DNA of 64,000 bases, from the NCBI GenBank assembly GCA_035493235.1, contig DATJIP010000106.1, forward strand, positions 26,610 to 90,609. The letters are read 5' to 3'. Origin of the DNA: Steroidobacteraceae bacterium (lineage in GTDB: Bacteria; Pseudomonadota; Gammaproteobacteria; Steroidobacterales; Steroidobacteraceae). This document shows, piece by piece, positions 1 through 64,000 of this stretch. How positions within the stretch are numbered: position 1 is the first letter of the stretch; every line of letters begins with the position of its first letter. Below the pieces are notes generated by a model. It was given only the letters and a program-made list of their open reading frames with translations, had not been told where the DNA came from and did no database searches. The translations under genes were made by a program, and so were the position numbers.

Positions 1-1371
1 ATATCGAAGCCGACTGAACCACGGATGCGGGTAACTTTCCGGCAGCGTGAAGCTATCGCGCAGCTGCACACTCACGAGCTGCGAGCCCATGAGCAGGGCA
101 GGGCGGATATCGCTCAGCTTTCCGCCGAACAGCCAACGCCGGATCGATCTCAGCAGCACGGCGCCTGTCGATCGCTCAGTGCGCAGCGCGACTTCAGATG
201 CGAGTCGCAGCGCTGCGAACCGCGGCCCGTGGCGTCGCAAGTAGTCGGTCACCGCATACGAGAAGGAGTCGCTGCAGAATCCAGAGTCGCCGCCGTCGCC
301 CGTGAACACTGCGCTGACTTTGCGTTCAACCGCCAATCGATGATCGAGCGTACTGCGCATCATGTACGACAGCAGCGACTGCGGCTCAGTTGCTGGGCGC
401 TCGCGCACCAGATCGGCAAAGTTGATCTCGGCAGGAAGGACCGGGCACTCAAGATGCTCGAAACCGCTGTGTTCAGCCGCGAGCCGCGCCCATGGACGCT
501 CGTCCGAACGACCTTGCGGGTTGAAGAACGTGTAGCACGCGATTCGCGGTTGCGTGGAAGCGCGAGCGAGACAGCCAGCGATGATCGAAGAATCCAGTCC
601 GCCAGACAGTCGGTGCAGCAAGCTCGCGTGGCCGGCCGACAGCGTTTGCGTGCACGAGCGGACGGTGGCGCGCACGGCGGTGGCCGCATGCACTGGATCT
701 TCGATCACGCTTCGCCGCTGCAAAAACGCGAAGGGATCCCAGTAGAAGCACCGTGATCGCAGCGTCGGACGCCTCGCGGGATCGATCTCGACACACTCGC
801 CGTGACGGATCTGCCGTACTTTCTCGAGCGCATCGGTCGCGACGTCGTTGAAGCCGAGTACGCGCTCGCGCAGATACGCGCGGTCGACGCCGAATCCTCG
901 CACCCCGAGCTCGATGCAAGCGCCGACGTGCGAGAACAGAATCGTGACATCTTCGAAGCGGGTTTCGAAGCAGGGCAGCGTGCCCGTTGGATCTTTCAAC
1001 ACGCGAACGATGCTTGCAGCGGCGGCGCGAAGTAGTGCGACGTAATTACCCCAGCAGTTCTCGATCAGCCATCGCCCTTTGCTGGCGAGGATCGCCTCGC
1101 AACTGCGCGCGCTGAGAACTGCGCGTCGCGCCGGGGAATCGTCGTCGACGTCGCGGTTACGCTCAAACAGAGTCCCGAGAATCACGCCGGCGTTGCGTGC
1201 GAGCGGCAGTGCTCGCAGCGTGCCGCCTTCGTCCGCACAGAACACCCGCAGTCCAGGGCTGGCGAATGCACGCGTCCAATGCCTAGCGCGCAGCCGCTCG
1301 TCCAGCGAGTCCGCCGTGCGGGATTGCTGCTCGTCGATGACGTTCCAGACGAGCGCAATGTAGCGAAACAT
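1..1371 (-). CDS. Lasso peptide cyclase (asparagine synthetase-like C protein), 3' end runs off the window
   Basis: Manually translated open frame of 457 codons from ATG 1371 (MFRYIALVWN...) with no stop to base 1. Motifs VLKDPTGTLPCF, LSGGLDSSII (PPi loop) and FTGDGGD. Lies downstream of lasso B and the precursor. Confidence 0.9.
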   Translation of the reverse strand, partial: MFRYIALVWNVIDEQQSRTADSLDERLRARHWTRAFASPGLRVFCADEGGTLRALPLARNAGVILGTLFERNRDVDDDSPARRAVLSARSCEAILASKGRWLIENCWGNYVALLRAAAASIVRVLKDPTGTLPCFETRFEDVTILFSHVGACIELGVRGFGVDRAYLRERVLGFNDVATDALEKVRQIRHGECVEIDPARRPTLRSRCFYWDPFAFLQRRSVIEDPVHAATAVRATVRSCTQTLSAGHASLLHRLSGGLDSSIIAGCLARASTQPRIACYTFFNPQGRSDERPWARLAAEHSGFEHLECPVLPAEINFADLVRERPATEPQSLLSYMMRSTLDHRLAVERKVSAVFTGDGGDSGFCSDSFSYAVTDYLRRHGPRFAALRLASEVALRTERSTGAVLLRSIRRWLFGGKLSDIRPALLMGSQLVSVQLRDSFTLPESYPHPWFSRLRY

Positions 1372-1425
1372 GCGCGCCCCTTAGCGGGCCCATTCTTGTT
1401 GTTGCCCGCGCGGATCTTGTTGTCG

Positions 1426-2145
1426 TCAAACCGTCAGGATCGGCGTGTACTCGCAAACCTGCTCGGGATTCGCGTCGAGCAGCAGCTTGCCCTGTTGCAC
1501 CCAGGCGTGCGCTCCCCAGGGCTGCGCACGCACACCGATCACCCAAGTCGGAAACACGTCATGGCGCGCCATGAATCGCACCAGCGCCAGCGAATGGAAC
1601 AGGCAGCGGTCCCGCGCTGCGAACGTATGCGGCCGCAGCCGCCGGAAGAGCCCGACCAGTTCGACGGCTCTCTGCTCGTCGAAAGCGCCGCTCGCGGCGG
1701 CCTTCTGATCGCGGACTTCGCTCGCGATTGCGTACAGAGTGCGCGAGCGCAGAGCATGACGCGTCCAGGCGAGCGCGCCGAGAAAACTTGCGATGTGGGC
1801 CAGGCGCAGCGACGTGCTGCGGCTCAACTCGTGTCCTGCGCTGCTGAGAACCCCGCCCAGATCCAGCGGTGGAGCACCGAAACTCGTGCGCTCGGCAGGA
1901 GGATCGCGACTCAGCAACCCGGCATCGAGCAGCGCGTCGGCCATGGCGATGGCTGCGTCGGGTGCGAGCTGTTCGACGGCGGCCGCGCTACCGTTTGCGT
2001 CATTCCAGTTCAGTGCGAGCGTCGCGAGCGCACGCGCTTCGGTCGAGCCGATGCCGAAGTATCGATTGCGCTTCAAATCCAGCAGGATCGTGCTGGCGAG
2101 CAGCGGACAAACTCGAACGTGCGCAGGAATCCAGTATTCGTGCAT
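1426..2145 (-). CDS. Lasso peptide B protein (N-terminal RRE-like region + transglutaminase-like leader peptidase)
   Basis: LLDLKRNRYFGI N-terminal segment; C-terminal DRCLFHSLAL...VIGV...GAHAWVQ...LLD Cys-His-Asp triad. Start at 2145 or 2181. Confidence 0.9.
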   Translation of the reverse strand: MHEYWIPAHVRVCPLLASTILLDLKRNRYFGIGSTEARALATLALNWNDANGSAAAVEQLAPDAAIAMADALLDAGLLSRDPPAERTSFGAPPLDLGGVLSSAGHELSRSTSLRLAHIASFLGALAWTRHALRSRTLYAIASEVRDQKAAASGAFDEQRAVELVGLFRRLRPHTFAARDRCLFHSLALVRFMARHDVFPTWVIGVRAQPWGAHAWVQQGKLLLDANPEQVCEYTPILTV

Positions 2146-2188
2146 AGAGAAGGCGGGTGCGTGCCCGGCACGCACCCGCAACGATCGC

Positions 2189-2305
2189 TCAGAACGGCAG
2201 CAGACCGAAGGCAGTCAGGTTGTCGATGAACAGCGGCAGCACGGCGATTTGCCGCGTCTCGACCATTGCATCTCCGAGATCCACGAGCTGAAGTTTGATC
2301 GTCAT
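2189..2305 (-). CDS. Lasso peptide precursor A, MTIKLQLVDLGDAMVETR-QIAVLPLFIDNLTAFGLLPF
   Basis: Manual translation. AAGGGGA RBS upstream of ATG 2305; leader motif LVDLGDAxxET with Thr at -2; directly upstream of B and C. Confidence 0.88.
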   Translation of the reverse strand: MTIKLQLVDLGDAMVETRQIAVLPLFIDNLTAFGLLPF

Positions 2306-2746
2306 GACGGTTCCCCTTGTTGAAGTAACTTGGCTTGCGAAACGAATCTCCCTGCGCGCGCAAACCTGCGCCTATGTACGATGATGTCAATAAGCAGCGA
2401 TATCATTCGCGCGCGTTTGCGTGCACATATCTATGGATGTGCGTAGTTAGGACTATTCGGCAAAGCACGAGCGAAGCTGCGGTCGCGGTGACAGTCTTGG
2501 CTTATTGGAAAATATCTTTCGCTCGTTGGCGCCAATTGCTTCGATCGATGGCGAAGGATGCAAGCCAACAACACTTGATCTGACACAGACACTGCGTTGC
2601 GCGTACGTGTGCACGCGGCGGCGAAATTACTGCAGCAATCGCAAGGCTTTGCAGGCCGCAGTGAGTCGTGCGGGCGAGCTCGCGCGGTACACCCTTAAGC
2701 CCGCGCGCGCAGGGTTGTGGCAGGTTGCTGGCGAAGGACAACGCCG

Positions 2747-2929
2747 ATGCAGGCAGCGGATCCCGAGACATTCCAACTGCACGTCGAGTTCGTGAATGCC
2801 CATGGCCTGGCGCAAGGTCAGTTCACCACGTTCTCGACGTGCAACCCCATCGAACATGTCGCATCAGACTCAAGCACCGCATCCAGCCCGACGCGGACAG
2901 CCCTGCAAGCCCGGCGCGAGGCTCTGTAG
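2747..2929 (+). CDS. Possible 60-aa hypothetical protein (MQAADPETFQLHVEF...)
   Basis: AAGGA upstream of ATG 2747; no recognisable motif. Confidence 0.25.
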   Translation: MQAADPETFQLHVEFVNAHGLAQGQFTTFSTCNPIEHVASDSSTASSPTRTALQARREAL

Positions 2930-3111
2930 CTATGCGGGGTTGTGGTTGACGGCGGTTCGTAACGACGACTGCTATCGTCGCGTGCCGTGGTGGCGTCCGG
3001 AACCGTGCTCGCTGCGCTCACGGCGAACACGTCCGGACTTGTCGTAGACGTCGTTGAAATCAACGCCCCCGCTTCGCTGCCCGCGTCCTGCAGGCAGCGA
3101 AGCGAGCGAGG

Positions 3112-4182
3112 TCAGCGGCGGGCGCCGGCGCTGACTCGCGCCGCCGTCGCAGGTGCGTGGCTGGCGTTCGAGTACAGCTCTCCTTCCGACTCTTCCTCTT
3201 CCTCGAGTTCGACCTCGACCTCGACCTCCCACTGCGGCTCCGATACTTCTAGTTGGATGCGTGCGAGCGGTACGACGTCGTGCAACGCCGTCAGCTTGAA
3301 CAGCTCCGGTCGGCACAGACGATAGCGACTGACGGCAACGGAGAGCGTCGAAGGATCGCGACGCAGATAGCGCGCGACTTCGCTCAACGTTGCCACGCGC
3401 CGCTCGGTCGCATACCAGGCGATGAGTGCGCGTGCGAGTGTGACCTCACGCTGACGTGAGTTCGAGAGCACGTGCTCGCGATCGACGCCGAGCCGGCACG
3501 TCACGGTCTGGATGATCTGCTCCAGCGTGAGCTTGCTGCGATAGACACGCAGGTGGCGCGGCAGGTTCTCGAGGAACTCCGGACTCGCGACGATGCGTGC
3601 ATCGTGCCTGCTGCCGTGTTCGAACAGGGTGCACTCCTCATGCACCGGCGCGACCGCCATGAACTCGGCGTATTCGCTGTTCTGATCGCACCCGCTCAGC
3701 AGCTTCATTGCCGTGCGCGTGGTCAACCAGGGGATCTCGACCTTGCCGAGATATGCGCCATGGCTCGTAAACGGATACGCAGTGGGATCGCCGCCCAGTC
3801 CCTCGCTGACCGGCAGGTGATGGATGTAGCGGACCAGCTTCAGCAGGTACGCATCGGGATCGATCAGGATCGCCTTGTAGCGCTGCCGGAAGAAGTGGCC
3901 GTACTCCGCTGCGCGCTCATGAATGCTGCGCGCGTAGCGACTGGTGATGCCCTGCATGAAACGTCCGACCGACACGCTGTCGATCTGCAACGCGATGTGA
4001 ATTGCGTCTGGTGTCCAGCAGTACGCATGCAGACGCGCGCCGGTCCGGCGCAGCGCTGTTGCGAGCAGACGTTCGAAGAGCTGGTAGTCCGTGTGCTGGG
4101 AGAAGATGGGGCGAGTCGTACTGCCCCGCTGGACTACGTAGTACGTTCCTCCCGGAACGTGCAGTCGTTGACGACGCGACAT
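3112..4182 (-). CDS. RAYT/Y1 HUH transposase-like protein with C-terminal DnaA domain IV-like HTH; HUH motif degenerate
   Basis: PGGTYYVVQRG...PIF, AYCWTPDAIH (canonical AYCLMPNHxH), RFFxQRYKA-like segment, YPFTSH; C-terminal SRQREVTLARALIAWY...RRDPSTL; GGAGG RBS. Confidence 0.8.
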   Translation of the reverse strand: MSRRQRLHVPGGTYYVVQRGSTTRPIFSQHTDYQLFERLLATALRRTGARLHAYCWTPDAIHIALQIDSVSVGRFMQGITSRYARSIHERAAEYGHFFRQRYKAILIDPDAYLLKLVRYIHHLPVSEGLGGDPTAYPFTSHGAYLGKVEIPWLTTRTAMKLLSGCDQNSEYAEFMAVAPVHEECTLFEHGSRHDARIVASPEFLENLPRHLRVYRSKLTLEQIIQTVTCRLGVDREHVLSNSRQREVTLARALIAWYATERRVATLSEVARYLRRDPSTLSVAVSRYRLCRPELFKLTALHDVVPLARIQLEVSEPQWEVEVEVELEEEEESEGELYSNASHAPATAARVSAGARR

Positions 4183-4318
4183 TCTGCCACCTCCGTATGT
4201 AAGCAGTGTTTGCAGGCAGGGCCATCGTGGCCCTCAGTTCCGATTCCGTCGATCACTGTACGGGCGAGACCAAACGTATCCACCCATATTTTTTTACGTG
4301 AGCTTTCGACTGCGCGTG

Positions 4319-5221
4319 TCACCGTTTCGCAATCATGCGTGGCGGCAGCGCGCGCAATCGTGCTGAGTACTCTAGATGCTCGGGCGCGCTCTCACCTACG
4401 AAATTCCGGTAAAAAGGATCCCACGGCAACACCATTGCGGTTTGTTCTTCGTGGACCATCTTCGGCAGGATCGTGACGACGTTTCGCTGCGACTCCGCGG
4501 TGAGTAATCCCTGCAACGAACCGTGCTGCTGCAGGTTCGCATCGAGCTCCATCAAGTTGTACAGCGTCGGATGTGAAACGGGCATATCACCTGTTAGTGC
4601 CGCCGCGACGATTGCCGCGGGACTCAGCCACGCGTGGTCGACTGTTTCCGTGCTGTCGCTGACAGCGGCTTGATCCGAAGGCACCGGCGCTAAGTAGAAG
4701 CGCGTATCGAAGCGTCGCGGCACGACTGACGGCGTGATCCAATGTGCCCAGTAGACGAGGCGTTCGACGCGCAAGAACAGATCCTCGGCGCGCAGCATCT
4801 CCGCGAACAATTCTGGTTGCGAAGCAATCGCGCGTCGCTGCTCCTGCAGGCGCGCAGCGACATCGTGGTCGCAAGGCTGGCCGGCGGCGTCGCTCGCCAG
4901 CAGTACGCCGGTCTCTTCGAACGTTTCGCGACAAGCTGCTACTGCGAGCGCGAGGCATTCGCGTGCATCGATTGGGTCGCCGTGCAACGTGCCCAGCCGC
5001 GCGCAACTCGTCTGGGACGCCGGAGGAATTCTCGCGAAGGCTGCAGCAGCGGCATCCGCTGCGCACACCGAGCCGCCGGGGAAGACCCACATCCCGCCCA
5101 TGAACGCCAGCTTCTCGTGCCGACGAATCACGAGCACTTCGACGCTCGCAGGTCCCTCGCGCAACAGCAGCACCGTCGCCGCGGGACGCGGCACGACGGG
5201 CTGGCTGTGCTGCTCGGCCAC
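4319..5221 (-). CDS. NUDIX hydrolase (NUDT19-like)
   Basis: PRPAATVLLLR, FMGGMWVFPGG, RETFEETGV, WITP...RRFDTRFY. GTG start 2 nt after the ADH stop. Confidence 0.85.
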   Translation of the reverse strand: MAEQHSQPVVPRPAATVLLLREGPASVEVLVIRRHEKLAFMGGMWVFPGGSVCAADAAAAAFARIPPASQTSCARLGTLHGDPIDARECLALAVAACRETFEETGVLLASDAAGQPCDHDVAARLQEQRRAIASQPELFAEMLRAEDLFLRVERLVYWAHWITPSVVPRRFDTRFYLAPVPSDQAAVSDSTETVDHAWLSPAAIVAAALTGDMPVSHPTLYNLMELDANLQQHGSLQGLLTAESQRNVVTILPKMVHEEQTAMVLPWDPFYRNFVGESAPEHLEYSARLRALPPRMIAKR

Positions 5222-5223
5222 GG

Positions 5224-6315
5224 TCAGAGAACGACGACCGAGCGGATCGACTCGCCGCGCTTCATCATCTCGAAGCCCTCGCCGATCTGCTCGAGCTTGA
5301 GGCGATGCGTGACCAGCGAATCGAGATCGATCTTCTTGTCGACGTACCAGTCGACGATCTCGGGCAAGCGGCCGAGACGCGCGCCGCCCATGTAGCAGCC
5401 CGTCCAGTGACGACCCATCATCAAGCTGCCCGGCGGCGCGGTGACTTCGGCGCCATGCGCCGCGACGCCGATGACGTAGCTCGTGCCCCATGCAGGGTTG
5501 GTGCTTTCGAACGCCTGGCGCATGACCTGCGGATTGCCGATGCACTCGAACGTGTAATCGGCGCCGCCGCCGGTCAGCTTCATCAGGTGGCTGGTAATTT
5601 TCTCCACCTTGCGCGGATCGACGAACTCCGTCGCACCGAACTTGCGCGCAATCGCTTCCTTGCCGGGATTGGTGTCCACGCCGATGATCGTTTTCGCACC
5701 GGCGAGACGCGCGCCCTGCACGACGTTGAGTCCGATGCCGCCGAGGCCGAACACGACGACCGAGCTGCCGCGCTCGACCTTCGCTGCAAACAGCGCCGCT
5801 CCGAGGCCGGTCGTCGCGCCGCAGCCGATGTAGCAGATCGGATCGAACGGCGCGTCGTCGCGCACCTTCGCGATCGTGTCCACGGGCAACACGGTGTACT
5901 CAGCGAACGTGCCTAGTCCCCACAGCTGCGTGACTGGTTTGCCGCCGAGCGAGAAGCGGCTTTCGCGCGGGCGCAAGCGCGCGAACGCTTCGACGCACAG
6001 GTTCGTCTTCGGCGAATTGCAGTACGCGCACTTTCCGCATTGTGGAATGAGAAAGGGAATGACGTGATCGCCGACTTTGAACTGCGTCACGCCGGGTCCG
6101 CATTCGATGACGACGCCCGCTGCCTCGTGGCCGAGAATCGCCGGAAATTGCCACGGGACTTTGCCTTCGTAGGCGTGCAGATCGGAGTGGCACAGGCCGG
6201 TCGTCTTCACCTGCACGAGCACTTCGCCGGCGCGCGGGCCTTCCAGCTGTACTTCTTCGATGACGAAAGGCTGATTCGGGCCGTGCACGACGGCCGCGCG
6301 GACATTCAACGGCAC
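5224..6315 (-). CDS. Zn-dependent alcohol dehydrogenase, class III-like
   Basis: GLCHSD, GHEAAG, CGKCAYC...NLC, GLGGIG. Confidence 0.9.
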   Translation of the reverse strand: MPLNVRAAVVHGPNQPFVIEEVQLEGPRAGEVLVQVKTTGLCHSDLHAYEGKVPWQFPAILGHEAAGVVIECGPGVTQFKVGDHVIPFLIPQCGKCAYCNSPKTNLCVEAFARLRPRESRFSLGGKPVTQLWGLGTFAEYTVLPVDTIAKVRDDAPFDPICYIGCGATTGLGAALFAAKVERGSSVVVFGLGGIGLNVVQGARLAGAKTIIGVDTNPGKEAIARKFGATEFVDPRKVEKITSHLMKLTGGGADYTFECIGNPQVMRQAFESTNPAWGTSYVIGVAAHGAEVTAPPGSLMMGRHWTGCYMGGARLGRLPEIVDWYVDKKIDLDSLVTHRLKLEQIGEGFEMMKRGESIRSVVVL

Positions 6316-6405
6316 GCGGAATTTCCTTTTGCGATGGTGTGAGCGGAGGGACTTTACACCATCGCCCCGGCGCGGGCGCTGCGGGTCAGCGTCAGCCCGA
6401 CATGA

Positions 6406-7671
6406 TCATTCTTTGCATTCCGCCTGGTGCATCAACGCCGCCATCGCGTCGCAGAGATTGACGCTTGCGGTCTCGCCTTGCGACGTTTCCACTTTGCGGC
6501 TCGAGCGCGCGAGCAGATCGCGTGCGGCGTCCGCTCGGAGATTGCGATCGCGCGCGAGCAGCAGGGCAACACCGCCCGACACGCTTGCCGCAGCGAGCGA
6601 GCTGCCGGACAGGAAGTCATAGCGACCATCCGGCACCAGCGTCAGGACTTCGCTGCCCGGCGCAAACAGCACTGAATCCGCGGATGCCCGGGTACCTGCA
6701 GCATCGACGCCGATGACACCGGGGATTGCGGTCGGAAAGCCATTGTCTTCGGTGTTACGCGGCGTGGCGCCCACGAACACAATGCCGCGGCGAAGGCCCA
6801 CCTCGACCAGCCGCGTCAGCAACGGATCGGCGGGACCGGCGAGACTGAGATTGACGATGTCCATGTGTGCTTCGACGGCAGCGGCGAGCGCTTTGGCAAG
6901 CGTCAACGTACTGCAAACGGCGCGAGCATCGTCGCCCGCAGCCGGCCAGCAAGCGCGCATCGAGTAGAGCCGCGCGGCCGGGGCGATGCCGACGATACCC
7001 AGGCTGTTGTTCTCGACTGCCGCGATCACGCCGGCGACAGCAGTGCCATGACGATCGCGACCGCCTTTGCTGCCGTCGACGAAGTTTTCCTGCTTGACGA
7101 CGCGACCGGCGAGATCGGGATGAGTCGTGTCGATGCCGGTGTCGATGATCGCCACGCGAACGCCTTCGCCGCGCGACCACAGATGCGCACCGGTGACGTC
7201 CATGATGTCGAGGTTTTTCTGCAGCGGCCGATACGGATCGCCCGTCGCCGTACCCGTGTCGTTCGTCAGCGTCGAGAACGACTGATAGGGCTGCGCCGAC
7301 TCCACGCGCTTGTCCCGACGCAATCGTTCGAGCGCGGCCTCGCGGTTGGCACCGGCGGGGAGTTCGTACACGATGCAGTGAATGCCGAGCAAGCCGATCG
7401 GCCAAGCGGTGACTTCACGCAGACCGTACGTGGTCGCGACCGCTTGGGCGCTCGCGCGTGTCGCTGGAGCGAGCGAATACGACGGCGGCGGCTCGTAACC
7501 ACGCACGGTGGAGCCGGCGCGCGGCATCGATGGAGCCGTGTCGTTGCGCAGAGTGACGACGACGAAGCGAGCGGGATCGGATTGCACCGCCGGCTCGACC
7601 GGCGTGCTCGGCGACGTGGCGCAGCCGGCCAGCAACGCGACGCAGCCGAAGATCAGCCACAGACGTTTCAT
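6406..7671 (-). CDS. S8 (subtilisin-like) serine peptidase, lipoprotein
   Basis: Lipobox LLAGC; catalytic IIDTG, HGTAVAG and SGSSLAA motifs. ATG 7671 overlaps the anti-sigma stop. Confidence 0.88.
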   Translation of the reverse strand: MKRLWLIFGCVALLAGCATSPSTPVEPAVQSDPARFVVVTLRNDTAPSMPRAGSTVRGYEPPPSYSLAPATRASAQAVATTYGLREVTAWPIGLLGIHCIVYELPAGANREAALERLRRDKRVESAQPYQSFSTLTNDTGTATGDPYRPLQKNLDIMDVTGAHLWSRGEGVRVAIIDTGIDTTHPDLAGRVVKQENFVDGSKGGRDRHGTAVAGVIAAVENNSLGIVGIAPAARLYSMRACWPAAGDDARAVCSTLTLAKALAAAVEAHMDIVNLSLAGPADPLLTRLVEVGLRRGIVFVGATPRNTEDNGFPTAIPGVIGVDAAGTRASADSVLFAPGSEVLTLVPDGRYDFLSGSSLAAASVSGGVALLLARDRNLRADAARDLLARSSRKVETSQGETASVNLCDAMAALMHQAECKE

Positions 7672-8387
7672 TGTGCCTCGGATGCCACCGCTGGCTCTGC
7701 GAACATGACGCGGCCGTCCGCACGCAGCTGCGCGATTGCCTTCTCGACACCAGATTTGTCTGCGGCGCCGGCCGCGAGACCCAGTGTGTAGACGCCGGCC
7801 TCGCTCGGCCCCGCGATGATCTGCGCATCGATCGCGCGCAGCACTCGGTTCATGTCGTCGACGGCGACATCGCCGGCAAACACGACGCGAATCACCGGTC
7901 CGTGCATCACGGTTGCGGTCGGCGTCGTCAGCACGTTGTAGCGGCCGGCGGTGAGGTCGTCGTGAGTTTGCGCTTGCGTCCACAGTGCGGCCAGCAAGCC
8001 CGCGATCGCGATGCCTTGTATGGCGGCAGCGATCGGCAGCCAGCGCGACCAACGGGTCGGCTCGCGGCGTGCGGCAGCGATCGGCGCGACAGTCGCAGGC
8101 GCTTCGATCTCCAGCTCCTCGTCGTCCAGGTCGGGAACGGCATCGATGCGCTGCATGAGTTTCTGCAACGAGGTTTGCGGCGCCAGCACGATCGCTTCTT
8201 CGGAGCGAATCGCGTTACGCAGCTGACGCTGGAATTCCAACTCGTCCTGGCATTCGCGGCAGTCGCGCAGATGCCCTTCGACGCGTGCAACGTCTTTGGC
8301 CGCCGCGCTCTCGTTGGCAATCCAGGGCAGCAGATTCCAGCACTCGCCGTGAGCGCCGAGAGGTCCAGTGTGGTCGCTGTGTGTCAT
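7668..8387 (-). CDS. Zinc-binding anti-sigma factor (zf-HC2) with TM helix and extracytoplasmic domain
   Basis: HLRDCREC (HxxxCxxC), one TM segment, directly downstream of the ECF sigma. Confidence 0.85.
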   Translation of the reverse strand: MTHSDHTGPLGAHGECWNLLPWIANESAAAKDVARVEGHLRDCRECQDELEFQRQLRNAIRSEEAIVLAPQTSLQKLMQRIDAVPDLDDEELEIEAPATVAPIAAARREPTRWSRWLPIAAAIQGIAIAGLLAALWTQAQTHDDLTAGRYNVLTTPTATVMHGPVIRVVFAGDVAVDDMNRVLRAIDAQIIAGPSEAGVYTLGLAAGAADKSGVEKAIAQLRADGRVMFAEPAVASEAQ

Positions 8388-8395
8388 TGCGCTGA

Positions 8396-9001
8396 TTACT
8401 TTTTACCGCCGGTCTGATTACCGCCGGCGAGCCGAGGCAGCGAACGGCGCAGCTTCTCGCGTGCGTGGAACATCCTCGTCTTCACCGTGTTGACCGGGCA
8501 TTGCATGATCGTCGCGATCTCCTCGCAGGAGTGGCCCATCAGGTACGAGAACTCCATCACCATGCGCTGCTCGAGCGGCAACTCTGCGAGTGCCTGCCCA
8601 AGCCACTGACGGTTCTCGTCCTCCAGCTGCGCGTCCGGCGCAACTGCCACGTCCTCGACCACGAGCATCGGTCGGGGCGTACCGTGCCGACGCAGCGCTT
8701 TCAACGCCCGCCGGTACGTGATGCCGACGATCCAGGTCGAGACCAGCGAATCGCCGCGAAAGTCTCCGGCCTTCAACCACACGGTCCACAAGGTGTCATT
8801 GATCACTTCCTCGATGAGGTCGTGACGCGAGGTCATTCGCATGAGGAAACGCGCGAGCCGGCGGTGATAGATCAGGTACAGCTCTTTGAAAGCCGTTCTA
8901 TCGCCCGCAGCGACCTGGCGCAGCAGCTCGAGCTCGCGAGCGTTCGAGGAACTGCCGCTGGACGTACCGAGTGAATGACCGCTGGAAGGCACCGAGTTCA
9001 T
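8396..9001 (-). CDS. ECF RNA polymerase sigma factor
   Basis: Region 2 (AGDRTAFKELY...EEVINDTLW) and region 4 (SCEEIATIMQCPVNTVKTRMFHAR). Confidence 0.92.
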   Translation of the reverse strand: MNSVPSSGHSLGTSSGSSSNARELELLRQVAAGDRTAFKELYLIYHRRLARFLMRMTSRHDLIEEVINDTLWTVWLKAGDFRGDSLVSTWIVGITYRRALKALRRHGTPRPMLVVEDVAVAPDAQLEDENRQWLGQALAELPLEQRMVMEFSYLMGHSCEEIATIMQCPVNTVKTRMFHAREKLRRSLPRLAGGNQTGGKK

Positions 9002-9023
9002 TTGCAGCCGTGACCGTTGTGAT

Positions 9024-9052
9024 TGAGTACCCGGGGAGGGGGGTCCGGTTCT
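9024..9052 (-). promoter_or_regulatory. Putative ECF promoter AGAACCGG-N14-GTACTCA upstream of the sigma gene
   Basis: Ends 22 nt upstream of the sigma ATG; near-identical copy with the same spacing at 10457-10485. Confidence 0.65.
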
Positions 9053-9770
9053 AGAAGCGCCAGGTCAGAGCCGCCGTCCAGCGGGGGCTGCTGTCGAACA
9101 GACGCTTCGCCGTGTCGTCGGTATCGATGTGCAGCAGGTCGACCTGCATGCTCTGGTACGTGAAGGCGACTCCGGCGCTCCAATACCAGTAACCGGTGTC
9201 AACCAGGTCGCGCAGATCGTAGTAGCCGGCGCCGGCGTAGACCGACCAGTTCGGATGCAACGGCTGCAGCAGCGAAAACTCGTACGCAAGCGCCTGCTTG
9301 TCCGCGACGAGGCCCCAGTAGGTGTGCTTGGACGTATTCGGCGACCAGGAGACGCTGGCGGTCGCGCGCTGCTGATAGCTGACCGAGGCGCTGACCTCGT
9401 CATAGTCGTAGCCGGAGTCGTTGTCGTTCAAGTACGCGTAATGGACGTACGAGAGCTGGCTCGACCAGTCGGGGCTCAGTTGCCAGGTGTAGCCGGCTTG
9501 CAGATCGAGCTCGAAGGCGCTGTTGGCGCCGTTCTGGAAGTCGACGCTCGAGCCCCACATGCCGGCATTCCAGCCGTTGGACGAGTGGAATTGCACGCCC
9601 GCCTGCGCCGCAGGCTGGTCATCCGTCTGCGAGATGCCGCGATAGAGGTAGTCGGTGGTGAACGCGACCGACCCGGTCACGTCCGCGGCTGCAGTCGGCA
9701 GTGCGGGCAATAGGCAGCCGAGCAGCGCCACCGCTACGGTGCTCGTTACAGTGCTCCTAGGCGCTAACAT
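9051..9770 (-). CDS. TorF/TIGR02001-like outer-membrane beta-barrel (putative porin)
   Basis: Signal peptide; TTDYLYRGISQTDDQPAAQAG motif; C-terminal Phe. Confidence 0.8.
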   Translation of the reverse strand: MLAPRSTVTSTVAVALLGCLLPALPTAAADVTGSVAFTTDYLYRGISQTDDQPAAQAGVQFHSSNGWNAGMWGSSVDFQNGANSAFELDLQAGYTWQLSPDWSSQLSYVHYAYLNDNDSGYDYDEVSASVSYQQRATASVSWSPNTSKHTYWGLVADKQALAYEFSLLQPLHPNWSVYAGAGYYDLRDLVDTGYWYWSAGVAFTYQSMQVDLLHIDTDDTAKRLFDSSPRWTAALTWRF

Positions 9771-9840
9771 CGCCGCATCCGCGCAAGTCTCCCTGCGCGA
9801 GTATACGGCGATGTCCGGGACGACGGGGTGACCCTTCGTT

Positions 9841-10407
9841 CTAGTGTCTTCCGTGCCTTTCGTCAGTCTCGATCACGCCGCGGGCCTCGCCGCCCAGGAA
9901 TTTCGCGGAGTGAACGTTGGCGTAGGTATTGCCGCTCACGATCGCTTCCACCAGCTCGTCGAACTCGTTGACCCCATTCTGCGACGGCGCGATGCCCTGG
10001 CCGTTCGGGCCCACGATGTTCGCCGCCGTGAGTTCGCCCCTCACCGTTGCCGGGGAGGGCGGACACGCGGGCGGTTGCGGGAACGCGGCCGGCGGTACGT
10101 TCGTCCCGTTGCCGCACAGGAACACACTCACGCCGCCCAGGGTGTGGCGTTGACCGAAATGGATATGCGCCTGCGTGGGCGCATCCTCCAGGCCCTCATA
10201 GGTCAGCTCGTAAGAAATTGTCTGGTTTTCCCGATCGATCGTCGCCTTGAAAGTGCCGTGCGCGCCGGACGAGATCGACGGAACTTCGTTCTCCGGGACC
10301 AGCTGGGCGAACGCGCGGATCGTGCGATGACGGTCGCCCGCGGTGACACCGAGGGCGAGCATGGCGAGAGATATCCCCAAAGCGGGCAGCAGGGCTCTGC
10401 GAAGCAT
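9841..10407 (-). CDS. CHRD domain-containing secreted protein
   Basis: Signal peptide; NEVPS, QAHIHFG, YANVHS..F.GGEARG; GGAGG RBS before ATG 10407. Confidence 0.85.
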   Translation of the reverse strand: MLRRALLPALGISLAMLALGVTAGDRHRTIRAFAQLVPENEVPSISSGAHGTFKATIDRENQTISYELTYEGLEDAPTQAHIHFGQRHTLGGVSVFLCGNGTNVPPAAFPQPPACPPSPATVRGELTAANIVGPNGQGIAPSQNGVNEFDELVEAIVSGNTYANVHSAKFLGGEARGVIETDERHGRH

Positions 10408-10456
10408 GACAGACCTCCAAGTCGGTATTGTTCGAAGTTGTGAAGTGCGCAAGGCG

Positions 10457-10485
10457 TGAGTGCTCGGCTGGAAATCGCCGGTTCT
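10457..10485 (-). promoter_or_regulatory. Putative ECF promoter AGAACCGG-N14-GCACTCA upstream of the CHRD gene
   Basis: Matches the 9024-9052 motif in sequence and spacing. Confidence 0.65.
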
Positions 10486-10592
10486 CGCTGCGCACGGCGA
10501 CCGAAAGAGGTTTCATCGTCCTGTCATGCACGAACTACAGTGCAGGTCCTGCGCTGCAGTTACAATGCGCGCCGGGCTGCACAAGGGCACCG

Positions 10593-11240
10593 ATGACCAC
10601 CGACCATCCTTCCCTCGACACCCTGCTGGAGCGCAATCGCTCGTGGGCCGAGCTCATGACGAGCTCCGATCCCGATTTCTTCGCCAGGCTGGCGCGGCAG
10701 CAGGCCCCGCGTTACCTGTGGATCGGCTGTTCCGACAGCCGCGTGCCGGCCAATCAGATCCTCGGGCTGCTGCCCGGGGAAATCTTCGTCCATCGCAACG
10801 TCGCGAACGTGGTCGTGCACAGCGACCTGAACTGCTTGTCGGTCATTCAATTCGCGGTCGACGTACTGAAGATCCGGCACATCATCGTGTGCGGTCACTA
10901 TGGCTGCGGCGGTGTCGCGGCCGCGATGCGCGACGACAAGCTCGGGTTGATCGACAACTGGCTGCGCCACGTGCAGGACGTGCGCAATCGCAATCGCGAC
11001 GACTTGGGAAAGTTGCCGGACGAGCCCGCCCGACTGATGCGGTTGTGCGAGCTCAACGTTCTGTCGCAGGCCATCAACGTCGCGGAGACGACGCTGCTGC
11101 AGGACGCGTGGTCACGCGGGCAGCCAGTGGCGATTCACAGCCTCATCTACGGACTCGAGAACGGCATCCTGCACCAGCTCGGTCCCTCGCTCGAGGAGCC
11201 GAGCGCAGTCGAGCAGCGCAAGCGCGCGCTCGGTTGGTGA
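10593..11240 (+). CDS. can: Beta-class carbonic anhydrase
   Basis: GCSDSRVP, HRNVAN, GHYGCGG. Confidence 0.93.
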   Translation: MTTDHPSLDTLLERNRSWAELMTSSDPDFFARLARQQAPRYLWIGCSDSRVPANQILGLLPGEIFVHRNVANVVVHSDLNCLSVIQFAVDVLKIRHIIVCGHYGCGGVAAAMRDDKLGLIDNWLRHVQDVRNRNRDDLGKLPDEPARLMRLCELNVLSQAINVAETTLLQDAWSRGQPVAIHSLIYGLENGILHQLGPSLEEPSAVEQRKRALGW

Positions 11241-11243
11241 CTG

Positions 11244-11942
11244 TCAGCGATACGTGATGAGTTGCCGCCGACCTTCCTGGTCGAGATGCGGCAGGCCGTT
11301 GAACATCGACAGCGACATCTTGTCGGCGTTGTAGATCAAGCGCGTGAGCGACGCGTTGTGCACGGCCCAGTTCAGCTCGATGCCGAGGTGATTCGCGAGG
11401 CCGAGCACGTGCGCGACGATCGTGCCGATCACGCCGCCCGAGGTACTCACCACCAGCGTCTTGCCGCGGCCCTCGGTGCGCATGATGTTTTCGATCGCCG
11501 CGATGATGCGTCCGTGAAAGCTGCGCCACGGCAGCATGCCATCGGCCACGATCTGGGCATCGACCCAGGCGCGCGCAGCGCGCTCGAGGAAAAACTGAAA
11601 CCGTCGCCGGTCGTGGTGCAAGCCCGGCCAACCCGCTTGCGCGAGCTGCGCCGGCGTCAGCGAGGCGGCGAATGCGCGCAGGATCGATTCGCTTTCATAC
11701 TCGTCGAAGGCGGGCTCGACGATCAGCGGCGGGGGAGTCGGTGCGAGCGCGGCCGCAACGAGCTGCGCGGTTTCGCGCTGCCGTTCGAGCGTGCCGGTGT
11801 AGATGCGGTGGATCGGTTCGCCAAGCGCAGCAAAGTAGCTGCCGAGGATTGCACTCTGCTCGCGGCCGACCGCGGAGAGTTGATCGTAATTATCGGTGCC
11901 GAAAGAAGCCTGGCCGTGCCGGATGAGGTAGATGACGCTCAT
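11244..11942 (-). CDS. Histidine phosphatase family protein
   Basis: RHGQASFG, VSTSGG, NASLT. Confidence 0.88.
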   Translation of the reverse strand: MSVIYLIRHGQASFGTDNYDQLSAVGREQSAILGSYFAALGEPIHRIYTGTLERQRETAQLVAAALAPTPPPLIVEPAFDEYESESILRAFAASLTPAQLAQAGWPGLHHDRRRFQFFLERAARAWVDAQIVADGMLPWRSFHGRIIAAIENIMRTEGRGKTLVVSTSGGVIGTIVAHVLGLANHLGIELNWAVHNASLTRLIYNADKMSLSMFNGLPHLDQEGRRQLITYR

Positions 11943-11972
11943 CCGGCCATGATGCCAGAAGCGACGAAGCCG

Positions 11973-12185
11973 TTAGCGGTTCGACGCCGTCCGCGCAGTG
12001 TCTTTCGCGTCAGTCGCGCCGAGGTCCTTCACCTCGACCGTCCAGGACTTCTCCTGAACCTGCGTCACTTCGACGGTGCCGTGCCTGCCCGGTTGCTCGG
12101 GCGGCGGCGAAAGCAGCCACAACGCCAGGCCGGCCACTGCGAAAGCTCCTGCTGCACCCACTATCGTCCTTGCGTCGATTGCCAT
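11973..12185 (-). CDS. Small single-TM hypothetical protein (70 aa)
   Basis: GGGAGGGG RBS; N-terminal hydrophobic helix. Confidence 0.6.
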   Translation of the reverse strand: MAIDARTIVGAAGAFAVAGLALWLLSPPPEQPGRHGTVEVTQVQEKSWTVEVKDLGATDAKDTARTASNR

Positions 12186-12441
12186 AACCCCTCCCGCTTT
12201 GAACGCGCGCCTCTAACTGCCCCGGTGTGCCGCGCGCTGAATCTTCGAACCTGAGATGCACGATAGACCTTGCGCGATTTGGGACCGTGTTACAGGTCAC
12301 ACTGATCGCGGGGCGAAGTCGTGTATGGGATGTATCGCGACGCAGGTCTCAGCCCACAAAGCGGCTAGTCCAGTGCCCTACGGCGATGAGTTGCAGATTA
12401 CGACGTTCTGTCACATCGCCCCATGCGCCGCGTCGCAGTTT

Positions 12442-13023
12442 TCAGAAGATCTCGATCTCGCCGGTCGACGTCGCACGCAGCGTCTGCGTCGACTGCTGGA
12501 TGTGCTCGCGCGCTTCTTCGGCGCTCGCGCCCTCGACCATCATCCTGAAGAGCTCGCGCTCTTCTTCCGTGCGATACAGGCGGCGCAACGTCGCGAACAT
12601 CCTTTTCCACTGCTCGCGCTCGGTGGTCTTAGTGCGATCGCAGACGAACATCGCGAGGGCGGAGAGGCTGTAGCGCACGTGGCCGAGGCGCTGCGTGAGC
12701 TTGTCGTAGAACTGGAATGCAACGATGGCTGCGGCAGTCTGCTTCTTGAGCGCGTCCAACTGCGCCGCCAGATCGGTCGGACCGGCATCCGGTGTTTTCT
12801 CGCTCAGCGAGCCGAGCGCCTGACCGGCTTCGATCAAGCCCGCAAACGATTTGACCAGCGCTTCGACCGCGACGTCGGATTCCGACAGCGCCGATTCCAT
12901 CTGCGCTTCGCACAGCGACAGCAGACGCGCGATCTGCTGTTCCGGCGTCCACGTCGAGACCCGAACCATGACCGTGTCGTCGGTCGATTCGCTCGGAGTC
13001 GGCAGCAGGTGCTGGAAGTCCAT
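12442..13023 (-). CDS. Chemotaxis-associated helical protein, CheZ-like
   Basis: AFQFYDKLTQRLGHV (DxxxQ) motif; starts 11 nt after the CheY-like gene. Confidence 0.65.
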   Translation of the reverse strand: MDFQHLLPTPSESTDDTVMVRVSTWTPEQQIARLLSLCEAQMESALSESDVAVEALVKSFAGLIEAGQALGSLSEKTPDAGPTDLAAQLDALKKQTAAAIVAFQFYDKLTQRLGHVRYSLSALAMFVCDRTKTTEREQWKRMFATLRRLYRTEEERELFRMMVEGASAEEAREHIQQSTQTLRATSTGEIEIF

Positions 13024-13034
13024 GGGAGCAGGTC

Positions 13035-13418
13035 TCACAGCACCCGTGCGATCGTCGATAGCAACTGTTCCGGGCTGAAGGGCTTCACGATCCAGCCGGT
13101 GGCGCCGGCCTGCTTGCCGCGCTGCTTCGTGTCCTGGCCCGATTCGGTCGTGAGGACCAGCATCGGCGTGAACTTGTAGGTGCTCAGCCCACGCAGCTCG
13201 CGCACCAGGGTGATGCCGTCCATGCGCGGCATGTTGACGTCCGTCAGCACCAGGTCGACCGCGCTGTTCTTCGCGTAATCGAGCGCCTCGACGCCGTCTA
13301 CGGCCTGCACGACGCGGTAGCCGGCGCTTTCCAAGGTGAAACGGACCATCTGCCGCATCGATGCGGAATCGTCCACCGCGAGGATTACCCGACTGCTCTG
13401 GCTCACGCTGCCCGACAT
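13035..13418 (-). CDS. cheY: CheY-like single-domain response regulator
   Basis: VDDS, TDVNMP, LTTES, WIVKPF. Confidence 0.9.
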   Translation of the reverse strand: MSGSVSQSSRVILAVDDSASMRQMVRFTLESAGYRVVQAVDGVEALDYAKNSAVDLVLTDVNMPRMDGITLVRELRGLSTYKFTPMLVLTTESGQDTKQRGKQAGATGWIVKPFSPEQLLSTIARVL

Positions 13419-13594
13419 TGCTCACTCCAATCGACATAGGGCCGGGCAGGCGCAACGCAGCGTCGCGCGGAGCCACGGCAATTGGCTCGTGTAACGGCAC
13501 GGGCCGGGCGGAGTTGAGGCCGGCGACGTTGGACATAACGCATCGTCGACAGGAACTGCCAACTGCGTACGGGAGTGCGGGAACTGTGAGCCAG

Positions 13595-13621
13595 TACAGT
13601 CCGGCGGCTTGCAGCCGACAT
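13595..13621 (+). promoter_or_regulatory. Possible sigma28-like promoter TACA-N15-GCCGACAT
   Basis: Resembles TAAA-N15-GCCGATAA; about 40 nt upstream of ATG 13662. Confidence 0.25.
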
Positions 13622-13661
13622 AACCTCCAACGACCTGGCAGTGGATAGCTAGAGGACTTGC

Positions 13662-14495
13662 ATGGGCCTTTCCGAGACGATTCTGGCGGCGATGATCGGC
13701 GCAATAGCGACCGTGTCGGCGGCGTTGTTCCAGCTGGTCATGGCCTGGCGTTCGCGCAGCAAAGTCGAGACGCGCGCCAGGAAGGGCACGACCGCCCGCT
13801 CCATCCTTTCCATCCTCGCGCTCATGGTCGCGTCGGCCGCGGGCGGGTTTCTCTATTCGGAATTCCTCAAGCAGCGCAACGCCGAAGACATGCGCGCGAT
13901 GCGCGATGAGCTGAAGGATCTGCGGGCACTGATCGCGCAAAGTCGCGACGTGCCGCGCAGCTCCGACGCGGCTACGACGCAGCCGGCGGGCGCGGTGATG
14001 CCGATCTCGATGACCGGCGAGGGTGTCGAGGCCAACGTTGAGTCGATTGCCTACGTACCGGCCTGCCGCCGCACAGATACCGCGACCGCTTGTGTCGAGG
14101 CCGACGCTCAGCGCATCGCGCTGTGCGGCACCGTGCCTGCGTACGCTCGCGTCGATCGCATCGAGCTGTTCGCGCAGCCCGACGCGGTCCAGCATCCCTG
14201 GGAGTCGCACAAGGCGTCTCTGGAGCAGGATCTCGGCGGCGCCCGCTTCACGGGCAAGTCGTTCGAGTACGCGCAGGCGAACGAGCTCAAGGCCGTCTGC
14301 GTGAACTTCATGCAGTGGAGCAGCGAGCATCCACACATCGCGCGGATCGTCGTTCAGTACGGGTTCGGTGACACGCCGCCTTCGGCGGACGCACCGGCCG
14401 AGGCAGCCTCGCACGGCCCGGCGATCGTTGCCGGGGACAGCTCGCCGACAATTCCCAACGCCGCCTCGCTCGCCACGCCCGTCAGCACGCGGTAG
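13662..14495 (+). CDS. Hypothetical membrane-anchored protein (2 TM, coiled coil, Cys-containing domain)
   Basis: GAGGA RBS; two hydrophobic segments; typical codon usage. Confidence 0.7.
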   Translation: MGLSETILAAMIGAIATVSAALFQLVMAWRSRSKVETRARKGTTARSILSILALMVASAAGGFLYSEFLKQRNAEDMRAMRDELKDLRALIAQSRDVPRSSDAATTQPAGAVMPISMTGEGVEANVESIAYVPACRRTDTATACVEADAQRIALCGTVPAYARVDRIELFAQPDAVQHPWESHKASLEQDLGGARFTGKSFEYAQANELKAVCVNFMQWSSEHPHIARIVVQYGFGDTPPSADAPAEAASHGPAIVAGDSSPTIPNAASLATPVSTR

Positions 14496-14508
14496 CCTTA
14501 CCCGGGAT

Positions 14509-14540
14509 TGTCCGGCAAAAGCCGCGCCTTTTGCCGGACA
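14509..14540. repeat. Perfect 13-bp inverted repeat (TGTCCGGCAAAAG-N6-CTTTTGCCGGACA)
   Basis: Seen directly, just after the 14495 stop; no following U-tract. Confidence 0.7.
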
Positions 14541-14596
14541 GCTGTCGACAGGGCCTCGGCCGCTTTCGACGAGAGAAATAGACCCCGGGGGATTCC

Positions 14597-16225
14597 ATGT
14601 TCGGACAGATGATGGATCGGCCGCTGCTGCTCAGCGCGATCCTGCGGCACGCAGAGCTACAACATCCCAACCGCGAGATCGTTTCGATCACCGCGGACCA
14701 GCCGCGTCACCGCTACACCTTCCGCGAAGCCTTCGCTCGCTCGCGCAAGCTCGCCAACGCGCTCCAGCGGATGAACCTGCAGCAGGGCGACCGCATTGCG
14801 ACGCTGGCGTGGAACGACTTCCGGCACTTCGAGATCTACTACGGCGTGTCCTGCTCGGGCTTCGTCTGCCACACCATCAACCCGCGGCTGTTCGAAGATC
14901 AGATCGCCTACATCGTGAATCATGCCGAGGATCGCTGGCTGTTCCTCGACCCGGCGTTCGTGCCGCTGCTCGAGAAGTTGCAGTCGCGGCTGCCGAAGCT
15001 CGAAGGCTACGTGATCCTCACCGACGACGCGCACATGCCGGCGACCTCGCTGCCGCGGGCGCGCAGCTACGAATCGCTGATCGCGTCGGAGTCGGATCAG
15101 TTCGAGTGGCCCGAGTTCGACGAGCGCACGGCCAGCTCGCTCTGCTACACGTCGGGTACGACGGGCGATCCCAAAGGCGTGCTCTACAGTCATCGCTCGA
15201 CGGTGATTCACACCTACGCGGCCGCACTGCCGGACGCGATGGGCCTCGCCGGCGCGGACGTTGTGCTGCCGGTCGTGCCGATGTTCCACGTCAACGCCTG
15301 GGCGCTGCCGTACGGCTGCGCAATGGTCGGCGCGAAGCTGGTGTTCCCGGGACCGAAGATGGGCGATCCGGAAACGCTGCAGTCACTGATCGAATCGGAG
15401 CAGGTGACGTTTGCAGCCGGCGTGCCGACGGTCTGGCAGGGCTTGATCGCTTATCTCGAGAAGACCGGCAAGAACATCGACAGCTTGCAGCGCGTGCTCT
15501 CCGGCGGCTCTGCCGTGCCGCTTGCGCTGATGAACCAGCTGCGCGAGCGCGGCGTGGAAGTCATGCAAGCGTGGGGCATGACCGAAATGAGCCCGATCGG
15601 CACGATCCGTTGCTTGTCGCCCGAAGCCGCGCAGTTGCCGGCCGCGGAGCGCGACGCGCTGCGCGCCAAACAGGGCCGCACGGTGTTCGGCGTGGAGCTG
15701 AAGATCACGGATGACGACAACAACGAGCTGCCGCGCGACGGCAAGGCATTCGGCGCGCTCAAGGTCCGCGGACCGTGGATCGTTTCCAGCTACTACAAGC
15801 GCGACAGCGATCCGGCGTTCGGCGCCGACGGCTGGTTCAACACCGGCGACGTCGCGACGATCTGTCCGCTCGGCTACCTGCAGATCACCGATCGAACCAA
15901 GGACGTCATCAAGTCGGGCGGCGAGTGGATCAGCTCGATCGAGCTGGAGAATCTCGCCGTCGCGCATCCGGCCGTGGCGCAGGCGGCCGCGATCGCGATC
16001 CAGCATTCGAAATGGCAGGAGCGCCCGCTGCTCGTGGTCGTCCTGAAACCGGGCGCGGCGGCGACACGCGAGGAATTGCTCGAGTTCTACCTCGGCAAGG
16101 TCGCGAAGTGGTGGATTCCGGATGACGTGGTGTTCGTCGACAAGCTGCCGCTCACCGCGACGGGCAAGCTGAGCAAGCTGCAACTTCGCCAACAGTTCGT
16201 GGATTACAAGCTGCCGACTGATTAG
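14597..16225 (+). CDS. Fatty-acid/3-methylmercaptopropionate--CoA ligase (DmdB/AlkK-like)
   Basis: [40 protein letters not shown]. Confidence 0.9.
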
Positions 16226-16650
16226 TCGGCGGTCACCAATCTGACGGCGAAGATTCCCCACATCACGTACAGCACGATTGTGCTTGCCACGAACACCTGA
16301 AACCGCCTCACCACCTTGTTGCTGGTGAGATGAATGTATGTGTGAGCCGCGCGCAGCACGACGTAACCCCACGCGCACGCCAGCAGGAACAGCGTAGTCA
16401 GCCCGGTGATCGCGAGGAAACCGCACAGCGCGTAGAACAGCACCGGCACTTCGAACAGATTTCTGAAGTGATCGGCGGAGTGGACGTTCTGCATCGTCTC
16501 GCCCATCTGCTTCGACGTTGCAATTTGCTGCGGATGGATGCGTCGCGAACGCAGCTCGCCGAGACGATCCGATCCCAGCCGCAGCCAGACGAAGCCCGTG
16601 AGGAAGGCGAGCACCGTCGGCGGCACCAGGATGGTGTGCTCGAACGTCAC
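16222..16650 (-). CDS. MAPEG family membrane protein
   Basis: NLFEVPVLFY, RAAHTYIH. Confidence 0.8.
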   Translation of the reverse strand: MTFEHTILVPPTVLAFLTGFVWLRLGSDRLGELRSRRIHPQQIATSKQMGETMQNVHSADHFRNLFEVPVLFYALCGFLAITGLTTLFLLACAWGYVVLRAAHTYIHLTSNKVVRRFQVFVASTIVLYVMWGIFAVRLVTAD

Positions 16651-16660
16651 GAGTCGAACT

Positions 16661-18190
16661 TCATTGGGCGATCGTTTTGACCGGAATGCCCTTGATGCGC
16701 CCGCGCCATTCCGCGGGGCCGGTTTCGTGCACCGACTCGCCGCGTGCGTCGACGGCCACCGTCACCGGCATGTCTTTCACTTCGAACTCGTAGATCGCTT
16801 CCATGCCGAGGTCGCCGAATGCGACCACGCGGCTCGCGCGAATCGCTTTCGACACCAGATATGCGGCGCCGCCGACAGCCATCAGATACGCAGCTTTGTG
16901 CTTGCGGATGGCAGCGATCGCCTCGGGACCGCGCTCCGCTTTGCCGACCATTGCGATCAAGCCGGTTCGCGCCAGCATCATCTCGGTGAACTTGTCCATG
17001 CGCGTCGCGGTGGTCGGGCCCGCAGGGCCGACTGCTTCGCCGTGCACCGGATCGACCGGTCCGACGTAGTAGATGACGCGATTCTTGAAATCCAGGCCGT
17101 CGGGCAGCGGCTTGCCCGCATCGAGCAATTGCGCGAGCCGCTTATGCGCAGCGTCGCGGCCTGTCAGCATCTTGCCGGACAACAGCAGGCGTTCGCCGGG
17201 GCGCCAGTCCGCGACGTCTTCGCGTGTCAGCGCGTCGAGATTCACGCGGCGCGAGTCGGGCGCCGCTTCGTACGTGAGCTTCGGCCACAGGTCCAAATCG
17301 GGCGGATCGAGTTGCGCGGGACCGGAGCCATCGAGCACGAAGTGCGCGTGTCGCGTGGCAGCGCAGTTCGGGATGATGGCGACGGGCAGCGACGCCGCGT
17401 GCGTGGGATAGTCCTTGATCTTCACGTCGAGTACGGTCGTGAGCCCGCCGAGTCCCTGCGCACCGATGCCGAGTGCGTTCACCTTGTCGAGAATTTCCAG
17501 GCGCAATGCTTCGATGCGATTCTGCGCACCGCGCGCCCGCACCTCGTGAATGTCGACGGGCTCGAACAGCGACTCCTTCGCCATCACCATCGCTTTCTCG
17601 GCGGTGCCGCCGATGCCGATGCCGAGCATGCCGGGCGGACACCAGCCCGCGCCCATCTCCGGCACGGTCTCCAGAATCCAGTCGACGATCGAATCCGACG
17701 GATTGAGCATCGTCATGATCGCCTTGTTTTCCGAGCCGCCGCCCTTGGCAGCTACCGCGATCTCGACTTCCTCGCCGGGCACGACTTCCATGTGAATGAC
17801 GGCCGGCGTGTTGTCGCGTGTGTTCTTTCGATCGAACGCCGGGTCGGAGACGATCGAGGCGCGCAGCTTGTTGTCGGGGTGGTTGTATGCGCGGCGCACG
17901 CCTTCGTTGATCATCTCTGTGAGGCTCATGCTCGCGTCCCAGCGCACGTTCATGCCGACGCGAGCGAACACGGTGACGATGCCGGTGTCCTGGCAGATCG
18001 GACGATGCCCCTGCGCGCACATGCGCGAATTCACCAGGATCTGCTTGATGGCGTCCTTCGCCGCCACGCTCGCTTCGCGCTCGTAGGCCGCGGCCATGGC
18101 CTGGATGAAATCGGGCGAGTGGTAATAGGAAATGTACTGGAGCGCGTCGGCGACGCTCTGGATCACGTCGTCCTGCCGGATCGTAGTCAT
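16661..18190 (-). CDS. fumA: Class I fumarate hydratase
   Basis: RPICQDTG, KGGGSEN, GWCPPG, GRDAAHKRL, GPTTATRMD. Start MTTIRQDD at 18190. Confidence 0.93.
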   Translation of the reverse strand: MTTIRQDDVIQSVADALQYISYYHSPDFIQAMAAAYEREASVAAKDAIKQILVNSRMCAQGHRPICQDTGIVTVFARVGMNVRWDASMSLTEMINEGVRRAYNHPDNKLRASIVSDPAFDRKNTRDNTPAVIHMEVVPGEEVEIAVAAKGGGSENKAIMTMLNPSDSIVDWILETVPEMGAGWCPPGMLGIGIGGTAEKAMVMAKESLFEPVDIHEVRARGAQNRIEALRLEILDKVNALGIGAQGLGGLTTVLDVKIKDYPTHAASLPVAIIPNCAATRHAHFVLDGSGPAQLDPPDLDLWPKLTYEAAPDSRRVNLDALTREDVADWRPGERLLLSGKMLTGRDAAHKRLAQLLDAGKPLPDGLDFKNRVIYYVGPVDPVHGEAVGPAGPTTATRMDKFTEMMLARTGLIAMVGKAERGPEAIAAIRKHKAAYLMAVGGAAYLVSKAIRASRVVAFGDLGMEAIYEFEVKDMPVTVAVDARGESVHETGPAEWRGRIKGIPVKTIAQ

Positions 18191-18230
18191 GGAGAGTTCG
18201 AAGCTGGCGGTGAGGCGGGCGGCAAATTTA

Positions 18231-18662
18231 TCACAGCCGCAGCACGCGCTGCAGATAAGCGGCTTCGTCGGGCGGCCGCCCCGAACGTTGCGCTTCCCAC
18301 ATCGCCTCGGCGAGGCATTCGATGATGCGATGCTCGGCTTCGTGCTCCGAGCCCAGCCGTGCCGCGACGGATTGAAATGCCTTGCGGATGCCGGCCGGGC
18401 GGTCGGTTGCGATCTGATCGCGCACGGCGAGGTGCAGGCCCATGTGCAGGAACGGATTCGATTGTCCGCTTTCCGGCGTGTAGTCGCGGTCGAGCGCGTC
18501 GTCGCCGCGTTCCAGCGCCGCATGATATTCCGGATGCAGCGCGATGACGTCGGCGACCTGCGCTTCCAGCGGTTCGATCGGCAGACCTTCGCGTCGCTTG
18601 CGCCAGGCCTCGATGTACACGCGACGCAGCTGGTCGCGCGATTGGTTGTCGAAAAACGGCAT
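18231..18662 (-). CDS. DUF1841 family protein
   Basis: PLE...IALHPEYH, NPFLHMGLHLA. Confidence 0.85.
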   Translation of the reverse strand: MPFFDNQSRDQLRRVYIEAWRKRREGLPIEPLEAQVADVIALHPEYHAALERGDDALDRDYTPESGQSNPFLHMGLHLAVRDQIATDRPAGIRKAFQSVAARLGSEHEAEHRIIECLAEAMWEAQRSGRPPDEAAYLQRVLRL

Positions 18663-18671
18663 GGCGCGATT

Positions 18672-19346
18672 CTATCGCGTCCGGCGCGGTCGCTTCGCAG
18701 CGGGCGGCTCTTCCGAGCGCGTTTTATCGCGGAACTCGCACAGCTCCAGGATCGGGCACTCGGGGCATTTCGGCTTGCGCGCCACGCATGTGTAGCGGCC
18801 GTGCAGGATCAGCCAGTGATGCGCGTCGTGCAGATACTCGGGCGGCACGACCTTCAACAGATGGTCTTCCACTTCGCGCACGTTCTCGCCGGGTGCCAGG
18901 CCGGTGCGATTCGCGACGCGGAAGATGTGCGTGTCCACCGCGATCGTCGGTTGCCCGAACGCGGTATTCAGGATCACGTTCGCCGTTTTGCGGCCGACGC
19001 CGGGAAGCGCTTCGAGCGCTGCGCGCTCTTGCGGGACTTCGCCGCCGTGCTGCGCCAGCAGGAGGCGGCACATCTCGATGACGTTCTTCGCCTTCGAGTT
19101 GTAGAGCCCGATCGTCTTGATGTACTCGGACAGGCCGCCGATGCCGAGCTTGAAGATCGCCTGCGGCGTGTTCGCGTGCTTGAACAGGGTGCGCGTCGCG
19201 AGGTTGACGCTCTTGTCGGTCGCCTGCGCCGAAAGAATCACTGCGACCAGCAGCTCGAACGGTGTGCTGTACTCGAGCTCGGTGGTGGGCTTTGGATTGA
19301 GCGACTTGAGGCGCGCGAAGATGGCGGCGACTTTCTTCTTGTTCAT
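18672..19346 (-). CDS. nth: Endonuclease III
   Basis: LSAQATD, LPGVGRKTANV, VDTHIFRV, C-x6-C-x2-C-x5-C. Confidence 0.96.
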   Translation of the reverse strand: MNKKKVAAIFARLKSLNPKPTTELEYSTPFELLVAVILSAQATDKSVNLATRTLFKHANTPQAIFKLGIGGLSEYIKTIGLYNSKAKNVIEMCRLLLAQHGGEVPQERAALEALPGVGRKTANVILNTAFGQPTIAVDTHIFRVANRTGLAPGENVREVEDHLLKVVPPEYLHDAHHWLILHGRYTCVARKPKCPECPILELCEFRDKTRSEEPPAAKRPRRTR

Positions 19347-19951
19347 GAGCGACGCTGAATGAACCAGTTGCGGGCAGCGAGCAGCAGACCAAAGGCAATG
19401 AAAGCGCCGGGCGGCAGCATCGCGAGCAGGAATCCCATGTCGACGCGGAATACGCTCAACTCCGACCAGCCGGCCCAGGCTCCGAGGAGACTATGGGCAT
19501 CGTGCAGGAACGAGCCGCGGCCGACGAGCTCGCGCGCAATACCGAGCGGCAGCAGCGTAATCGCGATGCCGATCGCAATCCGCAGGCTTTCGGTGACTGC
19601 GGCGGCGAAGCTTTCATGTCGCGCGTACACGTGCTGAACGACGATCAAGTTCGACACGATCAGCGGCACGAACAGCGTGAGCGACGTGCGCAGCTCGCTG
19701 AACCACGCGCTCGACAGCAGCTCGACGCACGCGACGAGGGCTGCGATCGTCAGCATGCTCGCTGCGAGCGCAGTCTCGTTCTCCAGGCGCGATCGCATGA
19801 CCGCAAGCAAGGCGGTTGCGAGTGGCACGACGATCAGCACGATGACGCCGATACCGAGGGCATTGGCGACGGTGTCGCTCATCGCAAGCAGCGGACAGAC
19901 AGCGATGAGCTGCACCGTGCTGCCGAATTTCCGCGAGCTAGGAGTGCTCAT
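19343..19951 (-). CDS. rnfE: Rnf/Rsx electron transport complex subunit E (divergent)
   Basis: QLIAVCPLLAMS, RELVGRG, FLLAMLPPGAF; position between rnfG and nth. Confidence 0.85.
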   Translation of the reverse strand: MSTPSSRKFGSTVQLIAVCPLLAMSDTVANALGIGVIVLIVVPLATALLAVMRSRLENETALAASMLTIAALVACVELLSSAWFSELRTSLTLFVPLIVSNLIVVQHVYARHESFAAAVTESLRIAIGIAITLLPLGIARELVGRGSFLHDAHSLLGAWAGWSELSVFRVDMGFLLAMLPPGAFIAFGLLLAARNWFIQRRS

Positions 19952-20564
19952 TGGCGGGTTGATCGAAGATGCGTCGACTGTTGCGCTGATAGTACTCGAG
20001 CGCGTTGCGCACGGCCTTGACGATCGCGCGCGGCGTGATCGTCGCGCCGGTGAAGGCGTCGAAGTCGCCGCCGTCGCGACGCACGGTCCAGCGTTGCGAG
20101 GGCGGATCGGTCAGCGAGCGGCCGCGAAAGTGATCGAGCCAATGGATGTCGCGCGACTCGAACGCATCGCCGAGGCCGGGAGTTTCCTGGTGACGGATCA
20201 CTTGCACGCCGATCAGCCGGCCGTCCGGACCGACCGCCACGAGCAGCTCGATCGGTCCGCGATAACCATCCGGCGCAATCGGTCGCAGCACTGCCGCTAC
20301 GGGCGCGCCGCCACGCCTTGCTCGATAGATCATGACCGGCTGGGACGAGCCGAGCAGATCGGGTGCAGTGACGGCAATCGAATCGGTGAGCAAATCGTTG
20401 TCGTGCGTCGCCGGCGGCACCAGTGCATCGAGACGCTGCCTGATCCACGCCTGCTCGTTGCTGGCGATGCGTTCGCGCGTGAAGCTCGCAACCAGCGCCA
20501 GCACCGCAGTGAGTACGGCCGCGATGATCGCCAGGGTCAGCGCGGGTTTAACGGGCATGCCCAT
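19938..20564 (-). CDS. rnfG: Rnf/Rsx subunit G
   Basis: HQETPGLGD, FDAFTGATITP FMN-binding motif. Confidence 0.92.
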   Translation of the reverse strand: MGMPVKPALTLAIIAAVLTAVLALVASFTRERIASNEQAWIRQRLDALVPPATHDNDLLTDSIAVTAPDLLGSSQPVMIYRARRGGAPVAAVLRPIAPDGYRGPIELLVAVGPDGRLIGVQVIRHQETPGLGDAFESRDIHWLDHFRGRSLTDPPSQRWTVRRDGGDFDAFTGATITPRAIVKAVRNALEYYQRNSRRIFDQPANEHS

Positions 20565-21597
20565 AGATGCGCGGAATCGTGTAGCGATCGATGAGCGGCA
20601 CGGTCAGATTCATGATCAGCACTGCGAACGCGACGCCGTCGGGATAGCCGCCCCAGGTGCGGATGACGTATGTCAGCACACCGATGCCGGCGCCGTAGAT
20701 GAGCTTGCCGCGATCGCTCGTTGCTGCCGAGACCGGATCGGTCGCGATGAAGAACGCTCCGAGCATGCTCGCGCCAGAGGTCAGGTGGAACAGCGGTCCA
20801 GCGTAGCCGCCGGGGTCCGCCGCCGACATGATCGAAGCGCAGACGAACAACGCGGTGAGCATCGCGACCGGGATGTGCCAGCGAATGATCCGCAGCGCCA
20901 GCAGCCAGCCGCCGCCCGCGAGCGTCGCGAGATTGATCCATTCCCAGCCCTTGCCGCCGAAGGTGCTGAACATCGCGTTGGCATGCGCTTCGCCCATCGT
21001 CATGCCGAGTGCAAGATCGGTGCGCAGCGCGTCGAGCGGCGTCGGCGACGTGATGGCGTCCCAGGTGAAGCGCGCGGGCGGCATGCCGGTGAAAATCGTC
21101 GTCAGCGTGTCGACGAACGACAACGATGCGGGTTCGAGCCCCGCGACGTTCGGCGGCAGCCACTGCAGCATCCGTGCGGGGAACGAAACGAGCAGCACGG
21201 CGTAGCCGACCATGGCTGGATTGAATGGATTCGCGCCGAGCCCGCCGAACAGATGCTTGGCTAGCAAGATCGCGAACGCGACGCCGCTGACTACGAGCCA
21301 CCATGGCGCGAGTGGCGGCAGGCACAGCGCGAGTAGTACGGCGGTGATGATGGCGCTGCCATCGAGCAGGAAGGGCGGCAGCGGCTTGCCCCGCAGGCGC
21401 AGAGCGGCAGCTTCGGCAGCGAGCGCGGTCACGACGCCGAGCACGATCTGGATCAGCAACCCCGGGCCGAAGAACACGACGTGCAACGCGACCGTCGGGA
21501 TCAACGCGTACAACACTTGCCGCATCACGCGCGCGACGCTGCTCGGAGCGACCACGTGGGGAGCCGGTGCTGTGGCGAATGGCATCGGTGCAGTCAC
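20548..21597 (-). CDS. rnfD: Rnf/Rsx subunit D
   Basis: AKHLFGGLGANPFNPAM, TSPTPLD, FFIATDPVS, GGYPDGVAFA. Confidence 0.93.
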   Translation of the reverse strand: MTAPMPFATAPAPHVVAPSSVARVMRQVLYALIPTVALHVVFFGPGLLIQIVLGVVTALAAEAAALRLRGKPLPPFLLDGSAIITAVLLALCLPPLAPWWLVVSGVAFAILLAKHLFGGLGANPFNPAMVGYAVLLVSFPARMLQWLPPNVAGLEPASLSFVDTLTTIFTGMPPARFTWDAITSPTPLDALRTDLALGMTMGEAHANAMFSTFGGKGWEWINLATLAGGGWLLALRIIRWHIPVAMLTALFVCASIMSAADPGGYAGPLFHLTSGASMLGAFFIATDPVSAATSDRGKLIYGAGIGVLTYVIRTWGGYPDGVAFAVLIMNLTVPLIDRYTIPRIYGHAR

Positions 21598-23048
21598 GAC
21601 GATTTCTTCGCAAGCTCCTGACGTTTTTTCGCGAGCGCGGCCAGCCGCTCGCTCTCGATATGTTCGAGCCGGGCAGTCCTCGCGTCGAAACGCGTGCGTG
21701 CCGCGGCAGCGCTGCCGCGCGCGGCGAGACGCTCGGTCAGCGCGGGCTTCATATCACGAAAGCGCTCGGCCAGCGGAATCTGGCTCGGGCACACGTAGTC
21801 GCAGCAGCCGCATTCGATGCAATCCATCAGTCCGTACGCTTCGAGTGCATCTAGGTCGCGGCCCATTGCGTACCAGTGCAGCTGCTGCGGCAGCAGCGTT
21901 GCCGGGCAAACCTCGGCGCAGTTGCCGCAGCGGATGCAGGGCATCTCGGCTGCGCGCGGCTGCAGATCCAGCGCCGAGGCGGCGATGATGCAGTTGGTCG
22001 CCTTGATGACCGGCATGCCATCGTGCGGCAGCGATTGACCCATCATCGACCCGCCCATGATGAGTCGTGACATGCGGCTGGTGTAGCCACCGCAGTCGTA
22101 GATCAAAGCGGCCAACGGCGTGCCGAGGCGCACGTCGAGATTGCGTTGTTCGAGCACACCGTCGCCGGTGACCGTGACGATGCGATTGGTCAGCGGCTGC
22201 GCATCGCGAATCCAGTACGCGACGGCCGCTGCAGTCCCGACGTTCAGGCACACAGTGTTCACGTCGGCAGGCAGCCCGCCGGCCGGCACTTCGACGTCGA
22301 AGACTGCAGTGATGAGCTGCCTCTCGCCGCCGGCTGGGTAGTCGCTCCCCACCTGTCGCAATTGAATTCGCTGGTCGTGCGCTTCGGCAATTGCGGCTTC
22401 GAGTGCGGCGGCTGCCTGCGGGGTGTCGTCTTCAATTGCGATCACGCACGTTTGTGCTGTGAGCGCATGAAGCAGCACGCGCGCGCCGAACACGACATCG
22501 CGAGCCCGTTCGCGCATCAGCATGTCGTCGCAGCTGATGTACGGCTCGCACTCGGCACCATTGAGCAGCAGCCGCAACTCCTGGCCGCGGACAGCGCTGC
22601 TCAGTTTCGCGGCGGTCGGAAAGACTGCGCCGCCGAGTCCGACGATTCCGCCGCGACCAATGATTTCGCGCAGTTGTTCGGGCGACAGCTGATCGAATGG
22701 CGCCGGCGCAGGCTGCGCGTAGCGCTCATCGCGGCCGTCGTTCGCGACGACGATGCTCAACGTGGGCGCTCCGAGTCGATGCGGCGCCGGTCGCGGCTCG
22801 ATCGCGGCAACGGTCCCGGAGGCCGGTGAATGCAGCCACGCACTGATTGCACCGCCCGGCTCAGCGATCGGCTGTCCACGCAGCACTCGCTCGCCCGGTT
22901 TGACCAGCGGCACGGCCGGAGCGCCCGCGTGCTGGTCGAGTGGTAGCACCAGCGTCTCGACCGAACTCGCGGCACGCAGCGCCTGCGCGGTCGACCGCTC
23001 TTTATGAGCATCGAGCCGCAGTCCGCCGCGCACACCGGGCTTGGCCAT
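21594..23048 (-). CDS. rnfC: Rnf/Rsx subunit C
   Basis: GIVGLGGAVFPT, NGAECEPY, CIRCGNCAEVCP, CIECGCCDYVCP. Start MAKPG at 23048. Confidence 0.93.
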   Translation of the reverse strand: MAKPGVRGGLRLDAHKERSTAQALRAASSVETLVLPLDQHAGAPAVPLVKPGERVLRGQPIAEPGGAISAWLHSPASGTVAAIEPRPAPHRLGAPTLSIVVANDGRDERYAQPAPAPFDQLSPEQLREIIGRGGIVGLGGAVFPTAAKLSSAVRGQELRLLLNGAECEPYISCDDMLMRERARDVVFGARVLLHALTAQTCVIAIEDDTPQAAAALEAAIAEAHDQRIQLRQVGSDYPAGGERQLITAVFDVEVPAGGLPADVNTVCLNVGTAAAVAYWIRDAQPLTNRIVTVTGDGVLEQRNLDVRLGTPLAALIYDCGGYTSRMSRLIMGGSMMGQSLPHDGMPVIKATNCIIAASALDLQPRAAEMPCIRCGNCAEVCPATLLPQQLHWYAMGRDLDALEAYGLMDCIECGCCDYVCPSQIPLAERFRDMKPALTERLAARGSAAAARTRFDARTARLEHIESERLAALAKKRQELAKKSS

Positions 23049-23050
23049 GG

Positions 23051-23551
23051 TCAGGCCGACGCGGGTCGCATGACGATGCAATCGACGGGGCAGGGCGGGA
23101 TGCACAGCTCGCAGCCCGTGCACTGGTCCGCGATGACCGTGTGCATGAACTTCGAGGCGCCGACGATTGCATCGACCGGACACGCTTGAATGCATTTGAC
23201 GCAGCCGATGCACGCAGACTCGTCGATCCATGCGACCAGCGGCTGCGCCCGCACGGCGCCGAAGCGCGGATCGACGGGGCGCGGCTCGCGGCCCAGCAGA
23301 TTCGCCAGCGCCGCGGCCGTGGCGTTGCCTCCCGGTGGGCACTGATCGATGTCGGCCTCGCCGCTCGCGAGCGCGCTCGCATAGGGACGGCATCCCGAGA
23401 ACGTGCAGCGGCCGCATTGCGTTTGCGGCAGCAGCGCGTCGATCTCGTCGATCAGCCGCTTCTGGTCCTCGTTCGAACGACGTGTCGCGAGCGCAGCGGC
23501 GGCGCCGGCCGCGGCGGCCAATCCAACCATGGTCAGCAGCGCGGGCAACAT
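23051..23551 (-). CDS. rnfB: Rnf/Rsx subunit B
   Basis: LPQTQCGRC...CPPGG, CIGCVKCIQACPVD, CTGCELCIPPCPVDC. Confidence 0.92.
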   Translation of the reverse strand: MLPALLTMVGLAAAAGAAAALATRRSNEDQKRLIDEIDALLPQTQCGRCTFSGCRPYASALASGEADIDQCPPGGNATAAALANLLGREPRPVDPRFGAVRAQPLVAWIDESACIGCVKCIQACPVDAIVGASKFMHTVIADQCTGCELCIPPCPVDCIVMRPASA

Positions 23552-23553
23552 GA

Positions 23554-24132
23554 CTATTCCTGAATCAGTCCGCTGAAGCCCATGAACGCGAGCGCCATGA
23601 TCCCGGCTGTGATCAGCGCGAGTGGCGCCTCGCGAAAGATCATCGGCACGTCGGCGTGCTGCAGTCTTTCGTACAGCGCAGCGAACGCCAGCAGCAGCAC
23701 GGCGAGTGCCACCGCTGCCCCGATCGCCAGCAACACGGCGACGCCAAAATTCGCGGATCGCAGATCTGTAATGAGCGCGATGCCGAGCAATGCAGTGTTC
23801 GTGATCATCACCAGTGCAAAGCCGGGCTGTTGCGTCAGGATTCCCCGACGACGGCGCAACGCAACCTCCAGCAGCGGCACGACGATCAACACCACCGCGA
23901 CGAGCATCGGTGTGCGCAGGTACTCCAGGTGCCACGGCCCGAGCACCAACCGCGCGACGAGCCAGCCGAGCAACGCGACGGCAGGAACAGCGACGAGACC
24001 AAGGAGTGCGACGACACGCGCGCCGCCGAAGATGTCGGTCGGCGTGACGAACGGACGCCACTGCGGCATGTGCGCGAGTACCACTGTCGTGACCAGCACG
24101 CTGCTCAACAGAACCATGAGCAGAGCAACCAT
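23554..24132 (-). CDS. rnfA: Rnf/Rsx subunit A (divergent, no cysteines)
   Basis: LEYLRT, ERL..ADVP..FR, LITAGIMALAFMGFSGL C-terminus; first gene of the operon. Confidence 0.88.
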   Translation of the reverse strand: MVALLMVLLSSVLVTTVVLAHMPQWRPFVTPTDIFGGARVVALLGLVAVPAVALLGWLVARLVLGPWHLEYLRTPMLVAVVLIVVPLLEVALRRRRGILTQQPGFALVMITNTALLGIALITDLRSANFGVAVLLAIGAAVALAVLLLAFAALYERLQHADVPMIFREAPLALITAGIMALAFMGFSGLIQE

Positions 24133-24138
24133 GACGCG

Positions 24139-26208
24139 CTACTTCACTTTCATCCCCGGCGTCGCGCCCGCATCCGGCGCCAGCAGGAAGATGTCTTTGC
24201 CGCCGGGCCCAGCCGCGAGCACCATGCCTTCGGACACGCCGAAGCGCATCTTGCGTGGCTTGAGATTCGCCAGCACCAGCGTCATGCGTCCTGGCAGCTG
24301 CTCCGGCGCATAAGCGGAGCGAATGCCGGCAAAGACCGTGCGCTGACCTTCGCCGAGATCGAGCGTCAGCTTCAGCAGCTTGTCGGCGCCCTCGACGATT
24401 TCGGCAGCGACGATCTTCGCGATGCGCAGGTCGAGCTTCGCGAAGTCATCCACCGTCACCTCGCCTGCGGCGGGTGCGGCAGCGGGTGCAGCGGCTGGCG
24501 CCGGTGCTTTCGTCTCGGGCTTCGTCGCGGCCTCGTCGAGACCGAGCAGGGCATCGAGCTGCTTTGCTTCCGCACGCGTCATCAGATGCTCGTACGAACC
24601 AATGATGTGATTCTCGAGCAGCTGTTGCGAATCCTGCCATTGCAGCGGCGGAATACGCAGGAACTGTTCGACGGCCTCGGCCACCTTCGGCAGGACCGGC
24701 TTCAGATAGATCGTGAGCAGGCGGAACACGTTCAGGCTGACCGTGCACACCTCTGCGAGTCGCGCATCGTTCTGCGCATCTTTCGCCAGCTCCCAAGGAG
24801 CGTTCTGTGCAATGTAGGCGTTCGCTGCGTCCGCTGCTTCCATGATCTCGCGCAGCGCTTTGCCGAACTCACGTTGCTCGTAGTACGTCGCGATCGTCTG
24901 TGACGCCGCGCGCACGTCGTCGAGCATGCGATTGTTCGCAACGCTGCCGAGCCGCCCGCCGAAACGCTTGGCGACGAAACCGGCCGTGCGGCTCGCGATG
25001 TTCACATACTTGCCGACCAGGTCGCTGTTGACGCGCGCCACGAAGTCGTCGGGGTTGAACTCCATGTCCTCGACGTTCGCATTGAGCTTCGCCGCAATGT
25101 AATAGCGCAGCCACTCCGGGTTCATGCCGAGCTCGAGGTAGCGCAGCGGGCTCAGGCCCGTGCCGCGCGACTTCGACATCTTGGCGCCGCCGAGCATGAT
25201 GAAGCCGTGCACGTAGACGTGATCCGGCACTTTGCGGCCGGCGAACTTCAGCATCGCCGGCCAGAACAGCGTATGGAAGTAGATGATGTCCTTGCCGATG
25301 ATGTGGATCTGCTCCGTGTCCGGCGCGGCGAGGAATTCATCGAAGCTGCGCGGCTCGCCGTTGGCGCGCGCCTTGCCGCTGTCGAAGTAATTCTTGAGCG
25401 AGGCGAGATAGCCGACCGGCGCGTCCAGCCACACGTAGAAGAACTTTCCCGGCGCGTCCGGGATCGGAATGCCGAAGTACGGCGCGTCGCGCGAGATGTC
25501 CCAGTCGCCGAGCTGCTGGTCGCCGCTGCCGCTGATCCATTCGCGCGCCTTGTTCGCGACCGACGGCTGCAGCCGTCCCGGCGCGTCGAGCCAGCTCTTC
25601 ATGAAGTCGATGCACTTCGGGTCGGAGAGCCGGAAGAAGTAGTGGTCGGAGCTCTTGCGCACCGGCGCCACGCCCGACAGCGTCGAGTAAGGATCGATCA
25701 GGTCGGTCGGCGCGTAGACGGAACTGCAGTTCTCGCACGCGTCGCCGTACTGGTCCTTGGTGTGGCACACCGGGCACTCGCCCTTGATGTAGCGATCCGG
25801 CAGGAACATCTGCTTCACCGGATCGAAGAACTGCTCGACCGGCTTCACGTAGATCAGGCCCGCCGTCTTGAGCTTGCGGTAGATGTCGGTCGACAGCTCG
25901 AAGTTTTCGGGCGAGTGCGTCGTGTACCAGTGATCGAAACTGAGCAGAAAGCCGTCGAGATACTGACGCCGCCCGGCGCCGATCCGGCGGATCAGCTCCT
26001 CCGGCGTGATCCCCTCGGCTTCGGCCTTCAGCATGATCGGCGCACCGTGGGTGTCGTCGGCGCCGACGAAGTGCACCGGCCGGCCCTGCATGCGCTGGAA
26101 GCGCACCCAGATGTCGGCCTGGATGTACTCCATGATGTGGCCGATGTGAAACGGTCCGTTCGAGAACGGCAGCGCAGTCGTGATGAAGAGGGGACGCAGA
26201 GAACTCAT
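24139..26208 (-). CDS. metG: Methionine--tRNA ligase
   Basis: HIGH, KMSKS, Zn knuckle, C-terminal OB domain. Start MSSLRPLF at 26208. Confidence 0.96.
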
Positions 26209-26219
26209 GCCACCGATGA

Positions 26220-26264
26220 TAGCGGACTCTCCCTCATCCGCTATCCGCCAACCGCTATCCGCGC
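26220..26264. repeat. Heptamer tandem repeat (tccgcta/tccgcca/accgcta/tccgcgc) plus an inverted copy
   Basis: Four degenerate 7-mers at 26237-26264; tagcgga at 26220-26226. Confidence 0.6.
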
Positions 26265-27374
26265 CTAGCCGTTGTCCTTGACCGGCTCGAACTTCGCCTT
26301 GTTGATGGCTTTCTTGTAGGCGTCCTTGCCGCTGATCATGGCCTTGTCGAGCAGCTCCTGGATCGCGGAATCCATCGTCCGCATGCCATGCGCGGCGCCG
26401 CTCTGCATGGTGTTTTCCAGCTGGTCGAGCTTGCCCTGGCGGATCAGGTTCGCCACCGCCGGCGTGTTCACCATGATTTCCAGCGCTGCAACGCGGCCGG
26501 GTTTGCCCGCCTTGGGGATCAGCTGCTGCGAGATCACGCCGCGCAGCGAGGTCGAAAGCATCGCGCGCACGTGCTGCTGCTTGTCCGCCGGGAAGGCATT
26601 GACCATGCGATCCACCGTCGGCGCGGCGCCGTTGGTGTGCAGCGTGCCCATCACGAGAATGCCCATTTCGGCGGCGGTGACCGCCGCGCTCATCGTCTCG
26701 TAGTCGCGCAACTCGCCGACCAGGATGATGTCCGGATCCTCGCGCAGGGCCGACAGCAGCGCTTCGTAGAACGACGGGGCGTGGGTGCCGATCTCGCGCT
26801 GGCTGATCAGGCAACTCTTGCGCGGGTGCACGAACTCGATCGGGTCTTCGATCGTCAGGATGTGGCCCTTCAGCCGCGTGTTCATGTCGTCGATCATCGC
26901 CGCGAGCGTCGTCGACTTGCCCGAGCCGGTCTTGCCGGTCACCAGGATCAGACCGTTGTTCACCTTGCAGAGGTTGCGCACCGCGTCCGGCATGTTGAGC
27001 TGGTCGAGCGTGAGCGCTTTGGACGGAATCGCACGGCAGACGCAGCCGAGACCGTAGAGGTGTCGCATCACATTGACGCGGAAGCGCGAGATGCCGGGAA
27101 TGATGTAGGCGAAATCTGCGCCGTTCTTTTCTTCCAGTCGCTGCTGTGCGGCCCGCGGCATGATCTCGCGCAGCGTCTCTTCGACGAACTGCGGCGACAG
27201 GATCTCCGATCGCAGCGGCTGCAACTCGCCGTACATGCGGATGCGCGGCGGATCGCCTGCGATGAAGTGCAGGTCCGAGCCGTTGCGCTGGAGAACCTCT
27301 TTCAGGTACTCGTCGATGCGTCGCGGGACGTAGGTGTTCGCGGTTGCGCCGCTGACTGGTTCGGTGCTGCTCAT
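26265..27374 (-). CDS. PilT/PilU-family type IV pilus ATPase
   Basis: [40 protein letters not shown]. Confidence 0.92.
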
Positions 27375-27381
27375 GGTGCTG

Positions 27382-28476
27382 CTAGCCGGGCGCGAGGTCG
27401 AACTTCGGCAGGACGGTCGTGTCGGTCACGAACTTCGAGAACAAGCGCTTGTCGCTCGCGTATACGTAGGCATCGTCGGGGTCGATCTCCTTCGCCTGGA
27501 CGTTCTGCAACAGCGCCTGATCGAGCATCTGCATGCCGAGGTCTTTGCCGGTCTGCAGCTGCGTCGGAATCTGGTGCGTTTGGTCGGTCATGATCAGCTT
27601 GCCGATCGCGCGCGTCAGCACCATGACTTCGCAGATCGCCTTGCGGCCGCGCTGATCCGCGGTCTTCACCAGCACCTGCGTGATGACGGCGATGAGGCTC
27701 TGCGACAGGAAGCTCTTGGTCTGCTCGCGCTCGTCCGCCGGCAGCGCGTCGACGACGCGGTCGATGGTTTTCACGGCGCCGGTCGTGTGCAGCGTGCCGA
27801 GCACGAGATGCCCGGTTTCGGCGGCAGTCATCGCCCAGCGGATCGTGTCCGCGTCGCGCAACTCGCCGACCAGAATCACGTCGGGGTCCTCGCGCATCGC
27901 CGCGCGCACGCCCTCGGCAAAGGTGGGCAGGTGCGTGTTGAGCTCGCGCTGGATGATCTGGCTGCCCTTGCTCTTGTGCACGAACTCGATCGGATCCTCG
28001 AGGCTGATGATGTTCAGCTTGCGGGTCGAATTCAGGTGATCGATCATCGCCGCGAGCGTCGTCGACTTGCCGGTGCCGGTCGAGCCGGTGACCAGGATCA
28101 TGCCCTGGTGGTGGTCGCACAGCTTCTTGACGATCGGCGGCAGCCCGAGCTTGTCGAGCGACGGCGGATCGGCAGGGATGGCGCGGAACGTCGCGCCGAT
28201 GCCGGTGTCCTTGCGGAACACGTTCACGCGGAAGCGCCCGCCGTTCGACGACACGTAGGAGAAGTCGACGTCGTGGCCCTTGCGCAGGCGATCCTGGTTC
28301 GGCTTGCTGACGATCTCGACGATGTAGCCTTCCAGCTCCGCCTGGCTCAGGTCGCGGAACTTGATGGGCATCAGGTCGCCGTGCATGCGCAGGAGCGGCG
28401 GCAGACCGACGGCGAAGTGGATGTCCGAGCAGCCCTGGTCGGTGCCCAGCTTGAGGAATGCGTCGATACGTGCCAT
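27382..28476 (-). CDS. PilT/PilU-family type IV pilus ATPase
   Basis: SDIH, GSTGTGKSTT, SLEDPIE, LVGELRD, GTLHT. Confidence 0.92.
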   Translation of the reverse strand: MARIDAFLKLGTDQGCSDIHFAVGLPPLLRMHGDLMPIKFRDLSQAELEGYIVEIVSKPNQDRLRKGHDVDFSYVSSNGGRFRVNVFRKDTGIGATFRAIPADPPSLDKLGLPPIVKKLCDHHQGMILVTGSTGTGKSTTLAAMIDHLNSTRKLNIISLEDPIEFVHKSKGSQIIQRELNTHLPTFAEGVRAAMREDPDVILVGELRDADTIRWAMTAAETGHLVLGTLHTTGAVKTIDRVVDALPADEREQTKSFLSQSLIAVITQVLVKTADQRGRKAICEVMVLTRAIGKLIMTDQTHQIPTQLQTGKDLGMQMLDQALLQNVQAKEIDPDDAYVYASDKRLFSKFVTDTTVLPKFDLAPG

Positions 28477-28494
28477 GAGGAGCGGAGGGTACCG

Positions 28495-30921
28495 CTACTG
28501 AGGCATCTTCTCCAGTTCCTGGCGCAGCTCGTCCATGGTCTGGTGACGCTTCATTTTGTCTACCGACATCGCGCGCCCGACCAGGTCGGAGATCGGCTTC
28601 GGCAGCTGCGGGTTCACGTCGAGCGCGGACTTCGCCTTGCCCTGCACGTGCTGGTACATGACCGACATGTGGTCGCCGCGGCTGTAGGGCGGCTGGCCGG
28701 TGAACATCTCGTACATGATCACGCCGACGCTGTAGATGTCGGCACGCTGGTCGACTTTCTTGCCGAGGATCTGCTCCGGCGCCATGTATTTCGGCGAGCC
28801 GATCACGTAGCCGGTCTTGGTCAGCTGCGTGTCGCCTTCCTTCTGCGCGGCGGCGACGCCGAAGTCGAGGATCTTCAGCAGCCCCTCGTTGTTGATCATG
28901 ATGTTCGCCGGCTTCAGGTCGCGATGCACGACGCCGGCGTGGTGCGCGACCGACATGCCGGTGCAGATGTCGATGCCGTACTGGATGGCGCGCGGCAGCG
29001 GCAGCGGCTTCTCGTTGACGATCTCGCTGCCGAGCGTGTGGCCGGGGAAGTACTCCATCGAGATCGCGTAGTTGCCACGCATGTACAGGAAGTCATAGAT
29101 GCGGATGACGTTCTTGTGCGTGATCTTGCGCGAGTAGCGCAGCTCGTGCACGAAGCGCTTCATCATCTCTTCGTCGTTCGCCACGTTCGGGTTGAGGAAC
29201 TTCAGGATCAGCCGCTCGTCGACGACCGTGTCCTCGACCAGCACGACCGTGCCGAAAGCGCCCTTGCCGATCTTCTCGATGAACTTGTAGCGGCCCTCGA
29301 GGATGTCGCCGTTCTTGAGGGTGGCGATGTCCATCTTTACGCCGGTGGCGGCGGTCTCCTCCACCTTCTTGAGCACCTGGTCGACGTCGCCCTTCTCGAT
29401 CAGCAGCGTACGCGGCGGTTCGGCCGGCTTCGCAACCTTTATGTTGGCCGCTGCCGTGGCTGCCGCTGCCGCGGCGACTGCCGTGCTCGAGTAGCGATTG
29501 TCGATTTCTTCGAGCGCGCGGTACGCCGCTTGCTGGATCGTCTCGTCGTTGGCGCTCGAGCCGGCCGCCTGGATGTAGCTGCGCACGCTGTCGGCGCGTT
29601 TGTCGTCCGCCAGTCGCGCGAGCGCGTTGATCGCTTCGACCTTTATCTCTTTCTCGGGGCGCTCGAGCAGCCGCACCATCGGCTCGATGACGCGCACGTC
29701 GCCGAGCTTGCCCAGCGCACGCGCGATGGTCGGCAACGAGCGGGCGTTTTCCGAATTCAGCAGCTCCATCAGTGTCGGCACGGCTTTCTTGCTGCCGATC
29801 TCGGCGAGTGCGTCGACGGCACGCTCGCTCACCCACCAGTCCTTGTCCTTGGTCGCCTCGATCAGGAAGTTGACCGCGCGCTCGTCCTTGGTCTGGTTCA
29901 GGATCTCGATCGCCGCGCGCCGCACGTCCTCATCCTCGTCGCGGATCAGCTCGATCACGGCGTCCACGACGCGCGGTCCGCCGATCTTGCCGAGCGCGTC
30001 GGCGGCGCGCGTGCGCACCCACCAGTCGTCATCCTTGATGACCTGCAGCAGGTGCTTGATGTCGCGCGCGGTGCCGAGATGGTTCAGCACTTCGACCGCG
30101 GCACGCCGGGCGTACTCGTTCTCGTCCTTCAGCACTTCGACGAGGTACTTCATCGTGTCCGGGTCCTTGGCCCGCACCACGACGTCGATCGCGCGATTGG
30201 CGACCTCGAGATCCGGATCGCGCAGCATCTGGCAGACCGGACCGACCGCGATCGGACCGTCCATCTTGGCGAGCGCGTTGAGCGCCGCCTGACGGATCAG
30301 CTTGTTCGGGTCCTTGAGCTGCGTCTGGATCGCTGCCGAGACATCCGGCCGGTTGAAGCGCGACAGGATGTTGATGATGTGGATGCGGGCGATCGAGTCC
30401 TTGCCCTCGATGCGGCTGGTCAGCTCGGGAATCGACTGTGTGTCGGCGAGCTCGCCGATGATGCGGAACAGTGCCGCCTTCTCGTTCGCCTCCTGGCTGT
30501 ACGCGTGTTGCAGCAGGTCGCGGACCGAGAAGCGCTGCTTCTGGGCGGCGATGATGTCCAGCACTGCGGGCTTGGAGACGTCCTCACGGCCCAGCAGGTC
30601 GATCAGCAGCGAGGGACTGTAGTTGTGGCTGGCCGTCAGCGCCCAGGCGACGGCGGCAATCGTGCGCGGGCTGCCGTCGGTCAGGCCCGCCACGAACTGC
30701 GGGAAGGTCTTGTTGTCGACGAGCTGTGTCAGGATCTCGACGTACGAGGCCGCTTCCTTCTTGTCTGCGACGGCGAGCGCGTCGAGGATCTTCGGGATCG
30801 CACCAGGGCCGATCTTCGCGAGCTTCTCGAACGCCTGCCGTGCCTCCGGGTGCAGCGGATCGCCAATTCCGCGGATTTCCGCGATCAGCCGCTCAGCTTT
30901 CAGATCCGAAAAGAAACTCAT
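28495..30921 (-). CDS. HEAT-repeat protein with C-terminal Hanks-type Ser/Thr kinase
   Basis: About 480 aa of HEAT/PBS-like repeats, then IGKGAFG, ILK, HRDLKPAN, DFG, GSPKYMAPE; no TM segment. Confidence 0.9.
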   Translation of the reverse strand: MSFFSDLKAERLIAEIRGIGDPLHPEARQAFEKLAKIGPGAIPKILDALAVADKKEAASYVEILTQLVDNKTFPQFVAGLTDGSPRTIAAVAWALTASHNYSPSLLIDLLGREDVSKPAVLDIIAAQKQRFSVRDLLQHAYSQEANEKAALFRIIGELADTQSIPELTSRIEGKDSIARIHIINILSRFNRPDVSAAIQTQLKDPNKLIRQAALNALAKMDGPIAVGPVCQMLRDPDLEVANRAIDVVVRAKDPDTMKYLVEVLKDENEYARRAAVEVLNHLGTARDIKHLLQVIKDDDWWVRTRAADALGKIGGPRVVDAVIELIRDEDEDVRRAAIEILNQTKDERAVNFLIEATKDKDWWVSERAVDALAEIGSKKAVPTLMELLNSENARSLPTIARALGKLGDVRVIEPMVRLLERPEKEIKVEAINALARLADDKRADSVRSYIQAAGSSANDETIQQAAYRALEEIDNRYSSTAVAAAAAATAAANIKVAKPAEPPRTLLIEKGDVDQVLKKVEETAATGVKMDIATLKNGDILEGRYKFIEKIGKGAFGTVVLVEDTVVDERLILKFLNPNVANDEEMMKRFVHELRYSRKITHKNVIRIYDFLYMRGNYAISMEYFPGHTLGSEIVNEKPLPLPRAIQYGIDICTGMSVAHHAGVVHRDLKPANIMINNEGLLKILDFGVAAAQKEGDTQLTKTGYVIGSPKYMAPEQILGKKVDQRADIYSVGVIMYEMFTGQPPYSRGDHMSVMYQHVQGKAKSALDVNPQLPKPISDLVGRAMSVDKMKRHQTMDELRQELEKMPQ

Positions 30922-31026
30922 CCCGCCCTGAGGTCCGCTTTAGCGTGTGTAACTCATTATGCCACGGCTGCCGCGCTACAATCCGCGCCTCGCGAGCCAG
31001 CCCGTCAGGATCCGTCCATCGTTCTC

Positions 31027-32121
31027 ATGACTACTCCGCCCGAAGTCGCATTGCGCGAGGCCGTCGAGTCCTACGTCGACCCCTACCTTGGGTTGGAGCT
31101 GCGCGCGGCCGGCGCGCTGCGCGGACTGAATCTCGACGCCGAACAGCTCGCCATCGCGCTGACCCTGGGATTCCCGGCTCGCCACTATCGGGATGAGCTC
31201 GCGGCCGCGATCGAGCAACGGGTGCGTCCGCTCGTCGGCACGCGCAGCGTGACGATCGACATCGATTGGCAGATCGCGGCGCACGGCGTCCAGCGCAATC
31301 TGCGGCCGATTCAGGGCATCCGTAACATCATTGCAATCGCTTCAGGGAAAGGCGGAGTCGGCAAGTCGACGACTGCCGCAAACCTGGCGCTCGCGCTGGC
31401 GTACGAGGGCGCCGCGGTCGGCCTGCTGGACGCCGACATCTATGGCCCGAGTCAGCCGCTGATGATGGGACTCGCAGGCCAGAGTCCGACCAGCCCCGAC
31501 CAGCGCACGATGATCGCGCCCGTGGCGTACGACGTGAAAGTCATGTCCGTCGGCTTCCTCATCGACGCCGAGCAGCCGATGGTGTGGCGCGGGCCGATGG
31601 TGACGCAGGCGCTGGTGCAGCTGTTGGAGACGACGCGCTGGGGCGAGCTCGATTACCTGGTCGTCGACATGCCGCCCGGCACCGGCGACACGCAGCTGAC
31701 CTTGTCGCAACGGGTGCCGGTGAGCGGCGCGGTGATCGTCACGACGCCGCAGGACATCGCGCTGCTCGATGCACGCAAGGGGCTGCGCATGTTCCAGAAG
31801 GTCGAAGTGCCCGTACTCGGCATCGTCGAGAACATGAGCACGCACGTCTGCTCGAACTGCGGCCACGAGGAGCACATCTTCGGCGCCGGCGGCGGTCGCC
31901 GCATGGCCGAGCAATATGGCGTCGACCTGCTGGCCGAGCTGCCGCTCGACATCCGCATCCGCGAGCAGGCGGACAGCGGCCGGCCGACCGTCGTCGCCGA
32001 GCCGGACAGCACGCTCGGGCGCGCCTACATCGACCTCGCGCGCCGGACTGCGGCGCGTCTGGCGCGCACGGCGCTCACGCCCGCGGCGGCCTTCCCGACG
32101 ATCACGATGGAAGACACTTGA
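31027..32121 (+). CDS. apbC: Iron-sulfur cluster carrier ATPase ApbC/Mrp
   Basis: SGKGGVGKST, DADIYGPS, WRGPM, DMPPGTGD, ENMS...CSNC. Confidence 0.95.
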   Translation: MTTPPEVALREAVESYVDPYLGLELRAAGALRGLNLDAEQLAIALTLGFPARHYRDELAAAIEQRVRPLVGTRSVTIDIDWQIAAHGVQRNLRPIQGIRNIIAIASGKGGVGKSTTAANLALALAYEGAAVGLLDADIYGPSQPLMMGLAGQSPTSPDQRTMIAPVAYDVKVMSVGFLIDAEQPMVWRGPMVTQALVQLLETTRWGELDYLVVDMPPGTGDTQLTLSQRVPVSGAVIVTTPQDIALLDARKGLRMFQKVEVPVLGIVENMSTHVCSNCGHEEHIFGAGGGRRMAEQYGVDLLAELPLDIRIREQADSGRPTVVAEPDSTLGRAYIDLARRTAARLARTALTPAAAFPTITMEDT

Positions 32122-33311
32122 TGGACGCAGATACCGCTAGCGACGTTTCAATACGGCAGTCGGTCTACACCGGCATCCTGCCGTTCCAGGCCATCCGCGA
32201 GATGGTCGATGGCGGCGACATCCGGGCGACGGAAATCTTCGGCGCGATCGAAGCCGATCAGATCCAACCGGCGAGCATCGATCTGCGTCTCGGCTCGCAC
32301 GCCTATCCCGTCGATACCAGTTTTCTGCCGGGGCGCGGCGTAAAGGTCCTGGAAAAGATGGAAGACCTCGATCCGGATTTCCAGCGCTTCAAGATCGATC
32401 TGACGGACGGTGCGGTCCTGGAGCAGGGCCGGGTGTACGTCGTGCCGCTGGCCGAATTCATCTCGCTGAAGAGCGAGGTCGCGGCCTTTGCCAATCCGAA
32501 GAGCTCGACGGGCCGCCTGGACATCCTCACTCGGCTGATCGCCGACGGTGCGACGCACTTCGATCAGGTCGAGGATGGTTACAAGGGACAGCTCTACATA
32601 GAGATCGCGCCGCGCAGCTTCAGCGTCGTGGTGAAAAGCGGCACCCGACTCAATCAGCTGCGCTTTCGCCGCACGCGCGGCTCGGCGCCGCGACCGATCA
32701 CCGGCGCGGACTGGAAGACGCTGCTCGACGACGGCAGTGTCGTCGATACGCGCAGCGCGGAGGAAAAAAGCAGGCTCGGTGACCGACCCGGGTTCCTGCC
32801 GTTCACGGTCGACCTCGAAGGTTCGGGCCGTGGCGATTCGCTGGTGGGCTGGCGCGCCAAGAAGCACACGAAGCGGATCGATCTCGAGCGGCGCGATTAC
32901 GATCCGCTCGACTTCTGGGAACCGATTTACTGGCACAAGCACCCGTCCCTGGCGCTCGTGCCCGACGAGTTCTACATACTGATGACGAAGGAAGCGATCG
33001 CCGTGCCGCCGAGTTACGCGGCGGAGATGCTGCCCTACGACACGCGTGCCGGCGAGTTTCGCGTTCACTACGCAGGCTTCTTCGATCCGGGCTTCGGCTG
33101 GAACCCGCAGACCGGCAGAGCCGGTAGCAGCCGCGGCGTACTCGAAGTGCGCTCGCACGAAGTCCCGTTCCTGCTCGAGCACGGACAGACCGTGGGGTGG
33201 CTGCGCTATGAGCGCATGGCGCAGTCGCCGTCGACCTTATACGGACGCGAGATCAGCTCGAACTATCAAGGACAAGGTCTGAAGCTCGCGAAGCAGTTTC
33301 GACAGAGCTAG
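32121..33311 (+). CDS. dcd: 2'-deoxycytidine 5'-triphosphate deaminase, long two-domain type
   Basis: QIQPASIDLRLG, NPKSSTGRLD, EFRVHYAGFFDPGFG, VLEVRSHEVPF. ATG overlaps the apbC TGA. Confidence 0.9.
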   Translation: MDADTASDVSIRQSVYTGILPFQAIREMVDGGDIRATEIFGAIEADQIQPASIDLRLGSHAYPVDTSFLPGRGVKVLEKMEDLDPDFQRFKIDLTDGAVLEQGRVYVVPLAEFISLKSEVAAFANPKSSTGRLDILTRLIADGATHFDQVEDGYKGQLYIEIAPRSFSVVVKSGTRLNQLRFRRTRGSAPRPITGADWKTLLDDGSVVDTRSAEEKSRLGDRPGFLPFTVDLEGSGRGDSLVGWRAKKHTKRIDLERRDYDPLDFWEPIYWHKHPSLALVPDEFYILMTKEAIAVPPSYAAEMLPYDTRAGEFRVHYAGFFDPGFGWNPQTGRAGSSRGVLEVRSHEVPFLLEHGQTVGWLRYERMAQSPSTLYGREISSNYQGQGLKLAKQFRQS

Positions 33312-33370
33312 CGAAAAGCGCCTCGGCGACTTTTCGCCATAGAAAGCGCAGCGAAAGTCACGCCTTTCGC
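33310..33370. terminator. Two related hairpins (gcgaaaag...cttttcgc; gcgaaag...ctttcgc) between convergent genes
   Basis: Inverted repeats seen between the dcd and DUF3108 stops. Confidence 0.45.
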
Positions 33371-33375
33371 GGGCG

Positions 33376-34104
33376 TCAATGGCGCTGCAGCTTCTGCAGC
33401 ACCATCACCGTCTCGACCTTGCCCTTGCGCACCTGCTCGGCGCGCACCGGCAGGAATTCCAGGCTCGGCGCCATCCAGAAGCGCGACGTGCGGCTCGAGC
33501 CGCCCTCGCGCGTGCTCTCGTAGATCACGGTATCGATCTTGCCGAGCGCGGAATCGACGCTCGCGGTTTCTTTCTTGGTGTAGACGTAGCGCTTGATGCG
33601 GTTGTCGTCGATCAGCGGGATCGTTCCCGGCTCGACGCCGCGTAACAGGGCGGTCGTCACGCAGATCGAGATCGACGAGCGATCCTGCGTGCCGGTCTCG
33701 GCGGTGAGATCGACCGGCTTGCCTTCGATCGTGCCGGTCACGCGACTGCGCGACCAGTCGAAATGCAACTGGCCGTCCTTCTCGTCGCTGGAGGTGCCGT
33801 CGTCGAGCTTCCAGTCGATCGGCCGCGTGCCGGAGTCGTCGATTTCCATGACGCTGCGTTCCATCGCGGCTTTGCTCACGAACAGTCGCGCGAGCGTACT
33901 CGGACTGGCGTGCGTTTCGTAGATGTAGCGACCGGTCGCGGCGTCGCGCGCGAAGTCGAACGTGATCGTGCCGGCGCCGATGCCGCGGAAACTGACCGCG
34001 TAAGTTGCCGAGAACGGTCGCGGCACGGCGGCTTCGGCATGCACAGTCGATCCGAGCAGCAGCATCGCAAGGCTCGATAACAGCAGGCTGACAATAGTTC
34101 GCAT
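33376..34104 (-). CDS. DUF3108 domain-containing exported protein
   Basis: Signal peptide; FSATY, QDRSS, FWMAPSLEFLPVR; next to purN. Confidence 0.8.
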   Translation of the reverse strand: MRTIVSLLLSSLAMLLLGSTVHAEAAVPRPFSATYAVSFRGIGAGTITFDFARDAATGRYIYETHASPSTLARLFVSKAAMERSVMEIDDSGTRPIDWKLDDGTSSDEKDGQLHFDWSRSRVTGTIEGKPVDLTAETGTQDRSSISICVTTALLRGVEPGTIPLIDDNRIKRYVYTKKETASVDSALGKIDTVIYESTREGGSSRTSRFWMAPSLEFLPVRAEQVRKGKVETVMVLQKLQRH

Positions 34105-34129
34105 TCGGTCTCCGCAGCGTTCTCGCAAG

Positions 34130-34789
34130 CTAACCGCCGACCGCTGGCGAGGGTTCCCGCAGCGGCGCGTCCAGCGGCTTGCCGTCGAGCCACGCGCGGC
34201 CGTTCTGCAACAGCAAGCGTCCGCGCGCGAACCAGTCGATCGCCTGGGGGTAGATCTTGTGTTCGGCCTGCTGAACTCGCGCTGAAAGCGTGATTTCCGT
34301 GTCGCCGGGCACGACCGGAACCTCGGCCTGCAGCACGACCGGTCCGCCGTCGAGCTGCTCTGTGACGAAGTGGATGCTGGCGCCGTGCGCTGCATCCCCG
34401 GCTTCCAGGCACCGTCGGTGCGTGTGCAGGCCGGGATACTTCGGCAGCAGCGAGGGATGCACGTTGAGCATGCGGCCCGCGAATGCGCCGATGAACTGCG
34501 GCGTGAGAATCCGCATGAATCCTGCGAGCAGCACCAGCTGCGGCTGGAATTGCCGGAGCAGCTCGACGAGCGCGCGGTCATAAGCGGGACGATCGGGGAA
34601 ATCGCGCGGCTCCAGCACGCGCGTCGCGATGTTCATGTCTGCGGCGAGACTCAGCCCTTCGGCAGAAGGTTTATCGCTGACCACGACACGCACATCGACT
34701 GGCAGAGTGCCGGCTGCTGCGCGTTCGACGATCACGCGCATGTTCGAGCCGCGGCCGGAGATCAGAATCGCGATCGGCAGCCGGCTCAT
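34130..34789 (-). CDS. purN: Phosphoribosylglycinamide formyltransferase
   Basis: [29 protein letters not shown]. Confidence 0.96.
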
Positions 34790-35814
34790 CCGCGGATGAT
34801 GACGCCGCCGTCGCCGCGTCGGACTTCGCCGATGACGGCCGGCTGCTCACCATGCTCGCGCAGCACTTTGAGCGCGCGCTCGCAATGCTCGGCCGCCACG
34901 CAGACCGTCATGCCGATTCCGCAGTTGAATGTTCGGTACATCTCGTCGTCCGGGATGCTGCCCGCTCGCTGCAACCACTCGAACACGGGCGGCTGGGTCC
35001 ACGTCTGCGCGCTCAGCATCACCTCGAGCCCTTCCGGCACGACGCGCGGGATGTTCTCCGTCAATCCGCCGCCGGTGATGTGCGCGAAGCTGTGCACGGG
35101 AATGGCTTTGGCCAGCGCAAGCAGCGGCTTTACGTAAATTCGCGTCGGCGTGAGCAGCGCGTCGTACAGCAAGCCGCCTTCGAGTTTCGTCGTCGGCGTT
35201 GCCTTGGCGTTCTTGAGCAGCTTGCGGATCAGCGAGTAGCCGTTCGAGTGCGGCCCGGACGAGGGCAATCCGATGATTACATCGCCGGGCCGCGTGCGGC
35301 TGCCGTCGATGATCGCGTCCTTCTCGACGATGCCGACGCAGAAGCCGGCGAGATCGTAATCGCCGGCGGCATACATGCCGGGCATCTCCGCGGTCTCGCC
35401 GCCGATCAGCGCTGCGCCGGCCTGGATGCAGCCTTCGACGATGCCTTTGATCACTGCCTCGGCCACGTCGACGCTGAGCTTGCCGGTTGCGTAGTAGTCC
35501 AGGAAGTACAGCGGCTCGGCGCCCTGCACGACGACGTCGTTCACGCACATGGCGACCAGGTCGATGCCGATCGTGGCGTGGCGGCCGGTCTCGATGGCCA
35601 GCCGCAACTTGGTACCGACGCCGTCGGTGCCCGACACCAGCACCGGCTTGCGATAACGCTCCAGCGGAATCTCGAACAGCGCGCCGAAACCGCCGAGGCC
35701 GCCGAGCACCTCGGGGCGCAGCGAGCGTTTGACGGCCGGCTTGATGCGTTCGACCAGCTCGTCGCCCGCCTCGATGTCGACGCCGGCGTCTTTGTAGGTA
35801 ATCGAATTGGACAT
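34786..35814 (-). CDS. purM: Phosphoribosylformylglycinamidine cyclo-ligase
   Basis: [40 protein letters not shown]. Confidence 0.96.
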
Positions 35815-35871
35815 GGTGACCTGAGGTTTTCTTCGGCAGGGCTGGAGCGAGCGCTGTGATATTTTACACTC

Positions 35872-36852
35872 ATGACATCTGCTTTTTGGTCGCCGTTCCG
35901 TTCCCTGTGCTGGAAACTCGTTTTCCTGTCGGTGCTGCTCGTCGGCGACGCGGCCCAGGCCGTCACCGTCCCGGATCTCTATGAAACCTCGCAGCCGGTG
36001 GCGGATGGTCAGCGCGATGCCGCGTTCGCGGACGCTCTGAATACCGTGCTGGTGCGTGTCAGTGGCCAGCGCGACGCGGCCATGCGCGTCGGCCCGGTCA
36101 GCGATCCTCGCAAATACGTGACGCGCTTCGGTTGGACCGCCGACAACGTGCTTCAGGTGCTGTTCGACAGCGCCTCGGTGGATCAACTGCTGTCGAAAGC
36201 CGGTCTACCGATCTGGGGCCGCGAGCGTCCGGCGACCGTTGTGATGTTCGGCGCCGAAGAGGCAGGTTCCTGGCGCTGGCTTGCGGTCGATACGCCGGCG
36301 CGCGAGCGCGATGCGATCGAAAAGGTCGCGCGCGAGCGGGGCCTGCCACTCAAATGGCCGGTGATGGACGCACAAGAACGCACCGAAGCGAGCGCCGATG
36401 CGCCGGACCTGATGCAGGTTGCGGCTCGCTATCAAGCGAACGCCGTGCTCGTCGGCCGCGCGCGTGGCGGTGTCGTCCAATGGACGTTGCAGTCCGACGA
36501 GGGCGCGGCACAAGCCAGCGGTGGCTTGGAGGACGGCGTCAATCTCGCGGCCGATACGTTCGCCCGGGTGTTTGCGGCTTCCGGCTCTTCGCTTGGCAGC
36601 GTCATCGTGGAGGTGGCGGGTATTTCCGATCTCAACGCTTACGCCGCGACGCTCAACTATCTGGAAGCCATGACGCTCGTGCGGGGCGTCGCGCTCGAAC
36701 AGGTCGCGGGTGAAAAGATGCGGTTCCGGCTCGCGGTGCGCGGCGACGCCGCCACCTTGCGTCGGGCAATCGCGCTCGATCGTCGACTGGTGCCGACGGA
36801 CGCGGCAGACGGCGCGGCGGCGGATCGGCTCGCGTTCCGTTATCAGCCCTGA
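35872..36852 (+). CDS. DUF2066 domain-containing protein
   Basis: Signal peptide; [16 protein letters not shown]; divergent from purM. Confidence 0.85.
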
Positions 36853-36858
36853 TCGACG

Positions 36859-37425
36859 ATGCGGCACATCCCCAATGCGCTTTGCTTCCTGCGCATGCTG
36901 CTGGTCGTGCCGGTGGCCTGGCTGCTCGTAACCGACAACTACCGCCTCACGCTCGCGATGTTTTTCTTTGCCGCTGCAACCGATGGCCTGGACGGCTTCC
37001 TGGCGAAGCGCTGCGGCTGGACCTCGGAGCTCGGCAAGATCATCGACCCGCTCGCCGACAAGATCCTGCTCGTGGGCGTGTTCATCACGCTGGCTGCGCT
37101 CGGTGTCGTGCCCGTGTGGCTGGCGGCGACTGCGGTCGCGCGCGACGTGATCATCACCGCGGGCGCGATCACATATAAATATCTCTTCAGCTACGGCGAG
37201 CTGCAGGGACGGCCGACGGCGGTCAGCAAGCTGAATACCTTGTGCCAGATCATCTATCTCCTGCTCGTCGTCGCTGCGCGTGCTTACGACTTCACGCCGA
37301 AGGTCGCGATCACCGTGCTCGGTGCGCTCGTCTTCGTCACCACGGTCGTGAGCGGCCTGGACTACGTCATCTCTTACTCGCGCAAGGCAGTCGAGGTCAG
37401 CCGCCGTCAGCGCGGCCTTGCGTAG
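36859..37425 (+). CDS. CDP-alcohol phosphatidyltransferase family protein
   Basis: TDGLDGFLAKR...GKIIDPLADK. Confidence 0.9.
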   Translation: MRHIPNALCFLRMLLVVPVAWLLVTDNYRLTLAMFFFAAATDGLDGFLAKRCGWTSELGKIIDPLADKILLVGVFITLAALGVVPVWLAATAVARDVIITAGAITYKYLFSYGELQGRPTAVSKLNTLCQIIYLLLVVAARAYDFTPKVAITVLGALVFVTTVVSGLDYVISYSRKAVEVSRRQRGLA

Positions 37426-38098
37426 ATGGATGCGAAGCAGCTCCCGCTCGGGATCCGGCTGCGCGACACGTCGGTCTTCGCGAGCTACTTTCCTGGCAGA
37501 AATCGATCGGTCGTCGAGGCGCTCGCTGCTCTGAGCGCGCGCCGCGCGGCCGCGAACGACGGACCTACCTGCGTGTGGGTTCACGGCCCTGCCTGCGTCG
37601 GCAAGACACACATGCTGCAGGCAATGTGTGCCAGCGCTCACGCTAATGGTCAGGCGGCGGCGTATTTGCCGCTGCGCGAAGTAGCGCAGCTCGGCGGCGA
37701 AATTCTCTCCGGCTACGGCCAGTTCTCACTCGTGTGTCTCGACGACGCGGAAGCCGTGGCCGGCAACGCAAGTTGGGAGCGCGCGTTGTTTCGTCTGCAT
37801 CAGGAGCTGGACGAACAGGGCGGACGCCTCGTGTTGTCGGGCGCGGCGCCTCCGGCAGCATTGCCGTTCAAGTTGGCCGACCTTGCCTCGCGGTTGAACG
37901 GCGGCGTCGTGCTGACGTTGCAAACGCTCGACGAGCAGGAACAACTCGCGGCCTTGCAGTTGCGCGCGCAACTGCGCGGCTGTGAGCTGCCGGAAGAAAC
38001 CGGTCAGTTCCTGTTGCGCCGACTGCCGCGAAACATGACGGCGCTCTGCAATTTCCTCGACCAGCTCGATGAGGCATCGCTCGTCGCGCAGCGTCGGC

Positions 38099-39189
<1,091 letters not shown>

Positions 39190-39213
39190 CTACGGTCGAT
39201 TGAAAAATCCACC

Positions 39214-39513
39214 ATGGCCCACATCGCTCGCATCCGTGGAATTCTCGTGGTCGCGGCCCTCGCGCTCGCCGCGTGCGCCGGCGCGCCCGTTCAGGAGATG
39301 AGCAACGCCCGTCAGGCCATCCGCGCTGCGCGCGATGCCGGTGCCGACAAGGCAGCTCCGCAGAAGCTGAACGAAGCCGAAGTTCTGTTGAATCGCGCCG
39401 AGGACAGCCTGGAACGGCGTGCTTATCGCGAGGCCCGGCGCAATGCCATCGCGGCTCGCGACAAAGCCGCGGAAGCGCTCGGCGCCGCCCAACCCGGCAG
39501 CAACACCGGCTGA
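39214..39513 (+). CDS. DUF4398-like lipoprotein
   Basis: Lipobox LAAC; EMSNARQAIRAARDAGA. Confidence 0.75.
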   Translation: MAHIARIRGILVVAALALAACAGAPVQEMSNARQAIRAARDAGADKAAPQKLNEAEVLLNRAEDSLERRAYREARRNAIAARDKAAEALGAAQPGSNTG

Positions 39514-39519
39514 ATCTCC

Positions 39520-39807
39520 TTGTCAGCGATCATCGCACGGCGCTGTTTCGTAGCCGGGCGCGTGCAAGGCGTTTTCTATCGCGCCTCGACACGGCAGCGT
39601 GCGCAGGAGCTCGGCTGTCGCGGCTACGCGCACAACCTTCCTGACGGCCGCGTCGAAGTGCTGGCTGTTGGCGAGCCCGCTGCGGTTCACGCTCTGGTCG
39701 AATGGCTCCGACAAGGCCCTCCGGCCGCGCACGTGACCGAGGTGAAGTGCGCCGAAGTGGCGCTCGCCGAGCTCGGCGAGCTGCCGAGCAGCTTCGGCAC
39801 CCGCTAG
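39520..39807 (+). CDS. acyP: Acylphosphatase
   Basis: GRVQGVFYR, NLPDGRVE. Confidence 0.92.
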   Translation: MSAIIARRCFVAGRVQGVFYRASTRQRAQELGCRGYAHNLPDGRVEVLAVGEPAAVHALVEWLRQGPPAAHVTEVKCAEVALAELGELPSSFGTR

Positions 39808-39811
39808 CCAA

Positions 39812-40378
39812 CTACTGGTAGTGCCAGCGCCGGGAGAGGCGGTCGAGCACGAGGTCGGCGTAATTCCTGCGCCCGACGCTGCCGTTATAGCGCGCGAGCG
39901 CGCGCGTGTAGTCGCCGCGCTCGCGATCCAGGTAGAACTTCAGGATCGTGCAACCCATGCGCAGGTTCTGCGGGATACGCACCAGCTCCTGGTTGGTCAT
40001 GCCGAGCTGGCGCGGCCAGAACGGCATCACCTGCATCAGCCCGACCGCGCCGGCGCTGGACACCGCCCAGCGATCGAAGCGGCTCTCGACGTCGATCACC
40101 GCCATGACGAGCCCCGGCGGTAACTGCAGCCGGCGCGCCTCGCAGTGCACGTGGTGCAGGATTTCCTGGCGCTCCTTGGGATCTTTCAGCAGCGGCTTCA
40201 GTTTCGGCTCCATCGCCGCGAACCAGACCTGCTCGTCGAACTTGTCCTCGAAACAGGCACCTGCTGCCAGCGCCTGTTCGAGCAGCGCGCCGAGCTGCGG
40301 ATCCTGCTGGCGGTCCGCGAAAACCGGCCCGCTCGCGATCAGCGAGAGCAGGAACAATGCTGCTCGGGGGGCTTTCAA
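39812..40378 (-). CDS. Lytic transglycosylase (SLT) domain protein
   Basis: IDVESRF, GLMQVMP, ALARYNGS. Start uncertain (TTG 40378 or upstream). Confidence 0.85.
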   Translation of the reverse strand: MKAPRAALFLLSLIASGPVFADRQQDPQLGALLEQALAAGACFEDKFDEQVWFAAMEPKLKPLLKDPKERQEILHHVHCEARRLQLPPGLVMAVIDVESRFDRWAVSSAGAVGLMQVMPFWPRQLGMTNQELVRIPQNLRMGCTILKFYLDRERGDYTRALARYNGSVGRRNYADLVLDRLSRRWHYQ

Positions 40379-40462
40379 CGTGCTGCGAACCCGATCTGCC
40401 GCGTCTGTTGTGCGTGCTGCGCGTCGCACAATATCATGTGCCCCCCTCATCGCACGCTAACC

Positions 40463-41269
40463 ATGAGCGCCGAGCACTACGAAACCGGCGATGTGCCGCC
40501 CGCGAAGAATCCGGCTCGCGGCGTGTACTGGCTCCCGAACGTGTTCACCACGGGCACGCTGTTCGGCGGCTTTTACGCGATCGTCGCCGCCATCAACGGC
40601 GACTTCTCGCGCGCCGGCATCGCGATCTTCGTCGCGATGCTGTTCGATGGCCTGGACGGGCGCGTCGCGCGCTGGACCAACACGCAGAGCGACTTCGGCA
40701 AGGAATACGACAGCCTGTGCGACATGGTCGCGTTCGGCGTCGCGCCGGCGATCGTGACCTACCAATGGGGCATCGAGCGCATTGCCGACTACGGGAAGTT
40801 CTGGGGAAGGTTCGGCTGGCTTGCAGCGTTCTTCTACGCGGTCGCGGCTGCGCTGCGCTTGGCCCGTTTCAATGCTCGCGCGGCAACTGCCGACAAGCGC
40901 TACTTCGAGGGTCTGCCGAGCCCATCGGCCGCCGCGACAGTGGCGAGCTTCGTCTGGCTTGCGAGCGAGCTCGATCTTGGCGTCGAACGCACCACCGGCG
41001 GGCTGGCGGCACTGGTGCTGGCGTTCAGCATCACGATCTGCATCGGCGCGCTGATGGTCAGTCGCTTCTCGTACTGGAGCGGCAAAGAGCTGAACGTACG
41101 CGGGCGGATTCCTTGGGTGTACGCGCTGCTGATCCCGCTGCTCTACATCATGGTGTCGCTCGCGCCGGCATCGCTGTTCGCGCTGTTCGGCACCTATGCA
41201 TTGTCGGCGCCGTTGTTCTGGCTGTGGCGCAAGGTGTTCAAGAAGAAGCGGGTGGCGGAAAGCGGATAG
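40463..41269 (+). CDS. pssA: CDP-diacylglycerol--serine O-phosphatidyltransferase
   Basis: LPNVFT, DGLDGRVAR, YDSLCDMVAFG, LRLARFN, FEGLPSP. Confidence 0.93.
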   Translation: MSAEHYETGDVPPAKNPARGVYWLPNVFTTGTLFGGFYAIVAAINGDFSRAGIAIFVAMLFDGLDGRVARWTNTQSDFGKEYDSLCDMVAFGVAPAIVTYQWGIERIADYGKFWGRFGWLAAFFYAVAAALRLARFNARAATADKRYFEGLPSPSAAATVASFVWLASELDLGVERTTGGLAALVLAFSITICIGALMVSRFSYWSGKELNVRGRIPWVYALLIPLLYIMVSLAPASLFALFGTYALSAPLFWLWRKVFKKKRVAESG

Positions 41270-41272
41270 CGC

Positions 41273-41971
41273 ATGGCGGGGGCAATGGATTCACGTCGCG
41301 TGGCGTACCTGAAGGCGCTCGACATCGATGTCTGGGAGCGGCGTGATCATGCGCCCGCTGCCGACGTCGCAGTCGCGGCGCCCGTCGCCGACAGCGGCTC
41401 GCAGCCGGGCTGGGCCGAGCTCGAGCGTGCGGTGAAGACTTGCACGCTGTGCCCGCTGCACAAGACGCGTACGCAAGGCGTGTTCGGCGTCGGCAACCGT
41501 GCAGCGCAATGGATGGTGATCGGCGAGGCGCCGGGGGCTGACGAGGATCGCCAGGGCGAGCCGTTCGTTGGCCGCGCGGGCCAGCTCCTCAATTCGATGC
41601 TCAAGGCAATCGGCCTGCCGCGCGAGCACGTGTTCATCGCGAACATCCTCAAGTCGCGCCCGCCGAACAACCGCGATCCCAAGCCGGAGGAAGTGCAGGC
41701 CTGCATTCCCTACCTGTTCCGCCAGATCGAGCTGGTCAACCCGAAGCTGATCCTGTGCGTCGGGCGCATCGCCGCACAAACCCTGCTGGAGACCGACACG
41801 CCCATCGGTAAACTGCGTGGGCAGTTGCATCGCATCGCCGGGAACCGTCCGATGGTCGTCACCTATCATCCCGCTTATCTCCTGCGCAGCCCCGGCGAGA
41901 AGCGCAAGTCGTGGGCGGATCTGCTGCTTGCGCTGCGCACGTTCGAGCAAGCGACCGGAGCGGCGACGTGA
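41273..41971 (+). CDS. Family 4 uracil-DNA glycosylase with psi-like N-terminus
   Basis: [30 protein letters not shown]. Confidence 0.9.
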
Positions 41972-42456
41972 GCGCCGAGATCGATCGCTCCCGGCTGTTC
42001 GAGGCCGTGCGGTTTCGACCGATGGCGCTCACCGACGTGCCGGCAGTGGTCGCGGTGGAGCGCGCCTCGTACGTGTTCCCCTGGAGCGAGGGCGTGTTCC
42101 GCGACTGCATCCGCGTCGGTTATCTCTGTCGCGTGGTCGAATTCGCCGGCGAGGTCGCGGGCTACGGCATCATGTCGTACGGCGCGGGCGAAGCGCACAT
42201 TCTCAACATCTGCATCCGCAGCGATCTGCGCAGCGCCGGCGTCGGTCGTCGCCTGATGGATTTTCTGCTCGAGCGCGCGCGTGCGGCGGACATGCGCGAC
42301 GTTTTCCTCGAAGTGCGTCCGTCGAATCCCACCGCGATTCGCCTCTACGAAGCGCTCGGCTTCGCGCGCGTCGGCGTGCGCAAAGCTTATTACCAGGCCA
42401 GCGGCGGCCGCGAAGATGCCTGGGTGTATCGCCTCGCGCTCAGCGCGGCGCCGTAG
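41968..42456 (+). CDS. rimI: Ribosomal protein S18 alanine N-acetyltransferase
   Basis: [19 protein letters not shown]...EDA. Confidence 0.92.
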
Positions 42457-42470
42457 GAGGACTCCTGCCA

Positions 42471-44080
<1,610 letters not shown>

Positions 44081-44084
<4 letters not shown>

Positions 44085-45343
44085 GCACCTCGGCGGTAGT
44101 CGGCAATGCAGTACCGCGTCGCGTTGCGTTGAACGCGCTCATTGCGCTCTCGCTCCTCAATCTCCTCAACTATCTCGATCGCAATCTCGTCTCCGCGCTG
44201 GTCGAGCCGCTGCGGCACGAGTTCGGCGTCAGCGACTTGCGGATCGGCTTGCTCGGGACGGTCTTCCTGATCGTCTATACGATGGCAGCGCCGCTGTTCG
44301 GCTCGCTCGGCGATCGCGGCATTCGCACGCGAGTTCTCGCGGCCGGTGCGGTGTTGTGGAGCATCGCGACCTCGCTGTCCGGCTTTGCCCAGAATTTCGT
44401 GTCGCTGCTGTTCGCGCGCGGTGTGATCGGCGTCGGCGAAGCGGCGTACGTCACGGTATCGGCGAGCCTGCTCGCCGACTATTTCCCGCGCGATCGCCGC
44501 GCTCGCGCCTTCGCCGTGTTCTATCTCGCGATTCCGGTTGGCTCCGCGCTCGGCTTCATCGTCGGCGGCCTGATGGAGAAGCACTTCGGCTGGCGCTCGG
44601 CATTCTTCATCGCCGGTATTCCCGGCCTGCTGCTCGCGTTGTGGGTGCTGATGCTCAGAGAGCCGCAACGCGGTATTCAGGACCGCGATCAGCCGCTGCC
44701 GGCGGCGGCGTCCGACGAGGACATCTTTACGCGCGGCAAACGCTTTTTCCGGATCCGTCCGTACCGACTCGCAGTCGCCGGCTATACCGCTTACACGTTT
44801 GCCGTTGGCGGCCTCACGCTGTGGATGCCGGCATTTCTGGAGCGGATGCGCGGACTGGCGCGCGCCGACGCGACGATCGGTTTCGGTGCGGTCACCGTGG
44901 TCACGGGCCTGGTCGGAACGTTTGTCGGAGGCTGGCTCGCTGATCGCTTGTTGAAGCGCTACGGTCAGAATGCGTACTGCTGGGTGTCGGCAGTATCCGT
45001 GGCCGCAGCGATCCCGTTCGCCGTCGTCGCGCTGACGGTGCCGTCACCGACGATCTATTTCCCGGCGCTCGCGCTCGCGCAGTTCCTGCTCTTCGTCTCG
45101 ACGAGCCCGATCAACACTGCGATCGTGTCGTTCGTCGCGCCGCAGGACCGCGCCTCGGCCATGGCGGTCAGCGTCTTCATGATTCACGCGCTGGGCGACG
45201 TGATTTCACCGCCGCTCATCGGTCTCGTCTCGGATCACAGCTCGCTCGCGCACGGCGTGCTGCTCGTACCGATCGCGCTCGTCGCGTGCGCCTTCTTCTG
45301 GTGGCGTTCGGCGAACGTGCAGCCCGCACACGAACCCGCCTAG
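44081..45343 (+). CDS. MFS transporter (spinster-like)
   Basis: [16 protein letters not shown]; about 12 TM segments. Confidence 0.88.
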
Positions 45344-45367
45344 GACCCGCGACCGAAGTAGCGGTCG

Positions 45368-46192
45368 TTACCAGCGCGCTGGATCGACTCGGTAGTAGCG
45401 GCGCAGTTGCTCGTACAGGCCCGCATGTTGCAGCTCCAGCTCACGCGGCTTTTCGAAGAACGCTTCCGTGACGACCGCGAAGAACTCCGCCGGCGCGCTC
45501 GCTGCGTAAGGATCCAGAAACGTTGGTTGTCCCGCGCCGAGCATGGCGCGCAGCCGGTCGTATTCCTCCCAGAAGACTCTCGACCATTCGCGATACGCGC
45601 GCGGGCTGCCGAGACCCGGTGCGCCGTCCATCGTCTCGTCCTCCATGTCGAGGTAGTGCGCGAACTCGTGCAGCACGACGTTGTGACCGGTCGTGAGGCC
45701 GTCTTCGATGTCCTGCCACGACACGATGATCCGGCGCGAGTCCCACGCCTGGCCGGACAACACGCGCTGTCCTTCCGTCACCATGTGCCCGTCGCGCAGC
45801 GTGTGCGGCACGATGAACGGCGTCGGATACACCAGGATCGAAAACAGATCGTCGTAGAAGTGCGAGCGCGGGACATCGGGCCGGTTGACGACGAGCAGAC
45901 AGGCGTAGGCGGCGATCACCACGCGCATCTCTTCCGTGACCGTCAGCCCATTGCAGCCGACGAACGCCTTTTCGCCGACAAAGATCCGGATCAGCTCGTG
46001 CAGGCGCGGGCGCAGCTCGGGCGGCACGCGGGCGTAGATCGACGTGCGGGCGCGCAGCCAGTCCTGCCATTGCTCCGGAAACGTCTGGCGGGCCAGCAGC
46101 CGGCGCCGGCGGCGACGCCACCAGGCCTCGCCGGCGATGAACCACGCGGCGACACCTACGGCGATCGCGACCAGGAAGAAGAGCAGCAGCAC
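45368..46192 (-). CDS. M90 family zinc metallopeptidase (MtfA-like)
   Basis: NVVLHEFAH, PAEFFAVVTEAFFEKP. Confidence 0.88.
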   Translation of the reverse strand: MLLLFFLVAIAVGVAAWFIAGEAWWRRRRRRLLARQTFPEQWQDWLRARTSIYARVPPELRPRLHELIRIFVGEKAFVGCNGLTVTEEMRVVIAAYACLLVVNRPDVPRSHFYDDLFSILVYPTPFIVPHTLRDGHMVTEGQRVLSGQAWDSRRIIVSWQDIEDGLTTGHNVVLHEFAHYLDMEDETMDGAPGLGSPRAYREWSRVFWEEYDRLRAMLGAGQPTFLDPYAASAPAEFFAVVTEAFFEKPRELELQHAGLYEQLRRYYRVDPARW

Positions 46193-46243
46193 GCGAGGTT
46201 CTTCGTTATCGGCCAGTCCAGCGAGCCCAATGCGGGCGCCGCG

Positions 46244-48250
46244 TCAGACTTTCAACTGGTTGACCAGGAATTTCAGCCGGCTCAGCTCCGACCGGTTGAG
46301 CTGCGGCCCCCACGAACGCGGACCGTAGCGCAAGGCGACATAAAGATTGCGAGCTTCCCCGAGCTGCTGCGCGAGCTCCGGCCGGAGCTGCGACACGCGC
46401 GCGACGTAGTCGGTCGGCCCTTCGTGCGCCGCGCGCGGTAAGCCATGACGCGCGAGCTTGCGGCACAGCTGATCGTAGATCTGTGCGAGCGGATCGCGTG
46501 CGCGCGGACGGAAGCGCCACGCCAGGTATGCCGACATGAGCCCGAAGAATGCGACCAGCGTCAGCACCAGCGCGATCCCCAGCTCGCGCCAGTCGCCGTC
46601 ACCGATGTTCATGCGCTCGAGCAGCCACTGCTGTTGCGATTCGCCGAAATCGACGACCTGGTTGTTCCAGAACGTGTTCGCTGCATCCCACGTGAGGCGC
46701 AGGCGCGAGAGCCACGCGTTGTGGCGCATGAAACCGCCCAACGATTCGCCTCCGTCGCTCAGCACGGCTTCGAGCCCGCGCTCGATGCGATCCGGTGCGA
46801 CGGCGGCGGTCGGGTCGACGCGCACCCAGCCGCGGCCCTCGAGCCACACCTCCGACCACGCGTGTGCTTCCGACTGACGGATCAGCACATAGCCGTTGAG
46901 CGGATTGAATTCACCGCCCTGATAGCCGGTGACCACGCGTGCGGGAATGCCGGCGGCACGCGCCAGCATCGTGAACGCCGAGGCGAAGTGCTCGCAGAAT
47001 CCGCGGCGCGTGTTGAACAGGAAATCGTCGACCGAGTCGAGCCCGAGTCGGGGCGGCTCGAGCGTGTAGAAGAATTGCTCGTTGCGAAACTTGTCGAGCA
47101 CCGCGGCGATGAAAGCCTCGTCGCTGCCCGCACGCTCGCGCATCTCGCGGGCGAGGGCGGTCGAGCGCGGGTTGCGATCGTCGGGCAGGCGCAGATCGGC
47201 ATTGCGCATGGCTTGCGGCAAAGTTCCGATCACTGCGTAGCTCGTCGCCGACTCGAGGCGGAAGGAGCTCAGCGTGGCGATTGGCGCATCCGACCATAGC
47301 TGCAAGTCGGCAGCGCGGTTCACGCGCCGGTCCGGCCAGCGGGTCGGGGCGTCGAGTGCGAAGACCCAGCGTCGCTGGTGCGGCTCCAGCATCACCTCGT
47401 ATCGATACGTGCCGCCGACGGCCGTGACCTCCTGCGGCACGAAGCCGTAACGCCGCTGGCGCCAGGTGCGGCCGTCGAAGTCGTGCATCACGGGTCCGCG
47501 CCAATACAGCTCGCGCGCGGGCGGCAACGAGCCAGCGAATTTCGCGCGGAACGCCAGCGCGCCGGATACGCTGAGGTCGGAAACGTCGCCGGGCGTCATC
47601 TCGTCCGAGAGGCCGGTCGTTGCCGCGCCGCGGACCGGCACGACCGCCCAGAACTGACCTGGCAGGCGTGGGAACAGCAGGAACAACAGGATCGCAAGCG
47701 GCAGCGATTGCAGGAACATCTTGCCGGTGATGCCGACCGCTTCGCGCACCGACATCGACGTCGTCGTCTGATGGATGCGCATGAGCGTGACGGTCAACAG
47801 CCACGCAGTCACGAGCATGTATGGCAGCTGCAGCATGCTCTGGTTGTAGAGGAATGCCGCGAACAGCGCGAAGTAGGACAGAAAGACGATCACGGTGAGA
47901 TCGCGCACGGTGCGCGTCTCCAGCAGTTTCATGCCTGCCATCAAGACAAGCAGCGCGGTGCCTGCGTCGATGCCGTTGATGGTCCGGTAATCGAGCAGAA
48001 CGGCGAGAAGTGCCACGAACGCGAGCACGCCGCGCAGCCATTTTGGCGGCAGTTGCCACTGCTTGACCTCGATCGCGAGTCGCAGTGCCGCCGCGCCGGC
48101 GGCGAGCAGCAGGATCCAGGCCTTGATGTGCGAAGCGTGCGGCAACACCGAGAGCGTGAGTGCCGCGATCACCCACACGAGCCGTTGCAGCGTCGGCGGC
48201 CAGCTGGCCGCTGCCGTCACCGCCCAGCGCAGTGTTCTTGCCTCAGCCAC
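46244..48250 (-). CDS. DUF3488/transglutaminase-like membrane protein (TgpA-like)
   Basis: Multi-TM N-terminus; GFCEHFA, AHAWSEVW, RVDPT. Confidence 0.9.
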   Translation of the reverse strand: MAEARTLRWAVTAAASWPPTLQRLVWVIAALTLSVLPHASHIKAWILLLAAGAAALRLAIEVKQWQLPPKWLRGVLAFVALLAVLLDYRTINGIDAGTALLVLMAGMKLLETRTVRDLTVIVFLSYFALFAAFLYNQSMLQLPYMLVTAWLLTVTLMRIHQTTTSMSVREAVGITGKMFLQSLPLAILLFLLFPRLPGQFWAVVPVRGAATTGLSDEMTPGDVSDLSVSGALAFRAKFAGSLPPARELYWRGPVMHDFDGRTWRQRRYGFVPQEVTAVGGTYRYEVMLEPHQRRWVFALDAPTRWPDRRVNRAADLQLWSDAPIATLSSFRLESATSYAVIGTLPQAMRNADLRLPDDRNPRSTALAREMRERAGSDEAFIAAVLDKFRNEQFFYTLEPPRLGLDSVDDFLFNTRRGFCEHFASAFTMLARAAGIPARVVTGYQGGEFNPLNGYVLIRQSEAHAWSEVWLEGRGWVRVDPTAAVAPDRIERGLEAVLSDGGESLGGFMRHNAWLSRLRLTWDAANTFWNNQVVDFGESQQQWLLERMNIGDGDWRELGIALVLTLVAFFGLMSAYLAWRFRPRARDPLAQIYDQLCRKLARHGLPRAAHEGPTDYVARVSQLRPELAQQLGEARNLYVALRYGPRSWGPQLNRSELSRLKFLVNQLKV

Positions 48251-49220
48251 TGCTCGCCCGCTCGTCGAACAATGCCAACGCCGTCAGACAATGCTGTCGA
48301 TGCCCAGGACCGACGTTCGGCGCGATCTCCACGCCCGGCAATCGCAAACCGAATGCACGACCGGCCGCGTACGCGTCCTCGACCCAGCGACAGAGCTGCG
48401 ACAGGCGTGCTTCCGTGCCGAGGCCGTCGAGCGCATCCCAGTCGAAAGAATGCGAAGTCACTGCCGTGCCTGCGTAGAGCTTCACGTGCAGACCTTGCTC
48501 GCGGGCATACGCCTTCCACGCAATCCGTCGCGGCGAATCGCCGGGATGAAACGCCCGCAGGCCCGCAAAGTCCTCGTCGCCGCGTGTCGTCTCCTGGGCG
48601 CCGCCGGTGTCGGTTTCGAGCGGCGGCGGCGGCAGGCCGCGCGGACTCGGCTTCGGATAGACGACGCAGCGGATCTCCATGTTCAGATACGCCCACGCGC
48701 GAAACATGCCGAACGGATGTCGCGTCGTGATCTCGAACGAGTCGAGCGGCAACAGGCCGCGTTGCGGCGCTGGTACGTCGAGGTCCAGCACGACGCGCCC
48801 GCCCGGCTCGATACGCACCGGCGTGGCGATGCCGTACTCGTTGGCGATCGTCAGCTCATGGCGTGCCACCTTGGCATCGTTCTCGAGCGCGAGGCGGAAG
48901 CGCGCCGTCTGTCCCGCGAACACCGGCTCGCTGGCCGCCGAGCGGATGTGCACGCCGGCTAGATTGCGATGGCAGTAGTGCATCGCTGTGAGCGCCAGCG
49001 CACCGAGCATGAACGTGAGGCCGAGCGCGAGATTGTTCGCGTAGTTCATCGCGCCGAGGAACATCGCGAACAGCATCAGCGAGAAGGCGATGCCGAGCGA
49101 GCTCGGCACGATATAGATGCGGCGGCCGGAGAGGATCAGCGGATCGGAATCGATGCCGTGCCGCTTGCGCGCCCATTTGCGGGTGCGCGTGCGCAGGGCG
49201 GCGAGGGCGCGCGCGAGCAT
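48243..49220 (-). CDS. DUF58 domain protein
   Basis: HPFGMFRAW, DFAGLRAFHPGDSPRRIAWK. Confidence 0.88.
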   Translation of the reverse strand: MLARALAALRTRTRKWARKRHGIDSDPLILSGRRIYIVPSSLGIAFSLMLFAMFLGAMNYANNLALGLTFMLGALALTAMHYCHRNLAGVHIRSAASEPVFAGQTARFRLALENDAKVARHELTIANEYGIATPVRIEPGGRVVLDLDVPAPQRGLLPLDSFEITTRHPFGMFRAWAYLNMEIRCVVYPKPSPRGLPPPPLETDTGGAQETTRGDEDFAGLRAFHPGDSPRRIAWKAYAREQGLHVKLYAGTAVTSHSFDWDALDGLGTEARLSQLCRWVEDAYAAGRAFGLRLPGVEIAPNVGPGHRQHCLTALALFDERASSG

Positions 49221-49221
49221 T

Positions 49222-50172
49222 TCAGGGAACCGCGACGGCCCTCAGCACGAGATCGCCGATCTCGTTCGGCTTCGCGTCGTCGTTACGCGGCTTGAGGCGA
49301 TGACCGACGACGGCGCCGAGTACGGCCTGCACGTCTTCGGGCGTCACGCCCGGATGCGAATGGATCAAGGCCCACGCCTGTGCGGCACGCAGCAACGCGA
49401 TCGACGCGCGCGGCGACAAGCCCGCCTCGAATTGCGGCGATTCGCGCGTGAACCGCACGATGGCCTGGACGTAATCGAGCAGCGCGTCGGAAGCGTGGAC
49501 TCGCGGCACCATCATCTGCATCAGCAGCAGCTGCTGCGGCGACAGCGTCGGCGCCAGCGTCGCGAGCAGGTCGCGGCGATCCTGGCCGAGCAGGAGCTGA
49601 CGCTCCAGCGTCGCGTCGGGATAGCCGAGCTGGATGCGCATGAGGAAACGATCGAGCTGCGATTCCGGCAACGGATACGTGCCGATCTGGTACACCGGAT
49701 TCTGCGTGCCGATCACGAAGAACGGATTCGCCAGCGGATAAGTCTGGCCATCCGCCGTCACCTGGTGCTCTTCCATCGCTTCCAGCAGCGCGCTCTGCGC
49801 TTTCGGTGTGGCGCGATTGATCTCGTCGGCGAGCACCAGCTGCGCGAACACCGGGCCCTTGTGGAAATTGAAGGTACTGGTCTCGCGCTCGAATACCGAT
49901 ACGCCGATGATGTCTGCGGGCAGCAGGTCGCTGGTGAACTGGATGCGTTGGTACGACAGGCCGAGCGATTCGGCGAGCGCGTGAGCGAGCGTCGTCTTAC
50001 CGACGCCGGGAATGTCTTCGATCAGCAAATGACCGCGCGCCAGCATGCAGGAGATCGACAGCCGCAGCTGCTGCTCCTTGCCGAGGATGATGCGGTTGAG
50101 CTGCGCGATCGTCGGGCCGATCAGCTCGACCGGGTCCGCCTGCGTGATGAGAGTGGGGATGGCGGCGTCCAT
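49222..50172 (-). CDS. MoxR-family AAA+ ATPase
   Basis: GVGKTT, RIQFTSDLLPAD, DEINR, LPESQLDRF. Confidence 0.93.
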   Translation of the reverse strand: MDAAIPTLITQADPVELIGPTIAQLNRIILGKEQQLRLSISCMLARGHLLIEDIPGVGKTTLAHALAESLGLSYQRIQFTSDLLPADIIGVSVFERETSTFNFHKGPVFAQLVLADEINRATPKAQSALLEAMEEHQVTADGQTYPLANPFFVIGTQNPVYQIGTYPLPESQLDRFLMRIQLGYPDATLERQLLLGQDRRDLLATLAPTLSPQQLLLMQMMVPRVHASDALLDYVQAIVRFTRESPQFEAGLSPRASIALLRAAQAWALIHSHPGVTPEDVQAVLGAVVGHRLKPRNDDAKPNEIGDLVLRAVAVP

Positions 50173-50176
50173 GGAA

Positions 50177-52969
50177 CTACGCCCGGCGCTGCGCGACCAG
50201 TGCGCTCACCGCCTGCTCCTGCTGCTCAACCTCGGCGACCTGGCGCCGCAGGATCGCGACGCGCGTATGCACTTCAGCGACTCTTTCGGCCGGGGCCTTG
50301 CCGACGAACTCGGGGTTGCTCAACTTGCCTTCCTCTTTGCCGAGGTCCTGCTGTGTTTTCGCCTTGCGCTTCTGCAAACGCGCCAGCTCCGCGGCCGGGT
50401 CATCGATCAATCCTGCCAGCGGCGAGGAGATCGTGCGCTGCTCGATGCTCGCGGTTGCCGACGGCGGCAGATGTTCGCCGGCTGCGACGATGTGCAGCTG
50501 CCCGATTCGGCCAACTGCCTTGATCACGCCAAGGCTCGCGGTCAGAGAGTGCTGATCGTCCGCATGCGGCGACTGGTAGTGGATCACAATTTCGCGACTT
50601 TGCGGGATATCGAGCTGCCCCCGAATCTGCCGCGCACCGAGGATCGCCGCCTTGATCGCGGCGATTGCGCGCTCCGCAGCCGCGTCCTGCGGAAACTCCG
50701 TAGCCGAGGGATAGGGCTGCAGCATGATCGTCGGGGCTGATACGACTTCGGAGGGACGCGCGGCGAGCGACGCGACCGACTGCCAGATCTCTTCGGTGAT
50801 GAACGGCATCATCGGGTGCAGCAGTCGCAAATACGTTTCGAGCACCTGCACGAGCGTCTGGCGCGTACCGCGCTTCTGCGCGGCGCTCGCATCTGCCGAT
50901 TGCAGCGCGGGCTTGGACAATTCCAGATACCAGTCGCAGTACTCGTACCAGGCAAATTCGTACAACGCCTGCGCGGCCAGATCGAAGCGGTACTCCTCGA
51001 GCCGTGCGCGGACTTCGCCGATGGTCGCGCCGAGGCGCGAGCGGATCCAGCGATCGGCGGGTGAGTACGCGACTTCTCGGCCTTGCTGTCCGCAGTCCTG
51101 GCCCTCCGTGTTCATCAACACGTAGCGCGCCGCGTTCCACAACTTGTTGCAGAAGTTCTTGTAGCCGTCGATGCGACCGAGATCGAAACGAATGTCGCGG
51201 CCCATCGTCGCGAGCGCGCATAGCGTGAAGCGCAACGCGTCTGCTCCGTGTGCGGGAATGCCGCTCGGAAACTGTTTGCGTGTGTTCTTCTCGATCTTGG
51301 CGCGCAGATGCGTCTGCATCAGGCCGGTGGTGCGTTTGGCGACCAGCGACTCGATGTCGATGCCGTCGATGAGGTCGATCGGGTCGATGATGTTGCCCTT
51401 CGACTTCGACATCTTGTCGCCGTGCTCGTCGCGGATCAGACCGGTGATGTAGACGTCGCGGAACGGCACGTCGCCGGCGAACTTCAGCCCCATCATCATC
51501 ATGCGCGCGACCCAGAAGAAGATGATGTCGAAGCCGGTCACCAGCACGCTGGTCGGATAGAACGTGTTCATCTGCGGCGTCGCTTCCGGCCAGCCGAGCG
51601 TGGAGAACGGCCACAGCGCGGAAGAGAACCACGTGTCGAGCACGTCCTCGTCACGCGTCAGTTTCTTGCCGCCGGCCTTGGCCTGCGCTTCCGCCTCCGA
51701 GCGTGCGACGTAGATGTTGCCGCTCTCGTCGTACCACGCGGGAATGCGATGACCCCACCACAACTGCCGGCTGACGCACCAGTCCTGGATCTTGTTCATC
51801 CACTGGAAGTATTCCTTCGACCAGCTCTCCGGCACGAAACGCGTGCGGCCGTCTTCGACGGCTTTGATCGCGGGCTCGGCGAGCGGCGCGATGCGCACGT
51901 ACCACTGATCGGTCAGCCACGGCTCGAGCACGGCGCCGCTGCGATCGCCGCGCGGCACCTGAAGTGTGTGCGGCTCGACCTTTTCGAGCAGGCCCAGCGC
52001 CTCGAAGTCGGCGACGATGAGATCTCGCGCCACCTTTCGATCGAGTCCGCGGTATTTCTGCGGCACTTCGTCATTCAACGCCGCATTCTCATCGAAGATG
52101 TTGATGAGCGGCAGGTTGTGCCGCTTGCCGACTTCATAGTCGTTGAAGTCGTGCCCTGGAGTGATCTTCACGCAGCCGGAGCCGAACGCCGGATCGGCGA
52201 ACTCGTCGCCGATCACCGGAATCAGCCGATCCGCAAGCGGCAGACGGATCTGCTTGCCGATCAAATGGCGATAGCGCTCGTCGTCGGGATGCACCGCGAC
52301 CGCGGTATCGCCGAGCATCGTCTCGGGCCGCGTCGTCGCGACCACGAGATGACCGCTGCCATCCGCGAGCGGATAACGCAGATGCCAGAGCTTCCCTTGC
52401 TCGGGCTCCGACAGCACTTCGAGATCCGACAGCGCCGTGTGCAGCACCGGATCCCAGTTGACGAGCCGCTTGCCGCGATAGATCAGACCATCCTCGTACA
52501 AGCGCACGAACACGTCAGTGACGACGGCCGACAGGCCCTCGTCCATCGTGAAGCGATCGCGCGACCAGTCGACTGAATTGCCGAGGCGCCGCTCCTGCCG
52601 GAGGATCGTGCCGCCGGACTGTTCCTTCCATTGCCACACGCGCTCGACGAATCCTTCGCGCCCGAGATCGAGCCGATGCTTGCCTTCGGCGTTCAATTGC
52701 CGCTCGACCACCATCTGCGTGGCGATGCCGGCGTGATCGGTGCCGGGTTGCCACAGCGTGTTGAAGCCAAGCATGCGGTGCTGGCGCGTGAGCGTGTCCA
52801 TCAGCGTGTGCTGAAAGGCGTGGCCCATGTGCAGCGTGCCAGTAACGTTCGGCGGCGGGATCACGATGGAGTAGGGCGCACCGGTTCCGGACGGCGCGAA
52901 CCAGCCGTTCGCCTCCCAGCGTTGGTAGAGGCGCTGCTCGATTTCTCGCGGGTCGTAAGTCTTTTCCAT
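50177..52969 (-). CDS. valS: Valine--tRNA ligase
   Basis: [26 protein letters not shown]. Confidence 0.97.
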
Positions 52970-53028
52970 GGTCTCAAGGTATGCTCGGCACTCGCCTGCA
53001 TTTAACCGTAGTAACCAACGCTAAGTCC

Positions 53029-53490
53029 ATGAGCCAAGTCCATTTGCCGGGCCGTTTCAGCTATTTCCTGCGCGTCCGTTATGGCGAGTGCGACGCACAG
53101 AAGGTCGTCTTCAACTCGCGGTATGGCGAGTACGTCGACCTCGCCGCCGGGGAATTTCTGCGCACGCTCGGATTCGAGCACGAGATCCAGACCGCCGAGC
53201 TCGACTACCAGGTGGTGAAGCAGACGACCGAGTGGCGGGCGCCGGCACGCTTCGACCAGGTGCTGGAGATCTCGGTGAGCACCAAGCACCTCGGCACGAC
53301 GTCCTTCACGCTCGCGACCGAATTCCGCATCGCCGGCGAGGAAGCGCTGATCGCGACCAGCGAGAGCGTGTACGTGCACGTGGATACGCACACGTTGCAG
53401 AAGGCACCGATCCCGGCGCGGTTACGCGCTGCGTTGGAGCGGGGCGCGCCGGGCAAGCGCGTGGACCACGCAGCGCATCTGTCAGGCTAA
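53029..53490 (+). CDS. Acyl-CoA thioesterase (4HBT/YbgC hotdog fold)
   Basis: VRYGECDAQKVVFNSRY. Start 53029 or 52981. Confidence 0.85.
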   Translation: MSQVHLPGRFSYFLRVRYGECDAQKVVFNSRYGEYVDLAAGEFLRTLGFEHEIQTAELDYQVVKQTTEWRAPARFDQVLEISVSTKHLGTTSFTLATEFRIAGEEALIATSESVYVHVDTHTLQKAPIPARLRAALERGAPGKRVDHAAHLSG

Positions 53491-53540
53491 AGCCTGACCC
53501 ACAGGTCCAGAAGCATTGTGAGGGTCAGGCTTCAGCCTGG
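53481..53540. repeat. REP-like inverted doublet (GTGG + GTCAGGCT-TT-AGCCTGAC type palindrome)
   Basis: 53481-53503 reverse complement tgtgggtcaggctttagcctgac; 53517-53540 tgtgagggtcaggcttcagcctgg. Confidence 0.7.
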
Positions 53541-53544
53541 CTCT

Positions 53545-53973
53545 TCAAACGTTGTGGGATTCGAGTGTGCAGCCGCGGTCGCGATATTGCTTGTAACGCT
53601 CGCGCGCCACGCGCTTGCGTTCCGGATCGACGTCAACAATCTCCGCGACACGTTCGTACTGCTCCAGCTCCGCTGGAATCGCATCGGTGAGATTCACAAC
53701 GAGCTGTCGATGCGAGGGCGGCGCGGCGGCGTCGCCGAGCAGCACCATCACTCGTGCATGCGGCGCCGGTCCGCCGGCGAAGATCTCGTGCGGCAGGAAG
53801 CTGCCATCTTTGAACGTCCACAGCAGGTCGTCGAGCCGCTGCGCTTGTCCGTGGTCCGCGGTCTGCAAGTAGACATGCGAGCCTTGCTCTGCGGCCTGCT
53901 CGGCGAGTCGACACGCCCAGCGCAGGCGCGCGTCGGGCATGTCTTCCGAGAGGACGTAGAACTCGACGCGCAC
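53545..53973 (-). CDS. holC: DNA polymerase III subunit chi
   Basis: VEFYVL, LDDLLWTF..SFLPH, ARERYKQYR; GTG overlaps the pepA stop. Confidence 0.92.
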   Translation of the reverse strand: MRVEFYVLSEDMPDARLRWACRLAEQAAEQGSHVYLQTADHGQAQRLDDLLWTFKDGSFLPHEIFAGGPAPHARVMVLLGDAAAPPSHRQLVVNLTDAIPAELEQYERVAEIVDVDPERKRVARERYKQYRDRGCTLESHNV

Positions 53974-55454
53974 TACTTGTTGAGCAGGTAGTCGACCAGC
54001 AGCGGCACCGGTCGGCCCGTGCTGCCTTTCTGCGCCCCCGACAGGTACGCCGTGCCGGCGACGTCGAGGTGTGCCCACTTCAGGCCGTCGGTGAACTTCG
54101 CGAGGAAGCACGCAGCGGTGATCGCGCCGCCTTCGCGGCCCGCGACGTTGGCGAAGTCGGCGAAGTTGCTCTTCAGTCCCTCGGCATATTCCTCGCCGAT
54201 CGGCATGCGCCAGGCGCGGTCGTCGGCGCGACGGCCGGCATCTTCGAGCGCGGCGATGAGATCTTCGTCGTTGCCGAACAGTCCCGAATAAACATTGCCG
54301 AGCGAGACGACGATGGCGCCCGTCAGCGTCGCGATGTCGATCACCACGTCAGGCTTGAAACGCCGCGCGTACGTGATCGCGTCGCACAGGATCAAGCGAC
54401 CCTCGGCGTCGGTGTTCAGAATCTCGATCGTCTGGCCCGACATGCTCTTGACGATATCGCCCGGCTTGGTCGCGAGACCGCTCGGCATGTTCTCGCACGC
54501 CGGCACGACGCCGACCACGTTGATGGGCAGATCCATCGTCGCGATGGCCTTGAACGTGCCGAGCACGCTCGCCGCACCGCTCATGTCGAACTTCATTTCG
54601 TCCATCGCCGGCGGCGGCTTCAGCGAAATGCCGCCGGTGTCGAACGTCACGCCCTTGCCGACCAGTGCCGTCGGCGCCTCGCCGCGTGTGCCGCCCTTGT
54701 ATTCGAGGACGATCAGGTACGCAGGCTCCTGCGTGCCGCGAGTGACCGACAGGAACGAGCCCATCTGCAAGCGCCTGCATTCAGCCTCGTTCAGCACGCG
54801 CACGCTGATCTTGCGATGCTCGCGAGCCAGGTTGCGCGCGGCCTTCGCGAGATAGCCGGGCGTGCAGACGTTGGCAGGTTGATTCGCGAGATCGCGCATC
54901 AGGCTCACGCCGGCACCGATGCCTTCGCCGTGTGCGATGGCGCGTTCGGCATTGCCGCGATCGCCGCGACCGCTCACCGCGATGCCGAGCTTCGTCAGCG
55001 TCGGCTTCGGTCGCTTGTTCGCCGTCTTGTGGTCGGGAATGCGGTACTGCGAATTCGATCCAACCTCCACCGCGATGCGCGTGAGCGCATACGTGTCGGC
55101 ATCGCCGACGCCGTCCAGGCCGAGGTAACTCACCGCATCCTTCGCGCCAGTGCGGGCGACGACGCCGAGTGCGCTGGCGAGCGCCTTGCGGTACTGCTTG
55201 CGCTTGAAAGAATTGCGTCCGCCGAGGCCGACGACCACGACGCGTTCGACCGGCCCGCTCAGGTCGGCGAGCAGCACGACGTCGCCGGTCTTGCCGCGCA
55301 GATCGCCGCGCTTCACCAGCCGCGCGATGCGGCCGCCGATGCGCTTGTCGAGCTCTTCAGCAGCCGCAGACAAAGTGCCTTTGTCGTACACGCCGACGAT
55401 GGCGCAATCGGTGCGCTGTTTCGCCGGACCGCCGAGACTGACGAAAAATTCCAT
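53973..55454 (-). CDS. pepA: Leucyl aminopeptidase
   Basis: VGKGVTFDTGG, MKFDMSG, NTDAEGRL. Confidence 0.95.
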   Translation of the reverse strand: MEFFVSLGGPAKQRTDCAIVGVYDKGTLSAAAEELDKRIGGRIARLVKRGDLRGKTGDVVLLADLSGPVERVVVVGLGGRNSFKRKQYRKALASALGVVARTGAKDAVSYLGLDGVGDADTYALTRIAVEVGSNSQYRIPDHKTANKRPKPTLTKLGIAVSGRGDRGNAERAIAHGEGIGAGVSLMRDLANQPANVCTPGYLAKAARNLAREHRKISVRVLNEAECRRLQMGSFLSVTRGTQEPAYLIVLEYKGGTRGEAPTALVGKGVTFDTGGISLKPPPAMDEMKFDMSGAASVLGTFKAIATMDLPINVVGVVPACENMPSGLATKPGDIVKSMSGQTIEILNTDAEGRLILCDAITYARRFKPDVVIDIATLTGAIVVSLGNVYSGLFGNDEDLIAALEDAGRRADDRAWRMPIGEEYAEGLKSNFADFANVAGREGGAITAACFLAKFTDGLKWAHLDVAGTAYLSGAQKGSTGRPVPLLVDYLLNK

Positions 55455-55492
55455 GAACTTTCCTCGCGAAAGTGCCGTAGTCTACCGCATCG

Positions 55493-56596
55493 ATGCGCAC
55501 GCTGGACCGGTACATCTTTCGCGAAGTCGCCGTGACCTGCATCGCGGTGACGGTCGTGCTGCTGGTGATCCTGCTGTCCAATCAGCTGGCGCGCGTACTG
55601 TCGCAGGCCGCGGCCAACGATTTCCCTCGTGAGGTCGTATTTGCGCTGATCGCCCTCACCTCGGCCGGCTATCTCACGGTCATCGTACCTATCGGCTTCT
55701 ACCTGTCGATCATGCTGGGGCTCGGCCGGCTGTACCACGAGAGCGAGATGGCCGCGGTGCAGGCGTGCGGCGTCGGCCCTGCCGGCCTGTTCCGGCCGAT
55801 CGGCGTGCTCGGCGTGGCGATCGCGGCGCTGCTCGTCTGGCTGTCGTTCTGGGCGATTCCAAATGCGACCGCGCGGGCGCAGGAGATTCGCGTTTCGGCC
55901 CTGCGCGAGGCGCAGTTCGGCGCGCTCGAGCCGGGCCGGTTCCGCACCTTCGCGGCCGGCAAGATCGTGTTCTACGCCGAGAGCGTCGACGACAACCACA
56001 TCCTGCACAACGTCAACGTCTTCGTCGACCGGACCGAAGAGGAGGGCAGCGAAGGCAAGATGGAGATCTGGGTTGCGACCCGCGCCGAGCAGCGCGGGGC
56101 GGGGCAGGCCGAGCAGACCTTCGTCCTCTACGACGGGCGCCGCTATGAGGGCGTGCCCGGCAGCGGCGAGTTCCGCATCATTCAATTTTCGGAAGGCGGC
56201 ATCCCGATTCGCCTCGGCGAGCTGGGCGGACCCAAGAGCAAGGCGGAGCTCAAGACGACGCGCGAGCTGCTGGCATCGTCGAGTCCGGCCGACTCGGCCG
56301 AGTTGCAATGGCGCGCCTCGACACCGCTGCTCGCGCTGGTGCTGATGGTGCTAGCCGTGCCGCTCGCCCGGCTGCGGCCGCGTCAAGGCCGCTTCGGACG
56401 CATTGGCATCGCGATCCTCGTGTACTTCGTCTACTCGCAGCTGATGGCAGCGGCTCGGACCTGGGTCGAGAGCAGCGTCGTGCCCGAGTTCATCGGCATC
56501 TGGTGGGTGCACGCGATCGCCTTGTGTGTCGGCCTGTGGCTGCTGGCGCGCGAGAATCCGCCCGGCAAGCCGCGTCCCGTGGCGGTGCCAGCATGA
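55493..56596 (+). CDS. lptF: LPS export ABC permease LptF
   Basis: LDRYIFRE, RLYHESEM, ELQWR, PRQGRF; divergent from pepA. Confidence 0.92.
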   Translation: MRTLDRYIFREVAVTCIAVTVVLLVILLSNQLARVLSQAAANDFPREVVFALIALTSAGYLTVIVPIGFYLSIMLGLGRLYHESEMAAVQACGVGPAGLFRPIGVLGVAIAALLVWLSFWAIPNATARAQEIRVSALREAQFGALEPGRFRTFAAGKIVFYAESVDDNHILHNVNVFVDRTEEEGSEGKMEIWVATRAEQRGAGQAEQTFVLYDGRRYEGVPGSGEFRIIQFSEGGIPIRLGELGGPKSKAELKTTRELLASSSPADSAELQWRASTPLLALVLMVLAVPLARLRPRQGRFGRIGIAILVYFVYSQLMAAARTWVESSVVPEFIGIWWVHAIALCVGLWLLARENPPGKPRPVAVPA

Positions 56597-57663
56597 CCTC
56601 GACTCTCAGTCGCTACGTCATGCGCGCGGTGCTCGGCACCACGATGCTCGTCATGCTCGTGCTGCTCACGTTGAGCGGCCTGTACCTCTTCATCACCCAG
56701 CAGGACGAGATCGGAGTCGGCAGCTACGCGCTCGGCGACGCGTTCCTGTATGTCGGTCTCAACCTGCCGAAATACGCCTTCGACATGCTGCCGATCGCCG
56801 CGCTGATCGGCGCGTTGCTGGCGCTCGGCAACATGGCGCGCTCGATGGAGCTGATCGTGGTCCGCGCCGCGGGTGTGTCGGTGGCGCGCATCGCAATGTG
56901 GGTGGCCGGCGCGGGCATCATCCTGATGCTGCTCACCGCGATTCTCGGCGAGCTGGTCGCGCCGCAGATGGAACAGTACGGTCAGCGCATGAAGACCTTC
57001 CAGAAGTATCACCAGTACAGCCTCGCAGGTAATCGCAGCGCGTGGGCGAAGGACGGCGACACCATCGTCTCGGTCGGGCAGCAGTCCGGCGACAACCGTT
57101 ACGGCGGCGTCTACGTCTTCAACTTCGATCCGCAACATCGCCTGACCAGCGTCGGCCGCGCGAGCAGCGCGAGCATCGACCCCAACAACGTCTGGCGCCT
57201 GGAAAACTTCCGCGAGTCGCGTTTCGAGGGAGATCGGGTCGTGGCGCGCGGGCCGTCGGCTGCGCAAGTGAAGACGCGGCTCTCAGCGGAGTTCCTCGGG
57301 CTCGCCGTGCTGGATCCGGAATCGCTGCCCGGCATCGGGTTGCTCAGCTACATCCGTCATCTGAAGCAGAACGGTCTCGACTCGCGGTCGTACGAGACGG
57401 CGTTCTGGGCGCGCATCGCGCGCACCATGGCCGTCGCGATCATCGTCGTGCTCGCTGTGCCGTTCGCGTTCGGGCCGATGCGTTCCACCGGCACGGGCTC
57501 GCGGACGGTCGTCGGCATCATGATCGGCGTGGTGTTCTTCCTGCTCGCGAAAATGCTGGAGAGCGGCGGCGAAGTATTCGATCTGCCGCCCATCGTGATC
57601 GCCTGGGCTCCGACCGCGCTGCTGGCGCTGATCACAGCCATCGCGGTCAGTCGCGTTCGATGA
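56593..57663 (+). CDS. lptG: LPS export ABC permease LptG
   Basis: LSRYV, LGNMARSMELIVVRAAG, FGPMRS. Confidence 0.92.
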   Translation: MTSTLSRYVMRAVLGTTMLVMLVLLTLSGLYLFITQQDEIGVGSYALGDAFLYVGLNLPKYAFDMLPIAALIGALLALGNMARSMELIVVRAAGVSVARIAMWVAGAGIILMLLTAILGELVAPQMEQYGQRMKTFQKYHQYSLAGNRSAWAKDGDTIVSVGQQSGDNRYGGVYVFNFDPQHRLTSVGRASSASIDPNNVWRLENFRESRFEGDRVVARGPSAAQVKTRLSAEFLGLAVLDPESLPGIGLLSYIRHLKQNGLDSRSYETAFWARIARTMAVAIIVVLAVPFAFGPMRSTGTGSRTVVGIMIGVVFFLLAKMLESGGEVFDLPPIVIAWAPTALLALITAIAVSRVR

Positions 57664-58094
57664 CGGCGGGAGTGCTGCGGCGTCTGGGCGCAATGCTCTA
57701 CGACGGCCTGATCGTCCTCGCGCTGATGTTCATCGTCACCGCACTATTTCTGCCGTTCACCGGCGGCGAGGCGATCACGCCGGGCGAGTCCGGTGCGCTC
57801 GAGCGCATCTATCAGGCGACGCTGGTGCTGGTCGTCGTGCTGTTCTTCGGTGTGTTCTGGACGTGGCGCGGCCAGACGATCGGGATGCTTGCGTGGCGAC
57901 TGCGAGTGCAGCGGCCGGACGGCAGCGCGCTCAGGTGGCGCGATGCGCTGCTGCGGTTGGCGGCGGCGTGTGTGTCGATCGCGGCGCTGGGATTCGGATA
58001 CTGGTGGATCTGGGTGGATCGCGAACGGCTGGCGTGGCACGACCGCTGCAGCGGGACGACGGTCGTGGTGTTGCCGAAGAAGAAAAAAGCCTAG
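57660..58094 (+). CDS. RDD family protein
   Basis: RRLGAMLYD, GQTIGMLAWRL, WHDR. Confidence 0.88.
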   Translation: MTAGVLRRLGAMLYDGLIVLALMFIVTALFLPFTGGEAITPGESGALERIYQATLVLVVVLFFGVFWTWRGQTIGMLAWRLRVQRPDGSALRWRDALLRLAAACVSIAALGFGYWWIWVDRERLAWHDRCSGTTVVVLPKKKKA

Positions 58095-59213
58095 CTATTT
58101 GCCGACGAGTTGCTCGACCGGTTTGAAGAGAGCTTCGTACTTGTAGTCGGGGATCTCGTAGACCCAGCCGGTCACTTTGGTGGCGACCTTCTTCGCGTCC
58201 TCTGCGACGTTCGGCGCGGCCGGCTGCGGCGGCTCTTCCGGCTTGGCCGCGGGGGCAGCTTCACCTTTCTTCTCGTCTGCCTTCTTCTCTTCAGCAGGCG
58301 CGGTCGCGACCTTGAAGTGCTCGGCTTGTGCCGCGTCGAATGACGGACGCAGCGCGACGTAGTGCTTGTTGTCCTGGATCCAGCCGTCGACATCGACGAT
58401 CAAGCCATCGAACGTCTTGAACGTTGCGTGCGCAGCGGCCGGCGTCGATTGCAACGCACTCGCGGCGCGTACGTCGGAGAGGCTCAGGCTGGCCAGCGCG
58501 GACGCGACGCTGTTCGCTGCCGTCGGTGCAGCCAACGATTTGCCCTTCGGCAAGCCGTCGACGTTGAAGTTGGCATCGGCGCGAGTCGCCTTGGCGGCGG
58601 TGTACGGCTTCGCATCCTTCGTAGTGACAGTCGCGGACTGCATGCGGTCGGCGCCGACATCGATGATGTCCTTGCGCAGCCAGGCTTCCGGTGTCGACGA
58701 CGTATCGATCGTCGCGTTGATCAGCCAGCTCTGCGCCTCGCCCGCGCGGCGCACGTAGTTCGAGCGCGCGCCGACACCTTGCTTGCCGATGATGAGATTC
58801 ACCGGCTTCGGCGCGCCGACCAGCTCGATGCGCAGGCTCGTCGCACCCTTGCTGGTCGTGTCTTCGACGCCGAGCGTCGCGTAGGCTTCGGGATTGGAGG
58901 TCTTCTGCTCGTACACCTTGGCGTCGGCGAGCGCGACCAGGAGCTTGCGCACCTTCGCATCGTCGGCGGGGTAGTTGTCGCGCTCGCTCACGGTCCAGTC
59001 GTCGCCCTGCTTCTTCAGCTCGACGACGCGTGCATCCCCGGCTTTGAACATGTTCACCGCGCTGACGGAGTTCAGCTGCTCCTTCAGCTCGGGATAGAGC
59101 GCGCCGGTGCCGGCGCTCGAGCCCGTCGAGCCCTCGCGGCCCGCGAGCCATACGCCGGCGCCGATCGCCACGATGGCGGCAATGGCCAGAATCAGCAGTC
59201 TTCGCGATGTCAT
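58095..59213 (-). CDS. DUF4340 domain protein
   Basis: N-terminal TM anchor, YPAD, YVRR; follows the GldG-like gene. Confidence 0.8.
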   Translation of the reverse strand: MTSRRLLILAIAAIVAIGAGVWLAGREGSTGSSAGTGALYPELKEQLNSVSAVNMFKAGDARVVELKKQGDDWTVSERDNYPADDAKVRKLLVALADAKVYEQKTSNPEAYATLGVEDTTSKGATSLRIELVGAPKPVNLIIGKQGVGARSNYVRRAGEAQSWLINATIDTSSTPEAWLRKDIIDVGADRMQSATVTTKDAKPYTAAKATRADANFNVDGLPKGKSLAAPTAANSVASALASLSLSDVRAASALQSTPAAAHATFKTFDGLIVDVDGWIQDNKHYVALRPSFDAAQAEHFKVATAPAEEKKADEKKGEAAPAAKPEEPPQPAAPNVAEDAKKVATKVTGWVYEIPDYKYEALFKPVEQLVGK

Positions 59214-59225
59214 GTCAACGACCCT

Positions 59226-61139
59226 TTAACCCGTGTGAGCGGCGGCGCGGCCGGCGCGCAACCGGCTGCGGCGCATGAACGCGAGCACGATGGCGCCGAT
59301 CGCCAGCAGTGCCGGCACCAGCGCGATGTTCAGAATCTTCAGGCGCGTGCCGAGGCGCTCGATCTCGATGTCGAGGCTGCGCCGCACGTCGCGCAGCTCC
59401 TTGCGGATGCGCACCCGTTCCTGCTGGAAGCGAGTGAGCTCCGCTTCCTGCTCCGGCGAGAGCACGAGCGAGTTCGTGTTGGTCCGACCGGCTTCGAGCT
59501 CCGACAGCTTCTTCTCGGTGTCCTTCAGCTCGTTGTCGAGCTCCTTCTCCTTGGCGAGCAGCTGCTCGTTCGCGTGCTTGCGCAGATCGTCCACCTTGGT
59601 GAACGGCCGGAAGAAGCTCTGACGGCCGCGGATGCTGATCAGATCGCCGCTGCCCGCGAGGTTGTCCACTGCGTTGGCGAGGAAGTCGCCGTTGTTGGCC
59701 CACGCCATCGAGAAGTGCTGACCGAACACGTTCTGCGTCCGCACCCACAGCGGATCGGCGAGCATGTCGGTGTCGGCGACGACGATCAGATTCGCATCGC
59801 CCACCGACTCGGTCTTGTGCTCGCCCGCAGGCTTCGCGGCAGCAGCGCCTTCTCCAGCCGGCGCGCCGTTCGGGAAGGCCGACTTCAGTTTGCCGTGGAT
59901 GCGCGCCGCGACGACGTAGCGCTCACCCGTCGGCTTGAAGTCCTCGAGCAGCGACTGGCTGTCCGGCAGGAATGCGAGGCGCATCACCGGCAGCAGCTCG
60001 GAATCGGCGCTCGATTGCAGCAGCGGCTCGAAATTGATCGTTGCGCCGTCCTTCTTCTTGAGCACGCCGGCGGTCATGACGTTGATCGAGTCGAGCGTAG
60101 CGGTTACGACGTCCTTCGTGTTCATGCTCGAGCGGTTCAAGCCGATGATCGCGACGTGCTGCGAAGGCGGCTCGCCCTGGCGCAGCGCCACGGTCAGGCC
60201 GAGGCCACGATCGCCGAGCACCTTGCCCGAGTCGTACGCAATGCCCCAGGCGTCGAACAGCGGGCCGAGCGTGGAGGAGCGCGGCACCATCGACATCGGA
60301 CCGCCCTGCTGGCCGGCGGGGTCGTTCTCCGACTGCGGATCGACGAACGCGATCAGCTTGCCGCCGCGCATGACGAACTGGTCGATCGCGTACAGCGTCT
60401 TCGGCGACAGCTCCTTCGGGTGCACGACCATCAGCACATCGACATCGTGGTCGATCGTCGCGATATCGGTCGCGAGCGTGCGCACCTGCAGTTGCTCGCG
60501 CAGCTGCTCGATGCTCGCCCAGCCCGGAATCATGCGGCCGGTCTGCTGATCGAAGTTGGCATCGACGGGCAGTGCCGAGATCAGGCCGAGCGTCGGCTTC
60601 TTGGTCGTGCCGAGCCGATGGATCATGCTCGCCACGTCGTACTCCAGGAATTCTTCCTTGTCCGGCTGGAAGAACGGAATGATCTCGCGGCCGTCGGTCG
60701 AGTTCGTGCCAGCGAGGCCGAAGTACATGTTGTCGTTGCGCGCGCCCATCGGCACTGCCTGCAGGCCGAACTCGGCTGCGCGATCTTCATCCTCCGAGAA
60801 AGGCTTCGGGTCGATCACGGTGAGCTTGAGGTTGCCCTTGGAGCGCTGCGCCATCTCTTCGAGCAGCTCGCGCACACGCTGCGCGTACGCACGCAGCTGC
60901 GGCGACTCCGCACTCGCTTCCTGCGAGAAGAAGAAGTACAGGTTGATCGGCTCCTGCAGCGAGCTGACGATGCTCTGGGTGCCCGGCGCGATCGAATAGA
61001 GATTGCTCTCGGTCAGATCGATGCGCGCGCCGCGCAGCACGAACGTGATGAGAATCGTCACGCCGATGAACAGCACAGCGAGCGCGACGAGCGCGCCAGC
61101 GCCGAAGGTCTTGCGGGCGGTGGTGATGTTGGTGGTCAT
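59226..61139 (-). CDS. GldG-family ABC transporter auxiliary component
   Basis: RIDLTE..LYS, LEYD, IDQFVMRGG, VVADTD, NAVDNLAG...LISIRGR. Confidence 0.88.
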   Translation of the reverse strand: MTTNITTARKTFGAGALVALAVLFIGVTILITFVLRGARIDLTESNLYSIAPGTQSIVSSLQEPINLYFFFSQEASAESPQLRAYAQRVRELLEEMAQRSKGNLKLTVIDPKPFSEDEDRAAEFGLQAVPMGARNDNMYFGLAGTNSTDGREIIPFFQPDKEEFLEYDVASMIHRLGTTKKPTLGLISALPVDANFDQQTGRMIPGWASIEQLREQLQVRTLATDIATIDHDVDVLMVVHPKELSPKTLYAIDQFVMRGGKLIAFVDPQSENDPAGQQGGPMSMVPRSSTLGPLFDAWGIAYDSGKVLGDRGLGLTVALRQGEPPSQHVAIIGLNRSSMNTKDVVTATLDSINVMTAGVLKKKDGATINFEPLLQSSADSELLPVMRLAFLPDSQSLLEDFKPTGERYVVAARIHGKLKSAFPNGAPAGEGAAAAKPAGEHKTESVGDANLIVVADTDMLADPLWVRTQNVFGQHFSMAWANNGDFLANAVDNLAGSGDLISIRGRQSFFRPFTKVDDLRKHANEQLLAKEKELDNELKDTEKKLSELEAGRTNTNSLVLSPEQEAELTRFQQERVRIRKELRDVRRSLDIEIERLGTRLKILNIALVPALLAIGAIVLAFMRRSRLRAGRAAAHTG

Positions 61140-61140
61140 C

Positions 61141-61890
61141 TCAGTCCGCCTTCTTCATGTCGAGCACGATCGCAGTGGCAATCAGCCAGACAGCGATCAC
61201 GGTGGCGAAATACAGCAGGTCGCGGATGTCGATCACGCCCTTGGCGATCGAGCCGAAGTGCGTGAGGAACGACAGCGAAGCGACCGCATCGATCACCGGC
61301 TGCGGCGCCCAACCCTGGAAGGCGTTCAGCACCAGCGCGAATCCCGACAGCAGGAACGCGAAGCACGCGACGACTGTCACGATGAACGCGATCACCTGAT
61401 TCCGCGTCGCCGCCGAGAAGCACGCACCGATCGCGAGCAAGCCGCCGGCGACGAGGAAGCTGCCGATGTACCCGGCGAGGATCGCGCCGTTGTCGGGATC
61501 GCCGAGATAGTTGACCGTGATCCAGACCGGGAACGTCAGCACGAGCGCCAGACCCGCAACTGCCCACGCTGCGAGGTACTTGCCGATGACCGCTTGCCAC
61601 GGCGTGATCGGCAGCGTCATCAGCAACTCGATCGTTCCCGATTTGCGCTCCTCGGCCCACAGCCGCATCGATAGCGCCGGCATCAGGAACAGATACAACC
61701 ACGGGTGATAGTTGAAGAACGGCGCGAGGTCCGCCTGACCGCGCTCGTAGAAACCGCCGAGGAAGAACGTGAACAATCCCGCGAGCGCCAGGAAGATCAC
61801 GATGAACACCAGCGCGAGCGGCGTGGCGAAGTAGCTCGCGAACTCGCGGCGGAAGAGGATCCAGACATTCCGAAATGAATCACTACGCAT
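61141..61890 (-). CDS. ABC transporter permease (GldF-like)
   Basis: REFASYFATP, MRLWAEERKSGTIELL, NQVIAF. Confidence 0.9.
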   Translation of the reverse strand: MRSDSFRNVWILFRREFASYFATPLALVFIVIFLALAGLFTFFLGGFYERGQADLAPFFNYHPWLYLFLMPALSMRLWAEERKSGTIELLMTLPITPWQAVIGKYLAAWAVAGLALVLTFPVWITVNYLGDPDNGAILAGYIGSFLVAGGLLAIGACFSAATRNQVIAFIVTVVACFAFLLSGFALVLNAFQGWAPQPVIDAVASLSFLTHFGSIAKGVIDIRDLLYFATVIAVWLIATAIVLDMKKAD

Positions 61891-62629
61891 TGACGGCCTC
61901 CTTGATCGCCGGCTTCGCGCCCAGCGTGATCTGACGGAAGACGTCTTCCAGCTTGCCGCTCGGCGCGCGCTTCGCCAGCGCCTGCGGCGTTTCATCGGCG
62001 AGGATGCGGCCCTGCGCGATGATGATCGCGCGATTGCACACCGCATCGACCTCTTCGAGGATGTGCGTCGAGATCACGATGATCTTGTCCTTGCTCATCG
62101 CGCTGATCAGCTCGCGCACTTCGTGTTTCTGGTTCGGATCGAGGCCGTCGGTCGGCTCGTCGAGGATCAGCACCAGCGGATCGTGGACCAGCGCCTGCGC
62201 CAGGCCGACGCGTCGCCGGAAGCCCTTCGAGAGCGTCTCGATTACCTGCTCGAGCACGCTGGCGAGGCCGAGCCGCGCGATTACATCGTCGAGCCGCGAG
62301 CGGCGCCGCTCGCCGGTCAAGCCGCGCACGTCGGAGATGAACTCGAGGAAGGCGCGCACCGACATCTCGCCGTAGCTCGGCGCACCTTCGGGCAGGTAGC
62401 CCATGCAGGACTTCGCCGCGAGCGGCGCCGCCTGCACGTCGTGCCCGCAGACGCGCACTGTCCCGGAGGACGGCGCAAGGAAGCCGGTGATCATCTTCAT
62501 GGTGGTCGACTTGCCGGCGCCGTTCGGGCCGAGGAAGCCGAGCACTTCGCCGGCCTTGACGTCGAAGGAGACGTCGTCGACGGCGGTGAGCGCGCCGTAG
62601 CGCTTCGATAAATGACTGATCTCGATCAT
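61883..62629 (-). CDS. ABC transporter ATP-binding protein (GldA-like)
   Basis: GPNGAGKST, LSKGFRRR, LILDEPT, STH. Confidence 0.93.
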   Translation of the reverse strand: MIEISHLSKRYGALTAVDDVSFDVKAGEVLGFLGPNGAGKSTTMKMITGFLAPSSGTVRVCGHDVQAAPLAAKSCMGYLPEGAPSYGEMSVRAFLEFISDVRGLTGERRRSRLDDVIARLGLASVLEQVIETLSKGFRRRVGLAQALVHDPLVLILDEPTDGLDPNQKHEVRELISAMSKDKIIVISTHILEEVDAVCNRAIIIAQGRILADETPQALAKRAPSGKLEDVFRQITLGAKPAIKEAVNA

Positions 62630-62917
62630 GGTGTACTCAGCAGTTGATCGGTGGTCTCTCGCGCTCTTCGTGTTATCGCCGCATGCGCGGCGGTGCGAGC
62701 AGCCCGGTTCGCGACCGGCAGGCGAGAGGGCGGCGATTCTCGTTCAGCGAACTTTTCCTTTTCAAGCCGGCAGTGTTGCTGCGCCGGCAAAGTGAACAAG
62801 ACTTAATAGGTGGCGCTTCACTCCAGCGCTACGCTCATGACAATTTCTTCGCAAAAATCCGCAAATTGCAACCTTAGTGTAATGGTGTTGCAGGGCAGCA
62901 TCAGGTATATTTGGCAA

Positions 62918-63055
62918 CGCAAAATCGGTGTGCGAATGCGCTGATCGAGATCGCCACACCGACTTTGAACCGAATGCTGCTTGCCGCGCTCTTAGCGAGG
63001 TAAGTCTCGAATCCCCCTGACTGGCCGGGTGACTGTAAGTCCCCGGCCTTTTTTT
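62918..63055 (+). ncRNA. Candidate small RNA: two hairpins, C-rich linker, intrinsic terminator
   Basis: Hairpins at 62925-62962 and 62979-63005; UCCCCCU at 63012-63018; no + strand CDS to explain the + strand terminator. 5' end estimated. Confidence 0.5.
63023..63055 (+). terminator. Rho-independent terminator
   Basis: GGCCGGG-T-GACT-GTA-AGTC-CCCGGCC followed by T7. Confidence 0.85.
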
Positions 63056-63070
63056 GACCCCTGGCCACCG

Positions 63071-63889
63071 CTACTGGCTCGCCTTCTCTTCGATCTCCTC
63101 GCGATTCGCGCGCAGCACCTTGCGGATGTCGCCGGCCGGCGGCCGCTCCGCGATGCGTTCGATCAGCTCCGGCAGCTCGTGCCACGACTTGCCCCACTTC
63201 AACAGCCGGATGGCGTCCGCGATGATCTTGCCGCGCAACTCGGCGGACATGGCAGGCGCCGCATTCTTGGCGGCGACTGCCGCCGGCCGCGTCTGAGCTG
63301 GCGCTGCTGCGCGAGTCGGAGTTGCGGCGCGCGCCGGTGGTTTCGCTCCATCAGCGCGTTTGGCAGCGGGAGCTGGAGCCGGCGCTGGCGTCGGCGGCCG
63401 AGTCGGAGCCGGCGTCGCCGTCGGGGCAGTACGCACCGGCGCTGGCGTGACTGCCTTGATGCGCGGCATTTCGCGCGTCGTGTCGTCGCCCGGCGGTCGC
63501 GCAGGTTTGGCGGCGGCGGCTCGCGGCGGCTGCACCATCTCGACAGTCGCGCTCGCGGACGAGGCTGGCTCGGTCCGCGATGGATCTGCGAGCGGCACGA
63601 AGCGCTGGATGTGCTGGATGCCGACCAGGTTCGCCAGGAACGCCATCAGCTCCAGCGACTCCGAGAATTTGCCGTCGCCCATCGCCTGGCGCGTCTCGCA
63701 GTGCGCCTTGAGCTCGAGGAGCTTCTGGCGCGCGACCTCCAGAACCCAGCGCGTCGGCCGGTCATGCTTCGGCCAGGCCTGCACACGCGCGTAAGCGGCA
63801 TCGCTCAGCTCGACGTATTTGAGATGGAGCTCGATGCTCGCAAGCCATTTCTCGATCAGCTCGGTGATGCGTCGATCGGCAGGGGTCAT
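63071..63889 (-). CDS. Hypothetical protein: two helical domains joined by a Pro/Ala-rich linker
   Basis: Typical codon usage; globular ends flank a PA-rich linker. Start 63889 or 63919. Confidence 0.75.
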   Translation of the reverse strand: MTPADRRITELIEKWLASIELHLKYVELSDAAYARVQAWPKHDRPTRWVLEVARQKLLELKAHCETRQAMGDGKFSESLELMAFLANLVGIQHIQRFVPLADPSRTEPASSASATVEMVQPPRAAAAKPARPPGDDTTREMPRIKAVTPAPVRTAPTATPAPTRPPTPAPAPAPAAKRADGAKPPARAATPTRAAAPAQTRPAAVAAKNAAPAMSAELRGKIIADAIRLLKWGKSWHELPELIERIAERPPAGDIRKVLRANREEIEEKASQ

Positions 63890-64000
63890 GCCATGCTGGC
63901 TCCGGTCCGGTATGCGCATTATGCAGTGATAATGCTAACCTCTGGCGCCAAATTCGCGCCGTGCACGGCGCCGATAGCAGGGGGAGCGGACATGAACGCG

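Follow-up and report, generated by a model that had tools for sequence, protein, structure and literature searches.

Characterised natural lasso peptides all carry rings of 7-9 residues (PMC9266682; bioRxiv 10.1101/2020.11.25.399105), and no natural 10-residue lasso ring was found in the literature searched. An unnatural variant of fusilassin with a 10-mer ring, cited in the latter preprint, shows that closing a ring of that size is within the reach of a lasso cyclase. In proteobacteria, the isopeptidase-type clusters combine a receptor with sigma and anti-sigma factors, an architecture described in PMC9266682. Metanodin is a lasso peptide recovered from a soil metagenome with a Steroidobacterales-like host (J Nat Prod 2025, PMC12670498). 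There, mass spectrometry identified a non-glycine amide residue, Asn, directly after Thr-x as residue 1, which is the one MS precedent for Asn1; the authors also point out a Steroidobacteraceae relative that has Gln at position 1, and report that antiSMASH missed the metanodin precursor. The same text calls the ring size "expected", yet describes a peptide of 20 residues whose "macrolactam ring (fragment b10)" is followed by a tail of 10 residues. The metanodin tail (NIQGDHGLNI*) was searched in JGI metagenome contigs and gave no match.

The window, by which we mean the whole stretch of 64,000 nucleotides analyzed here, comes from a soil Steroidobacteraceae bacterium. The features considered are listed in Table 1. 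The genes A1, B1 and C1 probably constitute a working class-II-type lasso pathway, forming one half of a tail-to-tail pair, the product of which would be closed by a 10-residue Gln1-Asp10 ring. The enzymes and the gene order are those of ordinary lasso biosynthesis. A 10-residue ring would depart from every natural precedent: from the conserved precursor, the ring is predicted to exceed by one residue the largest of any characterised natural lasso peptide.

Table 1. Features of the A1-B1-C1 locus and its surroundings. Positions refer to the window unless L002 or C106 is given.
Feature	Position	Strand	Remarks
Cyclase C1, first 457 codons	1-1371	minus	remaining 456 nt left of base 1
Full C1 gene	L002 14155-15981 = contig C106 26154-27980		608 aa
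Leader peptidase B1	1426-2145	minus	239 aa from conserved ATG; ATG start most likely
Hairpin between A1 and B1	2153-2179	minus	stem of 12 bp, 10 of them G-C; loop of 3 nt; CTTCTCT follows
Precursor A1	2189-2305	minus	38 codons; reads MTIKLQLVDLGDAMVETRQIAVLPLFIDNLTAFGLLPF
A1 leader		minus	MTIKLQLVDLGDAMVETR, 18 aa
A1 core		minus	QIAVLPLFIDNLTAFGLLPF, 20 aa
RBS AAGGGGA	2312-2318	minus	6 nt ahead of the A1 ATG; read directly
Conserved blocks upstream of A1	2385-2516	minus	alignment of 9 orthologous upstream regions
TTGACA	2385-2390	minus	
Palindrome GCACAT-N8-ATGTGC	2423-2442	minus	
Block GATAT(T/A)TTCCAATAAGCCAAGACTGTCAC	2488-2516	minus	
Y1_Tnp (IS200-like) / DnaA C-terminal HTH protein	3112-4182	minus	356 aa
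TonB-dependent receptor (plug + barrel), FecR with DUF4880, ECF sigma	L002 6426-11068		

A preliminary description of this DNA had proposed a 38-codon minus-strand precursor gene preceded by a ribosome-binding site, and both are present. The binding site is kept as AAGG(G/A)GAA in nine relatives. The identical A1 peptide occurs in 111 public contigs, and orthologues and paralogues with the same leader were found in about 60 loci. The overall pN/pS ratio of A1 is 0.30, that of its leader 0.18, and a GC-rich hairpin with varying stem sequence follows the precursor stop codon in nearly all related loci. Taken together, these results argue that A1 is more than a chance ORF. Public gene callers, including those applied to RefSeq genomes of cultured strains, annotate it only as "hypothetical protein", probably because RODEO and antiSMASH score precursors by the presence of Gly, Ala, Ser or Cys at position 1 and of an acceptor at positions 7-9. 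In the DNA, this hairpin stands between the precursor gene A1 and the genes B-C, where it is probably a partial terminator or a transcript stabiliser.

The B1 product is a fused protein that joins a putative leader-recognition part, at its N terminus, to a transglutaminase-like Cys protease at its C terminus. It scored 56.7 bits against Transglut_core3 (PF13471; cutoff 26) and 66.4 bits against the NCBIfam model lasso_biosyn_B2 (NF033537; cutoff 33). The Cys-His-Asp protein announced in the preliminary description as following A is borne out, Cys181, His213 and Asp224 being invariant among seven homologues. The N-terminal half of B is also conserved (LLDLKRNRYFG), and residues 29-86 of B1 gave a weak, sub-threshold PqqD-type match to NF033530 (E 0.005; 17 bits, with the cutoff at 70). 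Translation from an alternative TTG start at 2181 would run into the hairpin. The next gene does run off the window as an asparagine synthetase-like C, and the full C1 protein scored 95.8 bits against Asn_synthase (PF00733), its paralogue C2 89.3 bits. The PP-loop SGGLDS is found at residue 256 in C1 and 260 in C2. The left flank was retrieved and, since it completes C at 608 aa, a truncation or frameshift beyond the edge of the window can be set aside; C1 has no internal stops and aligns end to end with C2 and with its orthologues. Among PDB sequences, phmmer and profile searches with B and C revealed no relatives.

The flank contains a paralogous second set, A2-B2-C2, which lies just outside the window, tail to tail with A1-B1-C1, and begins 4 nt past the C1 stop on the opposite strand. 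Genes for an ECF sigma factor, a FecR anti-sigma factor and a TonB-dependent receptor precede it, and the same three lie beside the lasso genes in all orthologous and paralogous loci. The preliminary description had held that an isopeptidase or a transporter might lie left of base 1, which is only partly right: what the flank has is the second, convergent lasso cluster and, beyond it, the TonB-dependent receptor, FecR and the ECF sigma factor. No S9 prolyl-oligopeptidase-family isopeptidase was found next to A-B-C in the 18-kb locus or in the orthologous loci, and the best genome-wide match to a family isopeptidase has 24% identity and is no close homologue. An ABC exporter is lacking too, the stretch from the DHDPS/TauE genes to the ADH gene having no ABC genes. 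In the 180-197 N-terminal residues of the receptor, neither an STN signalling domain, even at E values up to 10, nor any other Pfam signalling-domain match was detected. The orthologous clusters also occur in cultured isolates, namely Steroidobacter agaridevorans SA29-B, S. gossypii S1-65, S. flavus CGMCC 1.10759, Peristeroidobacter soli JW-3 and P. agariperforans KA5-B, and the synteny of the lasso locus is conserved across genera. The twin arrangement was considered as an assembly artefact and this was ruled out, since at least 7 independent MAGs show twin sets. A recent tandem duplication was likewise discarded, because C1 and C2 are only 45% identical over their full length and fall in the cyclase tree into separate clades, each with 100/100 support. 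The same tree groups every non-Gly1 system in a single Steroidobacteraceae clade (support 100/100).

The register of the core was read from the about 60 related loci. The leader end, ...DLGDAxxET[R/K], aligns with canonical lasso leaders, so that Gln (A1) or Cys (A2) replaces the usual Gly1. When these leaders are aligned with those of Gly1 relatives, LG and Thr(-2) never vary and Gln, Cys or Glu occupies the Gly1 column; a weak match to the NCBIfam benenodin leader model was also obtained. The leader is thus homologous to proteobacterial lasso leaders, in agreement with the earlier view of it as typical of such clusters. Thr is the penultimate residue before the core in both precursors (...VETR/Q in A1 and ...METR/C in A2, the slash marking the start of the core). 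Of the small residues expected at core position 1 (Gly, Ala, Ser, Cys), A2 has Cys; A1 has Gln instead. Asp10 is the only acidic residue of the A1 and A2 cores, and no acceptor stands at the usual position 7, 8 or 9. It is also the sole acidic residue among the first 12 positions in 26 of 27 distinct Gln1 cores and in all 11 distinct Cys1 cores. Moreover, Cys1 is always paired with a C-terminal Cys, exactly one further Cys being present in 11/11 distinct members of the A2 family, and this co-occurrence implies that Cys1 is kept in the mature peptide. In sister clusters whose leaders end almost identically, Glu1, Gln1 or Asp1 is combined with Asp9.

The precursor could also encode a true lasso peptide cut one residue later, after Gln (Cys in A2), with Thr at -3, a 9-residue Ile1-Asp9 ring and a mass of 2055.181 Da. 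This cut would place all rings of the clade (9 residues here, 8 in L060, L077 and L079, 7 in L061) within the 7-9 range to which the natural rings known from the literature are confined, but we consider it unlikely. Even close orthologues would then differ freely at residue 1 (I, L, W, Y, F, S, V; T, N, S) next to an invariant -1, the opposite of what is usual. The invariant Thr(-2) aligns with Thr(-2) of Gly1 relatives which have homologous B proteins. Cys1 would be lost with the leader, leaving its strict pairing with the C-terminal Cys unexplained, and in metanodin the residue directly after Thr-x is residue 1.

Still less probable, and by a clear step, is an unthreaded product, either branched-cyclic or linear with the N-terminal Gln converted to pyroglutamate (2184.223 Da), the 10-residue ring being too wide for the tail. 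Plugging gets harder as a ring grows, the only bulky residues of the A1 tail are Phe15 and Phe20, and an exposed Gln1 cyclises readily as a matter of general chemistry. However, the cyclase is intact, with its PP-loop kept, and is conserved together with the precursor across dozens of genomes; a linear product would have no need of the invariant Asp10, and the A2 family seems to add a disulfide able to lock a wide ring. A decayed or silenced cluster without product is hardly credible. Split C, B2 and receptor frames do occur in a related long-read MAG (L004/L037), but they are seen in no more than one or two long-read assemblies and have the look of indel errors; every frame is open at the A1-B1-C1/A2-B2-C2 locus, both precursors are under purifying selection and synteny is held across genera. 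With all frames open and C complete, the intact A-B-C RiPP pathway with an uncharacterised product put forward in the preliminary description is supported.

In the favoured reading, a Gln1-Asp10 lasso pathway, B1 would bind the ...DLGDAxxET motif and cut after Arg18, two residues beyond the invariant Thr. The ATP-dependent C1 would then adenylate the Asp10 side chain and link Asp10 to the alpha-amine of Gln1. The A1 product is expected to be a 10-residue macrolactam with a threaded hydrophobic tail of 10 residues and a mass of 2183.239 Da. The A2 product would have a Cys1-Asp10 ring with Cys1 paired to the C-terminal Cys20 (1997.909 Da), and the A2 family sequences suggest a ring-to-tail disulfide lock. 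The predicted Gln1-Asp10 and Cys1-Asp10 rings are an uncharacterised variant restricted to a Steroidobacteraceae clade. With modest confidence, we extend this reading to the clade as a whole, which would naturally close 10-residue rings from Gln1, Cys1, Met1 or Glu1 onto the invariant Asp10; two such systems would lie here tail to tail, one sterically plugged and one disulfide-locked, both tied to the TonB receptor/FecR/ECF module without an isopeptidase. The conserved receptor, FecR and ECF sigma next door most likely serve to sense the peptides or to take them up again, a function already proposed in isopeptidase-type lasso clusters, and from this neighbourhood we infer a surface-signalling role for the receptor module. 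No isopeptidase is at hand here to linearise the peptides.

Upstream of A1, the conserved blocks of Table 1 represent a candidate promoter/operator. The symmetry of the palindrome is held by paired changes, as in the GCATAT..ATATGC of relatives. A sigma-70 promoter scan called no consensus promoter, no ECF-type -35/-10 could be assigned with confidence in the conserved block upstream of A2, and Rfam gave no match over the whole locus. Upstream of the precursor, a GntR-type regulator is absent and the gene found there encodes the Y1_Tnp/Bac_DnaA_C protein (Pfam Y1_Tnp 38.6 bits, Bac_DnaA_C 34.8 bits). This gene is co-oriented with the lasso genes and keeps its place in all orthologous loci, those of cultured Steroidobacter and Peristeroidobacter included, with 64-92% identity. 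Relatives of its product are encoded upstream of A in the paralogous clusters L060 and L061, and the protein is a candidate regulator of the lasso genes.

Lasso peptides are prized as very stable scaffolds. If the proposed structures are true, they break two rules on which genome-mining tools rely, that of a 7-9 ring and that of a small residue at position 1. If confirmed, Gln1-Asp10 and Cys1-Asp10 would be the first lasso rings of 10 residues known from nature, unless metanodin already has one. They would also provide cyclases tolerant of a wider ring and of other first residues for engineering, and show how a wide ring stays threaded. Finally, a TonB receptor with sigma and anti-sigma factors but no isopeptidase bears on the role that isopeptidase-clade lasso peptides play for their producers.

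The locus resembles the isopeptidase clusters of the astexin, benenodin and sphingopyxin type in its leader and in the TonB-dependent receptor and sigma/anti-sigma genes beside A-B-C. It differs from them by the lack of an isopeptidase and of a GntR regulator, by Gln1 or Cys1 instead of Gly1 and by an acceptor at 10 instead of 7-9. In the nearest family paralogues (L059-L061), an S9 peptidase is encoded between C and the receptor. Like metanodin, A1 belongs to a fused-B proteobacterial A-B-C cluster, with Thr at -2 and a non-Gly amide residue at position 1 (Asn in metanodin, Gln in A1); the metanodin cluster has an isopeptidase, whereas the A1/A2 locus has none. The closest Gly1 B proteins (32-37% identity) belong to the rubrivinodin/rubrinodin-like clusters of Rubrivivax, Roseateles and Pelomonas (L062-L068, L070, L072), which share the ..(D/E)LGDAKxxT leader. 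Their cores carry Glu9-Asp10, and Asp10 of the present family aligns just past their acceptor. They differ by Gly1 and Glu at 8-9, by the ABC exporter and S9 peptidase of L062 (Roseateles), and by cyclases placed outside the Steroidobacteraceae clade. Disulfide-bearing lasso peptides are known in class I (siamycin and sviceucin, with Cys1) and class III (BI-32169, with one ring-to-tail disulfide). Those systems are actinobacterial, have split B1/B2 proteins and form rings of at most 9 residues. A2 is like them in having Cys1 and one C-terminal Cys, and unlike them in its fused B, its gammaproteobacterial host and its acceptor Asp10. As for the fusilassin variant, an actinobacterial cyclase acts there on an engineered substrate, whereas A1 and A2 represent a natural conserved family.

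The minus-strand precursor ORF of 38 codons with a ribosome-binding site, noticed earlier at the left edge of the window, was recovered with the same sequence, and AAGGGGA lies 6 nt before the ATG of A1. The proposed Cys-His-Asp protein, B1, scored 56.7 bits against Pfam Transglut_core3 and 66.4 bits against the lasso B2 model of NCBIfam, its Cys181, His213 and Asp224 being invariant in an alignment (n = 7 homologues). The asparagine synthetase-like protein running off the window matched Asn_synthase, and its gene, C1, continues in the left-flank locus of the same contig (L002). The full protein covers nearly the whole profile and can be aligned with its relatives over the entire length; its PP-loop, SGGLDS, is at residue 256. 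Since C1 is complete and without internal stops, truncation or frameshift beyond the edge is rejected, and the intact A-B-C pathway of the preliminary description is supported. The identities, integrity and conservation of A, B and C are established.

An isopeptidase or a transporter had also been anticipated left of base 1. Isopeptidase, ABC exporter and GntR regulator are all absent from the 18-kb locus, and the genome (estimated 100% complete) contains no close homologue of the S9 isopeptidases that belong to this lasso family, the best match being 24% identical; the left flank instead holds a TonB-dependent receptor and a second, complete lasso set, A2-B2-C2. C1 and C2 are 45% identical, B1 and B2 50%. 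In the A2 core, CTSVPAVSVDSLYGPGHARC, Cys occurs solely at position 1 and at the C-terminus and Asp solely at position 10, a pattern kept in 11 distinct relatives. This set is confined to the window's own clade, and at least seven independent MAGs carry it.

Features of the twin lasso locus (L002 coordinate = window coordinate + 14610; the window is 26610-90609 of the 99-kb contig)
Feature	Location	Strand	Remark
ECF sigma factor, FecR/DUF4880 anti-sigma, 1002-aa TonB-dependent receptor	L002 6426-11068	plus	upstream of A2
Conserved block, about 34 nt	L002 11162-11195		upstream of A2
A2-B2-C2, complete	L002 11330-14151 (contig C106 23329-26150)	plus	left of window base 1
Precursor A2, MEQLEIIDLGDAMMETRCTSVPAVSVDSLYGPGHARC	L002 11330-11443	plus	upstream of B2
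B2	L002 11563-12267	plus	upstream of C2
C2, 621 aa	L002 12286-14151	plus	stop 4 nt from C1 stop, opposite strands
Cyclase C1, full, 608 aa	L002 14155-15981	minus	Asn_synthase, 95.8 bits
C1, open frame in window	window 1-1371	minus	part of C1
B1, from conserved ATG	window 1426-2145	minus	directly downstream of A1
Hairpin, 12-bp, GC-rich	window 2153-2179	minus	after A1 stop
Precursor A1, 38 codons	window 2189-2305	minus	sequence confirmed
TTGACA	window 2385-2390	minus	conserved block upstream of A1
Palindrome GCACAT-CCATAGAT-ATGTGC (N8 spacer)	window 2423-2442	minus	upstream of A1, conserved
Y1_Tnp/DnaA-C-terminal-HTH protein	window 3112-4182	minus	co-oriented with A1, beyond 800-nt conserved intergenic region

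A1 and A2 are both genuine genes. Exactly the A1 peptide is encoded on 111 public contigs, and RefSeq includes orthologues from four cultured species, every entry being named 'hypothetical protein'. The pN/pS ratio of A1 was 0.30 (leader 0.18, core 0.43; 11 close orthologues) and that of A2 0.41. A hairpin stands at the same post-stop position in almost every related precursor of both families, with differing stem sequences. Lasso A and B genes are often separated by an attenuator or stabiliser, a role that the post-A1 hairpin fits.

Related loci were collected by B-protein searches of GTDB species genomes, which gave matches in Steroidobacteraceae and more distant ones in Roseateles, Pelomonas, Rubrivivax, Paucibacter, Paremcibacter and Vitreimonas. 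In the maximum-likelihood cyclase tree, every system whose core does not start with Gly falls in a single Steroidobacteraceae clade (100/100 support), outside which all Gly1 systems lie. The cyclases of Gln1 systems and those of Cys1 systems are sister groups, each well supported, which traces the twin arrangement back to an old duplication.

As had been claimed, the leader is typical of proteobacterial lasso clusters: the leaders of the A1/A2 family align with those of canonical Gly1 relatives, LG and Thr being invariant. Directly after Thr-x, canonical systems have Gly, and in this family the position is taken by Gln, Cys, Glu or Met. In that register, Asp10 is the sole acidic residue among the first 12 positions in 26 of the 27 different Gln1 cores, L060 with its Asp9 being the exception, and in all 11 Cys1 cores, as well as in the Met1 core (L059) and, besides its own Glu1, the Glu1 core (L013). 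Rubrivinodin-like Gly1 relatives have Glu9-Asp10, whereas the A1/A2 family keeps Asp alone. A 9-residue spacing occurs in other Steroidobacteraceae clusters with an almost identical leader end (for example DLGDARVETR/EIGARQQQD9N, ETK/QPPEGPIRD9N, TK/DFSGGWAWD9); the conserved Asp-Asn/Ser pair is at 9-10 there and at 10-11 in the A1/A2 family, as if one ring residue had been inserted.

B1 would be expected to cleave after Arg18 and C1 to activate Asp10, closing its side chain onto the Gln1 amine. The predicted A1 product (2183.239 Da) has a 10-residue ring and a 10-residue tail that is very hydrophobic, with a GRAVY of 1.47 and no ionisable side chain remaining; A2 would give a ring closed between Cys1 and Asp10, plus a disulfide joining Cys1 to Cys20 (1997.909 Da). 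Both products are sequence-based predictions throughout. The main rival, a cut one residue later, would yield a normal 9-residue ring (2055.181 Da). This rival is considered less likely: residue 1 would be hypervariable next to an invariant residue -1, Thr would move to -3, contrary to the alignment with canonical relatives, and the Cys pairing would lack an explanation. Each Cys1 core has exactly one further Cys, at the C-terminus, a pairing for which a disulfide of the mature peptide is the best explanation; Cys1 must then stay in the core when the leader is cut off.

Asp was also observed at core position 1 in other Steroidobacteraceae genera (L092, L096, L105, L109; TK/DFSGGWAWDSL..., TR/DTHVMGGFDD...), Thr in L078 and Ala in L085; first-residue diversity in lasso precursors of this family extends well beyond Gln and Cys.

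The order ADH, (Nudix), Y1_Tnp/DnaA-HTH, A-B-C, convergent receptor, FecR, ECF sigma is kept across genera, cultured Steroidobacter and Peristeroidobacter included. From this conserved neighbourhood and by analogy, the receptor/FecR/ECF sigma module would serve sensing or re-import; the receptor's N-terminal extension matched no Pfam signalling domain. An S9 peptidase lies between C and receptor in the paralogous clusters L059-L061, and a Roseateles relative (L062) encodes an S9 peptidase as well as an ABC exporter. The Y1_Tnp/DnaA-HTH protein is found at the same position upstream of the precursor with 64-92% identity across genera, and relatives of it precede the paralogous clusters L060 (26%) and L061 (44%). 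A mobile element was rejected given this conserved position and orientation, and the protein may be a cluster regulator replacing the usual GntR.

Upstream of A1, blocks are conserved in nine relatives, and the symmetry of the palindrome is kept by paired substitutions, relatives having GCATAT-...-ATATGC with both arms changed. Within it, ATATCCATA agrees at 7 of 9 positions with the DnaA-box consensus TTATCCACA; such a DnaA-box-like sequence beside a DnaA-type HTH gene is suggestive. No promoter could be assigned, and Rfam gave no match at the locus.

Satellite units with A and C only were observed in two same-genus genomes (L115 9606-11637 in G023, L116 9371-11385 in G017) and in L031 and L032. 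They carry a Gln1-Asp10 precursor directly 5' of the cyclase and are flanked upstream by a TonB-family gene and downstream by a TonB-dependent receptor in convergent orientation. Since the 9 kb to the left and the 9 kb to the right contain no B gene, leader removal would need a B protein encoded elsewhere. The whole G023 genome gave 15 cyclase-like matches and several other relatives 5-7, which marks the genus as unusually rich in clusters of the lasso type. In one long-read MAG (L004/L037 and G007:C9:610359-614062), orthologous C1, C2, B2 and receptor are split into several frames, probably through assembly indel error rather than decay.

Natural lasso rings comprise 7-9 residues according to reviews and primary papers (PMC9266682; bioRxiv 10.1101/2020.11.25.399105), and the sole reported 10-mer ring belongs to an unnatural fusilassin variant (bioRxiv 10.1101/2020.11.25.399105); no description of a natural 10-residue ring was found in the open-access literature searched. 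The closest publication concerns metanodin, whose cluster, of Steroidobacterales type, comes from a soil metagenome. Asn1 follows Thr(-2) in its precursor, which antiSMASH had missed; the text gives a 20-residue peptide, a linear tail of 10 residues and 'the macrolactam ring (fragment b10)', and the authors also reported Gln at position 1 in a Steroidobacteraceae relative (PMC12670498). Metanodin itself could have a 10-residue ring, but the authors term its ring size 'expected'. Its cluster includes an isopeptidase, whereas the window locus has none. The locus is related to the isopeptidase-type clade (GntR, A-B-C-E, TonB transporter, sigma/anti-sigma; PMC9266682), but is without that clade's isopeptidase and GntR. 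The enzymology and, as previously described, the A-B-C order are those of ordinary lasso biosynthesis; with its predicted Gln1/Cys1-Asp10 rings, convergent twin clusters and isopeptidase-free receptor module, the system is an uncharacterised variant and not just another member.

Follow-up and report, generated by a model that had tools for sequence, protein, structure and literature searches.

On the minus strand of the analysed window, a stretch of 64,000 nucleotides from a Steroidobacteraceae bacterium (GCA_035493235.1, contig DATJIP010000106.1, positions 26,610 to 90,609), we identified a small gene that encodes a lasso-peptide precursor, followed by intact genes for a lasso B protein and an Asn-synthetase-type C protein. 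The window corresponds to positions 26610-90609 of contig 106 of the genome (G000:C106); coordinates labelled L004 refer to a piece of the same contig that extends before the window start. The features of the locus are as follows.

2189..2305 (-): lasA precursor gene, 38 codons plus TGA, encoding MTIKLQLVDLGDAMVETRQIAVLPLFIDNLTAFGLLPF
2252..2305 (-): leader peptide (18 amino acids), MTIKLQLVDLGDAMVETR, with the conserved LxDLGDAxxET[KR] motif and Thr at position -2
2192..2251 (-): core peptide (20 amino acids), QIAVLPLFIDNLTAFGLLPF, with Gln1 (CAA, 2249-2251), Pro6, Asp10 (GAC, 2222-2224) and Gly16
2312..2318 (-): Shine-Dalgarno sequence AAGGGGA, 6 nt before the lasA ATG
2153..2179 (-): perfect 12-bp GC-rich hairpin with a 3-nt loop, between the lasA stop and the lasB start
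1426..2145 (-): lasB, a fused leader-binding and transglutaminase-like cysteine protease, 239 amino acids from the conserved ATG
1..1371 (-): lasC, an Asn-synthetase-like lasso cyclase, of which the first 457 of 608 amino acids lie in the window and the rest before its start (full length at L004 11545-13371)
2306..2700 (-): conserved non-coding region upstream of lasA, of unknown regulatory role
3112..4182 (-): syntenic gene with Y1_Tnp-like and DnaA-C HTH domains (PF01797 and PF08299)

The sequence-only reading had described the core (2189-2251, which is exactly the 20 codons plus the stop codon) as almost wholly hydrophobic, with Asp10 as its only acidic residue, and this is correct in every detail. 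The core contains no Lys, Arg or His, and its GRAVY of 1.47 is the highest among 101 family representatives, the median of which is -0.13. LasB matches PF13471 (2.8e-15) and the lasso B2 model NF033537 (3.2e-18), with only a weak hit for the N-terminal PqqD-like part (E 0.005); its Cys, His and Asp (C193, H225 and D236 in the numbering of the 251-amino-acid open reading frame) are invariant in 14 homologues. The full-length LasC matches PF00733 (5.3e-27) and contains the SGGLDS ATP-pyrophosphatase motif. The hairpin has a minimum free energy of -30 kcal/mol (z -2.57) and was flagged as terminator-like. A strong stem of different sequence occupies the same place in most of the 24 orthologue and paralogue loci that were folded, which fits differential stability or attenuation between the precursor and enzyme messages. 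The Shine-Dalgarno sequence is conserved in orthologues. An alignment of the upstream region from 8 loci showed 76% mean identity with long invariant blocks, including a TTGACA box, the palindrome ATATCCATAGATAT and the block GTGTCAGATCAAGTGTTGTTGGCTT; no sigma-70 consensus promoter was predicted, and the region could hold operator sites or a small RNA.

Conservation of the precursor and its neighbourhood

The identical peptide occurs on 111 public contigs, and orthologues in five cultured strains are deposited as ‘hypothetical protein’. Homologues of LasB were found in 27 of 61 related genomes, and a scan of the genome collection gave 53 loci; upstream of each close homologue is a precursor of the form DLGDAxxET[RK]-Q-x4-P-x3-D-[SN]. 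Among 26 distinct DNA versions that match this pattern, 24 are orthologues of the window gene with Gln1 and one is the Glu1 variant of Peristeroidobacter soli JW-3 (ESGMYPIVFDSYYLLGERVP; GAA versus CAA). Overall, position 1 is Gln in 24 (CAG 11, CAA 13) and Glu in 2, and Asp10 is encoded by GAC in 22 and GAT in 4, so the amino acids are preserved through synonymous change. The sequence-only reading had asked whether Gln1 and Asp10 define a conserved family; they do.

To evaluate the wider distribution, a profile of 43 precursors was searched against 1.84 billion cluster representatives and returned 266 hits at E up to 0.001. Of the best 150, 101 have their only acidic residue in the range 7-11 at position 10, 12 at position 11, 21 at position 9 and 4 at position 8; 12 are ambiguous. 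The profile was built mostly from Asp10 members, so the share of 101 of 150 is biased upward. Gln is residue 1 in 81 of 101, 12 of 12 and 17 of 21 of the first three classes, and Cys1 occurs in 11; several relatives with a spacing of 9 start with Glu or Asp. The family motif is Q1-x-x-x-x-P6-x-x-x-D10-[SN]-[ILV]-x-x-x-G16. A metagenomic cluster (L095 4001-4770) carries two precursors with the ring Asp at position 11 (QGSPTPPVYVDAIYGHGSKPTLED and ARLPWPPTYPDAAFGFGAYPFLSE) upstream of a B gene; the spacing therefore reaches 11, and it occurs with a canonical Ala1. In addition, a lasso-precursor-like gene (leader DLELIDLGDATVETK, core QCDPYMPIYPDSIFGYGSESIPWPGCPR, with Asp11 and Cys2...Cys26) lies between the small and large terminase genes of a Mu-like phage, just before the portal gene (Logan contigs L096 2617-2766 and L097 1078-1227), with no B or C gene within about 5 kb. 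A tree of B proteins left the backbone unresolved, and monophyly of all Asp10 clusters is neither shown nor rejected (AU p 0.37).

A second, convergent lasso operon lies just outside the window (L004 8720-11541, about 3.3-6.1 kb before the window start). Its precursor has the leader MEQLEIIDLGDAMMETR and the core CTSVPAVSVDSLYGPGHARC, and its B and C proteins are 50% and 45% identical, respectively, to those of the window. Cys1, Asp10 and the C-terminal Cys of this paralogue are conserved in 8 loci and 11 global representatives. The operon is preceded by an ECF sigma factor, a FecR anti-sigma protein and a 1,002-amino-acid TonB-dependent receptor (L004 3816-8458). Across the genus the gene order is conserved: a Nudix-like gene, the gene with Y1_Tnp and DnaA-C domains, then lasA, lasB and lasC, followed by a convergent receptor, FecR and ECF sigma factor. 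The order is found in S. agaridevorans, P. soli and S. flavus, and the receptor/FecR/ECF sigma module is syntenic in these and two MAGs, some of which carry two or three extra FecR/sigma copies in tandem; the Cys...Cys operon is an extra insertion found in the clade of the window. In one MAG (G007:C9, L092 9600-14100), the B and C genes of the Cys...Cys operon and lasC of the Gln operon match in two or three shifted frames, which could reflect assembly indels or decay. The gene with Y1_Tnp and DnaA-C domains is found at 62-89% identity in the same position in five other genomes of the genus, and is possibly a domesticated regulator of the cluster rather than a mobile element. No ABC exporter is adjacent, and no S9 isopeptidase lies in the 29 kb around the cluster; the best match in the genome is 28% identical and lies on another contig. 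By contrast, relatives with 8- and 9-residue spacing carry a convergent Peptidase_S9 gene directly after C.

It is improbable, although not excluded, that the cluster is silent or decaying in this genome, or that it yields only a linear or pyroglutamyl peptide. This reading is compatible with the absence of expression data, of a predicted sigma-70 promoter and of an exporter, and with the report that all other refactored lasso clusters expressed in Escherichia coli in the study that described metanodin gave no product (PMC12670498). However, lasA, lasB and lasC are intact with conserved catalytic residues, the peptide is under purifying selection across many species, and the ribosome-binding site and hairpin are conserved.

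Leader cleavage and predicted ring size

The size of the ring depends on where the leader is cut. The sequence-only reading offered either a ten-residue Gln1-Asp10 ring or cleavage one residue later, and the comparative data favour the first option. Five lines of evidence point to cleavage between ET[KR] and Gln. First, the leader is homologous to the curated benenodin-family model (NF033522); leader residues 6-18 match profile positions 10-22, and in every subfamily tested the match ends at profile position 22, the residue after Thr, whereas true members continue into a Gly or Ala core at position 23. Second, the residue after Thr behaves like a -1 position (K83, R64, T2 and L1 among the representatives, and Gln in one precursor, P0039, which reads ETQ before Gln1), and the next residue is almost invariant; L10, G11, E16 and T17 are invariant in 43 aligned precursors. 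Third, position 2 is the most variable ring position (W14, V11, T9, A9, L8, S8, I8 and G7 in the Asp10 class) and is Pro in several relatives (QPPLVGFD, QPSVPFAVD and QPAPIGHVFD), and position 3 is Pro in most of the nearest relatives of the window peptide (QLPILPLFFD). A Pro N terminus for the isopeptide has no precedent, so only Gln1 works for all members. Fourth, Cys1 in the paralogue family always co-occurs with a C-terminal Cys at the same Asp10 spacing, and in several Gln1 peptides Cys2 pairs with a distal Cys, so residues 1 and 2 are inferred to be retained in the product. Fifth, metanodin, the only characterized lasso peptide from this order, was shown by tandem mass spectrometry to use Thr(-2) and Asn1, and its authors note Gln at that position in a Steroidobacteraceae relative (PMC12670498). 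MAFFT independently aligned all ring-closing Asp residues in one column, with 1-2 gaps inside the 8- and 9-residue rings.

Cleavage one residue later, with Thr at -3 and an Ile1-Asp9 nine-residue lasso of 2,055.181 Da, is considered unlikely. Ring sizes in the superfamily would then be 7-10 instead of 8-11, which would bring most of the family back inside the 7-9 rule; large hydrophobic first residues such as Trp1 of fusilassin appear to exist, and an invariant Gln could be a P1 specificity determinant. However, the variable and sometimes Pro residue at position 2, the end of leader homology at ET[KR], the implied retention of Cys1 and the Thr(-2) of metanodin weigh against this reading, and the Asp11 class would still have ten-residue rings. 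Cleavage two residues later, giving an Ala1-Asp8 ring and a product of 1,942.097 Da, is very unlikely. Position 3 is Ser, Ala or Gly in 48 of 101 Asp10 representatives, and Gly in most cultured-strain orthologues (such as QYG, QWG and QSG), which would give a canonical eight-residue ring. Yet position 3 is Pro in most of the closest relatives and Leu, His, Phe, Tyr or Met in others, Thr would sit at -4, which has no precedent, relatives with Asp8 would have 6-residue rings, and the pairing of Cys2 implies that residue 2 is retained. We also considered a transglutaminase-type reaction on the Gln1 side chain and rejected it, because the core has no Lys or other amine acceptor.

We therefore infer, with moderate confidence and without biochemical evidence, that this is a functional lasso-peptide operon that follows the standard route. 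LasB would bind the LVDLGDAMVETR leader and cut after Arg(-1), guided by Thr(-2), to free Gln1; LasC would adenylate the side chain of Asp10, the only carboxylate side chain in the core, and the alpha-amine of Gln1 would close a ten-residue (31-atom) macrolactam around the pre-folded tail. The product would be an uncharged, very hydrophobic 20-mer of 2,183.239 Da. The tail motif [YF]13-G14-x15-G16-[W/L/R]17 is strongly conserved (Gly16 in 83 of 101), which suggests that Gly16 lies in the plane of the ring, with Phe15 above it and Leu17/Leu18 below it as plugs; this fits the proposal of Phe15 and Leu17 as plugs in the sequence-only reading, but does not prove it. Several observations weigh against this reading: the window peptide has Thr13 where the family usually has Tyr or Phe, its plug candidates (Phe15 and Leu17) are modest for a 31-atom ring, every characterized natural lasso ring has 7-9 residues, a change of ring size by one residue usually cripples other lasso cyclases, and Gln1 has not been shown experimentally in any lasso peptide.

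It is possible, but unlikely, that the Gln1-Asp10 isopeptide forms and the enlarged ring cannot hold the tail, in which case the product would be an unthreaded branched-cyclic lariat or a lasso that unthreads easily. The ring would have 31 atoms, against 29 for the largest known rings (9 residues closed on Glu); the window peptide lacks the Tyr/Phe13 and Trp15/Trp17 that are common in the family; and some 8- and 9-residue lassos already unthread on heating. However, lasso cyclases close the ring around a pre-folded tail, the conserved [YF]13-G-x-G16 motif suggests structural constraint beyond the ring, and engineered ten-residue fusilassin variants were reported as lasso peptides.

Function is the weakest part of the interpretation. 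The sequence-only reading considered a membrane or signalling role possible, and a role in signalling or uptake gains contextual support from the conserved TonB-dependent receptor, FecR and ECF sigma factor, which suggest that the peptide is probably sensed or taken up by its producer. Pfam found no STN signalling domain in the N terminus of the receptor at E up to 0.1, so a role as transducer rests on the FecR/ECF context alone. More tentatively, the window peptide may represent a large, unrecognized clade of natural lasso peptides (at least 113 clusters at 50% identity), with Gln1 carrying the ring-forming amine and macrolactams of 10 or 11 residues, that has lost the isopeptidase but kept a dedicated TonB-dependent transducer, FecR and ECF sigma factor; its peptides would act as self-produced ligands for cell-surface signalling or re-uptake rather than as antibiotics.

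Comparison with known lasso systems

A 2022 review gives rings of 7-9 residues as part of the definition of lasso peptides, and a June 2026 review lists structurally characterized natural rings of 7, 8 and 9 residues only. Searches for natural 10- or 11-residue rings, for Gln1 or for lasso peptides from Steroidobacter found only the metanodin paper in the searchable literature, which excludes subscription-only papers. The enzymology of the window operon is canonical, while its predicted ring size, first residue and cluster make-up are not. The 7-9 rule is written into reviews and probably into mining tools such as RODEO and antiSMASH, so a natural clade with 10- and 11-residue rings would be missed or mis-cut. 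If confirmed, the family would widen the known ring range, show how a larger ring is kept threaded, add Gln to the known first residues and supply cyclases naturally tuned to bigger rings, which is useful for lasso engineering. The receptor/FecR/ECF sigma partners, without an isopeptidase, would also provide a tractable system in which to address what non-antibiotic proteobacterial lasso peptides do.

Metanodin, a soil-metagenome lasso peptide from Steroidobacterales (J Nat Prod 2025, PMC12670498), shares with the window peptide a fused B, an Asn-synthetase-type C, Thr at -2, an amide-bearing first residue and the absence of disulfides, and its precursor was also missed by automated tools. Homology between its leader and the one described here is inferred from gene size (99 bp), the tail motif and the similarity of its B and C proteins to those of Steroidobacteraceae. 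The tandem mass spectra of metanodin fit a ring within the usual size range, probably nine residues from Asn1 to Asp, and its cluster carries an S9 isopeptidase; here the spacing is 10, the first residue is Gln, no isopeptidase is adjacent and the core is extremely hydrophobic.

Benenodin-1 of Asticcacaulis benevestitus and its family (NF033522) have a homologous leader motif, LIDLGDAxxET[KR], and nearby TonB-dependent receptor and sigma/anti-sigma genes. Benenodin-1 has Gly1, an 8-residue ring, a polar tail and an isopeptidase. The window peptide scores 17.3 bits against the curated cut-off of 33, and only over the leader, whereas true alphaproteobacterial members score 36.7 and 38.2 over the whole profile.

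Fusilassin (fuscanodin) has a very hydrophobic core with a bulky first residue, and two reviews describe its enzymes, the reconstitution of which was reported in PMC7368380, as accepting rings of 7-10 residues, the only reported ten-residue lasso rings. It is actinobacterial with split B1/B2, its natural ring has 9 residues (Trp1-Glu9) and the ten-residue ring is an engineered variant rather than a natural product.

For the neighbouring paralogue CTSVPAVSVDSLYGPGHARC, Cys is residue 1, as in class I lasso peptides, and a second Cys could tie the ring to the tail, as in the disulfide-bearing classes I and III. The predicted ring is Cys1-Asp10 (10 residues), and a single disulfide from Cys1 to the C-terminal Cys would be, to our knowledge, a pattern not seen in classes I-IV.

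Isopeptidase-type proteobacterial clusters (astexins, caulosegnins and rubrinodin) likewise have no ABC exporter and are flanked by a TonB-dependent transporter and a FecI/FecR-like pair, and close 8- and 9-residue-ring relatives of the family described here carry the S9 isopeptidase. In the Gln1-Asp10 clusters, the TonB-dependent receptor follows lasC directly, no isopeptidase is present, and a gene with Y1_Tnp and DnaA-C domains replaces the usual GntR regulator.

Follow-up and report, generated by a model that had tools for sequence, protein, structure and literature searches.

Two minus-strand copies of the two-block motif AGAACCGG-N14-G(C/T)ACTCA lie upstream of an ECF sigma factor gene and of a CHRD protein gene in one gene cluster of a Steroidobacteraceae bacterium, and it is highly likely that both are promoters read by the RNA polymerase holoenzyme that contains the cluster's own ECF sigma factor. 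The copies were found in a stretch of 64,000 nucleotides, called the window below. We infer both transcription initiation at these sites and its dependence on the sigma factor from sequence, position and co-occurrence. An earlier note on this DNA had claimed two minus-strand copies that are equal at 14 of 15 motif positions and have the same N14 spacer, and both the coordinates and the strand were verified. It had also taken the motif to be the cognate, autoregulated promoter of the adjacent sigma gene, a reading that the sequence comparisons support in that the motif is kept ahead of the sigma gene even where the ortholog has only 40% identity.

The cluster consists of five tightly packed minus-strand genes encoding, in order, the CHRD protein, a porin, the sigma factor, an anti-sigma factor and an S8 peptidase (Table 1). 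The sigma factor has no domains besides sigma-2 and sigma-4 and scores 77 bits against TIGR02937 (cutoff 43), which makes it an ECF sigma factor. No paralog of more than 33% identity to it is encoded in the genome. The anti-sigma gene starts 8 nt past the sigma stop codon, and its product has a transmembrane helix at about residues 117-145 preceded by a predicted N-terminal helical bundle (residues 11-83). Its matches to the NCBIfam anti-sigma/RsrA models are weak and below cutoff, and across 23 orthologs no change is seen at H13, H39, C43 or C46. The sequence places the protein among the Class I zinc-binding (ZAS-like) anti-sigma factors, with a putative zinc site (H-x3-C-x2-C) and a gene that adjoins that of its sigma factor. 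The start codon of the S8 peptidase, which has an N-terminal prodomain-like region, overlaps the anti-sigma stop codon (ATGA). The peptidase gene adjoins the sigma and anti-sigma genes in every relative, other phyla included, and the anti-sigma gene is found between those of the sigma factor and the peptidase in every family locus examined. The porin scores 111 bits against TIGR02001 (cutoff 47), and a sequence search for a solved relative of the CHRD protein found none.

Table 1. Genes and proposed promoters of the sigma locus in the window, with the two distal promoter sites and the genes that follow them on other contigs (C135 and C215)
Feature	Position	Strand	Details
Lipoprotein S8 (subtilisin-like) peptidase, 421 aa	6406-7671	-	Pfam Peptidase_S8, E 7e-29
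Single-pass anti-sigma factor, 239 aa	7668-8387	-	N-terminal zinc-type anti-sigma domain, H39-x3-C43-x2-C46
ECF sigma factor, 201 aa	8396-9001	-	Pfam Sigma70_r2, Sigma70_r4_2, Sigma70_ECF
P_sigma, putative ECF-type promoter	9024-9052	-	AGAACCGGACCCCCCTCCCCGGGTACTCA; -35 block AGAACCGG 9045-9052; -10 block GTACTCA 9024-9030; predicted TSS ~9016-9019
Gcw_chp / TorF-family outer-membrane porin, 239 aa	9051-9770	-	Pfam PF09694, E 6e-25
Secreted single-domain CHRD protein, 188 aa	9841-10407	-	Signal peptide; Pfam CHRD PF07452, E 1.4e-19
P_CHRD, putative ECF-type promoter	10457-10485	-	AGAACCGGCGATTTCCAGCCGAGCACTCA; -35 block AGAACCGG 10478-10485; -10 block GCACTCA 10457-10463; predicted TSS ~10449-10452
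Beta-carbonic anhydrase	10593-11240	+	Divergent from CHRD
Distal site, putative promoter	C135:41450-41478		AGAACCGC-N14-TCACTCA; 68 nt before the TIGR03118-family gene
TIGR03118-family secreted protein	C135:41546-42682		
Distal site, putative promoter	C215:5209-5237		AGAACCGA-N14-CTACTCA; 33 nt before the gene of the 200-aa protein
Secreted protein, 200 aa, no family	C215:4576-5175		

P_sigma begins within the porin gene's TAG stop codon (9051-9053), which its -35 block overlaps, and its end lies 22 nt upstream of the sigma ATG (9001). P_CHRD is located in the gap between the divergent CHRD and carbonic anhydrase genes, and the distance from its end to the CHRD ATG (10407) is 49 nt. A GGAGG ribosome-binding site is present at the start of the CHRD gene, and the 16-nt leader of the sigma gene contains no clear Shine-Dalgarno sequence. 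Outside the 15 motif positions the surroundings of the two copies are unrelated. When 150-nt segments of the same genome were paired at random 200,000 times, 1.2% of the pairs showed a match of the twin type, scored as an exact shared 8-mer plus, at the same N10-20 spacing, a block in which at least 6 of 7 positions were equal. By itself, the resemblance of the twins is therefore weak evidence (p ~0.01); the chance expectation based on the pattern, a post hoc figure, is 0.18 per window at two or fewer mismatches. The resemblance becomes decisive only once position, orientation and conservation are added.

Both sites have the geometry expected of ECF promoters, (A/T)GAAC(C/T)-N17-(C/T)ACT(C/T)A, with a GAAC -35 block and a rigid spacing of about 16-17 nt, and P_sigma is placed as an autoregulated promoter would be, upstream of and co-oriented with the operon of its own sigma factor. 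The -10 core, (C/T)ACT(C/T)A, differs from the textbook CGT-type ECF -10 element. A search of positions 6000 to 10800 on the operon strand found no sigma-70-like promoter and no terminator. As there is no terminator between the porin and sigma genes, the two transcripts of the window are probably nested rather than separate. At the orthologous loci of G019 and G021 no motif is present between the porin and sigma genes and the sole copy precedes CHRD; hence, the whole five-gene operon, autoregulation included, would depend there on the CHRD promoter. The division into a CHRD-porin transcript and a sigma-anti-sigma-peptidase transcript proposed earlier thus stands insofar as a putative promoter precedes each, and is best amended to a nested arrangement.

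Conservation was assessed in a set of 35 sigma ortholog loci (40-96% protein identity), one of which is cut off by a contig end, by searching upstream for TGAAC(C/T)-N15-17-G(T/C)AC(T/C)(T/C)A with two or fewer mismatches. The motif was found directly upstream of the sigma gene in 30 of the 35 loci. A second copy precedes CHRD in all 10 relatives that carry CHRD and precedes the porin gene where CHRD is absent. In these 10 relatives P_CHRD keeps GAGAACCG...GAGCACT(C/T)A and the flank upstream of it diverges, an instance of the general pattern in which the two blocks and their spacing are conserved and the spacer sequence and flanks diverge. Site length is nearly constant: 50 of 63 sites are 29 nt long, 12 are 30 nt and one is 28 nt. 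The trio of sigma, anti-sigma and S8 peptidase genes, with TGAACC-N16-G(G/C)AC.. upstream of the sigma gene, was also found in Novosphingobium, Phenylobacterium, Acidobacteriota and Thermoanaerobaculia. The sites of distant relatives start with TGAACC and those of the present clade with AGAACC. In two relatives of other families (L064 and L065) a divergent TPR-caspase gene adjoins the sigma promoter.

When the genome was scanned with a PWM built from relatives only, P_sigma ranked first (26.2 bits) and P_CHRD second (22.9 bits) of ~11.9 million positions; the third-best site scored 20.2 bits and the maxima of shuffled genomes were 20.1-24.2 bits. A PWM built from distant relatives (sigma identity of 60% or less) put P_sigma third genome-wide, within the range of the shuffled genomes, and P_CHRD outside the top ten. 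This second PWM is less discriminating, and hence the discrimination obtained genome-wide depends partly on the closer relatives. The PWM scan alone cannot enlarge the regulon, as sites of 20 bits or less look like shuffled-genome maxima. Specificity is also seen at the level of the genus, where 41 genomes gave 67 matches to WGAACY-N15-RGYACTYA versus 35 for the backwards control. Of these matches 38 were within 3 kb of a sigma ortholog and the other 29 were at background level. The excess is therefore confined to the sigma locus, and the pairing of motif and sigma gene is kept in other phyla.

These data bear on the possibility that the motif is a genuine regulatory site with a different reader, either another ECF sigma factor or a DNA-binding regulator that travels with the locus. 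ECF-like candidates do number in the dozens in this genome (40 from a first look were scored), and the link between this sigma factor and its sites is one of sequence. However, across genera and phyla the motif goes with the ortholog of this very sigma factor, the closest paralogs are at most 33% identical to it, and the six genomes that lack the sigma gene have altogether two matches to WGAACY-N15-RGYACTYA, which is background. A regulator traveling with the locus would also lack an evident gene, in that sigma and anti-sigma are the only regulator genes conserved there. Moreover, the element is asymmetric, is always aimed at the downstream gene and has a spacer of fixed length and free sequence, properties typical of promoters and not of the sites of dimeric regulators. 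We consider a different reader very unlikely.

The earlier note had suggested a genome-wide motif scan as a check. The scan found the exact pattern AGAACCGG-N14-G(C/T)ACTCA only at the two window sites in the whole 5,958,850-bp assembly, together with two further conserved copies of the motif on other contigs (Table 1). Both distal sites were accepted only after their conservation in orthologs had been shown. Within the genus, the motif is found 70-115 nt upstream of the TIGR03118 protein gene in 13 of 13 orthologs, and it precedes all five orthologs of the gene encoding the 200-aa secreted protein. The distal sites reveal no constraint on the G that opens the -10 block as originally given. 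The refined core, GAAC(C/T)-N17-(C/T)ACT(C/T)A, has five matches in the whole genome, four of which are the promoters described here. The sequence and conservation of these sites indicate that the same sigma factor very probably drives the TIGR03118-family gene and the gene of the 200-aa protein too. The likely ECF regulon proposed from the twin sites is thus retained for the promoters of the sigma locus and extended beyond them, as it is not confined to those two sites. Several other candidates were set aside. Sites C165:14497, C149:42523 and C229:28378, all apparently inside ORFs, are unsupported as regulon members, as is C181:17567, which has a deviating -10 block and precedes two genes, one for a TPR-like secreted protein and one for a cytochrome c peroxidase. 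Site C132:9080 was likewise left unsupported.

In cultured Steroidobacter and Peristeroidobacter strains a back-to-back motif pair is present ~2.4 kb upstream of the sigma gene and would drive two further units. The first unit encodes a lipoprotein in which a pair of CHRD domains is joined to a C-terminal CxxCH module, and after it the porin. The second unit, which runs in the opposite direction, encodes a CxxCH lipoprotein and a porin-like barrel with a CxxCH motif. Neither the CxxCH lipoprotein/barrel pair nor the double-CHRD lipoprotein is encoded in the genome studied here. This circuit was found, with three or four copies of the motif, in the cultured strains Peristeroidobacter soli JW-3, Steroidobacter agaridevorans SA29-B, S. 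flavus and S. gossypii.

It could be argued that P_sigma alone works as an autoregulatory promoter, the CHRD and distal copies being look-alikes with little or no function. Near the -10 element, P_CHRD and both distal sites depart from the genus consensus (GAGCACTCA, GTCACTCA and GCTACTCA versus GGGTACTCA), and their scores are lower (22.9, 17.8 and 19.4 bits versus the 26.2 bits of P_sigma). However, each variant is kept, amid diverging flanks, at its orthologous position in 5 to 13 genomes, and the sigma operon of G019 and G021 has no copy available to it other than the CHRD promoter, which makes such a restriction to P_sigma very unlikely. Conservation of the blocks for a reason other than initiation (an RNA element or terminator at the 3' end of the porin gene, or a coding or stop-codon constraint), with a coincidental second copy, would accommodate the overlap of the P_sigma -35 block with the porin stop codon, the several GC-rich spacers with short inverted repeats and the p of ~0.01 for the twin match alone, but is scarcely credible given that the same blocks occur in purely intergenic places (the CHRD/carbonic anhydrase gap, the divergent pairs of Steroidobacter and the unlinked genes), that a terminator-like site was looked for and none was found, that the unconserved spacer sequence preserves no shared RNA fold and that the blocks remain with the sigma gene at loci where the porin and sigma genes are separated (L035 and L045-L049).

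Recognition of both sites by the adjacent ECF sigma factor, the reading we prefer, invites comparison with known systems. The E. coli rpoE P2 promoter is GGAACTT-N16-TCAAA and the B. subtilis sigW promoter is TGAAAC-N16-CGTA. Like the RpoE/AlgU and SigW promoters, the sites described here combine a -35 element containing AAC with a short -10 element at a rigid spacing of 16-17 nt. The resemblance extends to the location of the promoter directly upstream of a sigma/anti-sigma operon, an arrangement that would give positive feedback, and to the occurrence of the same motif before a limited number of genes whose products are secreted or belong to the envelope. The -10 core sets the present sites apart from those of RpoE and SigW, being (C/T)ACT(C/T)A rather than TCAAA or CGTA. 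The nearest solved structures for the sigma factor are those of AlgU (6in7) and E. coli sigma-E (1or7), but its score against TIGR02939, 78.7 bits versus a cutoff of 236, puts it outside the RpoE equivalog. The partner proteins also differ from those of RpoE/AlgU. The anti-sigma factor is of the single-pass zinc type (HxxxCxxC) with no RseA match and hence is not RseA/MucA, and an S8 peptidase takes the place of an S1C-type DegS/AlgW protease with RseB/MucB as the constant partner.

A subtilase is also a constant companion of the ECF sigma factors of group ECF54 from Actinobacteria, whose conserved context comprises a subtilase, a carboxypeptidase and CHAT proteins (PMC8999054). The divergent TPR-caspase gene of L064 and L065 is a further point of likeness. 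ECF54 is described without an anti-sigma factor, and proteolysis has been proposed to act on the sigma factor itself (PMC8999054). In contrast, a membrane anti-sigma factor is always present in the family studied here, a point at which that family departs from ECF54, and the present host is a gammaproteobacterium of the Steroidobacteraceae. Searches of the available literature for a link between ECF sigma factors and CHRD, for a TGAACC promoter in connection with ECF sigma factors and for a prodomain-like anti-sigma sensor or an anti-sigma factor paired with a subtilase found nothing specific.

The circuit that we propose has the following steps. At rest, the zinc-type anti-sigma factor, transcribed together with the sigma factor, would, judging from its domain content, hold the latter at the inner membrane, and an envelope or periplasmic signal would free it. 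The freed sigma factor would then bind the -35 element (A/T)GAACC and the -10 element (C/T)ACT(C/T)A, located 17 nt apart. Activity at P_sigma would raise the levels of sigma factor, anti-sigma factor and peptidase, a positive feedback that carries its own brake. Activity at P_CHRD would yield a message encoding the secreted CHRD protein along with the TorF-type porin, and transcription would probably read on into the sigma operon.

For the input step we hypothesize, speculatively, that the S8 lipoprotein peptidase may act on the prodomain-like periplasmic domain of the anti-sigma factor. This domain (residues 165-232) is predicted by an AF2 model to have a beta-alpha-beta-beta-alpha-beta arrangement (pLDDT 86-97), and its alignment to the N-terminal region of the S8 peptidase by hhalign has a probability of 46% (P 2e-4). 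The prodomains of subtilisin and furin/PC1 are among its top 20 PDB matches (TM 0.64-0.70, none with E<=1e-3), and EF-1beta and ACT domains, which are other ferredoxin-like folds, rank level with them. A broader proposal, which we put forward tentatively and regard as rather doubtful, is that this is a cross-phylum ECF family in which a lipoprotein subtilase gates the sigma factor through an anti-sigma factor that it binds or cuts and that has a periplasmic sensor copying the subtilase prodomain, and in which the regulon gives bacterial CHRD domains their first functional context. If this were true, the gating protease would be a dedicated lipoprotein subtilase, rather than a protease of the DegS or Prc type, and an ECF signaling family of that kind is undescribed. 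The regulon (CHRD, the TorF-type porin and the TIGR03118 protein, with the CxxCH lipoproteins and barrel in cultured Steroidobacter) would then possibly serve in periplasmic redox or metal stress.

The circuit is of the ordinary ECF autoregulatory type, and its mechanism is no surprise. Its interest is that the promoter GAAC(C/T)-N17-(C/T)ACT(C/T)A stays with one sigma family from the Steroidobacteraceae to the Alphaproteobacteria and Acidobacteriota. In this genome the putative regulon is small, with at least four promoters and seven genes, and nearly all of its products are secreted or envelope proteins whose function is not known: the CHRD protein, the Gcw_chp/TorF porin, the TIGR03118 protein and the 200-aa protein that belongs to no family. 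The existence of cultured carriers makes both the sigma-promoter pair and the role of the S8 peptidase directly testable, and the sigma factor with its promoter is a candidate orthogonal part.

On the minus strand, the stop codon of the porin gene (window 9051-9053) falls within the -35 block of the putative ECF promoter that precedes the sigma gene (TAG/AACC), and hence the same bases act as stop codon and promoter element. In relatives such as those represented by loci L031, L041 and L043, the overlap reads TGA/ACC. In close relatives conservation around the motif copy before the CHRD gene extends past the promoter into the leader (window 10408-10456, which includes GCTGCGAACTTCGCAACTTCGAACAA and GGAGGTCT), and the leader of these relatives carries a short palindrome, GCGAA/TTCGC.

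Two further copies were found on other contigs of the source genome. The third, AGAACCGC-N14-TCACTCA, lies 68 nt upstream of a gene encoding a TIGR03118-family secreted protein and is kept in all 13 orthologs of the genus. In close relatives, the leader of this gene contains a conserved hairpin, CTCGCG-N8-CGCGAG. The fourth copy, AGAACCGA-N14-CTACTCA, is located 33 nt upstream of the gene for a 200-aa secreted protein that matched no NCBIfam family, and it is kept in five of five orthologs. Motif scans found no copy near the second CHRD-domain coding region of this genome.

Locations of motif copies and associated genes
Feature	Location	Note
Divergent motif pair (example)	L057:2333-2526	
Gene divergent from sigma promoter, other-family relatives	L064:2829-4821; L065:2552-4788	
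Motif copy and HiPIP-like Tat-signal protein gene	L105:3325-3844 (G029:C33); G032:C137:5059-5087	
Third motif copy and TIGR03118-family gene	C135:41450-42682	outside window
Fourth motif copy and 200-aa secreted protein gene	C215:4576-5237	outside window
Second CHRD-domain coding region	C133:4124-4369	

The periplasmic domain of the anti-sigma protein (gene 7668-8387; residues 165-232, ending VMFAEP) has a predicted beta-alpha-beta-beta-alpha-beta fold and aligns weakly with the N-terminal region (RVESAQP) of the S8 peptidase encoded at 6406-7671. Fold prediction and alignment together suggest that the domain may be a prodomain-like sensor, bound or cut by the peptidase.

In relatives from other families (loci L064 and L065), the gene that diverges from the sigma promoter encodes a lipoprotein of 250 aa with no Pfam match, and a TPR-caspase (Peptidase_C14) gene comes next. 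These neighbors recall the subtilase/CHAT context reported for the actinobacterial group ECF54. Two other relatives (genomes G029 and G032) have an identical motif copy about 135 nt upstream of the gene for a Tat-signal protein that, by eye, looks like a high-potential iron-sulfur protein (HiPIP).

Cultured Steroidobacter and Peristeroidobacter (loci L050-L058 and L079-L089) have a back-to-back motif pair about 2.4 kb upstream of the sigma gene, putative promoters that would drive both flanking units. The lipoprotein encoded by one unit combines Big_7 and two CHRD domains with a CxxCH module. The oppositely oriented unit encodes two proteins, a CxxCH lipoprotein that resembles PSCyt1 and a Porin_O_P-like barrel that carries CxxCH at its N-terminus. 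This gene content hints at a redox or heme theme in the periplasm.

Follow-up and report, generated by a model that had tools for sequence, protein, structure and literature searches.

The window analysed here, a stretch of 64,000 nucleotides from a Steroidobacteraceae bacterium, carries a tightly packed metG-rnf-nth unit, all of it on the minus strand, in which neighbouring genes are either separated by 2-6 nt or overlap by 4-17 nt. It comprises the following genes:

24139..26208, minus strand: metG, the conserved upstream neighbour, its stop codon 6 nt ahead of the rnfA start
23554..24132, minus strand: rnfA (192 aa), a Cys-free RnfA homologue with its fold kept
23051..23551, minus strand: rnfB (166 aa), with an N-terminal TM helix, a CX2CX4C...C cluster domain and a 2x[4Fe-4S] domain
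21594..23048, minus strand: rnfC (484 aa), an NADH/FMN module with 2x[4Fe-4S]
20548..21597, minus strand: rnfD (349 aa), the subunit with the highest conservation in the clade
19938..20564, minus strand: rnfG (208 aa), a membrane-anchored periplasmic FMN-binding subunit
19343..19951, minus strand: rnfE (202 aa), an RnfE homologue with one of two ligand cysteines kept
18672..19346, minus strand: nth (endonuclease III; TIGR01083, 281 bits), the last gene of the unit, overlapping rnfE by 4 nt

All relatives share the metG-rnf-nth synteny, no new gene has joined the rnf operon, and the gene order equals that of the E. coli-type, SoxR-reducing RsxABCDGE and of A. vinelandii Rnf1 (PDB 8AHX), where rnfABCDGE is likewise followed by nth; the 8ahx chains are also the best structural and sequence matches of the operon. 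RnfB (TIGR01944, 220 bits), RnfC (RsxC equivalog, 565 bits against a cut-off of 345, with Complex1_51K, RnfC_N and SLBB domains), RnfD (RsxD equivalog, 432 bits against 415) and RnfG (RsxG equivalog, 217 bits against 178) reach or exceed the cut-offs of the NCBIfam Rsx equivalogs, while RnfA (PF02508, 48 bits; RsxA equivalog, 112 bits against 240) and RnfE (RsxE subfamily, 159 bits against 184) stay below theirs. The source genome holds no second Rnf or Nqr as compensation, and it lacks a true SoxR, so that the role of Rsx in E. coli is inapplicable here.

The cofactor sites of RnfB, RnfC and RnfG are shared with these systems and are intact, in agreement with the initial annotation. RnfB has all 13 of its cysteines, in columns conserved across all loci, and RnfC has both CxxCxxCxxxCP motifs, with its Fe-S cysteines conserved; the canonical RnfG motif D-A-F-T-G-A-T (20040-20060, minus strand) is likewise conserved in all loci. 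The claim that the RnfD threonine site is equally intact holds in part: the flavin-carrying Thr is kept, as in Rsx and Rnf1, but Ser-Pro replaces the Gly-Ala of the ApbE consensus D-x-x-[ST]-G-A-[ST] (PMC12052999):

21040..21060, minus strand: RnfD flavinylation motif D-A-I-T-S-P-T, Thr kept, Ser-Pro non-consensus

Elsewhere in RnfD, residues N126 and D287 align with the A. woodii riboflavin ligands N123 and D249 in an alignment read by hand.

A difference from Rsx and Rnf1 lies in the membrane [2Fe-2S] cluster, AE1, whose published ligands are Cys25 and Cys113 of RnfA and Cys26 and Cys109 (or Cys25 and Cys108) of RnfE. We mapped these sites by HMMER alignments of RnfA to the solved chains 9eri_A, 8ahx_A and 7zc6_A and by alignments of RnfE to 8ahx_E, 7zc6_E and 9eri_E. 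Three of the four cysteines are missing. RnfA had been described as free of cysteine, with LGLCP and TNCAV altered, and RnfE as keeping AVCP with TNCIV changed to SNLIV; both descriptions are confirmed, the former over all 192 residues, and the positions concerned are:

24049..24060, minus strand: RnfA W25-R26-P27-F28, Arg at the first [2Fe-2S] ligand (CPF changed to RPF)
23788..23802, minus strand: RnfA T111-N112-T113-A-L, Thr113 at the second ligand Cys (TNCAVLG changed to TNTALLG)
19889..19903, minus strand: RnfE A-V-C19-P-L, the surviving ligand Cys
19643..19657, minus strand: RnfE V-S-N-L102-I, Leu at the second ligand Cys (TNC changed to SNL)
19874..19876, minus strand: RnfE D26, an invariant Asp specific to the clade, at a position held by Thr in canonical RnfE

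An entire genus-level clade of Steroidobacteraceae is fixed for the ligand loss. The same ligand states occur in its 17 species (11 species-level MAGs and six further genomes), and among the 120 best homologues of each protein, which are metagenomic, the RnfA sites read Arg and Thr or Ala in 120/120, the RnfE sites Cys in 119/120 and Leu in 119/120. Across loci the four sites hold Arg; Thr, Ala, Ser or Gly; Cys or Val; and Leu or Ile, with no His, Cys, Met, Asp or Glu as a ligand substitute at the replaced sites in the loci read. RnfE Cys19 has become Val in two sister species (L034 and L038), which leaves them with none of the four ligand cysteines. None of the 17 species departs from WRPF, although just 23% of RnfA positions are invariant among them; conservation in the genus extends to RnfA N112 and the TN motif around it, but not to RnfA His21. 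Position 26 of RnfE is Asp in all members of the clade and in 120/120 of the metagenomic homologues, as opposed to Thr in canonical relatives, and is a candidate counter-charge with which RnfA R26 possibly pairs.

The changes extend beyond the cysteines to residues involved in docking and ion pairing:

23659..23673, minus strand: RnfA Y154-E-R-L-Q158, replacing A. woodii R154 and E158
24034-24036, minus strand: RnfA D33, replacing A. woodii K32
19763..19777, minus strand: RnfE E-T-A61-L-A, Ala replacing the ion-pair Arg, A. woodii R67

In the Na+-pumping Rnf of Acetobacterium woodii (9ERI), which like that of Clostridium tetanomorphum (7ZC6) has a six-subunit architecture homologous to the operon here, RnfA K32, R154 and E158 contact the RnfB B8 cluster domain, RnfE R67 and E115 form part of the RnfA/E ion-pair network, and the mechanism needs AE1 together with these five residues (PMC11889175). 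All of the residues are replaced here, the RnfA triad by Asp, Tyr and Gln and RnfE R67 by Ala, while the partner Glu of RnfE (E115) reads Tyr or Gln or falls in an alignment gap; RnfB differs as well in being of the short gammaproteobacterial form. Four-Cys relatives from the same family have canonical docking and ion-pair positions (Arg at R154, Glu or Asp at E158, Arg or Lys at K32), except for Gly at the K32 position in one. RnfA and RnfE nevertheless keep their fold: the AlphaFold2 model of RnfA (pLDDT 82) matches 9eri_A and 8ahx_A, and likewise NqrE structures, with a Foldseek TM-score of 0.74 (0.73-0.74 for the A. woodii and C. tetanomorphum complexes). The consensus sequences of canonical and cluster-less RnfA are 67% identical in the last quarter of the protein, against about 30% elsewhere. 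This fits a scaffold role, given that published work places the C-terminal helix of RnfA in contact with both RnfD and the cluster domain of RnfB (PMC9588780).

In the clade, purifying selection still acts on both RnfA and RnfE. Within the 11 species (NG86, an approximate method in a 65% G+C genome; dS between species 0.5-0.8), dN/dS is 0.14 for RnfA, 0.23 for RnfE, 0.12 for RnfB, 0.14 for RnfC, 0.09 for RnfD and 0.16 for RnfG, compared with 0.19 for the flanking MetG and 0.17 for Nth. Of the 28 clade members read, 27 have unbroken frames for the whole set of six genes; in the remaining one, a long-read MAG (L040), the frames are broken. Neutral evolution or decay of the two subunits, which the initial annotation had entertained, is not supported by these values for this clade. 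What has changed is the distribution of constraint: RnfA and RnfE, formerly the best conserved subunits, now rank last, and RnfD has taken first place. Among the subunits of canonical relatives RnfA leads in conservation (78% identity; MetG 73%), whereas in cluster-less lineages at equal MetG distance RnfA falls to 48% and RnfE to 44%, but RnfD stands at 74%. Likewise, the share of invariant positions in the genus is 54% for RnfD, 46% for RnfB, 35% for RnfC, 33% for RnfG, 23% for RnfA and 19% for RnfE, and RnfD identity within the clade is 91-95%.

Across the family, RseC (PF04246) occurs in 17/251 genomes, exactly the 17 with a canonical four-Cys RnfA; its absence from the source genome is a further difference from Rsx and Rnf1. 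Two RseC-less genomes with degenerate RnfA/E (G157 and G175) are nested in the canonical clade (SH-aLRT 99 and 96), so cysteines and RseC were lost together in at least three independent lineages, which are few independent events for a protein whose role is putative. RnfA is undetectable in 197/251 family genomes (~78%) and RnfD is present in just 14/61. Most of the family has only metG, a short anchorless rnfB and nth at the locus, while two genera (g23 and g25) hold rnfC, D and G with the altered rnfA and rnfE but without rnfB, and G175 is without rnfC. Since rnfB-less and rnfB-only loci both exist, the rnf modules are separable in evolution. Another genus (g9) includes two genomes with stops, a TAA in rnfA (G049) and a TAG in rnfD (G009). 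The family as a whole is losing its rnf genes, and the cluster-less state, which has lasted while at least five genera diversified, may be a long-lived stage on the way to loss.

An entire group of Steroidobacter-type soil bacteria keeps a packed six-gene Rnf/Rsx operon under selection despite the lost cluster cysteines. With these gone from the two core membrane subunits, the known function as a ferredoxin:NAD+ ion pump would be impossible. On the available sequences, the operon probably encodes a stable, cluster-less and non-pumping derivative of gammaproteobacterial RsxABCDGE/Rnf, in which RnfA and RnfE would serve as a non-redox scaffold and only the flavin half would remain redox-capable; our literature search found no description of such a cluster-less Rnf variant. 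AE1 would be the sole bridge from RnfB to the periplasmic FMN of RnfG, so its absence would cut the ferredoxin-side branch, and neither the canonical loop between ferredoxin and NAD+ nor cluster-driven ion translocation via RnfA/E could run. The invariant Trp25-Arg26 of RnfA probably takes up the space of the old cluster cavity and ion path, and the cluster-less pair would join RnfD, RnfG and the RnfB anchor. The one contiguous redox chain left would lead from NADH through RnfC (FMN, 2x[4Fe-4S]) and RnfD (riboflavin, FMN) to RnfG (periplasmic FMN), most likely connecting the NADH pool to a putative periplasmic partner without ion pumping; if ApbE cannot use the T-S-P-T motif of RnfD, this proposed chain would be broken too. 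RnfB is a ferredoxin and is probably kept for a job of its own; most relatives keep only the short anchorless rnfB between metG and nth. A counterpoint to this overall reading is that the RnfB anchor and B8-type cluster domain are under strong selection, which would be needless if RnfB were merely uncoupled.

The suggestion of a complex rewired to another cofactor or route, or no longer pumping, survives in its non-pumping form, as an inference from the loss of ligands, RnfB-docking residues, ion pairs and RseC; a new cofactor at the same site is not indicated, with no usual ligand residues there. Nothing points to the quinone link proposed alongside it, and RnfD still exceeds the RsxD equivalog cut-off.

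One alternative is slow decay, with function lost together with the cluster and an operon heading for deletion that looks intact through slow pace. The family-wide absence of RnfA and RnfD, the prevalence of metG-rnfB-nth loci, the two stop codons, the separate losses of rnfC and rnfB and the far faster evolution of RnfA and RnfE than in canonical relatives all speak for it. Yet six genes with dN/dS in the range of metG and nth, unbroken frames in nearly every clade member, new residues that are themselves invariant (RnfA W25, R26 and D33; RnfE D26), an RnfD better conserved than in canonical lineages and a state that outlasted the radiation of five or more genera make it a rather unlikely account.

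Alternatively, electrons could pass directly between RnfC and RnfB in a cytoplasmic short circuit, an uncoupled NADH:ferredoxin or NADH:target reductase for which the membrane subunits are an anchor only. We know of no structure that brings RnfB and RnfC clusters within electron-transfer distance, which counts against this idea. Both subunits are fully intact and under selection, an RnfB segment meets RnfC at an interface in the clostridial structure (PMC9588780), and NADH by itself has the reducing power needed for SoxR and similar targets (review PMC12174285). We nonetheless judge it improbable, as it leaves the conservation of RnfD and RnfG with their flavin motifs unexplained, two genera hold rnfC-D-G without rnfB, and a true SoxR is missing from the source genome.

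It is less plausible again that RnfA and RnfE gained a new non-redox activity as a channel or transporter by way of their inherited alternating-access fold, possibly gated by the flavin subunits. Canonical RnfA/E has been described as an ion translocator of the rocker-switch type whose vestibules are filled with water (PMC11889175), and the half-helix region has acquired invariant charges (RnfA R26 and D33, RnfE D26). On the other hand, the two proteins are the least conserved in the genus, the canonical path has lost some of its gating and ion-pair residues, and translational coupling still ties the genes into the rnf operon, with no transporter-like gene context. A relay that persists through a metal centre or other cofactor held between RnfA and RnfE by non-Cys ligands, with Fd:NAD+ activity and coupling kept, seems very improbable: while the RnfB anchor, B8-type cluster domain and cysteines, RnfE Cys19 in most members and the RnfA TN motif with N112 are retained, Arg, Thr/Ala/Ser/Gly and Leu/Ile are not usual Fe-S or haem ligands, Cys19 is dispensed with in two species, His21 varies, the ion-pair network has been replaced along with the residues for docking and sensing the RnfB cluster, and RseC is gone. 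Finally, although the source assembly has 267 contigs and an estimated contamination of 2.67%, a sequencing or assembly artefact or contaminating contig deserves practically no credence, as the identical RnfA protein lies on 102 contigs, hundreds of independent homologues from independent assemblies share the substitutions, the synteny recurs in all relatives and G+C is uniform along the window.

A cluster-less derivative with a structural RnfA/E pair has parallels in the superfamily. NqrA of Na+-NQR, an RnfC homologue, has lost all cofactor sites and is kept as a structural subunit (PMC4014512; PMC12174285), a precedent for retention after redox-ligand loss; it is, however, cytoplasmic and NQR keeps its membrane cluster, whereas here the membrane pair itself lost the cofactor. 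The partial 'NQR/RNF-like' systems (Meheust et al. 2021, eLife, PMC8238504) embody the same concept. Found for the most part in Actinobacteria and in the candidate phyla radiation (CPR), they fuse an RnfD/NqrB domain to an NqrF-type NAD-binding domain and lack RnfA/E/B/C (PMC8238504), while the operon here still has all six genes, with RnfC as the NADH module and with RnfA/E retained without their cluster. In most Steroidobacteraceae the same metG-nth locus carries the stand-alone short RnfB (NCBIfam NF006446/PRK08764, 139-residue profile), which shares 58-69% identity with the RnfB of the window over residues ~35-167; lacking a membrane anchor and any other rnf genes, it marks where the reduction series ends, unlike the state in the window.

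All six Rnf subunits are encoded in the window, in rnfABCDGE order and translationally coupled, within a metG-rnfABCDGE-nth unit whose adjacent genes lie 2-6 nt apart or overlap by 4-17 nt. This layout is the gammaproteobacterial rsxABCDGE-nth arrangement, with the following genes:

24139-26208, minus strand, metG, start of the metG-rnf-nth unit
23554-24132, minus strand, rnfA, encoding the Cys-free RnfA
23051-23551, minus strand, rnfB, encoding RnfB
21594-23048, minus strand, rnfC, encoding RnfC
20548-21597, minus strand, rnfD, encoding RnfD
19938-20564, minus strand, rnfG, encoding RnfG
19343-19951, minus strand, rnfE, encoding RnfE
18672-19346, minus strand, nth, end of the metG-rnf-nth unit

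The NCBIfam Rsx equivalog cut-offs are reached by RnfB (208 vs 203), RnfC (565 vs 345), RnfD (432 vs 415) and RnfG (217 vs 178). RnfA and RnfE pass the Pfam PF02508 gathering score and fall below the NCBIfam cut-offs, namely RsxA (112 vs 240) and TIGR01943 (101 vs 229) for the former, RsxE (159 vs 184) and TIGR01948 (133 vs 213) for the latter. RnfB combines a cluster domain of the CX2CX4C...C type with an N-terminal anchor and two [4Fe-4S] sites, and RnfC has an NADH/FMN module together with two [4Fe-4S] sites. Rfam, promoter and terminator scans returned nothing relevant.

The central observation concerns AE1, the intramembrane [2Fe-2S] cluster held between RnfA and RnfE. Its published ligands are RnfA Cys25/Cys113 and RnfE Cys26/Cys109 or Cys25/Cys108, and the structural papers describe these four cysteines as invariant and strictly conserved across the Rnf and Nqr families and the membrane cluster as central to electron transfer and ion pumping (PMC9588780, PMC11889175, PMC12174285). 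The initial annotation had reported that RnfA lacks cysteine altogether and that RnfE keeps only the first of its two ligands, and both statements are borne out: when RnfA is aligned with the experimental structures 9eri_A, 8ahx_A and 7zc6_A, R26 and T113 fall under the ligands, as do C19 and L102 when RnfE is aligned with 8ahx_E, 7zc6_E and 9eri_E. One of four ligands (C19) is therefore kept in the window and none in two sister species (loci L034 and L038), which have Val in place of the last Cys. The other cofactor sites had been described as intact, correctly so for RnfB (13 of 13 Cys columns), RnfC (both CxxCxxCxxxCP motifs) and RnfG (canonical DAFTGAT). For RnfD the description stands only in part: the flavin-carrying Thr is kept, but the motif reads DAITSPT, with Ser-Pro in place of the Gly-Ala of the ApbE consensus that we used (D-x-x-[ST]-G-A-[ST]). 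This T-S-P-T is invariant across the genus-level clade of the window (g1), four-Cys relatives having T-G-A-T, and the alignment indicates that N126 and D287, which bind riboflavin, are retained.

An alternative raised at the outset was that RnfA and RnfE are simply decaying. Pairwise NG86 estimates across 11 species speak against this, with dN/dS of 0.14 for RnfA and 0.23 for RnfE vs 0.19 for MetG and 0.17 for Nth; RnfB (0.12), RnfC (0.14), RnfD (0.09) and RnfG (0.16) were estimated in the same way. The whole operon with the same ligand states occurs in eleven species-level Steroidobacteraceae metagenome-assembled genomes (MAGs). An AlphaFold2 model of RnfA (pLDDT 82, pTM 0.76) has TM-scores of 0.72-0.74 to RnfA and NqrE structures, its least confident parts being the two half-helix segments where the ligands formerly lay. 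One long-read MAG (L040, CAWHNL010000009.1), with 80-96% identity to the window in the adjacent genes, has frameshifts in rnfA, rnfC and rnfE; these are probably sequencing indel errors, and the locus was left out of the rate estimates. Replacement of the lost cysteines by other metal ligands (RnfA His21 and Met22, residual RnfE Cys19) is not supported, given their lack of conservation across the genus. Compensation by a second complex is likewise ruled out, given that rnfA and rnfE are the only PF02508 genes of this genome (5.96 Mb, 267 contigs, 65% G+C), which has no other Rnf/Nqr membrane subunit. Assembly error can be dismissed, as the substitutions recur in hundreds of independent contigs: the identical RnfA protein lies on 102 contigs, the 120 best RnfA homologues (81-100% identity) all read H[ML]PQW-R-PF and TN-[TA]-ALLG, and RnfE has Cys at site 1 in 119 and Leu at site 2 in 119 of 120 homologues.

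The changes extend well beyond the cysteines. In the Acetobacterium woodii complex, Kumar et al. (PMC11889175) assigned functional roles to residues including RnfA K32, R154 and E158, with a part in contacting or sensing B8 (the RnfB cluster domain docking RnfA), and to a three-member ion-pair network including RnfE R67, E115 and RnfA E88. By residue mapping, the first set has become D33, Y154 and Q158 in the window; the RnfE positions have become A61 and Tyr/Gln or a gap, and the RnfA E88 position is still acidic. Within the family, relatives with four Cys have the canonical residue at every mapped position, apart from one with Gly at that of K32. Within RnfA residues 1-35, the only block invariant among 17 species of the genus is W25-R26-P27-F28. 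Seven residues past site 1 of RnfE, D26 replaces the canonical Thr, a change shared by all members of the clade and by 120 of 120 homologues from metagenomes; RnfA D33 occupies the pseudo-symmetric position. These patterns suggest to us that the RnfA Trp-Arg pair fills the former cluster cavity, and that the Arg may be paired with RnfE D26 or RnfA D33, sealing a path otherwise accessible to water and ions.

Constraint has moved from RnfA/E to RnfD. A dN/dS control in the canonical genus g28 was discarded because NG86 was unstable there (saturation, one NaN and one implausible ratio), and identity ranks were used instead.

Identity (%), mean over canonical loci; identity (%), mean over the genus of the window at similar MetG distance; share of invariant positions (%) in that genus
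MetG: 73; 75
RnfA: 78; 48; 23
RnfE: 67; 44; 19
RnfD: 68; 74; 54
RnfB: 63; 66; 46
RnfC: 55; 63; 35
RnfG: 60; 57; 33

The last quarter of RnfA is 67% identical to canonical RnfA, against about 30% over the rest, and its C-terminal helix has been described as touching both RnfD and the cluster domain of RnfB (PMC9588780). Such a pattern fits retention of these proteins on account of their interfaces rather than a cofactor. NqrA offers a precedent in the same superfamily, as a subunit that kept a structural part after losing its cofactors (PMC4014512).

What could such a complex do? In the established scheme, AE1 is the sole bridge from the cytoplasmic-side RnfB clusters to the periplasmic RnfG FMN, and the B8-AE1 and AE1-FMN(G) steps published for complexes containing it already span 15-24 Å (PMC12174285, PMC11889175). 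With this sole bridge missing, the ferredoxin branch would be disconnected, and AE1-driven ion translocation via RnfA/E would lose its driver. The chain that would remain contiguous is NADH - RnfC - RnfD - RnfG, which is why we read the complex as a putative NADH-linked flavin wire to the periplasm that does not pump ions, with RnfA* and RnfE* (the forms lacking some or all ligand cysteines) as its cluster-less scaffold. RnfB would still be anchored to this scaffold and conserved for a function that, in most relatives, it also fulfils by itself. The flavin-wire reading has weak points: the periplasmic partner is hypothetical, flavinylation at the T-S-P-T site of RnfD is uncertain, and the reading does not account for the anchor and B8-type domain that RnfB retains. 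The genome of the window (G000) has five paralogues of the flavin transferase ApbE, which hints at a large set of flavinylated proteins in the periplasm, each a possible RnfG partner. As a discriminator of Rnf state ApbE proved uninformative, being present in 1-5 copies in 18 of 20 genomes tested regardless of state.

Independent support for the loss of the cluster-dependent function comes from the distribution of RseC (PF04246), a small membrane Fe-S protein that is needed for E. coli Rsx function and for Rnf-dependent autotrophy in Clostridium ljungdahlii (PMC11729352, PMC9124969). Among 251 family genomes RseC occurs in 17, exactly those 17 whose RnfA is canonical (identity of 73% or more to a four-Cys reference). 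All 33 genomes with divergent RnfA lack it, among them G157 (3 contigs, completeness 95%) and G175 (completeness 98%); the genome of the window has no PF04246 match. By analogy with NqrM for Na+-NQR (PMC12174285), this points to a role for RseC that is linked to AE1, a lead and not proof since the independent events are few (three or four). The physiology of the E. coli SoxR-reducing system (Rsx, RseC and ApbE) is not transferable, because in addition to RseC the genome of the window lacks SoxR: its best match to the SoxR model scores 65.9 bits vs a cut-off of 116.9, which rules out a SoxR-reducing role here, and SoxR was also not found in the four canonical-Rnf genomes tested. A more ambitious proposal, which we put forward tentatively and consider rather unlikely, is that these complexes represent a third stable functional state of Rnf/Nqr, cluster-less, RseC-independent and non-pumping, in which the place of the [2Fe-2S] cluster is taken by a Trp-Arg (+Asp) plug that closes the former ion path, and electrons move only via NADH-RnfC-RnfD-RnfG to or from a periplasmic partner; its corollary would be that RseC is a dedicated AE1 assembly or insertion factor, the Rnf counterpart of NqrM.

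Across Steroidobacteraceae, the locus between metG and nth is found in five states.

States of the metG...nth locus
(a) four-Cys canonical rnfABCDGE: genera g14, g28, g31, g40
(b) cluster-less rnfA*BCDGE*: g1 (including the window), g9, g33
(c) rnfA*CDGE*, rnfB absent: g23, g25
(d) rnfA*BDGE*, rnfC absent: G175
(e) short anchorless rnfB alone: most genera

In a sample of 61 genomes, rnfD was present in 14, a detectable rnfA in 13 and rnfB in 51. The 33 genomes with divergent RnfA in the larger sample belong to g1 (13), g23 (10), g9 (4), g33 (3), g28 (2) and g25 (1), and in each RnfA/RnfE pair read among them two or more of the four ligands are missing; a further 4 genomes (g36) gave NqrE-like matches only, an assignment that we infer from the match pattern, and the remainder had no RnfA. 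In a tree of MetG, Nth, RnfC, RnfD and RnfG, the loci of g1, g9, g25 and g33 form one clade (support 100) and the canonical loci a second, with g23 as its sister. When more taxa were included, the degenerate G157 and G175 were nested within the canonical clade (SH-aLRT 99 and 96), from which it follows that the AE1 cluster was lost at least three times, probably four. In some lineages the cluster-less state goes on to decay, as indicated by stop codons in genus g9: an in-frame TAA in rnfA (L027, G049:C82:70119-70679), in a genome where tblastn did not detect RnfE, and an in-frame TAG in rnfD (L026, G009:C1:1528849-1529859). This looks like pseudogenisation of a cluster-less operon.

The reduced loci have their own peculiarities. 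In g23 (L024, L025, L059) and g25 (L028 and L049, G060), rnfA* is directly followed by rnfC, rnfB is absent genome-wide, rnfC-D-G and a degenerate rnfE* are retained, and Ser replaces Thr at the RnfD flavinylation site (SGAS or STAS). The G175 locus (L054, G175:C94:70000-81500) reads metG-rnfA*-rnfB-rnfD-rnfG-rnfE*-nth, with rnfB ending at 3560, rnfD starting at 3707 and no rnfC; its RnfA and RnfE are Ala-rich and hardly recognisable. The short rnfB between metG and nth (L045-L048, in G006, G047, G027 and G004) is 58-69% identical to RnfB of the window (23051-23551), and the form found in most Steroidobacteraceae corresponds to NCBIfam NF006446, a 139-residue profile. Since the alignment begins at about residue 35, it has no membrane anchor, and it seems to be a stand-alone RnfB-type ferredoxin beside endonuclease III with a conserved function of its own.

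Among published concepts, the one-way 'NQR/RNF-like' system described by Meheust et al. (PMC8238504) comes nearest, although its architecture differs: there an RnfD/NqrB domain is fused to an NqrF-type NAD-binding domain (PF00175) beside an FMN-binding or ApbE gene, whereas RnfD of the window is a stand-alone protein of 349 aa with PF03116 only and the NADH module is a separate RnfC. A full-text literature search found no paper describing RnfA/E without the ligand cysteines. Ligand-less RnfA-like proteins are evidently diverse: when 1.84 billion representative proteins were searched with RnfA, 28 of 106 near-full-length matches among the best 150 had both ligand cysteines, and 78 of these 106 related 50%-identity clusters lacked one or both, in a list that is biased towards divergent forms. 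Current annotation labels all of the locus states in this family "H+/Na+-translocating ferredoxin:NAD+ oxidoreductase", a name that is probably wrong for 33 of the 251 sampled family genomes and for many other metagenomic lineages. We regard cluster-less Rnf as real, selected and mechanistically informative; its function we infer from comparative analysis. The family amounts to a natural experiment, with canonical, selected cluster-less, rnfB- or rnfC-less and bare-rnfB states at one chromosomal locus. This series lets the RnfC-D-G flavin half be studied alone in an aerobic soil gammaproteobacterium; at least one complete genome with the WRPF variant, G043, appears to belong to the clade and possibly represents a cultured Steroidobacter. 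The role of RseC, which tracks the four-Cys state perfectly and was lost with it at least three times, is now directly testable.

NqrB-, NqrD- and NqrE-like genes, probably an nqr operon, occur in genomes that also have a canonical Rnf, at G014:C6:868400-871300 and G040:C8:6400-9400. The genome of the window has no nqr operon of this kind and no Nqr-like matches, and in g36 Nqr-like matches are the only ones. Finally, rnfE of G043, a complete single-contig genome of 3,467,246 bp (L018, G043:C1:938500-948500, rnfE at about 2392-3075), has an insertion of ~80 Pro/Ala/Glu-rich residues between transmembrane segments four and five.

Follow-up and report, generated by a model that had tools for sequence, protein, structure and literature searches.

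PilT-type motors are among the strongest molecular motors known, and their switching by the cell poses an open question; to our knowledge, their known regulation involves second messengers and partner proteins, not a dedicated kinase. A locus in a Steroidobacteraceae bacterium, located within a stretch of 64,000 nucleotides that was analyzed as a whole (hereafter the window), bears on this question, as a trio of genes here ties a eukaryote-like kinase to two dedicated PilT-like motors. No publication on such a module of a HEAT-repeat kinase and two ATPases was found in the literature. All three genes lie on the minus strand: a HEAT-repeat Hanks Ser/Thr kinase gene (28495..30921; 808 aa, soluble; defined by ORF translation and Pfam) is followed by the genes for the PilT-like ATPase A (27382..28476; 364 aa) and ATPase B (26265..27374; 369 aa), both recognized by ORF translation and the TIGR01420 profile. 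Downstream of ATPase B, on the same strand and after a spacer of 56 nt (26209..26264), lies metG, encoding the methionyl-tRNA synthetase (24139..26208; 689 aa), while upstream of the kinase the divergent apbC/mrp gene for the Fe-S cluster carrier ATPase (31027..32121, plus strand; 364 aa) is separated from it by an intergenic region of 105 nt (30922..31026). The ORF coordinates confirm the arrangement described in the original prediction, namely three genes with gaps of 18 nt (28477-28494) and 7 nt (27375-27381), flanked by metG and apbC.

Reading of the divergent intergenic region revealed an extended -10-like box (TGnCATAAT) some 30 nt 5' of the kinase start; as a consensus scan of 30922-31026 recovered no full sigma-70 site, the kinase promoter is a suggestion only. 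A scan of 23900-31400 gave two terminator-like matches, below the number given by shuffles, and detected no terminator-like site between the trio genes or in the spacer between ATPase B and metG, which contains a 9-bp hairpin (GATAGCGGA..TCCGCTATC) devoid of a T-run. metG may be co-transcribed with the trio. Neither ATPase gene has a Shine-Dalgarno sequence, and translational coupling is therefore suggested. Together with the gaps of 18 and 7 nt and the lack of a terminator inside the trio, this speaks for an operon.

The original prediction had described the first product as an 808-aa protein with a HEAT solenoid, an Ala-rich linker and a C-terminal Hanks kinase domain, and both the Pfam matches and the AlphaFold model bear this out. 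Profile searches recovered HEAT_2 (208.7 bits in six stretches) and Pkinase (PF00069; 181.6 bits over residues 545-797, against a threshold of 31.7 bits), identifying it as a Hanks-type Ser/Thr kinase. The HEAT solenoid (residues 1 to ~490; 29452..30921, minus strand), delimited by matches to Pfam HEAT_2, HEAT and HEAT_PBS and by the helix list of the model, is formed by ~30 helices in ~15 hairpins modeled with pLDDT >90, and its sequence matches alphaRep/PBS-HEAT designs. Its conservation, judged from the invariant columns of the kinase alignment, peaks at residues 235-380, and it displays two DxDWWVxxRAxDAL..IGG units at residues 297-315 and 359-377. This is followed by the flexible Ala-rich linker (residues 492-513; 29383..29448, minus strand; pLDDT <50), which differs in both length and sequence among aligned orthologues, and by the kinase domain (residues 540-806; 28504..29304, minus strand), defined by the Pkinase match, conserved motifs and Foldseek. 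The model has a mean pLDDT of 87 and a pTM of 0.55, the latter giving no confidence in the mutual orientation of the HEAT and kinase domains. The kinase domain possesses the complete catalytic set (GKGAFGTV as the G-loop, the Lys of LILKF, HRDLKPAN, DFG and APE); 46 orthologues display no variation in the G-loop, the catalytic Lys, HRD, DFG or the P and E of APE, the Ala of which is at least 90% conserved. Of the two threonines of LTKTG in the activation loop (DTQLTKTG..GSPKYMAPE), the first does not vary in either kinase alignment, and the second is invariant in the alignment of 15 sequences. As no 19-residue segment exceeds a Kyte-Doolittle value of 1.4, no TM helix is predicted; alignments and hydropathy thus agree with the earlier claim of intact catalytic motifs in a protein lacking TM segments.

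In terms of fold (Foldseek TM 0.86-0.89), motifs and the TxT activation loop, the kinase domain resembles those of PknB and Stk1; however, the domain order is inverted with respect to these proteins, the kinase being C-terminal, and both the TM helix and the PASTA domains are lacking. The Stk1/PknB PASTA kinase profile (NF033483) gave 279 bits against a cut-off of 450, through the kinase domain only and with neither a TM segment nor a PASTA match, and this assignment was rejected. The PBS-lyase HEAT-like equivalogs NblB (97.5 bits against 300) and CpcE (84.6 against 330) were likewise rejected, only the repeat type being held in common.

Both ATPases match the Pfam T2SSE domain and exceed the cut-off of the pilT_fam profile (TIGR01420; 403.3 bits for A and 436.8 bits for B, against 319.1), with P. 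aeruginosa PilT (3JVU/3JVV; 308 and 329 bits) being their best solved relative. The Walker A motif, the Asp box (EDPIE), the Walker B motif (GExRD) and the His box (TLHT) are intact in both and at least 90% conserved in 52 orthologues of each. At the position of the AIRNLIRE motif, the translations read as the original prediction had quoted them: AIGKLIMT in ATPase A, where the motif is lost (A-clade consensus t.AI..Li), and AVANLIRQ in ATPase B, where it is partly kept. ATPase B additionally has Thr275 in place of a Glu of PilT. ATPase A (model pLDDT 90.9) carries a C-terminal tail motif of the form F-x-(R/K/Q)-(F/Y)-V-T-(D/N)-x-x-L-L-P (residues 346-358; 27403..27441, minus strand), a clade-specific feature (FxxFVTDxxLLP) conserved in 52 A orthologues, in 94% of which Thr351 is Ser or Thr. 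A back-translated DNA pattern of this tail recovered at least 119 stretches, and all but two of those fetched were ATPase A orthologues, the motif thus being specific enough to recover this family. The tail is extended in the model, with pLDDT falling through 87 and 69 to 45, and is a candidate site of docking or phosphorylation.

The phyletic patterns of these genes provide evidence that they belong together. Full-length versions of the kinase were recovered in 41/41 relatives, representing 17/17 families sampled in the order Steroidobacterales, where the trio belongs to the core, as a single copy at a fixed position; the term accessory, applied to the module in the original prediction, is therefore not supported. 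In a sample of 300 genomes spread over the class (271 genera), the kinase and ATPase A are each present in 40 genomes, 39 of which have both, such that their presence or absence agrees in 298 (Fisher p 1e-46, not corrected for phylogeny). One discordant genome (G192) has a weak kinase match of 29% identity and no ATPase A, and in the other (G279) a contig end truncates the module. At 19 of 20 class-level loci and at ~150 named loci the genes keep the same-strand order kinase, A, B, whereas in one genome (G235) the linkage is broken with all three genes still present. The linkage of a kinase gene with two PilT-like genes, and the co-conservation on which the original prediction depended, are thus both observed, with the two exceptions explained. 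Distance matrices from 17 genomes correlate at 0.83 for kinase and B, 0.71 for kinase and A and 0.47 for kinase and canonical PilT, suggesting a modest excess of co-evolution of the kinase with A and B over that with canonical PilT.

The gene neighborhoods offer a further line of evidence. Across Steroidobacterales the adjacency of apbC and the kinase is kept, as is the order ATPase B then metG; in other gammaproteobacterial lineages the trio is instead flanked by a small DUF6812-like gene on one side and an FHA gene on the other, the latter following ATPase B at most loci outside Steroidobacterales. Hence, the flanks are wholly swapped between lineages, with the order of the trio unchanged. 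In 11 of 12 carrier genomes with the trio elsewhere, apbC and metG are direct divergent neighbors, as the original prediction had stated to be often the case; this represents the ancestral state, and the bare trio was inserted between them at the base of Steroidobacterales. One might still argue that the adjacency has no functional meaning and that the gene order was merely inherited vertically: most carriers are related Gammaproteobacteria and the statistics are uncorrected for phylogeny, so that shared ancestry inflates the counts. However, the retention of the trio order through a complete change of flanks, the agreement between kinase and A over 271 genera and the persistence of all three genes in the genome with broken linkage make this explanation very hard to credit. 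The trio is shown to be an ancient, vertically inherited unit, its functional linkage is strongly supported, and the kinase and ATPases A and B very probably constitute one co-evolving functional unit.

The same distribution bears on the alternative that the trio is an anti-phage defence system of the PD-T4-6 or MADS type, which would be centered on its Ser/Thr kinase. The kinase domain recovered matches to PADLOC PD-T4-6 (up to 271 bits) and mad6 (237 bits) and to NCBIfam MAD6 (158.6 bits). However, these matches are confined to the generic kinase domain (residues 538-806), with no full-length match, and the MAD6 score is far under its cut-off of 460. Moreover, no defence-island context was found, and the fixed, core status of the trio and its composition, which is like that of the flanks, are the opposite of what is seen in patchy, island-borne defence genes. 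This candidate is thus largely refuted, and a role in defence is highly improbable.

Whether the motors work on pili is a separate question. In the family tree ATPase A (21 rows, SH-aLRT 100) and ATPase B (21 rows, SH-aLRT 96) each form their own clade, and they fall outside the canonical PilT clade (17 rows, SH-aLRT 100), which includes the source genome's own PilT from contig C232. An assignment of A and B as canonical PilT orthologues was rejected on this ground and on the altered AIRNLIRE position. The examination of neighborhood and phylogeny that had been proposed along with the original prediction accordingly places the two ATPases in clades distinct from those of canonical PilT and PilU; a branch with SH-aLRT 100 in the unrooted tree divides A, B and canonical PilT from the PilU-like genes. 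In 28 of 28 carrier genomes checked, other loci encode canonical PilT as well as a PilU-like protein, and a third PilT paralogue is also frequent; in the source genome PilB, canonical PilT and a PilU fragment are on other contigs, in line with the earlier statement that canonical pilT and pilU lie elsewhere. Strong PilB matches occur in 36/40 carriers as against 166/260 non-carriers, and PilB is over the cut-off in 202 of the 300 class-level genomes; type IVa pili being common in these lineages, the co-occurrence of trio and pili is weak evidence. None of the trio loci examined has a pilus gene in cis. By-eye reading of ORF translations from 14-42 kb of the window, which are housekeeping-like, recognized no pilin or pilus-assembly gene, in keeping with the original prediction.

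These observations may be accommodated by a free-standing machine derived from a retraction motor that has left the pilus, in which A and B would form stacked or mixed hexamers, a double hexamer gated by the kinase through phosphorylation that pulls or remodels a non-pilus substrate in the cytoplasm or envelope, performing mechanical work, or serves as an ATP-driven sensor for a threonine-phosphorylation branch. Neither pilin nor platform nor secretin genes adjoin the trio in ~170 loci, A and B have long been separate as clades and show distinctive signatures (the lost AIRNLIRE motif and the added tail in A), outside Steroidobacterales the unit has a small DUF6812-like partner of its own, and the carriers already own PilT, PilU and often a third paralogue for pili. 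Set against this are the canonical type IVa motor set in all 28 carriers checked, the enrichment of PilB among carriers, the position of A and B on the canonical PilT side of the tree and the lack of any neighboring gene pointing to an alternative substrate, leaving such a machine a rather unlikely, if genuine, alternative. If the motors have indeed left the pilus, they would represent a new use of the PilT engine.

The reading preferred here is that of a unit comprising a cytoplasmic Hanks Ser/Thr kinase and two dedicated PilT-subfamily hexameric ATPases. The HEAT solenoid of ~490 residues would be the arm on which the A/B motor pair docks, with the ATPase A tail being the best candidate for its ligand. 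The kinase would be activated via autophosphorylation of its conserved TxT activation loop, and might then phosphorylate threonines of the motors (Thr351 of A and Thr275 of B being candidates) or a reader protein. Phosphorylation could in turn switch the motors themselves, either in ATPase activity or in engagement at the type IVa pilus base. In other Gammaproteobacteria the unit additionally has a small DUF6812-like protein and an FHA protein as reader of phosphothreonine. Neither an FHA nor a PP2C gene is present at the window locus and the source genome has no DUF6812-like homologue; with FHA and DUF6812-like genes absent in cis, the window does not encode the reader step proposed above. 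A threonine-phosphorylation triad of kinase, PP2C and FHA at one locus was rejected for the window locus, which has neither of the latter two. The sole full-length FHA homologue of the source genome, on contig C228, adjoins a CHASE2-like kinase and a PP2C-like protein, the latter assigned by reading its sequence without a family search. We infer the direction of control and any role in pilus retraction, and the mechanism as a whole, including both of these, is plausible at somewhat short of an even chance. If the kinase gates the motors, it would add a new control layer to type IV filament machines.

Alternatively, the signal might run in reverse, with the A/B pair acting as the sensor, the HEAT arm reading its nucleotide or load state and the kinase writing phosphothreonine for FHA or other outputs. 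Pfam and the AlphaFold model reveal no sensor domain in the kinase beyond the HEAT array, and its input must therefore come from a partner protein; FHA readers directly follow ATPase B in many lineages, and the source genome has its FHA homologue with PP2C in trans. However, the sequences carry no sign of direction, A and B retain the full catalytic machinery, as in working motors, and Steroidobacterales lack a cis FHA gene, yet conserve the trio strongly (80-95% identity within the family). A reversed flow is, hence, unlikely.

The preferred reading has partial parallels in known systems. The threonine-phosphorylation pathway of type VI secretion consists of the PpkA kinase, the PppA PP2C phosphatase and the Fha1 reader. 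Here too a Hanks kinase is tied by gene order to a nanomachine ATPase system, and the FHA reader recurs in the fuller module outside Steroidobacterales. However, PpkA resides in the membrane and has a periplasmic domain, whereas the trio kinase is a soluble protein carrying its HEAT array at the N-terminus; the trio ATPases are of the PilT type and not ClpV, and the window lacks T6SS genes in addition to cis FHA and PP2C. The PilT-PilU tandem of P. aeruginosa, V. cholerae and Neisseria likewise comprises adjacent paralogous genes for PilT-family hexameric ATPases in which the Walker A, Asp box, Walker B and His box motifs are all complete; in contrast, A and B form their own clades, occur in addition to pilT and pilU in every carrier checked, and are preceded by the HEAT-kinase gene, with A differing further in its AIRNLIRE position and tail. 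PilU is reported to be a PilT-dependent motor (PMC6762196). In Sulfolobus acidocaldarius, the Hanks-type kinases ArnC and ArnD and a PP2A phosphatase are reported to influence the archaellum (PMC5300886), which, as in the role proposed for the trio, links such kinases to a type IV filament machine. Unlike the trio, this archaeal network acts on archaellum expression, its genes are not in an operon with the motor ATPase, and it has neither a HEAT scaffold nor PilT paralogues.

Carriers of the trio amount to about one in eight sampled gammaproteobacterial genera and include Steroidobacteraceae and Woeseiaceae, which are abundant in soil and sediment, along with MAGs labelled Chromatiales, Ectothiorhodospiraceae and Thioalkalispiraceae. 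Cultured carriers are also available (Steroidobacter spp., Povalibacter uvarum, Lentisalinibacter orientalis and Ectothiorhodospira mobilis DSM 4180), and the function of the trio is therefore directly testable.

The kinase gene (minus strand, 28495-30921) is the first of three co-directional ORFs and encodes an 808-aa protein; it is followed after 18 nt by the gene for the PilT-like ATPase A (minus strand, 27382-28476; 364 aa) and, after a further 7 nt, by that for the PilT-like ATPase B (minus strand, 26265-27374; 369 aa). The original prediction of such a three-gene arrangement is thus confirmed. The gene metG (24139-26208) lies on the same strand as the trio, downstream of the ATPase B gene, and on the other side apbC (plus strand, 31027-32121) is divergent from the kinase gene, with 105 nt between them. 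Located 3' of apbC on the plus strand is a gene for a 396-aa dCTP-deaminase-like protein (32124-33311), a neighbor retained solely in the closest Steroidobacteraceae loci. The G+C content of the trio (0.63-0.65) is like that of its flanks (0.63-0.69), and hence nothing suggests a recent import. A terminator scan found no terminator-like sites between the three genes, and a promoter scan recovered no consensus promoter on their strand, its single promoter-like match being on the opposite strand inside metG. Shine-Dalgarno sequences are absent before the genes for A and B, which, together with the short gaps, suggests that their translation is coupled. Within the 56-nt spacer that separates the stop of the ATPase B gene from the start of metG (26209-26264) are a tandem GCGGATAGCGG repeat and a 9-bp hairpin with perfect pairing, GATAGCGGA-N10-TCCGCTATC, that lacks a T-run; this may serve metG as a processing or regulatory element.

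Pfam profiles recovered six HEAT_2 stretches in the kinase (208.7 bits) and, toward its C-terminus (residues 545-797), a Pkinase domain (181.6 bits); by score and motifs it is a Hanks kinase. Its structure model (pLDDT 87) has three parts, namely a solenoid of about 30 helices (residues 1-490), a disordered Ala-rich linker (residues 492-513) and a PknB/Stk1-like kinase domain (Foldseek TM 0.86-0.89 to PknB and Stk1) with a flexible activation loop. The kinase does not belong to the PASTA kinases. In 46 orthologs the G-loop, the catalytic Lys and the HRD and DFG motifs are invariant, as are the P and E of the APE motif, the Ala of which is at least 90% conserved. The first Thr of the activation-loop LTKTG motif is likewise invariant across these 46 orthologs, and the second is invariant in a 15-sequence alignment. 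All hydrophobic segments fall below the transmembrane level, as had been predicted, and the protein is accordingly a soluble kinase that is catalytically complete by its motifs. Since the kinase has neither a further domain nor a membrane anchor, whatever serves as its input or target must be a protein to which the HEAT arm binds. Foldseek searches with the model matched kinase domains only, with nothing informative for the HEAT arm; conservation along the solenoid peaks at residues 235-380, which hold two DxDWWVxxRAxDAL..IGG units.

Both ATPases score above the curated cut-off of the TIGR01420 profile for the PilT/PilU family (403 bits for A and 437 bits for B against 319), and by these scores and their motifs they are members of that family; among solved structures, PilT of P. 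aeruginosa is the nearest to both. In an unrooted tree, 89 PilT-family proteins drawn from 21 genomes separated into four groups: canonical PilT, PilU-like proteins, clade A (21 rows, SH-aLRT 100) and clade B (21 rows, SH-aLRT 96). A, B and canonical PilT fall together on one side of a branch with SH-aLRT 100, with the PilU-like genes opposite. Since each occupies a separate clade of the family tree, A and B are ruled out as canonical PilT orthologs. The Walker A, Asp box, Walker B and His box are at least 90% conserved in both; A and B are dedicated paralogs with intact catalytic sites and, judged from these residues, probably have ATPase activity. The AIRNLIRE motif of PilT is lost in A, where it reads AIGKLIMT, and partly kept in B, where it reads AVANLIRQ, both variants being present as originally quoted. 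Position 275 of B is an invariant Ser/Thr, and corresponds to a Glu in PilT and a Leu in PilU. A is further typified by a clade-specific C-terminal tail of about 20 residues with the motif F-x-(R/K/Q)-(F/Y)-V-T-(D/N)-x-x-L-L-P, in which 94% of 52 orthologs have Ser or Thr at the Thr351 position. Back-translated to a DNA pattern, this tail matched at least 119 stretches across the collected genomes, and all but 2 of those fetched lie in orthologs of A. AlphaFold models A with confidence (pLDDT 90.9); its tail is extended there, with confidence dropping toward the end.

In the assembly from which the window derives (5.96 Mb in 267 contigs), a canonical PilT (510 bits) is encoded on a different contig; a fragment of a PilT-family protein, probably PilU, sits at the start of a contig, and a PilB scores above its cut-off. 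A and B are thus extra paralogs rather than the sole retraction motors of this organism. Likewise, a canonical PilT and at least one PilU-like gene are encoded elsewhere in 28/28 carrier genomes checked. In 11 carrier genomes (L137-L149; e.g. G103:C2:49863-53128) a third PilT-family gene follows the canonical pilT-pilU pair; in the tree these third genes belong to the PilU-like portion, where ten of the 11 group together, and with A and B they bring the PilT-family ATPases of those genomes to five.

The full-length kinase is present in all 41 relatives searched, which span all 17 sampled families of the order (47-95% identity), and close homologs bear Steroidobacter and Steroidobacteraceae names. 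In an even spread of 300 genomes of the class it was recovered at full length in 40, from 35 of 271 genera (39-55% identity), and no further orthologs or carriers emerged from a 400-genome sample of the phylum. Carrier genera include Steroidobacter, Peristeroidobacter, Povalibacter, Woeseia and Lentisalinibacter; carriers also comprise Ectothiorhodospira mobilis DSM 4180, Thioalkalivibrio sp. XN8 and MAGs labeled Chromatiales, Thiohalomonadales, Thioalkalispiraceae, Ectothiorhodospiraceae, Granulosicoccaceae and Thiotrichales. Among the matches listed, the trio also occurs on a single contig labeled 'Ca. Methylomirabilis sp.' (DATIFO010000166.1; L306, 5136-7997), where A is 62% identical to that of the window; given the non-proteobacterial label of this MAG, either a horizontal transfer or a binning error is involved. 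The samples searched thus do not bear out a distribution across multiple phyla.

Orthologs of A are present in 40 of the same 300 class genomes, 39 of which also encode the kinase. One discordant genome has only a kinase-like match at 29% identity and lacks A and B, and in the other the A and B genes start some 800 nt away from the end of a contig, implying that its kinase gene has been cut off. The three genes are thus inherited, kept and lost together. Pairwise distances across 17 genomes correlate more strongly between the kinase and B (r 0.83) or A (0.71) than between the kinase and canonical PilT (0.47), a modest mirror-tree excess that is consistent with co-evolution of the kinase with A and B. 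In 19/20 class-level loci the kinase, A and B occur in this order on one strand, with identities of 59-71% between A proteins, 53-67% between B proteins and 40-48% in cross matches; the same order recurs in about 150 named loci. In the twentieth genome (G235) the A/B pair (L148, G235:C37:1836-4025) lies on a different contig from the kinase gene (L052, G235:C50); no other genome was seen to have lost this linkage, and all three genes are retained even here. That case speaks against a meaningless linkage, an explanation that is also unlikely in light of the 39 genomes common to the kinase and A and of the kept gene order, which bear out the predicted linkage. The trio is therefore a real, strongly conserved three-gene unit, and its earlier description as accessory does not stand, as it is core and fixed in place in Steroidobacterales.

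The trio is found in two architectures. Steroidobacterales, Woeseiaceae among them, share the arrangement of the window: the divergent apbC, then the kinase, A, B and metG. In other lineages, upstream of the trio lies a gene whose product (about 155 aa) weakly matches DUF6812, and downstream there is usually one encoding an FHA protein (about 222 aa); in L158 (11216-12604) and L181 (11803-13209) two tandem FHA gene copies follow the B gene. In 11/12 genomes with the second architecture apbC and metG are direct divergent neighbors at a separate site, in keeping with the original view that they often occur so. The simplest history would thus be an insertion of the bare trio at the base of Steroidobacterales that split apbC from metG. 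Locus L184 (MAG JBCAXP010000222.1, 683-7147), with a divergent apbC, a DUF6812-like gene, the kinase, A and B, looks like an intermediate, and fits a stepwise loss of the DUF6812-like gene after insertion beside apbC.

Neither tblastn nor a 46-sequence profile HMM detected a DUF6812-like homolog in the window's own genome. An FHA protein on contig C228 is its only full-length two-domain homolog of the module FHA protein (192 bits versus at most 92 for other FHA proteins). It is encoded outside the window, in a region at about 44300-48744, downstream of the genes for a membrane Hanks kinase and a phosphatase-like protein; judged from their sequences, these two appear to be a CHASE2-TM-TPR Hanks kinase and a PP2C phosphatase. 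This region constitutes a second phospho-signaling cluster of the genome. The trio itself is not a complete kinase/PP2C/FHA triad within the window.

These observations suggest a potential mechanism in which the HEAT arm docks on the A/B motor, with the tail of A as its best candidate ligand, and threonine phosphorylation might switch motor activity or engagement at the base of a type IVa pilus. Evidence for a connection to the pilus is indirect, coming from the motor sets in all 28 carriers checked and from an enrichment of PilB, which is strong in 36/40 carriers versus 166/260 non-carriers (p 0.0009, by a statistic ignoring phylogeny); given how widespread pili are in the class, this enrichment is not decisive. 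Alternatively, the A/B motor may have left the pilus, or the ATPases may pass a signal to the kinase. A role as a defense system is unlikely: PADLOC did return matches, but these are confined to the generic kinase domain, and this reading was rejected. The nearest known arrangement to the trio is the pilT-pilU tandem, and the nearest known logic is that of the T6SS PpkA/PppA/Fha1 pathway, jointly with the archaeal Arn network. A full-text literature search found no publication on the module.

A Steroidobacteraceae MAG (JASGLD010000004.1; L118, 8531-9744) carries a 1.5-kb insert between the kinase and A genes. As read from the sequence, it encodes a 176-aa REP-associated (IS200-like) transposase and a 211-aa protein with a signal-peptide-like N-terminus, with REP-like repeats on both sides; the operon tolerates this interruption.
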